Part shown: positions 1-32,000 of the stretch, piece by piece
How positions within the stretch are numbered: position 1 is the stretch's first letter
Layout of the letters: each line of letters starts with the position of its first letter
Assembly (NCBI GenBank): GCA_965223865.1
Contig: OZ245020.1
Span: forward strand, 1,446,000-1,477,999
Direction: 5' to 3'
DNA: 32,000 bases
Origin: Nitrosarchaeum sp.
GTDB lineage: Archaea; Thermoproteota; Nitrososphaeria; Nitrososphaerales; Nitrosopumilaceae
The notes under the pieces: generated by a model
What the model was told of the DNA's origin: nothing
Seen by the model: the letters and a program-made list of their open reading frames with translations, nothing else
Database searches by the model: none
Translations under genes and position numbers: made by a program

Positions 1-1524
1 GCATGGAATTTTGAAGTATTTTGCAAAGTCAGTCAATCCCTTGAGAGATTCTAAAAATGTCCAAAAGATTTCAGGGTCTTGTGGATTCCCAAATTGAAGA
101 TGATCAAGCATTCCTATTGGTTTAGCTCCCGTACAGACAACATTTCTACATGCTTCCTCAAAACATCCTATTGCACCCTCTCGAGGGTTAAGAAAACAAT
201 GTTTTGGATTGCCGTCAATTTTTGCAGATAGAAATTTACCATTATCTAATCTCAAAACGGCTGAATCATTTCCAGGTTTTACTACAGTTCGAATTCCTAC
301 CTCATGATCATATTGTCCATAGACCCAGATTTTACTTGCAATATTTGGAGAAGCCAAAAATTTCATCATAATTTTAGAATAATTTGAAATTGGCTTGAGC
401 TTTGTTTCTTTTTCTATAGTTTCAAGATATGCCGGTTTTTTTGAAGGTCTGTCTAATAGATCAGCGTTTGCAACAACATCTGTTGGAAGAGCAGCGTAAG
501 TTTTTTTGCCTTTTTTTACATGCATTATACTATTTGATGTTACTGTACCAATAACTGAACAAACAATTCTGAATTTCTTGCATATTTCTTGAAGTTTTTT
601 TAGTTTGGTCTTGTTTGTAACAATAAGCATTCTTTCTTGAGATTCAGATATCATAATTTCCTCTGGATGCATTCCAGGTTCTCGCGTATGCACCTTATCA
701 ACATCCATTTCGATGCCAACAGATAACGCATCTGCAGTTTCAGAAACTGCACAAGATAATCCACCTCCTCCAAGATCTTTCATGGCATTTATGAGATTAT
801 GATTTCTTGCCTCTAAAATTGCCTCTATGATTAATTTTTCAATAAAAGGATCAGGTATTTGAACAGCAGATCTATCCTCTGACTCTAAAGAGTCAGAGGC
901 AAATTGTGAACCACCAATTCCATCCCTTCCTGTTGAACCACCAATTAAAACTACAAGATCACCCTTGTTAGCATGGTTTTTTATCAAATTTTCTTTTTTA
1001 CCAAATCCTATTGATGCAACATCAACAAGAGCATAGTTTGTATAGCATTTATCAAACTCTACTTCACCACCTATTGTTGGGATACCTAAACAATTTCCAT
1101 AATCTGCAATTCCAGTAACAGCATTTTTGAAGAGCCATCTTGCCTGTTGATCTTTTTCAATATCCCCAAATCTCAAGCCATCAAATAATGCAATAGGTCG
1201 GGTCCCGGCAGATAAGATATCACGAATTACTCCTCCAACACCTGTTGCAGCCCCACCATACGGTTCTACTGCAGAGGGGTGATTATGACTTTCAATGTGT
1301 GCAGTTACGACATAACCATCCCCGACGTCTAAGACACCTGAATCATATCCTTTTTCAGATATTACCAAAGGTCCTTTCATAGGTAGCATTTTGAGGTGCT
1401 TCTTTGATGATTTGTATGAGCAGTGTTCAGACCATTCAGCTGCTACAATGTGTAACTCTGTTGATGTAGGTTTTCGTCCAATCTTTGATGTAAGATCTTC
1501 GAGTTCTTGTCGCTCTAAACTCAA
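1..1524 (-). CDS. purL: Phosphoribosylformylglycinamidine (FGAM) synthase II, PurL; C-terminal part lies outside the window
   Basis: Minus-strand frame is open from position 1. Hand translation gives MSLERQELEDL..AEWSEHCSYKSSKKHL..DGYVVTAHIESHNHPSAVEP.., matching PurL N-terminal and ATP-site motifs. TTG start at 1522-1524 overlaps the purQ stop (ATTGA). It is missing from the ORF track because no stop lies inside the window. Confidence 0.9.
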   Translation of the reverse strand, partial: MSLERQELEDLTSKIGRKPTSTELHIVAAEWSEHCSYKSSKKHLKMLPMKGPLVISEKGYDSGVLDVGDGYVVTAHIESHNHPSAVEPYGGAATGVGGVIRDILSAGTRPIALFDGLRFGDIEKDQQARWLFKNAVTGIADYGNCLGIPTIGGEVEFDKCYTNYALVDVASIGFGKKENLIKNHANKGDLVVLIGGSTGRDGIGGSQFASDSLESEDRSAVQIPDPFIEKLIIEAILEARNHNLINAMKDLGGGGLSCAVSETADALSVGIEMDVDKVHTREPGMHPEEIMISESQERMLIVTNKTKLKKLQEICKKFRIVCSVIGTVTSNSIMHVKKGKKTYAALPTDVVANADLLDRPSKKPAYLETIEKETKLKPISNYSKIMMKFLASPNIASKIWVYGQYDHEVGIRTVVKPGNDSAVLRLDNGKFLSAKIDGNPKHCFLNPREGAIGCFEEACRNVVCTGAKPIGMLDHLQFGNPQDPEIFWTFLESLKGLTDFAKYFKIPC

Positions 1525-2201
1525 TTTTCAACACCAATAGTGCTTAGAAGAGATTTAAAAATTAGAGAAGATGGTTTGTTATCAATTGGATTGATTTCTG
1601 ATTCTACTGCTCTTTCGGGATGAGGCATCATTCCAACTATGTTATAATCTTCATTACATACACCTGCAATATTATACGAAGATCCATTTACCACCTCAGC
1701 ATATCTAAAAACAATTTGATTGTTTTTCTTTATCTTTTCAAGGACAGATTCATCAACATAATATCTCCCCTCTCCATTTGCAATGGGAATTGGAATTTTT
1801 TGACCTAAAGTAAATTGATTTGTAAAAGGAGTTTTGTTATTTTCTACTATCAAATTCGTCCATTCACACATAAAATTAAGTGATGTATTTTTGAGCAAAA
1901 CTCCAGGCAGCAATCCTGCCTCTACAAGAATTTGAAATCCATTACATACACCCAAAATAGGAATGCCTTTTTCTGCTAATTTTTTTACGTCTTTAATAAC
2001 AGGACTATGTGCGGCAATGACACCTGCTCTTAATCTATCACCATAAGAAAATCCTCCAGGTAAAATTATCGCATCAATATTTTTTGGCAGACCTTTTTCA
2101 TGCCAAAAATATTGAGTATTCAAATTAAAGACATCTGTTAAAACATGATACATGTCTCGATCACAGTTACTGCCAGGAAAAACAACGACTCCAATCTTCA
2201 C
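1521..2201 (-). CDS. purQ: FGAM synthase I, glutamine amidotransferase subunit PurQ
   Basis: 226 aa. Class-I GATase nucleophile elbow GVCNGFQ and the HPER catalytic His/Glu motif are present. Its stop overlaps the purL start, suggesting translational coupling. Confidence 0.9.
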   Translation of the reverse strand: MKIGVVVFPGSNCDRDMYHVLTDVFNLNTQYFWHEKGLPKNIDAIILPGGFSYGDRLRAGVIAAHSPVIKDVKKLAEKGIPILGVCNGFQILVEAGLLPGVLLKNTSLNFMCEWTNLIVENNKTPFTNQFTLGQKIPIPIANGEGRYYVDESVLEKIKKNNQIVFRYAEVVNGSSYNIAGVCNEDYNIVGMMPHPERAVESEINPIDNKPSSLIFKSLLSTIGVEN

Positions 2202-2267
2202 ATTTGTTTTTACTCAAGGAGATATTTAATTTGAATCCAGCCAAATGAATTTATGTGAAGAATTCCC

Positions 2268-2699
2268 TTGATCGCCATGGCACATATACGTGACATTATG
2301 GAAAAAAATGTTGTAACAATAGAACATGAAAAAAATGCACTTGATGCTGCCAAATTACTAAAAGAAAAAGAGATCAGTTTTTTGGTCATAATTAAGGATA
2401 ATAGTCCAATAGGAATTGTTTCGGAGAGAGATTTTGTAAAAAAAGTTGTTGCAGAAGATAAGGTAGCATCAACAATGTCCCTTGAAAGCATAATGTCAAA
2501 AAAATTTAGATGGGTACAGCCAGATAGTAAAATTGAAGATGCGGTACAAAAAATGCTAAACAATAACATTCGAAGATTACTAGTTTTAGAAAAGGAGAAA
2601 CTTGTTGGAGTGATTACTCAAACGGATCTTACCAGCTTTCTCAGAAGTAAACTGCTGATTAATGGAACAATTGAGAATATAGAAGAAGAAAATTCTTAG
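2268..2699 (+). CDS. Stand-alone CBS-domain pair protein
   Basis: 143 aa with two CBS-like repeats (IMEKNVVTIE..ISFLVII..PIGIVSERD and IMSKKFRWVQ..NIRRLLVLE..LVGVITQTD). The true start may be the ATG a few codons in. Confidence 0.75.
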   Translation: MIAMAHIRDIMEKNVVTIEHEKNALDAAKLLKEKEISFLVIIKDNSPIGIVSERDFVKKVVAEDKVASTMSLESIMSKKFRWVQPDSKIEDAVQKMLNNNIRRLLVLEKEKLVGVITQTDLTSFLRSKLLINGTIENIEEENS

Positions 2700-2956
2700 A
2701 CCTCAAAAACATCTATTGTTACCTTGCTGACCATAGGATTGTAAATCCTCAATTCATCACAAATTTCCTGAACCCTTTGTTTAGCTGTTTTGATACTTTT
2801 TTCCTTTATAGTAAACTTTAGCATTTTAGCAGTTTTGATTTTTGATATTGTAGAATTGGTACCTTTCAAAACAAGGTCATTTAGAATTGTGTCTCCTTCT
2901 GGATCACTAATTCCGGGTTTGTTTTCAATAATTACATGAACATCATAGGTAGCCAT
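2696..2956 (-). CDS. purS: FGAM synthase subunit PurS
   Basis: 86 aa of typical PurS size, with pattern V.I..KPGI.DPEG.TI...L. Sits in the pur cluster. Confidence 0.85.
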   Translation of the reverse strand: MATYDVHVIIENKPGISDPEGDTILNDLVLKGTNSTISKIKTAKMLKFTIKEKSIKTAKQRVQEICDELRIYNPMVSKVTIDVFEV

Positions 2957-3020
2957 GAGTATTTTTGAAATTCAAAGTGAGGTTAATCTATCTTCCGACC
3001 AGAATTGTGCTTTTATACTA

Positions 3021-3095
3021 AAAATAAAAAAGAAATCAGATACCCGATTCTGAGGACTTGTGTTGTTGTTAGGCAAATAACCCAGAATCGGTTAT
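3021..3095 (-). terminator. Hairpin followed by a U-tract downstream of the 3097..3489 gene
   Basis: CCGATTCTG (3044-3052) pairs with CAGAATCGG (3083-3091), with extra flanking pairs. On the minus-strand RNA the stem is followed by UUUCUUUUUUAUUUUU. A TATAAAAG-like box (plus 3010-3017) then precedes purS. Confidence 0.4.
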
Positions 3096-3096
3096 C

Positions 3097-3489
3097 TTAA
3101 TCATTTTTAGTTTTGAAATTATTTTTGACATATTCTGTGTACTTTCTGTAAAGTCCAGATTCATAATTAGGATTCTGAGTTATTAGAGATTTTTTAATCA
3201 AGTCTTCTTTTGAATGAAGCATGTTTTTTTCAAAAATGCCCTTATTGTCTAATACAATACAAAGGTCTTGCCAAAGTGATACTTCATTTGGATTTCTATT
3301 TGCAGTAGCATAGTAAACATAAAGTAATCTTAATTTATTGTATTCATCAAGATTCAAATCTTTTCCAAGAAGATACTTTCTTCGTAATTTCTGAAAAAAT
3401 ATCAATCCCTCTTTTGTCAGAACATAATCAAATAGTTTAGGATAGTCATCAATGTCTATTGGGTGTAATGGATTTTGAGAAACCAACAC
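3097..3489 (-). CDS. Hypothetical protein (130 aa)
   Basis: Clean ORF with ordinary amino-acid composition and its own hairpin/U-tract. No motif recognised. Confidence 0.5.
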   Translation of the reverse strand: MLVSQNPLHPIDIDDYPKLFDYVLTKEGLIFFQKLRRKYLLGKDLNLDEYNKLRLLYVYYATANRNPNEVSLWQDLCIVLDNKGIFEKNMLHSKEDLIKKSLITQNPNYESGLYRKYTEYVKNNFKTKND

Positions 3490-3745
3490 TCTAGATTATT
3501 TTTATCTAGTTTTTTATTTTATGATTTGAATTTTGTATTTTCATTAGAAATAAAATTCAACGTATGAAAAGATGATGGATAGAAAGGGACGGCTATATCT
3601 ACATGAAGATATATTTTTTCATATTTGTTTAATCTAGGGAACAGAAAATATAAGTTATTGAATTTCAGATGAGATTTAGCCTTAAAAGAGAACAAAGTCA
3701 CCCTAAACATTGGAATTTATATCTCATTTATACTGTAATTAATCA

Positions 3746-4210
3746 TTGGCAAGATCAAGGTATTGGAAAATAACACCAGATGAGATGGATAAGTTTTCCT
3801 ACAAAGAGGATAAATTACTCAACTGGGAAATCAAGTGTGTAAGAGAACCTGAATCTGAGGCCATGTTTATCGGTGTTTTCCAGTATAGAGGAGGCACACC
3901 GTATGACTATGAATCCATTAAAGGGATTACATATTATCACAACAATATATCTAGGAAGGAATTACCCTCAATTACTAAATTTCTTCAAGATAAATTCAAT
4001 GGAAAAGAAATGGAAAAAGGAGAGCGCATATTCCTTAAAGACTCAAAAGAAATCTATTCCCCAAAAGATTTGGCAAATTTAGCAAGAGATTTGGAGCAGA
4101 AATTTAGCACAAAGGCCATCATATCGCTAGAATTTGGAGATATAAATCAAGAAGAACTAAAAGAGTCTGGCCTGCCTGAAGCAAAACTATTACCAATTCC
4201 CGGCAAATAG
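3746..4210 (+). CDS. Hypothetical protein (154 aa)
   Basis: ORF with a TTG start, directly upstream of tatC on the same strand. No motif recognised. Confidence 0.5.
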   Translation: MARSRYWKITPDEMDKFSYKEDKLLNWEIKCVREPESEAMFIGVFQYRGGTPYDYESIKGITYYHNNISRKELPSITKFLQDKFNGKEMEKGERIFLKDSKEIYSPKDLANLARDLEQKFSTKAIISLEFGDINQEELKESGLPEAKLLPIPGK

Positions 4211-4238
4211 ATAAGGTAGTTTACGATATAGAATTCAG

Positions 4239-5030
4239 ATGTCAGAGATTCAAGAAATCAATCATCATCTAAATGAATTAAGGAAGAGAGTTTTACGAAT
4301 TGTTTTAGCAATAGGGATAATCACAGTATTTCTTTTAACATTTCATGCAGAACCTTTCCAAATTAATGGTGTTGTGTTTTATTATCCAACTCCAGAACCA
4401 TTAGACAACATTGCAGCGCAAATTACAAACCACATGAAAGATAATCTTGTTCCTGAAGACGTACAATTAATTCAAACTGCACCAGGTCAAGCATTTTTTG
4501 CTCAAGTATACATTGCAGCACTTGTAGGTATTGTTGTCAGCATGCCAGTTATCATTAAAGAATTAGTAGGATTCATCAAGCCAGCATTAAAAGAAAATGA
4601 AATCAATGTTAGTAGAACCATTTCTTTGCCTGCGTTAGGCTTGTTCATAGCAGGATGTGTATTTTCATATAATCTGGTAATTCCATACCTCTTGGAATTT
4701 CTTTACAGATATGGAGAATCTGCAGGATTAGTAACATTTCTTAATGTCATTGATTTTGTAACATTTGTATTACAATTTTTGTTGGCCTTTGGATTATCAT
4801 TTCAACTTCCACTTGTAATGTATGCAATTACTGGTGCAGGGATGACAGATACTGACTTTTGGCGAAAGAATATCAGATATGCAATTATTGCAATTGTGAT
4901 CTTCGGAGCTGTAATCACACCGGATGGTAGCGGTGTTACAATGTGGTTTATTGCTGGCCCCATGATTGCATTATATGTTGCAGGCATGACAATAATTGAG
5001 CGTCAAAAGAACAAAAAATTGAACACTTAA
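4239..5030 (+). CDS. tatC: Twin-arginine translocase subunit TatC
   Basis: 263 aa polytopic membrane protein with about 6 hydrophobic segments and the TatC-like FGLSFQLPLV segment. Followed immediately by tatA. Confidence 0.85.
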   Translation: MSEIQEINHHLNELRKRVLRIVLAIGIITVFLLTFHAEPFQINGVVFYYPTPEPLDNIAAQITNHMKDNLVPEDVQLIQTAPGQAFFAQVYIAALVGIVVSMPVIIKELVGFIKPALKENEINVSRTISLPALGLFIAGCVFSYNLVIPYLLEFLYRYGESAGLVTFLNVIDFVTFVLQFLLAFGLSFQLPLVMYAITGAGMTDTDFWRKNIRYAIIAIVIFGAVITPDGSGVTMWFIAGPMIALYVAGMTIIERQKNKKLNT

Positions 5031-5057
5031 ATCTAAAATAGGTCAATACAAAGTAGA

Positions 5058-5264
5058 ATGTTTGGAATGAATATTGCCAATTTTATTGCAGGTCAAGAGT
5101 GGATTTTCATAATAATTATTGCAGTGGTATTCATTTTTGGAGCAAAGAAGATTCCAGAATTAGCAAAAACTTTCGGTAAAGCTAAAGGCGAATTTGAGAA
5201 AGGAAAGATCGAAGGTGAAAAAGAACTAAAAGACTTTAAAGATAAGGAAGTAAAATCAGACTAG
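5058..5264 (+). CDS. tatA: Twin-arginine translocase subunit TatA/E
   Basis: 68 aa: one N-terminal TM helix, then FGAKKIPELAKTFGKAKGEFEKG (the TatA hinge/amphipathic helix signature) and a charged tail. Confidence 0.75.
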   Translation: MFGMNIANFIAGQEWIFIIIIAVVFIFGAKKIPELAKTFGKAKGEFEKGKIEGEKELKDFKDKEVKSD

Positions 5265-5689
5265 ATTTCTGCAACTTTTACAAATTCATCGACAATTTTA
5301 GAATAATTATTTTCAATCTTATTTTTTCCTAGCAGATTTGAAATTTTCATGTTTCCCTTTAGTTTAAAATCAACTTCCACTAGCATTTTTGTTCCAGTAG
5401 GAATTTGCTCGAATTTCTCTACAATATGAGTTCCTTTGGCATGTCCTCCAATTACAAAAATCTCATGTAAATGAGGTTCCTGAATTACATGCTTTGTCAT
5501 CATTACTAATTCTTTATTTCCTAGAACCATATGCTCTTCAACCACCGATACATCATTTCTTGTAGAAAGAATTCTTACTGAGGGGAAGTACTGAGGAAGT
5601 AATTTCTGATATTTTTCATAATCTTTTACAATATCAAAAAATTTTTGTCTTGGAGAATTTACTAATTTTTCAAAACTAAATCTAGGCAA
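5261..5689 (-). CDS. SRPBCC/START-like (polyketide cyclase / COQ10-like) small protein, tentative
   Basis: 142 aa. Size and alternating beta/helix pattern fit the SRPBCC fold. Sits 3 nt downstream of ubiX on the same strand. Assigned by pattern only. Confidence 0.5.
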   Translation of the reverse strand: MPRFSFEKLVNSPRQKFFDIVKDYEKYQKLLPQYFPSVRILSTRNDVSVVEEHMVLGNKELVMMTKHVIQEPHLHEIFVIGGHAKGTHIVEKFEQIPTGTKMLVEVDFKLKGNMKISNLLGKNKIENNYSKIVDEFVKVAEI

Positions 5690-5692
5690 TAA

Positions 5693-6262
5693 TTAGAAAG
5701 TGCCCCAACGTGGGTATAAATTGTGCTCCAAATCAAATTGATCAAGGCACTTTCCTACACCGTGGTTTATAATATCATCAATTGATTTGGGTTTTGTATA
5801 AAATTCTGTAACAGGCGGTAATATTACAACACCGATTCTTGATAACTTTAACATATTTTCAAGATGAATTGCAGAAAAAGGTGTTTCTCGTACCATTAAA
5901 ATTAATTTTCTATTTTCTTTTATCGTAACACCTGCAGCTCTTGCAACAAGTGTATCATCATAACCATTAGCGATTGCAGAAAGTGTTTTCATACTGCATG
6001 GTGCAACAATCATCCCATCAACTTTGTGAGTACCACTTGACACACTTGATGCCATATTTCTTTCATCAGAAATGCTTGTTGCAAGTGACTTTACATAATC
6101 AATTGTATGATCAGTTTCCATATCAACACATTTTGATCCCCAGTTAGACATTACAAGATGGGTTTCAACATTTAATTTTTTTAAAACCTCAAGCAGTCTA
6201 ATCCCATAAATAACACCAGTACTGCCTGTAATTCCAACAATCAGTCTCACAAATAAACTCAA
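5693..6262 (-). CDS. ubiX: Flavin prenyltransferase UbiX
   Basis: 189 aa with GITGSTG near the N-terminus and APCSMKTLSAIANGYDDTLVARAA, typical of UbiX/Pad1 flavoproteins. Confidence 0.85.
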   Translation of the reverse strand: MSLFVRLIVGITGSTGVIYGIRLLEVLKKLNVETHLVMSNWGSKCVDMETDHTIDYVKSLATSISDERNMASSVSSGTHKVDGMIVAPCSMKTLSAIANGYDDTLVARAAGVTIKENRKLILMVRETPFSAIHLENMLKLSRIGVVILPPVTEFYTKPKSIDDIINHGVGKCLDQFDLEHNLYPRWGTF

Positions 6263-6314
6263 GAGTCAATGGTATTTTATCTATTTGACAGAGGTTCTAA
6301 TTTGGCACTAGTGT

Positions 6315-6458
6315 TTACAGATTGGTAGGCTCATCTTTTTGTGCCTTATCAAATTCTTGGCGGTCTTTTCGTCTTTTGAGCCATAATGAAAAACCTCCAA
6401 TTGCCATAGCAGTTAACAAGATAACACCTGCCATTTGCAATTCAAAATAGTACAGCAT
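6315..6458 (-). CDS. Small single-pass membrane protein (47 aa), not in the ORF track
   Basis: Hand translation: MLYYFELQMAGVILLTAMAIGGFSLWLKRRKDRQEFDKAQKDEPTNL. This is one hydrophobic helix followed by a charged tail, in an otherwise empty 290-bp gap. Confidence 0.35.
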   Translation of the reverse strand: MLYYFELQMAGVILLTAMAIGGFSLWLKRRKDRQEFDKAQKDEPTNL

Positions 6459-6554
6459 AGAAACTACATGATTTCTTTTAAAAAAAATCTTTGGGTAAAT
6501 GCCGATCCAATTTTTAAAAATTAGCTATATTAGATCCTAGTTTCTAGCCAGTAT

Positions 6555-7646
6555 GTGATAAAGAGTTCTGAGATCAAAAAAATTGTTAATGATTATTCAG
6601 ATGTGAGAATAGGAGTACTTGGAAGTCATTCAGCACTTGAGGTTATGGATGGTGCAAAAGAAGAGAATTTTCAGACTACTGTTTATTGTCAAAAGGGAAG
6701 AGAAGGACCATATCAAAGATTTGGAAGGATAGCTGATGAGATTGTTGTATTAAATAAATTCAAAGAAATGACATCTCCAAAAATTCAAAAGAAACTTAGA
6801 GATTCTAATACAATTGTAGTTCCACATAGATCGCTTACAGTTTATCTAGGATACAAAGCACTTGAAAATTCATTTAAAGTACCAATTTTTGGAAATAGAA
6901 AATTATTTCAAGCCGAAGAAAGAACAGCAAAACGTAATCAATATTATCTCCTTGAAAAGGCTCGAATAAAATTTCCAAAATTATTCAAAGACCCAAAAAA
7001 TATCAATAAACCGTGCATTGTAAAAGTTCAAGAAAAAAACAGACCGCTTGAGAGAGCATTTTTTACAGTATCCTCATTTAAAGATTATAAAGAAAAATCA
7101 GAGTCCAAAATTAAACAAGGTCTCATTTCAAGAAAAGACCTAGAAAAAGCAAGTATAGAAGAATTAGCAATTGGAACATACATGAATTTTAATTTCTTTC
7201 ACACACCAATTTCAGATCATGTTGATTTTATTGGAATAGAAAGACGACTTCAAACAAATGTTCATGATTATAATGCCCTTCCAGCCAGGCAACAGATGGA
7301 TATTGATATTGATTTACAAAATATAGAGGTAGGACATACTCCTGCAAGTATTAGAGAGTCTTTGTTAGAAAGGGTCTTCAAGATGGGAGACAAATTTGTT
7401 GCCGCAGTAAAAAAAGAATATGCACCGGGAATTATAGGACCTTTTTCACTTCAAAGTGTAATAACAAAAGATTTGGAGTTGGTGGTATATGATGTATCCT
7501 TGAGAGTTCCTGGAAACCCAATAGTTGCCACTACTAGTCCATATACAAAATACCAATACGGAACAACATTTGGAGTGGGTAGAAGAATTGCAATGGAAAT
7601 CAAACGTGCAGAAGATGAAGAACGTTTAGATGAGATTGTTACCTAA
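6555..7646 (+). CDS. purP: 5-formaminoimidazole-4-carboxamide ribonucleotide (FAICAR) synthetase PurP (ATP-grasp, archaeal type)
   Basis: 363 aa. The N-terminal IGVLGSHSALEVMDGAKEENF...YCQKGRE..YQRF matches the PurP signature as I remember it. GTG start. Confidence 0.8.
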   Translation: MIKSSEIKKIVNDYSDVRIGVLGSHSALEVMDGAKEENFQTTVYCQKGREGPYQRFGRIADEIVVLNKFKEMTSPKIQKKLRDSNTIVVPHRSLTVYLGYKALENSFKVPIFGNRKLFQAEERTAKRNQYYLLEKARIKFPKLFKDPKNINKPCIVKVQEKNRPLERAFFTVSSFKDYKEKSESKIKQGLISRKDLEKASIEELAIGTYMNFNFFHTPISDHVDFIGIERRLQTNVHDYNALPARQQMDIDIDLQNIEVGHTPASIRESLLERVFKMGDKFVAAVKKEYAPGIIGPFSLQSVITKDLELVVYDVSLRVPGNPIVATTSPYTKYQYGTTFGVGRRIAMEIKRAEDEERLDEIVT

Positions 7647-7828
7647 CCAAAAAAACATTTTTATCAAATCTTGATTTAGAATTTTGTTAATTGGCTAGAT
7701 TAGGAAATATAAAGAATACCTAACGTTTTGTTTCAAATAATTAAACGGTTTGATGTTTGAAATGGAATTGCTGTATGCCAATTAACAAATATGCAAACTC
7801 TTTTTTGGATTAATTTTTTATCTCTTTC

Positions 7829-8089
7829 ATGTCAAGAACAGTATTCATTCGTGAAATTATTTTAGCGCCTAAAGAACCAAAACTATGTCCCAATTGTGAA
7901 AAGTATGATAGATTAGAAAAAGATATTGTTTTTGAAAGAAGATCAGATGGAAAAACCATTATTTGCACAAGATGTGAGGCTTTGATGGTCATAACAAACC
8001 AGAATCTAAAAAAAGTAGAGTTAGAAGGGTCAAGAGATTATTCAATTATGCTAAAAGAACCACATCTGATTCGAAAAATAACGTATTAG
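7829..8089 (+). CDS. Small zinc-ribbon protein
   Basis: 86 aa with CPNC..(27 aa)..CTRC. The overlapping antisense ORF 7810..7992 has no such feature. Confidence 0.5.
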   Translation: MSRTVFIREIILAPKEPKLCPNCEKYDRLEKDIVFERRSDGKTIICTRCEALMVITNQNLKKVELEGSRDYSIMLKEPHLIRKITY

Positions 8090-8322
8090 TTTAATCCTTC
8101 AATAGGATAATTCTAATTAGGGTAATTTCGGTCTTCAGATTTGTACTAGTTCTTCTTACATGTTTGTTGTTTAGCAAAATGAGATTTCTGAATAATTTGA
8201 TATGCCGTATTTTGGTACATATGATTTAATTTTACTATAAAATGCCAAGATCACAGGATAAAAGTTAGGTTAGAAAAATTATTGAATTTGGAAACTCAAT
8301 ATATCACAAGATGTAATCATAA

Positions 8323-8386
8323 TTGCTGATGATTAATCAAAAAGCTATGTCTGAGGGTTGATGAGTTTGCCGAATTATGAAGCATT
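8323..8386 (+). ncRNA. Candidate box C/D sRNA
   Basis: cUGAUGA (8326-8332), 18 nt, CUGA (8351-8354), 3 nt, uUGAUGA (8358-8364), 12 nt, AUGA (8377-8380). Flanks AATTGC / AGCATT can pair. The D box is non-canonical (AUGA) and the first spacer is long. Confidence 0.3.
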
Positions 8387-9000
8387 ATAAAATTAATATT
8401 GAAAAAATCTACATATTAGAAAAATCTAATTTTAATATGAAGTGTGTTGAAGACAAGATTCTAAATGCAAAAAAATTTGCACGTGAAAAGCACAAAAATC
8501 AAACAAAAAGAGATGGAAGTACTTCATTAATTGATCATTTGGAAGGAGTAGTATTCAGACTAAAGAATTTAGGAATAATAGATACGGATGTAATTTCAGC
8601 TGCATGGCTTCATGACATACTTGAAAAAACAGATGTGACTTTGGATGAAATTATTCAAAGATTTGGAAGAGAAACATCCACAATGGTACTTTCACTTTCA
8701 AAGAACCATAATCTGTCAAGAAAAGAAAGAGAAAATCAATACATCAAACAATTACGAGGTGCAACAATAGAGGCAAAAATTATCAAATTATGCGACATAT
8801 CATCTAATATCAAAGATTTACCAAATGCACCTTTATCAAAAACACAAAAAAATAAAAAAATTCGAAGAGTTTTGTACTACCTAAGAGTAATTAAAAATGA
8901 TATATCTGAAGAAAAAGAAAATTATCCTAGAATTCAAGAAATTGTAGATGGTATAAATTCAGTAGCAATAAAATTCAAACAACAACCAATTTCAATTTAA
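8377..9000 (+). CDS. HD-domain phosphohydrolase, RelA/SpoT-hydrolase-like (small alarmone hydrolase type), tentative
   Basis: H..(24 aa)..HD pattern: IDHLEGV...ISAAWLHDILEKTDVTLDEIIQRFGRETSTMVLSLSK, resembling the RSH hydrolase / HD_4 signature. The real start may be the ATG at 8437. Confidence 0.6.
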   Translation: MKHYKINIEKIYILEKSNFNMKCVEDKILNAKKFAREKHKNQTKRDGSTSLIDHLEGVVFRLKNLGIIDTDVISAAWLHDILEKTDVTLDEIIQRFGRETSTMVLSLSKNHNLSRKERENQYIKQLRGATIEAKIIKLCDISSNIKDLPNAPLSKTQKNKKIRRVLYYLRVIKNDISEEKENYPRIQEIVDGINSVAIKFKQQPISI

Positions 9001-9121
9001 TATAATAATTAAATTCTTTTCTTAGAATTTCAGTATAAGGTATGTATGTTATATAATAAATTACAGAGAGCAATTTTTTTAAATATAAAAATAATACAAT
9101 CTTGAAATAATCAATATTATC

Positions 9122-9331
9122 ATGAGCAAACTTCCAGAAAGATTTCCAGAATATTCTATAATGTATAAAATTTTAACAAAAAAAATTAAGGATTTAGAAT
9201 TAAAAATAAAATCTGGTTCTTCAGAAGAAAGTATAGACATGCAAAGAAAAATTAAAAATTTTAAACAAGAAAGACAAAAAATTAAAGAAATGTTTCCTGA
9301 AAATTTTTTTGAAAATTTAGAATCTAAATAA
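9122..9331 (+). CDS. Small charged helical protein (69 aa) with C-terminal MFPEN motif
   Basis: Lys/Glu-rich helix-forming sequence. Shares the C-terminal K..K.MFP.N....L motif with ORF 14850..15137. Confidence 0.45.
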   Translation: MSKLPERFPEYSIMYKILTKKIKDLELKIKSGSSEESIDMQRKIKNFKQERQKIKEMFPENFFENLESK

Positions 9332-9342
9332 GAAATTAATTA

Positions 9343-9561
9343 TTAGTTATGTTGATGGTCATGACCACAATCGCATTGATGCTGGTGATCACCAAATGAC
9401 ATTAATTTTTCTACCATTTCATCACGAATTTTAAGTAAATCCCCAACTTGTTGTTTTAGTGTTCCTGAATCCCAATTTCCCTCATGTAAAGCCCTTACAG
9501 CGTCAATGATTTCAAGATCTACATTGAGTAGATTATCCATGAGTTGTTCTTGTTCATTCAT
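9343..9561 (-). CDS. Small protein with His/Cys-rich C-terminal tail
   Basis: 72 aa helical body ending in FGDHQHQCDCGHDHQHN. Confidence 0.5.
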   Translation of the reverse strand: MNEQEQLMDNLLNVDLEIIDAVRALHEGNWDSGTLKQQVGDLLKIRDEMVEKLMSFGDHQHQCDCGHDHQHN

Positions 9562-9609
9562 AATAATTTACAAATAAACTGTGAAAAAAACCATTCTAAT
9601 CAGAGTAAA

Positions 9610-10059
9610 TCATGCTTCCATACTTTCTTTTAAGAGATTTTTCCTAACAAGAATTGGGATTTTGTAAAAGGCACCTAGTGCCATAGCATCTGATGCGCGA
9701 TAATTGCGTAAAACCATGTCTTTTTTTCCAGTAAAATACAAATTAGCCCTTAAGACTTCACCACTTTCGTAAATTTTGACTTTAACTAAGACCAATTCGT
9801 TTTCTTCACAGATCTCTTCTATCATTTTGTAAATAGAAGGAACTGAATCATTTGCTTTCTCACTAAAACTGGAAATATGACGCGCAACCTCCCCAGAGAA
9901 TGCTCTCATGTGAAACTCTTTTCCATCAGCAGATTTGAGAACAACCATACCTTCAACCGCATAAGGATCAACAAACCCCACATAATCGATTTTTACCGAT
10001 TCATAATCAGGCTCTTGTGCTTGATCAATTTCCATTGTTTCTACGCATAAACTAACCAT
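9610..10059 (-). CDS. Bifunctional nuclease (BFN/DUF151) domain protein
   Basis: 149 aa. ..FHMRAFSGEVARHIS.. and ..NYRASDAMALGAFYKIPILV.. resemble the BFN core (..RPSDAIALA....PI.V). Confidence 0.65.
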   Translation of the reverse strand: MVSLCVETMEIDQAQEPDYESVKIDYVGFVDPYAVEGMVVLKSADGKEFHMRAFSGEVARHISSFSEKANDSVPSIYKMIEEICEENELVLVKVKIYESGEVLRANLYFTGKKDMVLRNYRASDAMALGAFYKIPILVRKNLLKESMEA

Positions 10060-10175
10060 TTAGTGCTTATAAAGATACTAAAATAATGCGATTCAGAGTA
10101 TGTTAATTTCTTTATAATTATCTAGATTAATGCTTAACCCCAAATTATTTAAAATCAACAATAAAGGATAGCTTA

Positions 10176-11990
10176 ATGTCAACAAATCCAGAACGATCAG
10201 TATCATATGTTCTGACAAAATATGTCACAGCTTACATGAACAAAGATGTTCTTTTACTTCATGAGAACACGCTAACAAGAGAAGCTGCTAGAATGCTTAG
10301 ACATTATGAAATAGATGACATCATTGTAACTGATAGTAATAATTTACCTGTTGGAATTGTTACAGATGAAGATATTCTGAGCCAAGTTAGCGATGCTACA
10401 GTTTACGCTGAAGCTACAGCTTTGAAGGACATTATGAACACACCTCTAATTACAATTAATGAAAAAGCCACGCTGCAAGAAGCACTTCACAAAATGAGAG
10501 ATCATAACATTAGAAAACTTCCAGTCATTTCTAAAAAAAATGAGGTATTAGGAATAATTTTTCAAACAACAATTGCAGATGTCATCAGAGATGCAACTGC
10601 CACACCGTCAAGACTACTTAGTCCTCCAGTAAAAGCTGTTCTTGGGAACTTGGGGTTTGTTTTACAGTTTGCAGGAGTTTTACTACTTGTACCAGCAATT
10701 TTATCCACAGTATTAGGAGAGACAGTCACAGCTACCGGAATTTATCTTACAACAGTTCTTTTGCTTGTAACTGGATTTTTTCTAAATTCTTATGGAGAAA
10801 AGGCAAATCTAAATCTTCAGCAAGCATCGATTCTTGTATTTTCAAGTTTGTTCCTACTATCATTATTTGGGACGGTTCCATATCTATACGTGACTACGGA
10901 AGATTCAACAAATATCGAAGTATTTGCAAATGCATTCTTTTCTAGTGCTGCAGGATTTACAACTGGTGGAATTTCAATATTTGATGAACCAGAAAATCTA
11001 CCTCAGAGTTTCACTTTCTATCGTAGTTTCACTCAGCTTGTAGGAGGAATGAGTTTCATCTACTTGGTAATTACCGCGTTTTATCCAGAATCGAAGCTTC
11101 AATCCATGCGCGGTTTTATTTCAGGAAGAACGCTGCATATGAGAGAGCTCTTTGGAACTATTACGATAATTTTTACTCTTTATGTTGTGATTGTTGCGTT
11201 GTTATTGTATTTCTTTGGTGAAACGAATTTGATTGATAATTTTTCTTTAGCTATGAGCACACTTGCCACTGGCGGATTCCTACCAAATTCAATAATTCTT
11301 GATAATTTGGTATGGCAAGAGCATATTATTTTGATGGCAGCAATGATACTAGGAGCATTACCTTTTACATTTCACTATGCATTTGTAAGAAAGAAATTCC
11401 TTGCCCCCAAATTAGGAAAAGAGGTACTAACATATTTTGCAATACTTGGTAGTGCCACCCTATTGTTTATGTGGATAAGTGGATTAGATCCTTTGTTAAG
11501 TTCATTTTATTCAGTATCAGCTAGCACCACAGCAGGATTACAGCTAGAGAGTCTTGAAGGATTAAATTCAGCAGCACATTCAATACTGATCATTTTGATG
11601 TTTATAGGAGGATGTGGGTTCTCAACTGCTGGAGGTTTTAAAATCTTTAGATTATTACAGTTAAAAGATCTTAGAAAGTTTTTGAACAAGGTAAAACGTG
11701 CCGAATTGCAACCACACGCCAGAAAGGAGTTAACATCTACTTTGATAATAATTGCATTATTTCCAATAATTGCGTCTGTTACTGCAGTTCATTTAGCTGC
11801 AATAGAAAATACATCATATGAGAATGCATTTTTTGAATCAGTAGGAGTAATTACAACTGGAGGACTATCAGCAGATGTAATTGATTTTGAGACGGATCCT
11901 GCAACAAAAATCGTACTAAGTTTTCTTATGATCTTTGGAAGACTGGAGATCATAGCAATCATATACATTTTCATTCCTAAATTGAGTTAG
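10176..11990 (+). CDS. trkH: TrkH/KtrB-family cation (K+) transporter with N-terminal CBS pair
   Basis: 604 aa. Residues ~20-140 hold two CBS repeats. The membrane domain carries repeated pore-loop glycine motifs (FTTGGISI, LATGGFLP, STAGGFKI, ITTGGLSA). Confidence 0.8.
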   Translation: MSTNPERSVSYVLTKYVTAYMNKDVLLLHENTLTREAARMLRHYEIDDIIVTDSNNLPVGIVTDEDILSQVSDATVYAEATALKDIMNTPLITINEKATLQEALHKMRDHNIRKLPVISKKNEVLGIIFQTTIADVIRDATATPSRLLSPPVKAVLGNLGFVLQFAGVLLLVPAILSTVLGETVTATGIYLTTVLLLVTGFFLNSYGEKANLNLQQASILVFSSLFLLSLFGTVPYLYVTTEDSTNIEVFANAFFSSAAGFTTGGISIFDEPENLPQSFTFYRSFTQLVGGMSFIYLVITAFYPESKLQSMRGFISGRTLHMRELFGTITIIFTLYVVIVALLLYFFGETNLIDNFSLAMSTLATGGFLPNSIILDNLVWQEHIILMAAMILGALPFTFHYAFVRKKFLAPKLGKEVLTYFAILGSATLLFMWISGLDPLLSSFYSVSASTTAGLQLESLEGLNSAAHSILIILMFIGGCGFSTAGGFKIFRLLQLKDLRKFLNKVKRAELQPHARKELTSTLIIIALFPIIASVTAVHLAAIENTSYENAFFESVGVITTGGLSADVIDFETDPATKIVLSFLMIFGRLEIIAIIYIFIPKLS

Positions 11991-12043
11991 AATGGTTTTG
12001 AAGGTAAAAATATAATTTAATTTAATTAGTTTTTAGAAAAAAC

Positions 12044-12871
12044 ATGGAGAAACAGACGACCAAAAGTGGTCAGAATGGTAAAAAATTAATCATTTTAGGA
12101 TTTGTAACCATTGCCATACTCTTTGTAATGTATTCCCGCTATCAAGATCCAGAACTCCTTACTCCTGGTGCGATTGACTCTATCCAAAGATTAGCAAATG
12201 GATTTTACATTATCATGCTAGCATCTTTAGGATCTATAACCTATGGAATCTATCTTTTTCACAAATACAAAGTTGAGAAAAATGGTAAAGACTTACTAAC
12301 GATTATTGCATTAACCACATGGAACTCAAAATCAAGAAAGATTTTTGTTATAACTTTTGTAGGATATGGGATTTTTTTCTCATTAGCATCTGGAACTCTA
12401 GTTTATCAGCCCGAGGTGAATTTCATCGAACATTATGGGGCAACAATACCATCAGGATTTATTGCTCCCTGTTGTGATGAGCCAGGATACATGCCAAAAA
12501 TAATCGTATATCTAACAGAACATGTAGGATTACAAATAATTCCAATTAATTTGATTCTACAAGTTATTGTATCGTATTTGGTGGGCCTTAATACTTCAAT
12601 TGCAATCAGTGCATATACAATTTCAAAAAAGGGAAGAGGGATGAGTACATTAGGTGCTGCCACAGGACTCTTCATAGCATGCCCCACATGTGCCGGAACA
12701 TTTCTATCAATTTTCATAGGTACTGCCAGTGGAATCGCCTTATCAATTGCACTTACTCAACTACAGACATTTTTCATTGCAATATCAATTCCAGTATTGA
12801 TAGCAACACCGTTTATCATGGGGGGAAAATTAAGAAATGCAGATGGAAGCTGTAAAATTAAACCTAATTAG
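12044..12871 (+). CDS. Polytopic membrane protein with CC and CxxC motifs, function unknown
   Basis: 275 aa with about 6 hydrophobic segments. APCCDEPGY lies in a loop and ACPTCAGTF at the start of a hydrophobic segment. Confidence 0.6.
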   Translation: MEKQTTKSGQNGKKLIILGFVTIAILFVMYSRYQDPELLTPGAIDSIQRLANGFYIIMLASLGSITYGIYLFHKYKVEKNGKDLLTIIALTTWNSKSRKIFVITFVGYGIFFSLASGTLVYQPEVNFIEHYGATIPSGFIAPCCDEPGYMPKIIVYLTEHVGLQIIPINLILQVIVSYLVGLNTSIAISAYTISKKGRGMSTLGAATGLFIACPTCAGTFLSIFIGTASGIALSIALTQLQTFFIAISIPVLIATPFIMGGKLRNADGSCKIKPN

Positions 12872-13404
12872 AAGCAGCAATTATGTTTTCAAAGTCCATA
12901 AAAAATAATTGCCAGGGAAGAGTGGTATTGAATGATTTACAACAAGATAGAGTATTTGGTCGCATGAAAATGAAGCTATCCTCTTGTAACTCCCCTGGCT
13001 GATCAATGTTAGACACGTTTTTAGTATTTAGAGATTCTTATTTTAATTCTCAAAATCTGTATTTTAAAAACGCTGCAGGTTATGAACGAATTATTCGTGT
13101 TGGTTATATGTAAAAATACAATAACAGAATCATGCAATAATGCATTTGTTTATCGTTTAACTGACCATATTTTCTACGATAATGCTTCATCTGTTTCCAC
13201 AAGAGTCATTTTTGGCACCATTGCATTTTTTGATTTAAAGTTGGACAAGGGTAAGGCAGATACATTAACCATCAGATGAATATTCAGAAACAACACTAGT
13301 AGATTTTGCATTATGAAGCTGATTTAAGGAAATTTTTGATTATCAAGTGTGAAATGAACTGAAAATAGAGTAACTCTTAACTAGTTTTACGATCTATAAT
13401 ACAA

Positions 13405-13515
13405 TGAGTTTTCAGAACTCAGGCCTAACCGCGCGTAAGGGTCAAAGAAAACCGATTTTCCGACATCACGGGAAGACGTCATTGGTTAATGGCTAATTTC
13501 CGTGCTGATTGGAGC
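13405..13515. ncRNA. GC-enriched structured island, candidate small RNA of unknown class
   Basis: About 48% G+C over 13421-13500 by hand count, against AT-rich flanks. Local helices: GAGTT/AACTC (13406-13420), GCCTAACC/GGTTAatGGC (13423-13430 with 13484-13493), TTCCG/CGGGAA (13458-13476). No tRNA T-loop and no clean C/D boxes. Confidence 0.25.
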
Positions 13516-13710
13516 TAATCTAATTCTAGATGACAATTTAAGAATGAATAAAATTTGAATATAATTAAGAAAAATTTCACTAATTTTTCTAATTTACAAG
13601 CTTTTTGACTTGAAGGATTTTTTAATTTTCTATATCACATCGAGTATTTCATAAAAATTTCAAAGATTAAATCAATATTTTAAATGAAATAATAGTAATA
13701 AAATAACAGA

Positions 13711-13944
13711 ATGGGTATTGGAACAAATTCAGAATACGTAAAATTCTATTTGAATTTACGAATGGGGAAGGATGTTAATTTATTGAGTTTCATAAATAAT
13801 GAAAAAAGAATACTAAAAGGAAAATTAGAAAACAAGAACTTGAACAAAGACAGAATATTAAAAGGAATTGAAATCCTAAATGAGTTAATATTAGAAATAA
13901 ATGAGATTGGAGAAAACGAGGTTTTAAAAAAATATGGAAAATGA
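13711..13944 (+). CDS. Hypothetical small helical protein (77 aa)
   Basis: ORF overlapping the next gene by 11 nt. Internal echo EKRILKGKLE / KDRILKGIE. Confidence 0.35.
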   Translation: MGIGTNSEYVKFYLNLRMGKDVNLLSFINNEKRILKGKLENKNLNKDRILKGIEILNELILEINEIGENEVLKKYGK

Positions 13945-14497
13945 TTTAAAAATTATCAGAATAGAAATTATGCGAGTGTTAAATGAAAATGGAAAAACAA
14001 GGAGTTCAGAATTAGTCAAAAGAGTTGCAAAAAAAACTGGAAATGAGAAAATTATATACAGAGAGATTAGCTTTCTTGTAGAATCAGGAGAAATCGAAAA
14101 AAAGTACATAGTAAATCCCATATTGAATATGAATTGATTAATTTATCAGAATCTGCAAACAATCAATTAAAGAATTTACATGCAGAGTTAGATATCTCTA
14201 GAAGAATTAAAAAAATTTTATGAAGAAGCAGAACAAATCAAAGTTGGTTATCACCAAAGAGTTAGAACAACGATTCATTTTATTCATATTGTTCAGTCAA
14301 TTGAAGGGATTATGAGATTATTGTCTTTTTATCCAACATTCAAAAAAGACAAAATGTTTTCTCAAATTAATAGAAAAATTAGCGATTATTGGCTACTTTT
14401 GATGGAATTTATCATGCACCAATCTGAAGAACAGTTTCTTAATGAAGTACTCGCCAATATCAGAATAACTCAAATAAATTCAAAAAGTGTTAATTGA
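13934..14497 (+). pseudogene. Winged-helix (wHTH) regulator-like gene split into three frames at two A7 runs (about 187 aa if rejoined)
   Basis: Segment 1 is frame 2 (13934..14137, wHTH-like RVLNENGKTRSSELVKRVAKKTGNEKIIYREISFLVESGEIEKK). Segment 2 is frame 1, open 14071-14223 (KVHSKSHIEYELINLSESANNQLKNLHAELDISRRIKK). Segment 3 is frame 2 again, open 14192-14497 (FYEEAEQIKVGYHQRV..., contains track ORF 14312..14497). The frame changes coincide with A7 at 14097-14103 and A7 at 14209-14215. Confidence 0.5.
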
Positions 14498-14516
14498 AAT
14501 CAAATCCAAAACAAGA

Positions 14517-14810
14517 TTAATCAATTATCTTTACAAGATAGATAGGTCTGTCGGCTTTATGCTCATATACAAATTCTGAAATTTGTATATTTTTTATCCG
14601 CTTATTAGTAAAAAAGTGAATATAAGCTCGATTATCAGCTGTGAGTAATTCACAGTAATTATCCACACAAAATGTTGCCAAATTTTCATCATATTCGCGT
14701 TGCTTCAAATCATCTCCAACAACAAAAATTTCGTTATAATTGTCTAGTAGTTTTTTATTTTCTTGGTTTGCTAACCATTTACAATTTTGATCAATTAAAA
14801 CATTAGTCAT
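14517..14810 (-). CDS. Small PIN-like (Mut7-C / DUF5615-like) protein, tentative
   Basis: 97 aa. N-terminal VLIDQNC..LA resembles the (L/F)LxDENL start of that family, and ELLTADNRAY resembles its T.D.DF segment. Assigned by memory of family patterns only. Confidence 0.4.
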   Translation of the reverse strand: MTNVLIDQNCKWLANQENKKLLDNYNEIFVVGDDLKQREYDENLATFCVDNYCELLTADNRAYIHFFTNKRIKNIQISEFVYEHKADRPIYLVKIID

Positions 14811-14849
14811 AAAACAACCAGAAAACTGGGATATTTAGTTTATTATTTA

Positions 14850-15137
14850 ATGAAATTAAATATTCTTAATAAAACAATACAATTCTTATGGTTTATCCTT
14901 ACTAAACAAATAATGGATGAAAAAATTGAAGACAAATCCGAAGAATCAAGAAAAAAACACATCAAATATTACAAATCATTGTCAAAAACAATAAAAAATA
15001 TTGAAAAAGAAATAGAATCTGAAAAAGAAGAGAAAATAATTAATCACTTGAAAGAAAGGGTAGATGCAATGAATTTGGATAAAAAAAGGATTACAAAGAT
15101 GTTCCCTAACATATTAAAGGAATTAAAAGATGAGTAA
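14850..15137 (+). CDS. Small charged helical protein with C-terminal MFPN motif (likely real start 14913)
   Basis: Lys/Glu-rich. ..KKRITKMFPNILKELKDE parallels ..RQKIKEMFPENFFENLESK of ORF 9122..9331. The first 21 codons are hydrophobic/AT-rich and probably promoter sequence. Confidence 0.45.
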   Translation: MKLNILNKTIQFLWFILTKQIMDEKIEDKSEESRKKHIKYYKSLSKTIKNIEKEIESEKEEKIINHLKERVDAMNLDKKRITKMFPNILKELKDE

Positions 15138-15336
15138 ACCAAGCGAAAAGAATCATAACAAGCACTTAGATATGCTTCAAGATTACAAAAATTACATTGT
15201 AAAATATATTTCAGAGTTAGAAAAGCTTGATAACCAATCAGAATTTGCAAAAAAATGGAATGAGAATACAATAAAAGAAAGAAGAGAAGAATTAGTAGTA
15301 ATAAACAAAATTATAAAAAATTTAATTAGATTTTAG
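15130..15336 (+). CDS. Hypothetical small helical protein (68 aa)
   Basis: Its start overlaps the previous stop by 8 nt (ATGAGTAA), implying co-translation. Confidence 0.4.
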   Translation: MSKPSEKNHNKHLDMLQDYKNYIVKYISELEKLDNQSEFAKKWNENTIKERREELVVINKIIKNLIRF

Positions 15337-15477
15337 ATGTTTTTGCTTTTGATATTTTTGAGATAATTCATATAATTTTTCACAAAAAGAATCCAAACGA
15401 GAAGACATAATTCCATCAATCCATGAAAGTTCTTTATTCATAGAATAGTTAACAGACGATGATTGTGGAAAATTGCT

Positions 15478-15702
15478 TTATTCTATGTATTTGATTTCAT
15501 TCTCAAAAAAGATTTTTAGATATTTTATTCCTTCTTCTGAAAAAATATAATTGCATGGCATTAAATCAATTTGTACATTATAGTTTCTATTAGCTTGATT
15601 GATTCTAGCCTTGATGAAAGGGAGATTAATTTGAGCGCATTTTCTATAATACTTATCATATTCAAACATCTTTGAGTCAGAAATGTATTTTTTAAAAGAC
15701 AT
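15478..15702 (-). CDS. Hypothetical small protein (74 aa)
   Basis: ORF 11 nt downstream of 15714..16094 on the same strand. Confidence 0.4.
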   Translation of the reverse strand: MSFKKYISDSKMFEYDKYYRKCAQINLPFIKARINQANRNYNVQIDLMPCNYIFSEEGIKYLKIFFENEIKYIE

Positions 15703-15713
15703 TCAGAAAGATT

Positions 15714-16094
15714 TCAAAGATCTGCAGTAATTTTTTTAATTTTTGTAATTATTCTGATCTTTTTCTCAATCTGCATTTCTGGTTCTAAAGTGAAATAAAC
15801 AATATTTCTCTTTGTATAAATGACCATTTGAGAGACTTTTTCCCTTTCCACATGAACGTAACGGACTTTACCTAGAGATTTATCAAATTCTTTTCGCATT
15901 ACTCGGCGCTGTGCTACTTGTTTGCAAAAATGTTCTTCTTCTTTTTGTGTTTTCAGATTTGTTTTACCTGTTTTCATAATTGCCTCTCTGATGTTCCCTT
16001 TGGGATCAATTATTGCAGCAAATCTCATTTTAGGATCTAAATTGATAATATCTTGAACAAGTTTTAAAAGATCTACTTTGGGTTTTCCTGCCAT
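15714..16094 (-). CDS. Hypothetical protein (126 aa)
   Basis: Clean ORF with mixed alpha/beta-like pattern. No named motif recognised. Confidence 0.55.
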   Translation of the reverse strand: MAGKPKVDLLKLVQDIINLDPKMRFAAIIDPKGNIREAIMKTGKTNLKTQKEEEHFCKQVAQRRVMRKEFDKSLGKVRYVHVEREKVSQMVIYTKRNIVYFTLEPEMQIEKKIRIITKIKKITADL

Positions 16095-16241
16095 GTATGT
16101 TTTCCAGGGAATTTAGGCAAATATAATCCAATAAACAATTTTAGGCTTCAATTCTGAAATATTTTTTATGTTAAAAATGACGATCTAAATATTGCACATC
16201 TAGATAATAGTTTTAATTTAATTCATTATTACAATTAGACT

Positions 16242-16859
16242 GTGAATAATACCATTAAACAAGTTTTAGATAAGTTAGAGAAAAGATCTTCACTTGAAAA
16301 AACAAAGAGTTTAGACATATTGCCGGAAGATAGGATGTTAGCAATTACAATGGAAACAGGAAAATTTTTCAATATACTGTTAAGGGCAATGAATGCAAAA
16401 AACATACTTGAGATCGGAACTTCGACTGGATATTCAACAATATGGATAGCTGAAGCTATTCAAGAAAATACAGGTAAAATTATAACAATTGAAAAAAACC
16501 CAAATAAAATCAAACGTGCTAAAAATAATTTCACAGAGGCTGGTGTCTCAGATACGATTGAGATAAGAGAAGGCATGGCATCTGATGTCTTATCAGAATT
16601 AACTAGCGAAGGATTTCAAAATCATTTTGATTTTGTATTAATAGATTCGGACAAAGAACAATGCATTAATTATTTTGATATTGTTTTACCATTAGTGAAG
16701 AAAAACGGGATTATTGCAACAGACAATATTTTGTACCCAGAAAAGTACAAGGCAGAAATGCAAAATTTTGTAGATCATGTTACAAATAATCCAAAGGTAA
16801 TTTCTGTAACAATTCCAATAGGAAATGGTGAAGAAATTACATTAAAGGTAAGAGATTAA
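16242..16859 (+). CDS. Class I SAM-dependent O-methyltransferase (caffeoyl-CoA OMT-like family)
   Basis: 205 aa. SAM motif I LEIGTSTGYS, then ITIEKNP, then FDFVLIDSDKE..Y, then GIIATDNIL, typical of O-methyltransferase family 3. Confidence 0.8.
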   Translation: MNNTIKQVLDKLEKRSSLEKTKSLDILPEDRMLAITMETGKFFNILLRAMNAKNILEIGTSTGYSTIWIAEAIQENTGKIITIEKNPNKIKRAKNNFTEAGVSDTIEIREGMASDVLSELTSEGFQNHFDFVLIDSDKEQCINYFDIVLPLVKKNGIIATDNILYPEKYKAEMQNFVDHVTNNPKVISVTIPIGNGEEITLKVRD

Positions 16860-16916
16860 ATTTTTAATTATAGCATCCAAACGTCGGAATTAAGTAAAGA
16901 ATAGAATTGTAATTGA

Positions 16917-19900
16917 TTAGGATTTTGTTACTTTGGGTTTGGTAGCTTTTTTAGGTTTGGCTACTTTGGGTTTGGTAGCTTTTTTAGGTTTGGCTACTTT
17001 GGGTTTGGTAGCTTTTTTAGGTTTGGCTACTTTGGGTTTGGTAGCTTTTTTAGGTTTGGCTACTTTGGGTTTGGTAGCTTTTTTAGGTTTGGCTACTTTG
17101 GGTTTGGTAGCTTTTTTAGGTTTGGCTACTTTGGGTTTATTCTGTTGCTCACTAATTTTTTGTTTAGTTTGTTCTTGTTTTATTTTTAATTTTTTAATAT
17201 CATCTTTAATTTTTTGTTCCTTCTTTTCTTGCTTTATTTTTAATTTTTCATAATTAGCTTTTTCCCTTTCTAATTGTCTTACTAGAATTTGTTGTTCCTT
17301 GTGTTTTTTCATTTCTTCTTTTTTCTGAATAGAAATCAATTGTTTTTCTTTAGAAATAGAATTAATTAATTCAAGACGTTTTTCTTTAGATTTAATCAAT
17401 TCATTTTTTTCTGTTTGAAGCGAATTCTTTATTTTTTCATAATTAGATAATGTAGTTTTTTCTTCTTCAATTTGAGATAAAAGAACATCATGTTCTGATT
17501 TGAACTTTTCAAGAGATTCTTTTTCTGCTTGGAGTTTAGCTAGATTTTCTTTTTGAAGTTCGGATTCTTGTTCAAGGGATTGTTTTTCTGCTTGGAGTTT
17601 AGCCAGGTTTTCTTTTTGGATTGAATATTCATTCTCAAGGGATTGCTGTTCTTGTTTTACTTGTTCTAGAAGTTGGTCATAATCAGATTGTGTCTTTTCA
17701 AGGGATTGTTTTTCTGCTTGGAGTTTAGGTAAGCTTTCTGCTTGGAGTTTGCTATCAGCTGCAATAGCCTGTTTTTCTTTTTCTATTTGGTCTAGTAGAT
17801 CATCGTAATCAGATTGTGTCTTTTCAAGAGATTCTTTTTCTGCTTGGAGTTTAGCCAGGTTTTTTTCTTCAAGTTTACTTTTAGAATCAATATCTTGTTT
17901 TTCTTGATTAATTTTTTGCATTAATTTTTCATTATCAGATTGTGCTTGTTCAAGGGATTGTTTTTCTGCTTGGAGTTTAGCCAGGTTTTCTTTTTGGATT
18001 GAATATTCATTCTCAAGGGATTGCTGTTCTTGTTTTACTTGTTCTAGAAGTTGGTCATAATCAGATTGTGTCTTTTCAAGGGATTGTTTTTCTGCTTGGA
18101 GTTTAGCCAGGTTTTCTTTTTGGATTGAATATTCATTCTCAAGGGATTGCTGTTCTTGTTTTACTTGTTCTAGAAGTTGGTCATAATCAGATTGTGTCTT
18201 TTCAAGGGATTGTTTTTCTGCTTGGAGTTTAGCCAGGTTTTCTTTTTGGATTGAATATTCATTCTCAAGGGATTGCTGTTCTTGTTTTACTTGTTCTAGA
18301 AGTTGGTCATAATCAGATTGTGTCTTTTCAAGGGATTGTTTTTCTGCTTGGAGTTTAGGTAAGCTTTCTGCTTGGAGTTTGCTATCAGCTGCAATAGCCT
18401 GTTTTTCTTTTTCTATTTGGTCTAGTAGATCATCGTAATCAGATTGTGTCTTTTCAAGGGATTGTTTTTCTGCTTGGAGTTTAGCCAGGTTTTCTTTTTG
18501 GATTGAATATTCATTCTCAAGGGATTGCTGTTCTTGTTTTACTTGTTCTAGAAGTTGGTCATAATCAGATTGTGTCTTTTCAAGGGATTGTTTTTCTGCT
18601 TGGAGTTTAGCCAGGTTTTCTTTTTGGATTGAATATTCATTCTCAAGGGATTGCTGTTCTTGTTTTACTTGTTCTAGAAGTTGGTCATAATCAGATTGTG
18701 TCTTTTCAAGGGATTGTTTTTCTGCTTGGAGTTTAGGTAAGCTTTCTGCTTGGAGTTTGCTATCAGCTGCAATAGCCTGTTTTTCTTTTTCTATTTGGTC
18801 TAGTAGATCATCGTAATCAGATTGTGTCTTTTCAAGAGATTCTTTTTCTGCTTGGAGTTTAGCCAGGTTTTTTTCTTCAAGTTTACTTTTAGAATCAATA
18901 TCTTGTTTTTCTTGATTAATTTTTTGCATTAATTTTTCATTATCAGATTGTGCTTGTTCAAGGGATTGTTTTTCTGCTTGGAGTTTAGCCAGGTTTTCTT
19001 TTTGGATTGAATATTCATTCTCAAGGGATTGCTGTTCTTGTTTTACTTGTTCTAGAAGTTGGTCATAATCAGATTGTGTCTTTTCAAGGGATTGTTTTTC
19101 TGCTTGGAGTTTAGGTAAGCTTTCTGCTTGGAGTTTGCTATCAGCTGCAATAGCCTGTTTTTCTTTTTCTATTTGGTCTAGTAGATCATCGTAATCAGAT
19201 TGTGTCTTTTCAAGGGATTGTTTTTCTGCTTGGAGTTTAGCCAGGTTTTCTTTTTGGATTGAATATTCATTCTCAAGGGATTGCTGTTCTTGTTTTAATT
19301 CATTTATGATTTTATTAATTTCATTTTTTGATTTTTCTAATTCAAGTTTTTCTTCTTCAAGTTGTTTTGATAATTCTGCTTGTTCATGTAATCGGGTTTT
19401 TTGAGACTCTCGCATTTCTTCAAGATGAATTTTTTCTTGTTGAATGTTTTTCTCTACTTCTTCTTGTTCTTTTTGAGCTTGGATTAATTCTGCTTTCTGA
19501 GATTCAGAATCTTTCATTAAGGATTCTCTTTCTTTTTTGATTTTTTCTAAAACAGCTGTTCTCTCGATTTTTATTTTCTCTAGTTCTGCTTTTTGGGCTG
19601 AAATTTGTTCAAATAAATTAATCTGAGATGAAATACTCTCACGTTCTCTTTTAATTTGAGACAATAGTTCTGCTTTTGCAGATTCAATTTCTTTTTTTCC
19701 TTCTATGTTTGTTTGGTTTGTTTTAGAAAAATCTGGATTTTCTGACTCTGTGTAAATGACTTCTTTAATTTTCGACTCCTCAATATTATTTTTATTAACA
19801 ACATAGGAATCTTCTACAGTGAATTGATTTGAATTCCAACCTTTGGGCATTGTGCCTCTGATTGTCATATTCTCTTTGGATTTTTGATTTGCTTCATTGG

Positions 19901-20291
19901 TTTGATCAGAAGTTCTTTCATCGGTAATCAAGTTAGTTGTATTACTTGATAATTCATTTAGTTTTCGTTGTACATAATTATAATCAGATTGATACAAAGA
20001 ACGGCCTTTTGATAGTGCATCATGTATAGATTGAAGCCGTCCATAATCACCAGCATCAGAATCAATTAGTTTGTCAACAAGGGGTAAAAGATCACTTTGA
20101 GGAACTTCTTCACTTTTAAATTCAAATGAGGATTCTAATAATTTTTCTAGGTACAGTCTATCAGTATTAAACAGAGTTTTGTTATTTCGAAGTGATTCAC
20201 GAATGTGATCTAATCTCCCTACATCACCTTTACCAAGATCTATTAATTGGCCAATTCTTTCAATGGTTTCTTCAATAGTTAATTCTTGCAT
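16917..20291 (-). CDS. 1124-aa repeat protein: duplicated N-terminal module, ~800-aa coiled coil and Lys/Pro-rich basic tail
   Basis: One uninterrupted ORF with no signal peptide or TM segment. Heptad-compatible Q/E/K/L-rich sequence across residues ~195-1040. Tandem DNA repeats are listed separately below. Confidence 0.85.
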   Translation of the reverse strand: MQELTIEETIERIGQLIDLGKGDVGRLDHIRESLRNNKTLFNTDRLYLEKLLESSFEFKSEEVPQSDLLPLVDKLIDSDAGDYGRLQSIHDALSKGRSLYQSDYNYVQRKLNELSSNTTNLITDERTSDQTNEANQKSKENMTIRGTMPKGWNSNQFTVEDSYVVNKNNIEESKIKEVIYTESENPDFSKTNQTNIEGKKEIESAKAELLSQIKRERESISSQINLFEQISAQKAELEKIKIERTAVLEKIKKERESLMKDSESQKAELIQAQKEQEEVEKNIQQEKIHLEEMRESQKTRLHEQAELSKQLEEEKLELEKSKNEINKIINELKQEQQSLENEYSIQKENLAKLQAEKQSLEKTQSDYDDLLDQIEKEKQAIAADSKLQAESLPKLQAEKQSLEKTQSDYDQLLEQVKQEQQSLENEYSIQKENLAKLQAEKQSLEQAQSDNEKLMQKINQEKQDIDSKSKLEEKNLAKLQAEKESLEKTQSDYDDLLDQIEKEKQAIAADSKLQAESLPKLQAEKQSLEKTQSDYDQLLEQVKQEQQSLENEYSIQKENLAKLQAEKQSLEKTQSDYDQLLEQVKQEQQSLENEYSIQKENLAKLQAEKQSLEKTQSDYDDLLDQIEKEKQAIAADSKLQAESLPKLQAEKQSLEKTQSDYDQLLEQVKQEQQSLENEYSIQKENLAKLQAEKQSLEKTQSDYDQLLEQVKQEQQSLENEYSIQKENLAKLQAEKQSLEKTQSDYDQLLEQVKQEQQSLENEYSIQKENLAKLQAEKQSLEQAQSDNEKLMQKINQEKQDIDSKSKLEEKNLAKLQAEKESLEKTQSDYDDLLDQIEKEKQAIAADSKLQAESLPKLQAEKQSLEKTQSDYDQLLEQVKQEQQSLENEYSIQKENLAKLQAEKQSLEQESELQKENLAKLQAEKESLEKFKSEHDVLLSQIEEEKTTLSNYEKIKNSLQTEKNELIKSKEKRLELINSISKEKQLISIQKKEEMKKHKEQQILVRQLEREKANYEKLKIKQEKKEQKIKDDIKKLKIKQEQTKQKISEQQNKPKVAKPKKATKPKVAKPKKATKPKVAKPKKATKPKVAKPKKATKPKVAKPKKATKPKVAKPKKATKPKVTKS
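16929..17138 (-). repeat. 33-bp tandem repeat, about 6.4 visually identical copies, encoding (KPKVAKPKKAT)n
   Basis: Unit TACTTTGGGTTTGGTAGCTTTTTTAGGTTTGGC begins at 16929, 16962, 16995 and so on. It forms the C-terminus of the 1124-aa ORF. Confidence 0.95.
17598..19235 (-). repeat. 126-bp tandem repeat, 13 units of three sequence types
   Basis: Unit boundaries checked by hand at 17598, 17724, 17976, 18102 and 19235. Protein-order pattern is A B C A' B B A B B B C A' B, with diverged partial units on both sides. Confidence 0.95.
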
Positions 20292-20719
20292 TTACCTCAT
20301 CTGAAATCCTATCATTTTTGATTAATGTAATGACAGGATAAAAAAACTTTTGAAAATTCATTTTGTGGAAATTATCAAACACGATCAAACTACGCTCTCA
20401 AAAAAATTAAGCAGAAGGCAAGATGTTTCCATCTTCAAGATTCAGTTCATGCTCTGAACTGAGCAAAGTGACCATTGTCACTTTTATTACGCTTATTTCA
20501 TCGTAATTGATCAATTTCTTGACCATCTCTGAGCCTTTCTGCGCTTTACATCCCAGAATTATTTCAAGAATGCAATATTATTACGCATTGATAATATTTA
20601 TTGATGATCTATAATTTCTATATAATTACTATATAGAATAAAATAAAAATTAAAAATATTTGAAATTTTTTTTGGATTTATTCAAATTTTTTAGCAACTA
20701 ATGTATCTTAAAACCAGAT

Positions 20720-21550
20720 TTAGAGTCTTTTTGATAATTGTTTTTTTTGTCCTACAAACAAAATACCAACAATTGCGATTCCTAGAATGGTCATAGTCAT
20801 AACACCAAATTCTGGAACTACGGTAGTCCCAACAATTGTAATTAATTTTGAATTCTCAGTCAACATAATATTGAGAACCCCTAGATCATTTTCTTTTACA
20901 TAATCAAATTCAGAGATCATTTCCCCGTCCACCCAAATTACAAAAGGACCTTCAATCAGATCGAAAGGAAGTCGTAATGTCAAATTATGATCGTCTGATT
21001 TTGCATTTCCAACTATCTCAAAGGTTATTGATTTTTCATCTTCATTAATGGATGCATTGGATAGTAATCCATCGAAATCATATTCCACATCAAATGTGGT
21101 CAATCCATCGCCAGCATCTGCACCAACTTGAGGAAGAATTTGAAATCCTTCAATAACAAACACAGTTCCAGTCATCCAGGGATGAACAAGACAATAGTAT
21201 GGATACTCATCTTTTTCGGTAAAAATAAAAGAAAATGATTTTCCAGGTGCAAATAAACCACTATCAAACATGTCATCTGGTCCATCAGTAGGAGTTCCAG
21301 AAGTTACGGTATGTGCAGCAGTATCTGCATTTTTCCAAACCACTTCATCACCAATCTCTATTGTAATATCGCCAGTAGTACTACCGTCTTTCTCACTTTG
21401 CCAGAAATATGGCGCATCAGGACTGGCAGCACCTGTGGGAATATTGATATCATAACTTGAAAAACCATATACCGGTCCTACCATAGAAAATACAAATAAT
21501 CCAAAAATTGCAGAAAGCAAAAAAAGAGATTTCATAAATTTACTTTGCAT
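20720..21550 (-). CDS. Secreted blue (type 1) copper protein, cupredoxin domain + extra beta-rich domain + PEFG-type C-terminal anchor
   Basis: N-terminal signal/TM. Copper ligands are AAHTVTS (His) and YYCLVHPWMTG (Cys, His, Met). C-terminus is VVPEFG + hydrophobic helix + KKQLSKRL. Confidence 0.8.
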   Translation of the reverse strand: MQSKFMKSLFLLSAIFGLFVFSMVGPVYGFSSYDINIPTGAASPDAPYFWQSEKDGSTTGDITIEIGDEVVWKNADTAAHTVTSGTPTDGPDDMFDSGLFAPGKSFSFIFTEKDEYPYYCLVHPWMTGTVFVIEGFQILPQVGADAGDGLTTFDVEYDFDGLLSNASINEDEKSITFEIVGNAKSDDHNLTLRLPFDLIEGPFVIWVDGEMISEFDYVKENDLGVLNIMLTENSKLITIVGTTVVPEFGVMTMTILGIAIVGILFVGQKKQLSKRL

Positions 21551-21658
21551 AATTGCTTAAAATGGTTTTGTTGTACTCAAAAAACAAATTTGAGAATAAC
21601 ACAGAAGGTAAATTTGAAAAAGATTTGAATTTATTTAGATGGACAAAATATCAAAAAT

Positions 21659-21898
21659 GTGAAGAGTGGTTCGACAATAATTATTGTAGGAATTACAATG
21701 GTTATTTCAGGACTGATAACGTTTTATTCTATTCAGAGTAACTCTAATTTGGATCCCTTATTCAGGGAGATAAAGCATGCAGGGACGTTTGTAGGCTTAA
21801 TGGGATTTGGAGTAATAATGGCAGGAATTTTGTTATATTTGATGAATAGAAATCAGCCAGCATTACAAGAAGATTACGATGCAGAAATGGATATCTAA
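21659..21898 (+). CDS. Small two-TM membrane protein (79 aa)
   Basis: Two clear hydrophobic helices and an acidic tail. GTG start. Divergent from the copper protein gene. Confidence 0.5.
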   Translation: MKSGSTIIIVGITMVISGLITFYSIQSNSNLDPLFREIKHAGTFVGLMGFGVIMAGILLYLMNRNQPALQEDYDAEMDI

Positions 21899-21913
21899 GT
21901 CACCTGCTAGGTT

Positions 21914-22105
21914 CTAGGTGCTTGAAAGTAATTTCTTGTATTCCTCAACAGGAGTGACAAATTTGCATGTCTTACAAAATAAGACCTCTTTATTCACCAT
22001 GTCACTAATGGATGTAGGAATTTTTCCACAGTATAGCGACTTGTTTTCACAATTAGGGCATCTTGCCAACAAGTGATTCATTCCATATTCATTTGTCATA
22101 TTCAT
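21914..22105 (-). CDS. Small zinc-ribbon protein (63 aa)
   Basis: CPNC..(25 aa)..CKTC. Confidence 0.55.
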   Translation of the reverse strand: MNMTNEYGMNHLLARCPNCENKSLYCGKIPTSISDMVNKEVLFCKTCKFVTPVEEYKKLLSST

Positions 22106-22205
22106 AAGAATAGTACAGAATCATCGTATATTAGTAAAAAGTAGAAGTTCTACTAATGCCTAGAAAGTCAGAATTTATAATAATGACAAATTTCAAGTTT
22201 AGGAA

Positions 22206-22631
22206 TTGCCTTCAGGAACTTGGATTGGTGGAATTTTTTTCAAAGACGAAGGAGGATATGAGATTATCTTAAAATCACTAAATCACTACAAGAAAAGATT
22301 GAGAACCATTGGAAACAGTCCAGAACTAAAAGATTCAGCTGCAATGTTTGCGTCAATATTACAGCAAGAGGCAACTAAGACAATTCCCAAAATTGAAGGG
22401 ACGATAAAAAAGATTAATGATTGTTTATCAGGAATCCAGTCAGTAGATTCATTGATTCAAGACATACCATTTTTTCAAAAAGCACTTGAATGTTATGATT
22501 CAGATATCAAAAAGGCTCAAAATACAGGATATGAGTATTTTGTGAATTTAGTAGGAGATTTATCAATTGCAAAAGATGAAATCATCCTTATTAAAAACGC
22601 ACAAAAAAAGATTAACCAGTTTTCAAACTAA
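22206..22631 (+). CDS. Hypothetical protein (141 aa)
   Basis: Clean ORF with a TTG start. Nothing recognised. Confidence 0.5.
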   Translation: MPSGTWIGGIFFKDEGGYEIILKSLNHYKKRLRTIGNSPELKDSAAMFASILQQEATKTIPKIEGTIKKINDCLSGIQSVDSLIQDIPFFQKALECYDSDIKKAQNTGYEYFVNLVGDLSIAKDEIILIKNAQKKINQFSN

Positions 22632-22632
22632 A

Positions 22633-22863
22633 TTAAATTCCCTGCAAATACCAGTCTAGGTAAGGTTGAAGGTTTTTACAAAGTTTCTTCTTTTCAGATT
22701 CCTCATGAGCATTAGGTATTGCTTGAATTTTTCCTTCAAGATAGTCCCTAGTCAAATTACTCTTAAAGTGATTCTTTATTTCATCGAGAGTTTTAACTAT
22801 TGTCTCAGACGGAATATTCTCAAAATTATTTAAAATTTCCTTTGTTTGCTTTTGTAATGACAT
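22633..22863 (-). CDS. Hypothetical small protein (76 aa)
   Basis: ORF with normal composition. The antisense ORF 22800..23000 is less plausible. Confidence 0.45.
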   Translation of the reverse strand: MSLQKQTKEILNNFENIPSETIVKTLDEIKNHFKSNLTRDYLEGKIQAIPNAHEESEKKKLCKNLQPYLDWYLQGI

Positions 22864-22913
22864 CTATTCGCAAAAAATTATTGCCCTTATTATTTTTTCA
22901 TAAATCGATAAAA

Positions 22914-23147
22914 TCAGGAAACATCCTCATCATCCCAAGTGATACGAAATCTTCCAACTGCTCTGAACATTTGCAGCCGTCCTCCTTTTTTGAATTTTAA
23001 TTTGTAGGAATTTTGAGAGGTATCCTCAATATCGAGGGGAGTATCATCATCAAGTGCTTCAAAAATGATTGGGTTTGTTGAAATTTGTTTCCATTCATCA
23101 GGTTCAAAATCAAGATAGAATTTTGTGTATAGTAACCCCATTTTCAA
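22914..23147 (-). CDS. Hypothetical small acidic protein (77 aa)
   Basis: ORF upstream of 22633..22863 on the same strand. Confidence 0.45.
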   Translation of the reverse strand: MKMGLLYTKFYLDFEPDEWKQISTNPIIFEALDDDTPLDIEDTSQNSYKLKFKKGGRLQMFRAVGRFRITWDDEDVS

Positions 23148-23427
23148 TAGAATGTAAATTTTTCTTTTATAAAAAACTAGACAGACCCCTATTTTTGAAT
23201 TACAGTAAACAAGTACAGGGTTTGAATATAGAGATTTTTTAAAATCAAACAGGAATCAAGCAGACTCTAAAATACCATGTGAAGAATAGTCTCATCTATC
23301 TAGGCGTGCTATCTAAAATCATATTTTGTTTTTCATATGAAGATTGAAGTTTGGTTGAATATTATGTTGGTAAAAGGTCAATTTTTCAAATGTAATCCTT
23401 TTTTCCGTTTTTTTTAAAAAAACAAGT

Positions 23428-23623
23428 ATGAGTCAACAAATTACTCAAAATAAGAACAAGAAGGAAGTTTCTAAAGCAAAAGTGTATGCAAAAGTCTACC
23501 GTAAAATGATTCGTCAAATGGTGAAAAATTCTCAAGACGAATGTTTGTAGAGTAATGCACCAAGCAGTTAGAAATTTAGCAGCAAAATTAATTCAGAATG
23601 GTTTAATCAATAATACAAGGTAA
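23428..23623 (+). pseudogene. Small basic ORF split across two frames at an A5 run (40 + 22 codons; about 64 aa if joined)
   Basis: MSQQITQNKNKKEVSKAKVYAKVYRKMIRQMVKNSQDECL* lies in frame 1. Frame 2 is open from 23525 (KILKTNVCRVMHQAVRNLAAKLIQNGLINNTR*). It is followed at once by an 11-bp hairpin. Confidence 0.25.
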
Positions 23624-23669
23624 TTTTTGTACAATAAAGATTACAATGTTATTTAGCAGTACAAAAATT
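23622..23669 (+). terminator. Perfect 11-bp hairpin immediately after the small ORF stop
   Basis: AATTTTTGTAC (23622-23632) and GTACAAAAATT (23659-23669), with a 26-nt loop. Confidence 0.3.
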
Positions 23670-23773
23670 TGCCATTAGAATAATAAAAAACACTAACGAT
23701 GTCAAAATACTATAAGTTACTATTAATCTAACAAATTCTGCGTATCATTTTAGTCAAAAAAGGAGTACAATTT

Positions 23774-23837
23774 CATAGGCAGGAGAATCACTTGTTCGGC
23801 CCACAAGTCAAACATCATATGACCCTGCTTATGGACA
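23774..23837 (+). ncRNA. Two-tier hairpin followed by ACA (H/ACA-like shape), candidate sRNA
   Basis: Lower stem CATAGGCAGG (23774-23783) pairs with CCTGCTTATG (23824-23833), including one G-U. Upper stem is ACTTGT/ACAAGT (23790-23795 / 23803-23808) with a 7-nt loop. GACAACA follows the stem. No obvious K-turn. Confidence 0.2.
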
Positions 23838-24011
23838 ACATCAGACTATTTACATTATAAACTAAAAACATTCCTCAACATTGGTTCATTATAGAATTTG
23901 ATTTATGTAAAACAAAAAAACGATTTAAAATTCTACAGAGGAATTGGTCATTAGTTTTCAAAAACAAGGAGGTTTTGTCTGTTTTTTCTTAGGCAATTAG
24001 AAAAAATTAGT

Positions 24012-24203
24012 TTAATCCATTTTTCTACTACCTTCAAGTATTCCAGAATCACCATGAATTCTATCAATATGCTTTGAAAGCGTTTCCTTACCCTCAAAAA
24101 TGGATTCACAGTAAGGGCAGGAGAATTTTTCTTCAGACATACTGGTTAGTGATTTATGTGTCTTTTTAGCCTTACTCAAAATATCGTTCCTGATCAGTGC
24201 CAA
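24012..24203 (-). CDS. Small C2H2 zinc-finger protein
   Basis: FSCPYCESIFEGKETLSKHIDRIH is a classical C-x2-C-x12-H-x4-H finger. The start may be the internal ATG (MSEEKF). Confidence 0.6.
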   Translation of the reverse strand: MALIRNDILSKAKKTHKSLTSMSEEKFSCPYCESIFEGKETLSKHIDRIHGDSGILEGSRKMD

Positions 24204-24247
24204 ACATTAGCTATTACGTTTTTAATTAATGAAATGCAATTAAGGGC

Positions 24248-24382
24248 ATGATAAAAATATCAGATCTTCGAGTTTGTACTAATTGTTCTAATGTTTTTTC
24301 TAGACAGGGTGGAATGACTCTTAAACATAACTGCCCTCATTGTGGTTCTGAGAATTCTGAGGCAATATCAAAAGAAGAATAA
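24248..24382 (+). CDS. Small zinc-ribbon protein (44 aa), not in the ORF track
   Basis: Hand translation: MIKISDLRVCTNCSNVFSRQGGMTLKHNCPHCGSENSEAISKEE (C-x2-C..15 aa..C-x2-C). Confidence 0.5.
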   Translation: MIKISDLRVCTNCSNVFSRQGGMTLKHNCPHCGSENSEAISKEE

Positions 24383-24481
24383 ACAAAAATATCATTTATT
24401 AGATTTGATTTTCTGAAAATCCTATTTCCAGTATTGATATTCTTCATTTTACTAAAATACAAAATCAGAGGATAGCTCAAT

Positions 24482-24949
24482 ATGGTGATTGAAAAAAGTG
24501 CAAATCTACCGGTAAAAGAAATAATGAATCCAAACGTTGTTTCAGTAGGATCAGATGCAACATTAATTGAAGTTTCAGAGCTAATGAAAAAACACAAAAT
24601 TGGATCTGTGGTAATCGTTGAGGAGGACAAAGTCATAGGAATAGTGACTGAACGAGATTTTGCTACAAAAATCATATTAGAATCTCATTTGCCAAACACT
24701 AAGGTTTCTGCAGTAATGTCAACTCCTGTAATTCATGTAGAATCAAATCAATCTGTGTCAGATATAATTGAAATAATGGCCAACAAGGAAATACGTAAGG
24801 TTCCAGTAATAGATGAAGGAAAGATAGTTGGGATGGTAAGTGGAACAGAATTTCTACGCCTTTTTGTTCAAGCCTCTGATCAGGACATGAGAAAGATATA
24901 TCAAGAATATGTAAAAAGAATCTATTCTAATTGGTTTGAGGATGACTGA
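24482..24949 (+). CDS. Stand-alone CBS-domain pair protein
   Basis: 155 aa with two CBS repeats (IMNPNVVSV..IGSVVIVEE..VIGIVTERD and VMSTPVIHV..IRKVPVID..IVGMVSGTE). Confidence 0.75.
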   Translation: MVIEKSANLPVKEIMNPNVVSVGSDATLIEVSELMKKHKIGSVVIVEEDKVIGIVTERDFATKIILESHLPNTKVSAVMSTPVIHVESNQSVSDIIEIMANKEIRKVPVIDEGKIVGMVSGTEFLRLFVQASDQDMRKIYQEYVKRIYSNWFEDD

Positions 24950-24990
24950 TGCTAGGAATTAAAAGTAAGGAAATTTGACCCACAATTAAT

Positions 24991-25425
24991 ATGGATTTTA
25001 AAAATATTTTAGTTGCTTACGATTCTTCAGGCTTTTCAAACAGAGCTTTCAAAAGCGCATTAGACATTGCAGAACCAAATAAAAGTAAAATTACTATTGC
25101 CACAGTGGTAACTGGTGTGTATCAGCCCTCAATCGGATTTACAATGAAATATGCAGAAAAAACATTAGAAAAACACAAAAAAATCATTAAAAAAATATTT
25201 TCAAATCTAGAATCTGCAGCAAACAAAAAAGGGGTAAGTCTCTCCTTAAAAATTTTGCACAATCCCTCTGTATCAAAAGGAATTCTAAATTATTTAAATT
25301 CACACAAATTTGATGTGATTGTTATTGGATCTCATGGCAGAACAGGACTTAACAAAATTATTTTGGGCAGTGTTGCAAATGACGTAGCACACAAAGCAAA
25401 AATTCCTGTAATGGTGGTAAAATAA
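24991..25425 (+). CDS. Universal stress protein (UspA family)
   Basis: 144 aa. ILVAYDSS...VIGSHGRTGLNKIILGSVANDVAHKAKIPVMVVK contains the USP ATP-binding G-x2-G-x9-G(S/T) motif. Confidence 0.85.
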   Translation: MDFKNILVAYDSSGFSNRAFKSALDIAEPNKSKITIATVVTGVYQPSIGFTMKYAEKTLEKHKKIIKKIFSNLESAANKKGVSLSLKILHNPSVSKGILNYLNSHKFDVIVIGSHGRTGLNKIILGSVANDVAHKAKIPVMVVK

Positions 25426-25428
25426 AAA

Positions 25429-25863
25429 ATGACGATCACAAATATTCTAGTTCCCTTTGATGGTTCCAAGTACTCAGTCAAAGCATTTAATGCTGCATTA
25501 GATATCGCAAAAAAGCAAAATGCAAAAATCATTGTTCTTACTTGCTTGGAAAAAGAAAATCTAGGAGCATGGTATGTCGATAACAGAGTAAATAAGCAAA
25601 TAGTAAAAGATGCAAAAAAATTTGCAATAGATTTTCTCACAAAGCTGAAAAACAAGGCAGAGAAGGTAGGAGTTTATGTTTCTGTAAACGTGCTTAAAAC
25701 AAAATCAATATCAAAGCAGATTGTTAATTTTGCAAATTCAAAAAAGATTAATCTAATTGTAATTGGATCTCATGGGCAATCAGGATTTAACCAATTTCTC
25801 TTAGGCAGTGTTAGTAATGCAGTAAGCCAATCAGCAAAATGTCCAGTTTTGATAATAAAATAA
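25429..25863 (+). CDS. Universal stress protein (UspA family), tandem paralog
   Basis: 144 aa. ILVPFDGS...VIGSHGQSGFNQFLLGSVSNAVSQSAKCPVLIIK. Lies 3 nt after the previous USP gene. Confidence 0.85.
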   Translation: MTITNILVPFDGSKYSVKAFNAALDIAKKQNAKIIVLTCLEKENLGAWYVDNRVNKQIVKDAKKFAIDFLTKLKNKAEKVGVYVSVNVLKTKSISKQIVNFANSKKINLIVIGSHGQSGFNQFLLGSVSNAVSQSAKCPVLIIK

Positions 25864-25953
25864 ACAAGAGTAGGACAAAACGATATCAAATCAATGCCCG
25901 TGTTATTTCGATTTAATGTATCAGAATTAGTACATTAGATTCATGTTTTATTA

Positions 25954-26247
25954 TTATAGAAATTCTGACGTAGGTTTTTTGTATTTTCTTGAATGAAACT
26001 CAATTTCTTTTAATTCATCAGGAGTAATATGTCTATGATGAGTTACATGGTGATAAAGAACTGCCAGGCCTTCTATCATCCCAATAAAATGTCCGTATCT
26101 CCAATCAGATTCATTAACGAAATTCCAACCCACATTTTTTTGAATTGGGTTTAGAACACTATTGTTTGCAATAATATTTGACCATCTAGAAATTTCATGA
26201 AGAATAGAGTTTTGTACCATTCTTTCAGTGCCATATCCTATGAACAA
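25954..26247 (-). CDS. Hypothetical protein (97 aa or shorter), His-rich patch
   Basis: ORF with YHHVTHHRH. Nothing recognised. Confidence 0.45.
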   Translation of the reverse strand: MFIGYGTERMVQNSILHEISRWSNIIANNSVLNPIQKNVGWNFVNESDWRYGHFIGMIEGLAVLYHHVTHHRHITPDELKEIEFHSRKYKKPTSEFL

Positions 26248-26331
26248 TACAAAACTAGAATATTGTTGTGGTTTTTATCAAATTTGAAAATCATAAATTA
26301 TCTAATATGGTACGATGCATTCTATTAGTAT

Positions 26332-26472
26332 ATGGCAAATGATGAAAACAATAATGAAAAACAAAAAGAATGGAAAGAATTAGAACATGAGGAAATGAAA
26401 GAAGAGGCTCATCAGCTTGATCTAAAAGAAGGTTATGAGCAAGATGAAGAATATGAAGAATCCGAAGAATGA
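26332..26472 (+). CDS. Possible small acidic protein (46 aa)
   Basis: MANDENNNEKQKEWKELEHEEMKEEAHQLDLKEGYEQDEEYEESEE. It competes with antisense track ORF 26291..26503, which reads like a mirror artefact of this GAA-rich frame. Confidence 0.3.
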   Translation: MANDENNNEKQKEWKELEHEEMKEEAHQLDLKEGYEQDEEYEESEE

Positions 26473-26898
26473 GTAGTAGAAAATTTGTAAAGGTTTTTGT
26501 CATTCAATTAACAACCAACTTTCATCAGCAAATTCATTTGTAATACAATACTGATCTAAAATTTCAAGTGAGCATTTACAAGTAATTATTCAATCAGATT
26601 TTTATCTGAACAAGTGCAATCATTTAGGAATGGATTTAATGATATCTGTTATTTCAGTCCATCAATTGCAGGTTTTGAATGCCAAAATACATTTGTCAAA
26701 ATTGTAAAAACAATGCCAACGCCTCTAATTTCAAATATGTCCCTTCTAAATTATGTCGATATGAACTCAGAATCCTAAGTTTTAGCTTATGGAATTAACG
26801 TAATTGTATTTAATTTGGGAATGTATTTTGAAATACATATAGCTATATGGCAGATCAAAAAACAATTCTAAATTTTTCATACTCAAAATAATTGTAAT

Positions 26899-27111
26899 TT
26901 AGGGAGTAAGATTTTTAAATTCTAAACACTTTGAATCATATTCACCCAAATACTTTTTGCTGTTGAGTTTAGAATCTTTAATGTATAGTTCACAAGTTTC
27001 AGAATCTATTATTTTACTACCACTATTATCACTTGTATAATACTGTAAAGCAAGTACTCCTAACAATGCAATGATTATCACAATGGGCAATTTTTTTGAA
27101 GATAAATCCAC
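26899..27111 (-). CDS. Small N-terminally anchored protein (70 aa)
   Basis: One N-terminal TM helix, then a soluble part with two Cys. Confidence 0.5.
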   Translation of the reverse strand: MDLSSKKLPIVIIIALLGVLALQYYTSDNSGSKIIDSETCELYIKDSKLNSKKYLGEYDSKCLEFKNLTP

Positions 27112-27192
27112 ATAGTTTTGTGGCTAATTTTGAACTTAAGCGTTTAGCATAAATTTAGAACAGTTTTATCTTGATAATTATTCTAGTTCTTT

Positions 27193-27687
27193 GTGCCAAG
27201 GAGAAAATCAAACAATAAGATCAAAATTGCAATTGCGGTAATTGTTGTAGCAATTGTTATTGGAATTGTATCTCTTTCTGGTTCTGAATCTAAAACTATT
27301 GCAAGTATCTCTCTTGGAAACAACCGAGAATTCCCAAAGGAGACATTACAAACAGAAGATGGAACATACTATGTAGATATGATTGTTGTAAACGGAGCAA
27401 ACCAAGAGGCCAAGACAATCTTTACTGTGAATGGTGAAAATGCCAAAATTAGAATTGGGACTCTGACAGGCTGGGATTACAAACATACATTGCCGTTTAC
27501 CAGCGTACCTGATGGATTTCAGAAAAAATATCCTCTTTATGTAATGCCTGATGATCATACTTTTACAATCATGCTCTCACTTGAGACACCTGAAGAGTTA
27601 TCCTCTCCAGAAATCGCATTACAACATCCAAGTATCCTCACATTTGAATATGATGGACAAAATTTCGTTCTGAGTGAACAGAAATGA
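27193..27687 (+). CDS. N-terminally membrane-anchored extracytoplasmic protein (164 aa)
   Basis: Basic N-terminus + TM helix (IAIAVIVVAIVIGIVSL), then a beta-rich domain. Confidence 0.55.
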   Translation: MPRRKSNNKIKIAIAVIVVAIVIGIVSLSGSESKTIASISLGNNREFPKETLQTEDGTYYVDMIVVNGANQEAKTIFTVNGENAKIRIGTLTGWDYKHTLPFTSVPDGFQKKYPLYVMPDDHTFTIMLSLETPEELSSPEIALQHPSILTFEYDGQNFVLSEQK

Positions 27688-27717
27688 CCCCATTAATTAT
27701 GAAATAACAAGCAAAGA

Positions 27718-28881
27718 TTGGGTTTATTTGTATCGATTTTTTTCACAATTTTATTGAAAATTCCCTTTATTGCAGTAATTTTGTTTCTAGTAGTAGGTTT
27801 TTTCTCCTCGCCTGTTTTTGGGCAAACCACTGAATTAGATTATGATGTTCGTGGAGGAGAAGTTACAGGTATTGACATAGATAACGAAAATAATTCTTTG
27901 ATAATTTTATTGGATACTCGTACAAGAGGAGAACTTGTCATTACGTTACCACGTAGCTTAATTGATGCAAAAATTGATTCTGAAGACACAGAGTTTAAAA
28001 TTTTAGTAAGTGGGCTAGGTCTTAACTTCTTTGATGAGACTAAAACAGAAAAAGATAGAACGATAGCTATTCCATTTAGCAGATCTGATTATGAAGTAAT
28101 AATTACTGGAACTCATCTTTTCGGTCAAGAGAAGTCCCAAAAAAATACAGAAAAAGAAATCGAAGAAACAATTAAAGACGAATTAGAAATGGAGATTCCC
28201 AACAATCAAGCAAAATTACTGATATTTTCTGATACTCAATGGTCAGGTGCATTTCAATCTTCAAGTTTTCCATTCACCGAAATAAAAGGAGATAATGATG
28301 ACAGTATTGTTTTTACTTGTGATTCATCATTTAATCGTGAAGGTATTTTTGGTGCAAAAATACAAAAATTGACTCAAGATGGATATCTGAAACTAGTAGT
28401 AATTCAAAATAAAGAAGTGATAACTCAAGGTTCTACTCAAGAAACTTTTGGAGAAGTACTGATTAATGGCAATTGCATTTCTAGTTTGCAATTAGATGAT
28501 GGGGTTGGTGGTGGATGTTTGATTGCTACTGCCACATTTGGTTCAGAGTTAGCCCCACAAGTCCAAAAATTAAGAGAAATAAGAGATAATTCCTTGCTTC
28601 AAACAGAGTCAGGCACCGCATTTATGAGTTCATTTAATGATTTTTACTATTCATTTAGTCCAATTATTGCAGATTATGAACGTGAGAATCCAATATTTAG
28701 AGAAATAGTAAAAATCGCACTGACTCCAATGATAACTTCTCTTTCAATTCTGAATTATGTGGAAATGGATTCTGAAGCTGAAGTTTTAGGATATGGAATT
28801 AGTTTAATCATAATTAATGTGGGAATGTACTTTGGATTTCCAATAGGTATGATTATGATAATTCAAAGAAACAAAAGATAG
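27718..28881 (+). CDS. Secreted/membrane protein (387 aa) with conserved Cys-containing C-terminal module
   Basis: N-terminal hydrophobic signal ending PVFGQ. The N-terminal domain is related to the C-terminal domain of the copper protein. Also has GGGCLIATATFGSELAPQVQKLREIRDN, hydrophobic segments and an RNKR end. Confidence 0.65.
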   Translation: MGLFVSIFFTILLKIPFIAVILFLVVGFFSSPVFGQTTELDYDVRGGEVTGIDIDNENNSLIILLDTRTRGELVITLPRSLIDAKIDSEDTEFKILVSGLGLNFFDETKTEKDRTIAIPFSRSDYEVIITGTHLFGQEKSQKNTEKEIEETIKDELEMEIPNNQAKLLIFSDTQWSGAFQSSSFPFTEIKGDNDDSIVFTCDSSFNREGIFGAKIQKLTQDGYLKLVVIQNKEVITQGSTQETFGEVLINGNCISSLQLDDGVGGGCLIATATFGSELAPQVQKLREIRDNSLLQTESGTAFMSSFNDFYYSFSPIIADYERENPIFREIVKIALTPMITSLSILNYVEMDSEAEVLGYGISLIIINVGMYFGFPIGMIMIIQRNKR

Positions 28882-29182
28882 AGTATATTAATACTTTTGA
28901 GAAAGATGGTAGGTTGTATTACAGATTTGTTGTGAATAGAAACAACAGATTGAGATCTTCTATACTACAAGATTGAATCAAAGATATTAGAAAAATCAAA
29001 CCTATGACTAGAATTTAATCTGAATGCAGATAGCAAGAGGTTTTGGTTAGGGAGAATTGCAAGTATGGATAATGAAAAAATGAATGAATCTATGCTTTTA
29101 CTATTGAATTACTTTTATAAGAAAAAAATTAATTTTTTTCTGATTCGTTTAGGTTTGTTAATTTGTTTAAATCCTTATGGTT

Positions 29183-29587
29183 CTATAATCCGCCACCAAA
29201 AATTTCGCTCAGCTCAATAACATACCCATCTACATCTACTATGTAAAATGATTTAGAATTCTCAAACGTAACTGGCCCATTATATAATATTTCAACACCT
29301 AATTCTTTGCATTTGTCTTCTATTTGTTCGAAATTTCTAACGTGAAAACCAAAGTGGGTTATTCCTCCTTCGGGGGACATGTCTGGTACTTCGTACAAGC
29401 AAAGAAGAACTGAATCATTTCCTATTATTTTTGAAGGAACCTTCAATTTGTTTGGAAAATTGTCTTCTACCTTTACTTCAAATCCAAATAGATCCTTGTA
29501 AAACTTTATGCTTTGTTCCAAGTTTTTGACTTTCATATTGATGTGATCAATTGCTGTTGCTTTGAGATAATTACTCATAAACACCAT
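29183..29587 (-). CDS. VOC-family (glyoxalase / bleomycin-resistance / dioxygenase fold) protein
   Basis: 134 aa. IDHINMKVKNLEQSIKFYKDLFGFEV...HFGFHV...FYIVDVDGYVIEL is the typical paired beta-alpha-beta-beta-beta VOC pattern. Confidence 0.8.
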   Translation of the reverse strand: MVFMSNYLKATAIDHINMKVKNLEQSIKFYKDLFGFEVKVEDNFPNKLKVPSKIIGNDSVLLCLYEVPDMSPEGGITHFGFHVRNFEQIEDKCKELGVEILYNGPVTFENSKSFYIVDVDGYVIELSEIFGGGL

Positions 29588-30000
29588 TGATTGAAATAAT
29601 AATTAAAGGATACCAAAATTAGAAACAGCTAATTAGTTCAGACTATTAATTCTGATTCTAGACAATGAGAATGATAATTATTACCTGTCTCTAATTTGTA
29701 CTCTAATTGTCCAATTTAAATAATTTTTAGACATTATTGTCTTGGTTATCTGAACTTACACCTATAGCAGCAAGAATGTGTCCAGTGGTATCGGCAATAA
29801 AATCAACAGCTACATCTAGCAAATCTTCAGCCATATTGAAAATACATGGATGATCTATTAAGCATTATTCCACGTGGGCGTTATTCCAAATACCATAACC
29901 ATATCTCCATACATGTTGTACTCCCAATCAAATTTGAACTAGAACTTACGCTTTACGACAAGTGTCATAAATCCACGCCTAATTTGGGGGATTTCTATTT

Positions 30001-32000
30001 TTACTCTTTGTCAATGAATTCATTAACTCCTGGGGGTTCAGGTGCAAGTCCTTTTCTCTTTCTAATGTCAGCAATTGCTGTAGCATGCATTGATTTTGGA
30101 ACTTCAGACCATTCCTTAAAGGAGGTATTCCAAGTTGCACGCCCTGCAGTTTGACCTCTCATCTCTTCAGATAAAGTAAATGTCTCGGAAGCTGGGATCT
30201 CACCTGTTACGATACTTGAGGCACCCTTTTGTACCATATCAAGTACTTTGCCACGTTTACCAGAAAGCACAGTTGCAACATTTCCAACCAAATCAGTTGG
30301 AACTCTAACCTCAATTGCTAGCATTGGTTCTAAGATTGTAGTGCCAGCAGTTAATAGTGCACCCATACAGGCACGTCTAGATGCAGGACCCAATTGAGAT
30401 AAGCCCCTGTGAGCAGTATCCTCATGAGGAACAAAGTGAGTAAAGATGAATTTACAGTCCCTCATCTGTTCTTTACATAGAGGACCCTCTTTCATTACTT
30501 CTTCAAATCCAGAATTAATTGAATCAGTAGATTCTTGAACAAACTGAACACCTTTAGTGCCATTTATCAAAACATTTCCACGAGAATCAAACTTCATGAC
30601 TCTTTTAATGGTATCAGTATCCCAACCTTCTTTCTTGAGAAGATCAGATACCTCTTTCTTATCTTTCATGTCGCTAATTTGACCAGTTCTAAGCATGTTA
30701 GCAATAGCAGGCTCTAAGGGTTCAACTTTCATGAATATCTTGTTGTGTCTGTTTGGAGATTTTGACATGATTGGCTCACATGTTCCTTTGACAGTTTCTC
30801 TGTAATTGATAAGTGGTTCAGATGTAATAATTTCCACTTTAGCATCTTGGATTCTATGGGTTGCAACATCAAGATGCAGTACACCCATTCCGGCAACAAT
30901 TGTTTCACCGCTTTCCTCATCGATTTTAACTACCAAGTTAGGATCTTCAATGGTTAATTGTTTTAGAACTTCAACTAGTTTTGGCAAATCCTTAGGATGT
31001 TTTGGTTCAACTGCAACTTGAACAACGGGTTCTGATACGTACTTTACACCTTCAAACAAAGGCATCTCTTTAATTGATGACACAGTATTTCCTGCTCTTG
31101 CTTCAGTTAATCCCAAAAGTGCAGGGATGTTTCCAGAACCAAGTTCACCGACTTGTTCTCTTTGGTTACCCATGAAAAAGTTAACAGATTGAACTCTTCC
31201 TTCTCTTTTTGCATCAATAATGTTAATTGTTTGACCATCCTTTATTTTTCCAGAAAATAGTCGTCCTATGGCAACAGGTCCTGCTGCAGGATCCAAAACC
31301 ATATTTACAATCATCATAATTGTTGGACCATCATCACTACAGGCAAGCAATGCTTTTCCAATATCTGAATCTAAATCTCCGTGCCAAATTTGAGGAATTC
31401 TGTAACGTTGTGCCACGTGTGGTGGAGGATGATGTTTTACAACCATTCCCAATACGGCATCGGCCAATGGGGCTTTTTCTACTAGGTCAGCGACTTTTTC
31501 GTTTTGATATGCATCAATAACATCTTTGAAAGTAATTCCTCTCTCTTTCATCAGGTCAATATTGATAGCCCATCTATCTTTTGCAGAGCCAAATGTAACA
31601 CTTGCATCCTGAATAGATACTTTCCATTGTTCCTTGTATTCTGGTTCAGCATAGGTGTCAACTAACTGATTAAAGTTTGATACAACATTTGCAAGTGTTT
31701 CTTGCATTTTTTCAGGAGTTAATCGTAATTCCTTGATGAGCCTATCGACCTTGTTAATGAAGAGTACAGGTTTTACACGCTCTTCAAGTGCCATTCTAGT
31801 TACTGTTTCAGTCTGAGTCATGATTCCCTCTACGGCATCACAAACTACTACTGCACCATCAATGGCCCTAAGACTTCGGATAACTCTACCACTAAAATCT
31901 ACGTGTCCTGGAGTATCAATCATGTTAATGACATATTCAGTTCCCTTTTGTGCAAAGTGTAAGGTAACGTTTGCCTGGTAAATTGTAATTCCCCTTTCTT
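30001..32000 (-). CDS. fusA: Archaeal translation elongation factor 2 (aEF-2); N-terminus outside the window
   Basis: The frame stays open to the window end (..ERGITIYQANVTLHF..EYVINMIDTPGHVDF = G2/G3 motifs). Domain IV carries HEDTAHRG, the diphthamide His region. Confidence 0.95.
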   Translation of the reverse strand, partial: ERGITIYQANVTLHFAQKGTEYVINMIDTPGHVDFSGRVIRSLRAIDGAVVVCDAVEGIMTQTETVTRMALEERVKPVLFINKVDRLIKELRLTPEKMQETLANVVSNFNQLVDTYAEPEYKEQWKVSIQDASVTFGSAKDRWAINIDLMKERGITFKDVIDAYQNEKVADLVEKAPLADAVLGMVVKHHPPPHVAQRYRIPQIWHGDLDSDIGKALLACSDDGPTIMMIVNMVLDPAAGPVAIGRLFSGKIKDGQTINIIDAKREGRVQSVNFFMGNQREQVGELGSGNIPALLGLTEARAGNTVSSIKEMPLFEGVKYVSEPVVQVAVEPKHPKDLPKLVEVLKQLTIEDPNLVVKIDEESGETIVAGMGVLHLDVATHRIQDAKVEIITSEPLINYRETVKGTCEPIMSKSPNRHNKIFMKVEPLEPAIANMLRTGQISDMKDKKEVSDLLKKEGWDTDTIKRVMKFDSRGNVLINGTKGVQFVQESTDSINSGFEEVMKEGPLCKEQMRDCKFIFTHFVPHEDTAHRGLSQLGPASRRACMGALLTAGTTILEPMLAIEVRVPTDLVGNVATVLSGKRGKVLDMVQKGASSIVTGEIPASETFTLSEEMRGQTAGRATWNTSFKEWSEVPKSMHATAIADIRKRKGLAPEPPGVNEFIDKE

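Follow-up and report, generated by a model that had tools for sequence, protein, structure and literature searches.

A predicted coiled-coil rod protein with a length-variable 42-residue repeat array in ammonia-oxidising archaea of the Nitrosopumilus/Nitrosarchaeum group

When we analysed a 32,000-nucleotide stretch of Nitrosarchaeum sp. DNA (hereafter the window), the open reading frame listing and its translation revealed one complete, unannotated gene for a coiled-coil protein of 1124 residues (Table 1). An in-frame repeat array has expanded within the helical rod of this protein, and we consider it probable that the product is a spacer or scaffold: a parallel coiled coil with a docking module at one end and a tail that binds polyanions at the other. 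The gene is intact and constrained: its ORF is unbroken, its start codon agrees with the M-x-E-L-T start found in all orthologues of our alignment, and dN/dS against the orthologue L003 is 0.17–0.32 across the parts outside the repeats. As far as seen, the family is restricted to the Nitrosopumilus/Nitrosarchaeum group, whose ammonia-oxidising members with this protein are marine and freshwater archaea.

Table 1. Features of the rod-protein gene and its upstream region, in window coordinates.
Feature	Position	Strand	Residues	Description
Candidate BRE/TATA element	20339..20350	-		archaeal type (AAAGTTTTTTTA), ~50 nt upstream of the ATG; putative, read from the sequence
Shine-Dalgarno-like motif	20294-20298	-		GAGGT, upstream of the ATG; putative, read from the sequence
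Complete CDS	16917..20291	-	1-1124	ATG at 20291, TAA at 16917-16919
N-terminal module	19947..20291	-	1-115	two tandem ~50-residue three-helix units
Linker	19680..19946	-	116-204	acidic, polar, predicted disordered; pLDDT <50 over 120-162; no secondary structure over 116-198
Short linear motif	19836..19856	-	146-152	G-T-M-P-K-G-W, inside the linker
N-proximal rod	19236..19679	-	205-352	non-repeated; last 21 residues are half a B unit; helix predicted from residue 199
Tandem array	17598..19235	-		13 x 126 bp (42 residues, six heptads), 546 residues, ~81 nm as coiled coil
Hybrid half-length unit	17535..17597	-		21 residues (LQAEKQSLEQESELQKENLAK), three heptads; identified by an anchor spacing of 21
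C-proximal rod	17157..17534	-	920-1045	non-repeated; opens with one old diverged unit; predicted helical to residue 1045
Polycationic tail	16917..17156	-	1046-1124	79 residues, net +32, 13 Pro
Second tandem repeat	16917-17138			in the tail; 33 bp x 6.7 (PKVAKPKKATK), 98% matches (Tandem Repeats Finder)

Tandem Repeats Finder reported a period of 126 bp in 13.7 copies at 17566–19297 (score 2143), and when we set the unit boundaries by anchoring on LQAEK within the ORF, the 42-residue units read A B C A' B B A B B B C A' B. A sequence-only reading of the window had proposed thirteen near-identical units in this order; their count, coordinates and order were reproduced exactly, whereas near-identity holds within the unit types only, units of different type differing at 32–36 of 126 nucleotides (about 73% identity, range ~72–75%). 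Copies of one type, which had been judged identical by eye, indeed show no nucleotide difference (seven B, two A, two A' and two C units), and A and A' are 2 nt apart. The four-unit block B-C-A'-B at 17598–18101 recurs, as had been claimed, at 18606–19109 with 0 mismatches in 504, and the exact match extends to 536 bp (17571–18106 = 18579–19114, offset 1008 bp), far above the chance expectation for 32 kb, which we estimated at ~15 bp. The 21-residue sub-period noted earlier is present but weak: the halves of B match at 7/21 residues and 34/63 nt, versus 22.8 ± 3.3 nt in codon shuffles, and those of A at only 25/63 nt. The 21-residue hybrid unit that had been placed at the C-terminal edge of the array is there (Table 1); its first 27–30 nt are those with which a B or C unit begins, its last 36 nt depart at 10 positions from the B unit's end, and a single strongly diverged unit comes next, while the half-unit immediately upstream of the array is 1 nt from the second half of B. 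The description of diverged ends around a perfect centre did not hold, however, as the array has no centre-to-edge gradient and its three old unit types are interleaved. That 42 residues make six heptads in register agrees with the ~840-residue rod, throughout which a single hydrophobic period of 3.5 residues dominates (power 17.5, next highest 2.9); it is because of this dominance that we read the unit as six heptads in phase. The ~80 nm calculated for the repeat residues was sound arithmetic, and the whole rod would come to ~125 nm.

We counted units in six complete or near-complete orthologues, using chromosome-scale or long-read assemblies only, and obtained 12 (L003), 12.6 (L027), 14 (L009), ~15 (L032), 24 (L002) and 25 (L011), while the collinear locus of L029 carries a rod-protein gene of 487 residues without an array. 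The rod is thus length-variable, as the sequence-only reading had implied, and the array, which that reading took for an oddity of a small streamlined genome, is instead a conserved feature of the clade. The window is collinear with a Nitrosarchaeum sp. chromosome at ~85% nucleotide identity, which bears out the earlier assignment to Nitrosopumilaceae. In the collinear region of L003 the neighbouring proteins are 83–99% identical and the rod protein 65%; L032 also has the gene order of the window. The array-less and ~12–15-unit forms lie at collinear loci and the 24–25-unit forms in a different gene neighbourhood, and since the neighbourhood is not conserved beyond this Nitrosarchaeum-like synteny group, no partner is inferable from gene context. 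Once the array of the window protein was cut down to a single unit, the protein could be aligned over most of its length with relatives that lack the array (alignment A2). A third Nitrosarchaeum contig (L031), from 2x long-read data, stops before the array.

In every genome some units have an identical twin inside their own array (13/14 in the window), as against a mean best unit identity of 0.72–0.81 and a maximum of 0.91 between genomes; the flanking non-repeat parts of the window gene and its closest relative have dS values of 0.14–0.41. That units are identical within genomes and only 72–91% identical between them indicates ongoing unequal recombination and gene conversion, in line with the recent unequal crossover suggested earlier. 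Types A, A' and C are common to the window and L003 at 88–91% nucleotide identity and are older than the split from the sister species. The B unit is a mosaic, its first half matching A at 90% identity, and L011 contains a seven-unit block duplication. One unit of L003 has 36 residues, a length that would put the heptads one residue out of phase, so either strict register is not absolutely required or the L003 assembly is in error at this point.

Each of the two units of the N-terminal module carries the motif G-D-x-G-R-L...I...L...SD..YL, of which G22, D23, G25, R26 and L27, and G81, R85 and L86, are invariant in alignments A1 and A2, and an alignment-based AlphaFold2 model of residues 1–115 reached a pLDDT of ~85–93. 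A profile of this module identified 372 relatives at E<=0.001, 113 of them at E<=1e-10, in a set of 1.8 billion representative proteins. The module is also N-terminal in a membrane GT2 glycosyltransferase and in a KAP NTPase, and elsewhere it occurs in arrays of several copies. No match to the module was found in Pfam or NCBIfam, and a Foldseek search of its model against the PDB gave nothing at E<=0.001 (best E-value 1.8). With its two units, the rod protein belongs to this GDxGRL-module family, which has no database name; the module is portable and would serve in docking. The linker that follows is the least conserved segment (75% amino acid identity to L003); G146, M148, P149 and W152 of the short motif inside it are invariant in alignment A2, including relatives as low as 26% identity.

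The rod (aa 205–1045), with the array inside it, is acidic (net −47). Its non-repeated ends are well conserved against L003, the N-proximal part at 88.5% amino acid identity (dN/dS 0.17) and the C-proximal part at 88% (dN/dS 0.20), the latter aligning with the C-terminal rod of array-less relatives. Within the array the net charge per unit is −4 for A, −4 for B and −1 for C. A low-confidence full-length AlphaFold2 model (single-sequence monomer, mean pLDDT 57) predicted helix over residues 199–1045, interrupted only in the A/A' units and one C unit. The tails of all long forms are basic (net +14 to +40), with like composition and differing repeat units; in several array-less relatives the basic tail is weak or absent, so polyanion binding may not be ancestral.

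The ancestral protein has ~450–550 residues and comprises the GDxGRL pair with a disordered linker carrying the invariant GxMPxxW motif, a coiled-coil rod of ~300 residues and a C-terminus that is short and basic. Amplification within one clade then raised a 42-residue piece of the rod to 12–25 copies and, separately, turned the basic end into a tandem-repeat tail rich in K, P and A. The array is continually reshuffled as its units undergo gene conversion and unequal homologous recombination. This accounts for copies that are identical, for duplicated blocks of several units, for chimeric units and for unit orders that differ between sister species; as each unit is six heptads, gaining or losing one changes the rod by ~6 nm and keeps the register. 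By inference from the architecture, the protein most likely forms a parallel, in-register homodimeric coiled coil, which would serve as a length-defined spacer or scaffold. Docking, to a protein partner or to a site in the cell, would be the task of the N-terminal module and the linker motif. The tail, with its strong positive charge, would bind either a polyanion, for which nucleoid DNA or RNA is the most plausible choice, or the acidic rods of molecules nearby. Going by the low-confidence full-length model, hinges may perhaps lie in the A-type units, which contain proline.

The main rival to a spacer or scaffold is an intermediate-filament-like cytoskeletal protein, to which we give a minor though substantial chance. 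Here dimers would self-assemble without nucleotide through basic tails on the acidic rods of their neighbours and would help these archaea to stay rod-shaped, with the array altering lattice spacing rather than tether length. Most of the protein is indeed one long heptad rod, the family is conserved across the Nitrosopumilus/Nitrosarchaeum group, and the acidic units and basic tail (−47 in the rod versus +32) have expanded in the same clade; intermediate filaments assemble by a basic head/acidic rod principle that these charges resemble. However, the protein has no homology to known filament formers, and its well-folded, portable N-terminal module and invariant linker motif favour docking to a partner over pure self-assembly. 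A conserved lattice would also be hard to reconcile with rods that differ two-fold in length from one species to another. Protein searches returned no orthologue bearing the source name N. maritimus SCM1, and neither 'filament' nor 'cytoskeleton' occurs in the text of a cryo-ET study of N. maritimus (PMC11082331).

We also considered whether the copy number or unit order in the window is an artefact of assembly (collapse, expansion or mis-ordering), the array itself being real. Exact repeats here reach 536 bp, too long for short reads to resolve, and of 18 short-read contigs with the rod-protein gene, 17 end inside it; two low-coverage long-read contigs have frameshifts in the gene. Look-ups by exact sequence in the public collection returned no record of the rod protein or of the methyltransferase encoded next to it. 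An artefact is nonetheless quite unlikely in the window, since the ORF stays in frame over 1.7 kb of repeats and joins properly to conserved flanks, six independent chromosome-scale or long-read assemblies have arrays built of the same unit and similarly structured, including multi-unit block duplications, and the sister species has 12 units versus 13.

A further alternative to the spacer or scaffold dimer is that a stable single alpha-helix of the SAH/ER-K type makes up the rod, which would make the protein a monomeric ruler. Q, E and K are abundant in the array (47%), which has 12 opposite-charge i/i+4 pairs per 100 residues, and half of its 'a' positions are polar (K/Q), from which it also follows that a coiled coil might be weak or partner-dependent. 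SAH domains have no hydrophobic seam and a much higher E/K/R content. In the array, by contrast, E+K+R amounts to only 29%, and the 22% of hydrophobic residues form a strict heptad stripe, with heptad position 0 of the rod 81% and position 4 42% hydrophobic. On both counts we rejected an ER/K domain; we hold a single helix to be very unlikely and the rod to be most likely a coiled coil.

The in-frame repeats in a size-variable heptad rod, a hallmark of M proteins, and the fact that tape-measure and needle-length ruler proteins vary by repeats, led us to weigh an M-protein-type surface fibril or adhesin and a virus-derived ruler (tape-measure) protein. Judged from the translation, the acidic N-terminus (MQELTIEETIERIG...) has neither a signal peptide nor a transmembrane segment, and the C-terminus is a soluble K/P tail with no envelope anchor or hydrophobic segment, which rejects a surface adhesin. 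The gene lies among housekeeping genes (O-methyltransferase, DUF6659, plastocyanin-like protein, TrkH-CBS, Usp and EF-2) at a chromosomal locus that is syntenic in several genera, and no virion or secretion-apparatus gene cluster surrounds it, so a phage or secretion ruler was likewise rejected. PADLOC gave no hit and PHROGs only two families of unknown function, with no single stretch passing the threshold. A fibril or viral ruler is thus highly improbable, and from the missing export signals, the housekeeping neighbours and the lack of meaningful PHROGs or PADLOC matches we take the rod protein to be cytoplasmic and chromosomally encoded. Rfam and tRNA scans of the 32-kb window had no matches, and the ORF at 16933..17253(+) ('MGLVAFLGLATLG...') is not a gene, being the opposite-strand mirror image of the tail repeat.

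Searches of Pfam, NCBIfam, PHROGs and PADLOC with the whole protein and the N-terminal module returned nothing, or coiled-coil noise; the whole protein matched no Pfam family at E<=1, and PDB sequence searches with the profile and the full protein gave nothing significant. A full-length profile run against 5.8 billion proteins was swamped by coiled-coil candidates, with little gained. The named-strain entries that we found were labelled 'hypothetical' only (N. limnium BG20, N. salaria BD31), apart from one partial relative that its source calls 'chromosome segregation protein SMC'. An SMC/Rad50-type chromosome protein, with an antiparallel coiled-coil arm folded back on itself, is effectively refuted: the weak NCBIfam SMC matches (TIGR02168, 56.6 bits, E 1e-15) fall ten-fold short of the 567-bit cut-off and cover repeat residues 522–798 only, as expected of coiled-coil composition, the protein has no Walker A/B ATPase head, P-loop or hinge and no Pfam SMC_N or hinge match, and an antiparallel arm would be thrown out of balance wherever in the array units were gained or lost. 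Our literature search found no account of this coiled-coil protein; Nitrosotalea has a 'coiled-coil motif protein', but that gene is another one and was acquired horizontally.

The closest parallels to the rod protein are architectural. Crescentin, FilP and Scy (Streptomyces) are likewise cytoplasmic and dominated by a very long coiled-coil rod, a class defined by architecture and not homology; they have no sequence or fold relationship to the rod protein, which adds the GDxGRL module, the linker motif and the polycationic repeat tail. Scy is similar in its long, regularly repeated rod and has an unusual 51-residue repeat, whereas the rod protein has a canonical 42-residue, six-heptad repeat with identical DNA copies, and filament formation by it would be conjectural. 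Streptococcal M proteins also have in-frame repeat blocks within a heptad rod, size variation by intragenic recombination and concerted evolution, but they are secreted, wall-anchored, immune-selected virulence factors, unlike this protein without export or anchor signals at an archaeal housekeeping locus. The tail is of a kind with those of the histone H1 C-terminal domain, chlamydial Hc2, mycobacterial HupB and Pseudomonas AlgP, which are K/A/P-rich, low-complexity, strongly positive short tandem repeats conserved in composition and not in sequence; unlike these, it is joined to an acidic rod of 125–220 nm and a distant globular module, and nucleic-acid binding by it is putative. Mammalian ribosome-binding protein p180/RRBP1 offers an analogy of architecture only, without homology; it is eukaryotic and membrane-anchored, and its basic region is an N-proximal decapeptide repeat. 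One account of p180/RRBP1 (PMC3326322) describes a highly basic tandem-repeat region joined to a long acidic coiled coil and a scaffold role. In tape-measure proteins, YscP/FliK and the 33-residue repeats of cyanobacterial GvpC, unit number sets length and differs among strains or species; the rod-protein locus, known here from sequence alone, lacks the phage, secretion-system or gas-vesicle context of those rulers.

It is tempting to go beyond a spacer or scaffold and speculate, with little confidence, that the array is a genetically tunable ruler setting a cellular distance (e.g., from the nucleoid to an envelope, pole or division-plane site), that GDxGRL marks a thaumarchaeal localisation hub shared with the membrane glycosyltransferase and the KAP NTPase, and that the co-expansion of rod and tail is selected charge balancing.

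The rod-protein gene is a systematic breakpoint in short-read MAGs of this group and is mis-annotated as partial, hypothetical or 'SMC', which bears on completeness estimates and pangenome analyses. Streamlined genomes of this group keep two rapidly evolving tandem arrays within one constrained gene. Ammonia-oxidising archaea are rod-shaped and among the most abundant microbes; to our knowledge they lack the usual actin-type shape determinants, and how their chromosomes are organised and segregated is, so far as we are aware, largely unknown. The orthologues form a natural rod-length series, from no array to ~12 and up to 25 units, and this conserved, clade-specific protein, with its predicted 125–220 nm rod, new docking module and H1-like tail, is a candidate cytoskeletal or nucleoid-organising element of these archaea.

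Within the window, Tandem Repeats Finder recovered a 126-bp period at 17566-19297 (13.7 copies, score 2143), and anchoring on the recurring LQAEK agreed with the sequence-only reading in giving thirteen complete units in the order A B C A' B B A B B B C A' B, where A, B and C are 42-aa unit types and A' is A with a Q-to-E change; directly after them come the 21-aa half-length hybrid unit that had been placed at the C-terminal edge and one old, diverged unit. The B-C-A'-B block described as recurring 1008 bp away does so with 0 mismatches in 504, and exact identity extends for 536 bp. The copies had also been called near-identical, which holds within types (no nucleotide differences among 7 B, 2 A, 2 A' and 2 C; A and A' are 2 nt apart) but not between them, as 32–36 of 126 nt differ. 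A 21-aa sub-periodicity attributed to every unit was weakly present in B, whose halves match at 34/63 nt vs. 22.8 ± 3.3 in codon shuffles, but matching between the halves of A was not above chance.

Features of the coiled-coil gene in the window, and its counterparts in other assemblies
Feature	Position or accession	Strand	Description
Coiled-coil gene	16917..20291	minus	one ORF, 1124 aa; encloses whole 126-bp repeat region
N-terminal module	aa 1-115; 19947-20291	minus	internally duplicated; each half G-D-x-G-R-L ... I ... L ... SD..YL
Linker	aa 116-204	minus	acidic, predicted disordered; contains G-T-M-P-K-G-W
G-T-M-P-K-G-W motif	19836-19856	minus	G, M, P, W invariant down to 26%-identity relatives
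Rod	aa 205-1045	minus	heptad-periodic, predicted helical; net charge -47
Thirteen complete 42-aa units	17598-19235 exactly	minus	anchored on recurring LQAEK
Tail	aa 1046-1124	minus	net charge +32, 13 prolines
Second tandem array	16917-17138	minus	33 bp x 6.7, 98% identity; encodes PKVAKPKKATK
Candidate TATA-like element	about 50 nt upstream of ATG	minus	A/T-rich; by-eye reading
Candidate GAGGT motif	upstream of ATG	minus	by-eye reading
L003, Nitrosarchaeum sp.	OZ245014.1		1036 aa; 12 units of 42 aa
L027	WLWD01000003.1		1037 aa; 12.6 units of 42 aa
L009	OZ252092.1		1123 aa; 14 units of 42 aa
L032	1.52-Mb circular contig		split by frameshifts; about 15 units of 42 aa
L002	ENA long-read contig		split by one frameshift; 24 units of 42 aa
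L011	OX638319.1		1643 aa; 25 units of 42 aa
Array-less gene	L029 3324-4787		487 aa; same position as window gene; N-module, motif, rod ends and short basic end kept

Searches of Pfam, NCBIfam, PHROGs, PADLOC and PDB identified no relative of the window protein, and a literature search found no published description of it. A profile of the N-terminal region run against 1.84 billion representatives matched 372 proteins at E≤0.001. All relatives with an organism name came from Nitrosopumilus or Nitrosarchaeum, nearly all labelled 'hypothetical' and one 'SMC, partial'. An SMC identity was rejected (56.6 bits vs. a cut-off of 567), the weak matches reflecting coiled-coil composition only. Complete long forms were confined to chromosome-scale or long-read assemblies. 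Among the short-read metagenome and MAG contigs (counted among L004-L008, L010 and L012-L026), 17 of the 18 distinct contigs with the gene terminate inside it, 11 at or within the first array units, so that the array breaks assemblies systematically. Database entries for the gene read 'partial hypothetical' or 'SMC, partial'. Because frameshifts in low-coverage long-read contigs (2x, 13x) split it into 2–4 called ORFs (L002 10675-10782; L032 9164-10916; L031), its length is under-reported by gene callers even where the array is assembled.

The prediction of a length-variable rod was supported by comparison with orthologous loci, which carry 12 to 25 units or, in the Nitrosopumilus MAG locus L029, no array at all. 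The window and L003, its sister-species locus, are collinear across about 15 kb at about 85% nucleotide identity, and L032 has the gene order of the window. Neighbouring proteins are 83–99% identical between window and L003, whereas the coiled-coil protein is only 65% identical overall; its non-repeat parts are 75–91% identical with dN/dS of 0.17–0.32, and by this comparison the gene is a constrained one with a fast-evolving core. Collinearity between L029 and the window covers 9.3 to 23.1 kb of the latter, and the window protein, once its array is reduced to a single unit, aligns over most of its length with array-less relatives of 450–550 aa. The array thus arose by amplification, within one clade, of a single rod segment of an older protein; the K/P/A expansion of the tail occurs in the same clade. 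In Nitrosarchaeum limnium BG20 a short form, cut off at 359 aa (L030 168-1247), adjoins EF-2 at a different position and is either a paralogue or a relocated orthologue. The gene neighbourhood indicated no partner. Elsewhere in the window, two adjacent Usp paralogues of 144 aa each (24991-25425, 25429-25863) lie beside a CBS-pair protein (24482-24949) and are conserved in L003. A 387-aa ORF without a Pfam match (27718-28881) is about 53% identical over its C-terminal ~150 aa to 540-aa proteins encoded a few kilobases away from the coiled-coil genes of L002 and L011.

Most units in every genome have an identical twin within their own array, while the best match to a unit of another genome averages 72–81% and reaches at most 91%. 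Types A, A' and C are common to the window and L003 at 88–91% and so predate the split of these species, in which unit order differs. B is mosaic: the first half matches A at 90%, the remainder is B-specific. A seven-unit block duplication in L011 is analogous to the four-unit block of the window. These patterns indicate concerted evolution by continuing unequal recombination and gene conversion. The unequal crossover proposed earlier is upheld by this pattern, which is not that of a single recent burst.

Hydrophobicity has a single dominant 3.5-residue period that stays in phase along the entire rod, as expected of a register preserved over 42-aa units; hydrophobic residues occupy one heptad position in 81% of cases and the position four further on in 42%. 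The array is 22% hydrophobic with E+K+R only 29%, a composition that favours a coiled coil over a single alpha-helix. A low-confidence, single-sequence AlphaFold2 model (mean pLDDT 57) predicted a helix at 199-1045, broken immediately ahead of the proline in every A/A' unit and also within a single C unit; this pattern suggests hinges every 3–5 units at the A-type prolines. A-type units finish in ...ESLPK (window aa 393, 519, 645, 855), and LPK-containing units are present again in all orthologues. Taking 0.1485 nm per residue, the length comes to ~81 nm for the array, close to the ~80 nm estimated previously, and to ~125 nm for the whole rod; since N. maritimus cells are 320–410 nm wide by cryo-EM (PMC11082331), a rod of 125–220 nm would span a third to half of the width of such a cell. 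As unit gains and losses fall at arbitrary positions, a parallel in-register oligomer would suit them better than an antiparallel fold-back arm. Unit 4 of L003 (protein aa 478-513) has 36 aa instead of 42 through an 18-bp deletion, which would put the heptads out of phase by one residue, either as a tolerated 'skip' or as an assembly error.

AlphaFold2 with an 8-sequence alignment predicted the N-terminal module as two three-helix units (pLDDT about 85–93). The GDxGRL module, which has no match in Pfam, NCBIfam or PDB, was found in P0074, P0141, P0052 and P0104; it occurs at the N-terminus of a membrane GT2 glycosyltransferase and of a KAP-family P-loop NTPase, and in multi-copy arrays. Its varied fusions and arrays fit a portable interaction or localisation role, and it is apparently a domain family not described before. 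G-x-M-P-x-x-W in the linker, invariant throughout the family, probably serves as a short linear motif for binding. Orthologue tails have species-specific repeat units, from about 5-6 up to 11 aa long, and retain their composition, with charges of +14 to +40; the short repeats (KPKVT/KPKKTT, AKKPAKAAA, EAKKPAKAKA, KAKAKPAP, KPKAEP mixes) change from one orthologue to the next, yet the tails stay equally basic. A 106-aa opposite-strand ORF, 16933..17253(+), was rejected as a gene, being a mirror artefact of the PKVAKPKKATK repeat. No signal peptide or membrane segment was visible in the 1124-aa protein.

The portable module, invariant linker motif, rigid heptad rod and polycationic tail together best support a tether or scaffold of defined length, in which the N-module end would dock to a partner and the tail end would attach to a polyanion: DNA or RNA, or else the acidic rods of neighbouring molecules. 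The acidic rod and basic tail would equally serve self-assembly into an intermediate filament-like scaffold, the main rival, although filaments are not mentioned in the N. maritimus cryo-EM study (PMC11082331). We offer the specific tether mechanism only tentatively, while we are highly confident of the anatomy and evolution of the protein as described; the analysis bears out and extends the earlier structural and evolutionary interpretation. Coiled coils that vary in length through repeats are a known kind of phenomenon, but the protein family is undescribed, as are the module at its N-terminus and its occurrence among ammonia-oxidising archaea.

Follow-up and report, generated by a model that had tools for sequence, protein, structure and literature searches.

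The window, a 32,000-nt stretch of a Nitrosarchaeum contig, carries on its minus strand a gene for a large, repeat-rich protein of 1124 amino acids. Its features, with window coordinates, strand and the basis of each assignment (AF2, AlphaFold2; TRF, Tandem Repeats Finder), are:

16917..20291, minus strand: complete gene, 1124 aa, with head, linker, coiled coil and basic tail (ORF listing)
20338..20350, minus strand: A/T-rich element AAAGTTTTTTTAT, which ends 47 nt before the ATG (conserved upstream)
20136..20276, minus strand: module 1, residues 6-52 (AF2 pLDDT about 88-91; family HMM match)
19947..20099, minus strand: module 2, residues 65-115 (AF2; source of weak YihI matches)
19737..19946, minus strand: disordered linker rich in Asn, Glu, Thr and Ser, residues 116-185 (AF2 pLDDT, composition)
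19836..19856, minus strand: motif G-T-M-P-K-G-W, residues 146-152 (conservation in 22-23 sequences)
17172..19736, minus strand: coiled-coil rod, residues 186-1040 (AF2 helix from residue 186, heptad periodicity, composition)
17566..19297, minus strand: repeat array, about 13.5-13.7 copies of a 126-nt unit (TRF, protein self-comparison)
16920..17171, minus strand: basic tail, residues 1041-1124 (TRF, composition)

A first-pass annotation, centered on 19953..20267 (residues 9-113 of the protein), had described a tandem small head followed by a long coiled coil and a basic tail. The AF2 model, residue composition and HMM searches bear out this layout, which recurs in the orthologues encoded by three complete Nitrosopumilaceae chromosomes (L001, 1036 aa; L006, 1123 aa; L009, 1643 aa). 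The reported lack of a signal peptide or transmembrane segment also holds, as Kyte-Doolittle hydropathy does not exceed 0.17 over any 19-residue window. Likewise, the protein is not an SMC/Rad50, as had been stated: ATPase heads are absent, and a Pfam search of the full protein returned no domain. The SMC model TIGR02168 scored 56.6 bits against a cut-off of 567, through a match restricted to coiled-coil residues 522-798, and TIGR02169 scored 33 bits against a cut-off of 729; both matches lie inside the coiled coil (about 512-805). Neither the whole protein nor the head exceeded the cut-off of any Pfam or NCBIfam family. A hit to DUF7118 (E 0.0097) was dropped, as it did not recur in other family members.

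The upstream AAAGTTTTTTTAT element is invariant in the window, in L001 and in the more divergent L002, while its flanking sequence varies. It is a possible BRE/TATA region, with a presumed promoter role. We found no operon partner: neighboring genes vary by genus, cupredoxin and O-methyltransferase in one case and DUF72 and UDG in another, with no conserved partner gene, and those of the window protein and its relatives gave no functional hint. No conserved GTPase neighbor was found at the loci compared. Of nine related loci, six end within the gene, which is therefore truncated in most of these nine assemblies, a practical warning for anyone retrieving it.

The head region (residues 9-113) comprises two copies of a ~43-aa module. 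The duplication proposed in the first-pass annotation is real and significant: Smith-Waterman alignment of residues 1-60 with residues 61-125 (BLOSUM62, gap penalties 11/1) scored 78, whereas 5000 residue shuffles averaged 23.4 (sd 4.5) and peaked at 51, so that none reached 78. A Gumbel fit gave p of about 1e-7; a chance alignment, which had been named in advance as the outcome that would speak against the duplication, is thus not what we see. The best self-alignment of the head is single, gap-free and 51 residues long. In the gap-free register of residues 13-53 with 72-112, 14 of 41 positions are identical (L, I, D, G, D, G, R, L, I, L, L, D, Y and L). The last three residues of the first-pass list, K, L and E, align only with a one-residue indel, which is why the two segments quoted earlier differed in length (41 versus 42 residues). 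A single-module family HMM recognizes each copy independently, with a best single domain of 55.9-66.3 bits in the window protein and its orthologues.

Each copy forms a three-helix unit in the AF2 model (pLDDT about 90), with helices at residues 6-19, 24-35 and 42-52 in module 1 and at 65-78, 83-94 and 101-115 in module 2. A G-x-G-D turn precedes helix 2 of module 1, and a [ST]-D cap precedes its helix 3. Across 22 sequences, D23, R26, L27, L40 and D44 of module 1 and R85, L86, S102, D103 and Y106 of module 2 are invariant. Conserved residues sit at helix caps, a role that we assign to G-D and S-D, and in the core; they show neither a Cys/His pattern nor one of catalytic type. On inspection, the D-x-G-x-G-D loop was rejected as an EF-hand, because neither its spacing nor the -Z glutamate fits. 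Positional specialization of the two modules was also set aside, since module 1-module 1, module 2-module 2 and module 1-module 2 identities are all 42-46%. A Foldseek search of PDB and BFVD with the head model produced nothing below E 0.6, only generic small helical proteins, and searches of PDB sequences with head and single-module profiles produced nothing below E 0.01.

The linker is unalignable and of variable length among homologues, and AF2 assigns pLDDT below 50 to residues 120-147 and 155-185. Within it lies a short motif, G-x-[ML]-P-[KR]-x-W across the family, that the first-pass annotation does not mention. All of the 22-23 sequences compared, which share 26-54% identity with the window protein (83% for the closest orthologue), keep P149 and W152, and at least 90% keep G146. 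Docking of this motif onto the protein's own head is unsupported: in a 227-residue AF2 model, pLDDT in the surrounding linker is below 50 and averages 44-49 over the ten-residue blocks that contain the motif.

The rod is rich in Glu, Gln, Lys and Leu, contains no Gly and four Pro, and has a net charge of -49. Heptad hydrophobic periodicity and composition were computed over residues 206-1040 (835 residues), and the periodicity runs throughout residues 225-1040. The 126-nt unit encodes 42 aa, or six heptads; it occurs in three variants within a higher-order repeat of 336 aa. B-type units carry a conserved proline in L-P-K-L, and the four regularly spaced prolines could segment the rod. The 42-aa periodicity is also present in L001, L006 and L009. 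Rod length ranges among orthologues from about 190 to about 1400 residues, and close relatives differ by whole 42-aa units.

The tail consists largely of 6.7 copies of KPKVAKPKKAT (33-nt period, 98% matches by TRF). It is 42% K, 15% P and 14% A, with a net charge of +34 in 84 residues. Orthologue tails carry different Lys/Pro/Ala repeats in different genera, with net charges of +22 to +34. Repeat sequence thus varies while composition and charge are kept, and we therefore conclude that selection acts on charge and composition, as would be expected for polyanion binding. Comparison of the tail with Pfam and PDB sequences gave no homology to any DNA-binding family, and nothing in PDB fell below E 0.01; it is composition, and composition only, that would point to such a ligand.

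The giant protein is not the only carrier of the module: an exhaustive profile search placed it in 339 protein clusters, where word-indexed protein searches had returned just 9, 2 and 8 matches, and it heads at least seven architectures. Family proteins have two to five copies. The module always occupies the soluble part, where it is followed by coiled coils, membrane anchors at the C-terminus, a GT2 glycosyltransferase or a KAP NTPase, and also forms stand-alone arrays of 3-5 copies. Judged by this range of contexts, it behaves as a portable interaction module. Cluster records carry almost no taxonomic names; the members that could be assigned are all Nitrososphaeria or otherwise archaeal. 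The head-coiled coil-basic tail layout is kept, with shared neighboring genes, in genomes ranging from 31% G+C up to the 59% of one archaeon; the family therefore appears old and vertically inherited, as well as lineage-specific. A viral origin was rejected, as an alignment scan found no relative in viral contigs and phage DNA gave no match. No PADLOC defense model matches the window protein; within the family, only the KAP-NTPase fusion P0125 is matched, via its NTPase domain.

The first-pass annotation could not name the module, and it is true that neither Pfam nor NCBIfam has a dedicated model for it; what had been missed is a local similarity to YihI, in its conserved helical core at PF04220 positions of about 82-134. 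Among 50 two-module family segments, 30 match the Pfam and 32 the NCBIfam YihI model (best E-values 2e-9 and 4.6e-9, respectively). YihI is the only recurrent match in these libraries, any other family being hit by three members at most. Four family members pass the Pfam cut-off (P0049, 28.0 bits; P0099, 27.6; P0039, 26.1; P0043, 25.7), and none approaches the NCBIfam equivalog cut-off of 90 bits. Alignment of 77 modules with residues 105-133 of E. coli YihI by hhalign gave Prob 68% and E 4.7e-5, and the module HMM scored YihI at 12.2 bits, versus a maximum of 8.7 among 2000 shuffles.

The window protein itself stays below threshold. Its head matches PF04220 at residues 85-130 (13.9 bits, E 0.047) and a trimmed segment matches at residues 79-106 (14.8 bits, E 0.025), against a Pfam cut-off of 25, and the NCBIfam scores are 10.3-13.1 bits. 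Because these scores are sub-threshold, the window protein is not a YihI, and the similarity spans only about 30-50 residues. Der/EngA, the partner of YihI, is a bacterial GTPase not known, to our knowledge, in archaea, and so cannot be transferred as a partner to the archaeal protein. The YihI link is a lead to a protein-binding helical unit and does not explain the protein. The mapping of the head to a well-characterized family that accounts for the whole protein, a second outcome against which the first-pass annotation had staked its claim, is therefore not what this local similarity amounts to. We found no dedicated Pfam or NCBIfam family, solved structure or paper for the protein, which agrees with its having been called possibly undescribed, and a literature search found no description of the module family.

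That the protein is a cytoplasmic scaffold or tether, as first suggested, can reasonably be inferred. We tentatively propose that it is a rod-shaped tether found specifically in Nitrososphaeria, located in the cytoplasm and probably dimeric, whose heads bind a partner and whose tail binds a polyanion; dimerization, the partners and the cellular role are inferred. The two N-terminal three-helix modules would be protein-protein docking units, related to the only ordered segment of YihI, which presumably makes the contact to Der, and the G-x-M-P-K-x-W motif in the disordered linker might provide another such site. At about 850 residues, the heptad coiled coil would act as a spacer, about 125 nm long if it forms one continuous coiled coil. 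Its length would shift quickly through gain and loss of 42-residue, six-heptad units, with heptad phase kept. The Lys/Pro/Ala tail would bind a polyanion, most likely chromosomal DNA, with RNA or polyphosphate as alternatives, in the way of histone H1 tails, AlgP, mycobacterial HupB and HBHA. The whole protein would thereby fix the spacing between the nucleoid, or another polyanion, and whatever partner the heads have bound.

We consider it rather unlikely, if well worth weighing, that this is an intermediate-filament-like cytoskeletal protein, comparable to crescentin, FilP or Scy, whose filaments or lattice shape or stiffen the small rod-shaped cell, and whose heads and basic tails serve lateral or end-to-end assembly instead of separate partners. 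The head-rod-tail layout, the long and almost uninterrupted glycine-free rod, the lack of an enzymatic domain and conservation across Nitrososphaeria are all consistent with such a protein, and the acidic rod could pair electrostatically with the basic tail. It does have the heptad rod between non-helical head and tail that defines the coiled-coil-rich class, which is a structural class and not a homology family. However, a nearly ten-fold variation in rod length among orthologues is unusual for a lattice-forming structural protein, and the head modules also occur on membrane-anchored proteins, GT2 and the KAP NTPase, where filaments are not expected.

A YihI-like regulator, whose heads bind and modulate an archaeal ribosome-associated GTPase as YihI does Der, seems improbable. 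The ligand of its lysine-rich tail would be rRNA, ribosomes or polyphosphate, the last of which is bound by the lysine-rich N-terminus of YihI, and the coiled coil would serve merely for dimerization or spacing. The similarity of the window protein to YihI is local and weak, Der is not known in archaea and no GTPase gene is a conserved neighbor. Moreover, an 850-residue rod has no obvious role in GTPase activation, and the module also turns up where no link to ribosomes exists, for example on GT2 and on membrane proteins with tail anchors. What such a regulator would account for is that YihI is the sole recurrent library match; YihI is also said to be included in E. coli screens for RNA-binding proteins. 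Both proteins, furthermore, combine a helical unit with a disordered lysine-rich region (PMC12345225). We regard as very improbable indeed an extracellular or surface fibril like streptococcal M protein, in which selection by viruses or grazers drives changes in repeat number. The near-identical tandem coding repeats, with copy numbers that differ between relatives, are of the expected kind, but the protein has no signal peptide, transmembrane segment or sorting motif, its hydropathy maximum is low (see above), and its N-terminal head is conserved and not variable. In addition, paralogues place the modules N-terminal to C-terminal membrane anchors, which we read as a probable cytoplasmic, tail-anchored topology.

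The tether that we favor would join an end that looks like a binder of chromatin, RNA or polyphosphate to an end built from a portable docking module, and its rod could be long enough to reach across much of the cell's width. Few microbes on Earth are as abundant as ammonia-oxidizing archaea, and their cell biology is almost unknown; we know of no routine genetic system for them. The module definition provides a handle for finding partners, and the link to the ordered piece of YihI is a first functional lead. Taken further, and here we are frankly speculating, the YihI-like module might be a Nitrososphaeria-wide "address tag" that docks varied proteins (the nucleoid-binding rod, tail-anchored membrane proteins, the glycosyltransferase, the KAP NTPase and the stand-alone 3-5-module arrays) onto one hub, possibly a GTPase, with the giant protein as a length-tunable molecular ruler. 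If so, the ruler would set where the chromosome, ribosomes or polyphosphate granules lie with respect to the hub in these tiny cells, and archaeal cell biology would include a previously unrecognized organizing system.

Parts of the protein resemble several known systems. With SMC/Rad50 it shares a long coiled coil and weak SMC profile matches within the rod, but it lacks the Walker A/B ATPase head halves and the hinge, and its score is ten-fold under the cut-off. Crescentin, FilP and Scy have the same head-rod-tail order, a long heptad rod and no enzymatic domain, and Scy also has rod-internal repeats. No sequence relationship to them was found; unlike theirs, the head of the window protein is a folded tandem domain that also occurs on non-filament architectures, its tail is an H1-like polycation and its rod is highly variable in length.

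The tail itself resembles those of the histone H1 C-terminal domain, Pseudomonas AlgP, mycobacterial HupB and M. tuberculosis HBHA, which are likewise of low complexity, rich in K, P and A and very highly positively charged. In HBHA the lysine-rich repeats are, moreover, attached to a coiled coil. HBHA has been reported to be nucleoid-associated (PMC10665949) and AlgP to space polyphosphate granules (PMC9239181). These tails have no detectable sequence homology to that of the window protein, whose KPKVAKPKKAT unit differs; its rod is far longer, and its heads have no counterpart there.

YihI, a Der GTPase activator of gammaproteobacteria (PF04220; NCBIfam NF003560) with a bacterial partner, binds Der better without its residues 1-45 and contacts the GD2 and KH domains of Der (PMC12345225, PMC8696166). 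The ~43-aa module aligns with its E. coli core (residues 105-133), with R-L, G, L, aromatic and L positions in common, and both proteins have a disordered lysine-rich region. The architectures differ: YihI, at about 170 aa, has one core copy between a lysine-rich disordered N-terminus and an acidic C-tail, whereas the window protein, at 1124 aa, has two N-terminal copies, an 850-aa coiled coil and a lysine-rich C-terminus.

The head of the window protein is a genuine tandem duplication. Local alignment of residues 1-60 with residues 61-125 gave a single gap-free 51-residue match scoring 78, a value reached by none of 5000 shuffled controls (23.4 +/- 4.5, maximum 51; p about 1e-7 by Gumbel fit). 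The duplicated N-terminal module claimed in the first-pass annotation is therefore real. In its register 14 of 41 positions are identical without gaps, and its list of shared positions is accurate except for the final K, L and E, which need a one-residue indel. Positional counterparts of modules 1 and 2 in other proteins are no closer than the two modules are to each other, all at 42-46% identity. The features are as follows; L001, L002 and L004 are related genome loci of the giant gene.

16917..20291, minus strand: giant ORF, 1124 aa (ORF listing)
19953..20267, minus strand: duplicated head, residues 9-113 of the window protein
Residues 6-19, 24-35 and 42-52: module 1 helices (AlphaFold2)
Residues 65-78, 83-94 and 101-115: module 2 helices (AlphaFold2)
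Residues 146-152: linker motif G146-T-M-P-K-G-W152 (sequence conservation)
Upstream of the giant gene: A/T-rich element AAAGTTTTTTTAT, invariant in the window and two related loci
20720..21550, minus strand: plastocyanin-like copper protein, 276 aa, upstream of the giant ORF
15714..16094, minus strand: DUF6659 protein, 126 aa (E 8.7e-12), kept in L001, weak relative in L004
24991..25425 and 25429..25863, plus strand: tandem Usp paralogues, 144 aa each, order kept in L001 and L002

AlphaFold2 was given eight aligned orthologous heads (mean pLDDT 82) and, for residues 1-227, 22 more diverse sequences. Both runs predicted three helices per module, with pLDDT of about 88-92 over the modules. Conservation in the module falls on helix caps (G-D, S/T-D) and on hydrophobic core positions, with no catalytic-looking pattern among them. 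Residues 120-185 form a linker of predicted disorder (pLDDT below 50), and an uninterrupted helix begins at residue 186. P149 and W152 of the linker motif are invariant, and G146 is kept in at least 90%, among 22-23 sequences that share only 26-54% identity with the window protein (83% in the case of its closest orthologue); outside the motif these linkers are unalignable. Hydropathy stays at or below 0.17 in every 19-residue stretch, and the window protein therefore has neither signal peptide nor membrane segment.

The rod shows heptad hydrophobic periodicity along its whole length; residues 206-1040 are rich in Glu, Gln, Lys and Leu and contain four prolines and no glycine. About 590 rod residues are filled by a 42-residue tandem unit (126 nt, 13.7 copies), present in three variants with a higher-order repeat of 336 residues. 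Because 42 residues equal six heptads, the coiled-coil register survives gain or loss of units. Each B-type unit carries a proline within 'AESLPKLQAEK' (e.g., residues 390-393, around 19114..19125), and L-P-[KQ]-L also occurs in the orthologues at L002 and L008; these prolines may be regularly spaced hinges. SMC models match within the rod only, ten-fold below cut-off; we rejected an SMC identity, in agreement with the mismatch to SMC/Rad50 noted earlier.

Lys makes up 42% of the C-terminal 84 residues, Pro 15% and Ala 14%; this segment has a net charge of +34 and holds 6.7 copies of KPKVAKPKKAT (33-nt coding repeat, 98% matches). The orthologue tails in three complete chromosomes repeat KPKVTKPKKTT, AKKPAKAAA or KPKAEPKPKAAAKKPA, with net charges of +22 to +34. 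A 106-aa ORF at 16933..17253 on the plus strand, with GLATLGLVAFL... repeated, was dismissed as an antisense shadow of the KPKVAKPKKAT repeat and not a gene. The repeat DNA also gives rise to a series of spurious terminator-like hairpins on that strand.

Scanning species-representative genomes turned up nine related loci, every one of them in Nitrosopumilaceae. The nearest, on a Nitrosarchaeum chromosome, has a head 91% identical to the window's and flanking genes 85-99% identical. Full-length genes in three complete chromosomes (1036, 1123 and 1643 aa) share the head, linker motif, 42-aa-periodic rod and Lys/Pro/Ala tail. At six of the nine loci (L002, L003, L004, L005, L007 and L008) the contig breaks off within this repeat-rich gene, so that most database entries for the family are 'partial' proteins, cut short at 110-460 aa.

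The giant gene's neighbours differ between genera. The plastocyanin-like protein adjoins it in the window, L001 and L002, and an O-methyltransferase in the window and L001; the two Nitrosopumilus chromosomes instead have DUF72 beside the gene, with a uracil-DNA glycosylase or NHL-repeat protein downstream. The plastocyanin-like protein has an N-terminal signal/TM segment and ends in 'VPEFG', a TM segment and a basic end, which resembles an archaeal sorting signal of the PEF-CTERM type. On an unrelated metagenome contig, a cupredoxin-domain gene abuts, stop to start, the gene of P0100, a three-module membrane-anchored family member (L017 4222-6000, 6001-6825). With so many cupredoxins encoded by these archaea, this recurring adjacency may be coincidental. 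The remaining window is ordinary chromosome (purQ-like amidotransferase, TatC, PurP, TrkH, the two Usp genes and aEF-2).

A more distant member, P0179 (353 aa; head, coiled coil and basic end), lies on a 589-kb contig of 59% G+C that also encodes Alba, Hjc and RpoK. Its gene adjoins a counterpart of the window's convergent O-methyltransferase (Methyltransf_3, 46% identity), close to homologues of two small genes of the window, 22206..22631 and 22633..22863. Judged from this layout and the common neighbours across the G+C gap, the head-rod-tail family looks old and vertically inherited, while its rods differ in length between roughly 190 and 1400 residues. The synteny block spans L019 5986-9189 and window 16242..16859 plus 22206..22863 (59% versus 31% G+C).

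A word-indexed search returned nine close relatives only. When the head profile was run exhaustively with HMMER against 1.84 billion cluster representatives, 339 clusters passed E <= 1e-3 and 111 passed E <= 1e-10. The single-module HMM derived from them has LEKIKKLIDSGIGDPGRLEHILESLEKGKPLYESDQKYLEEKL as its consensus. By this HMM, among 171 sequences, 121 carry two modules, 35 one (many of these being fragments), seven three, one four and seven five. Where a member's source is named, it is Nitrosopumilus or 'Thaumarchaeota'; no relative turned up in viral contigs or phage genomes, and the window has no second module-bearing gene. The module is thus a broadly reused domain and not a peculiarity of the giant gene, occurring in these architectures:

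Two modules, GxMPKxW motif, coiled coil, basic tail: the class of the window protein, usually 450-560 aa
Two modules and coiled coil, lacking GxMPKxW
Two or three modules and a C-terminal membrane anchor; CPICKH motif in some
Stand-alone arrays of four or five modules, 58-59-residue period
Two modules, membrane segments and GT2 glycosyltransferase (family protein P0078)
Two modules and KAP P-loop NTPase (family protein P0125)
Two modules and a C-terminal Cys-rich, FCS/TRASH-like end

The P0125 NTPase domain matches the defence-system candidates PDC-S20, QatA and PifA. At the P0125/P0161 locus (L010 3431-5293) the gene lies amid glycosyltransferase, epimerase, polysaccharide deacetylase and HTH_45 genes.

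No match in Pfam, NCBIfam, PDB sequences or Foldseek explains the head. When 50 diverse two-module segments were scanned individually, 30 matched Pfam YihI (PF04220; best E 2e-9) and 32 NCBIfam's independent YihI model (best E 4.6e-9), while every other family was matched by at most three. The matches inspected individually fall within profile positions of about 82-153, centred on 95-134, and four members exceed the Pfam gathering score. Helix 2, loop and helix 3 of the module align with E. coli YihI residues 105-133 (hhalign, 77 modules; Prob 68%, E 4.7e-5), and the module HMM scores 12.2 bits against YihI (maximum of 2000 shuffles, 8.7). The matched region is YihI's ordered part: both termini are disordered, the lysine-rich N-terminus binds polyphosphate, and deletion of residues 1-45 enhances Der binding (PMC12345225), which involves Der's GD2 and KH domains (PMC8696166). 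The window protein scores only 13.9-14.8 bits and has a wholly different architecture, and therefore is not a YihI. From these alignments it is supportable that the module is a relative or close structural analogue of the YihI helical core, itself most plausibly a protein-binding element. That the window protein regulates an archaeal GTPase or ribosome assembly in the manner of YihI is improbable. The annotation's reading holds in part: the whole is an undescribed, lineage-specific head-rod-tail protein, but the module can be linked to the YihI core and is reused broadly.

The module may be read as a docking unit, because it is portable, lies in the soluble part of proteins that otherwise anchor, polymerise or catalyse, and has no catalytic-looking pattern. 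We tentatively favour a cytoplasmic dimer whose rod, estimated for this organism at about 125 nm (about 850 residues at 0.148 nm each), would link a partner bound at the head to DNA, RNA or polyphosphate; the invariant linker motif would offer a further putative docking site, and rod length would be tuned by turnover of repeat units. An intermediate-filament-like cytoskeletal element is a doubtful alternative, and a surface fibril can hardly be credited, as the window protein lacks any export signal. The window protein is of interest chiefly because it may lead to a hub that organises the cells of ammonia-oxidising archaea.

Across orthologues the tail changes in sequence but keeps its composition and charge, a pattern that fits binding to a polyanion. 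H1 and HupB have polyanion-binding tails, and AlgP and HBHA are comparable cases (PMC9239181, PMC10665949). Coiled-coil tethers and scaffolds with polycationic tails are a known kind of protein, of which the window protein would be an undescribed, lineage-specific example.
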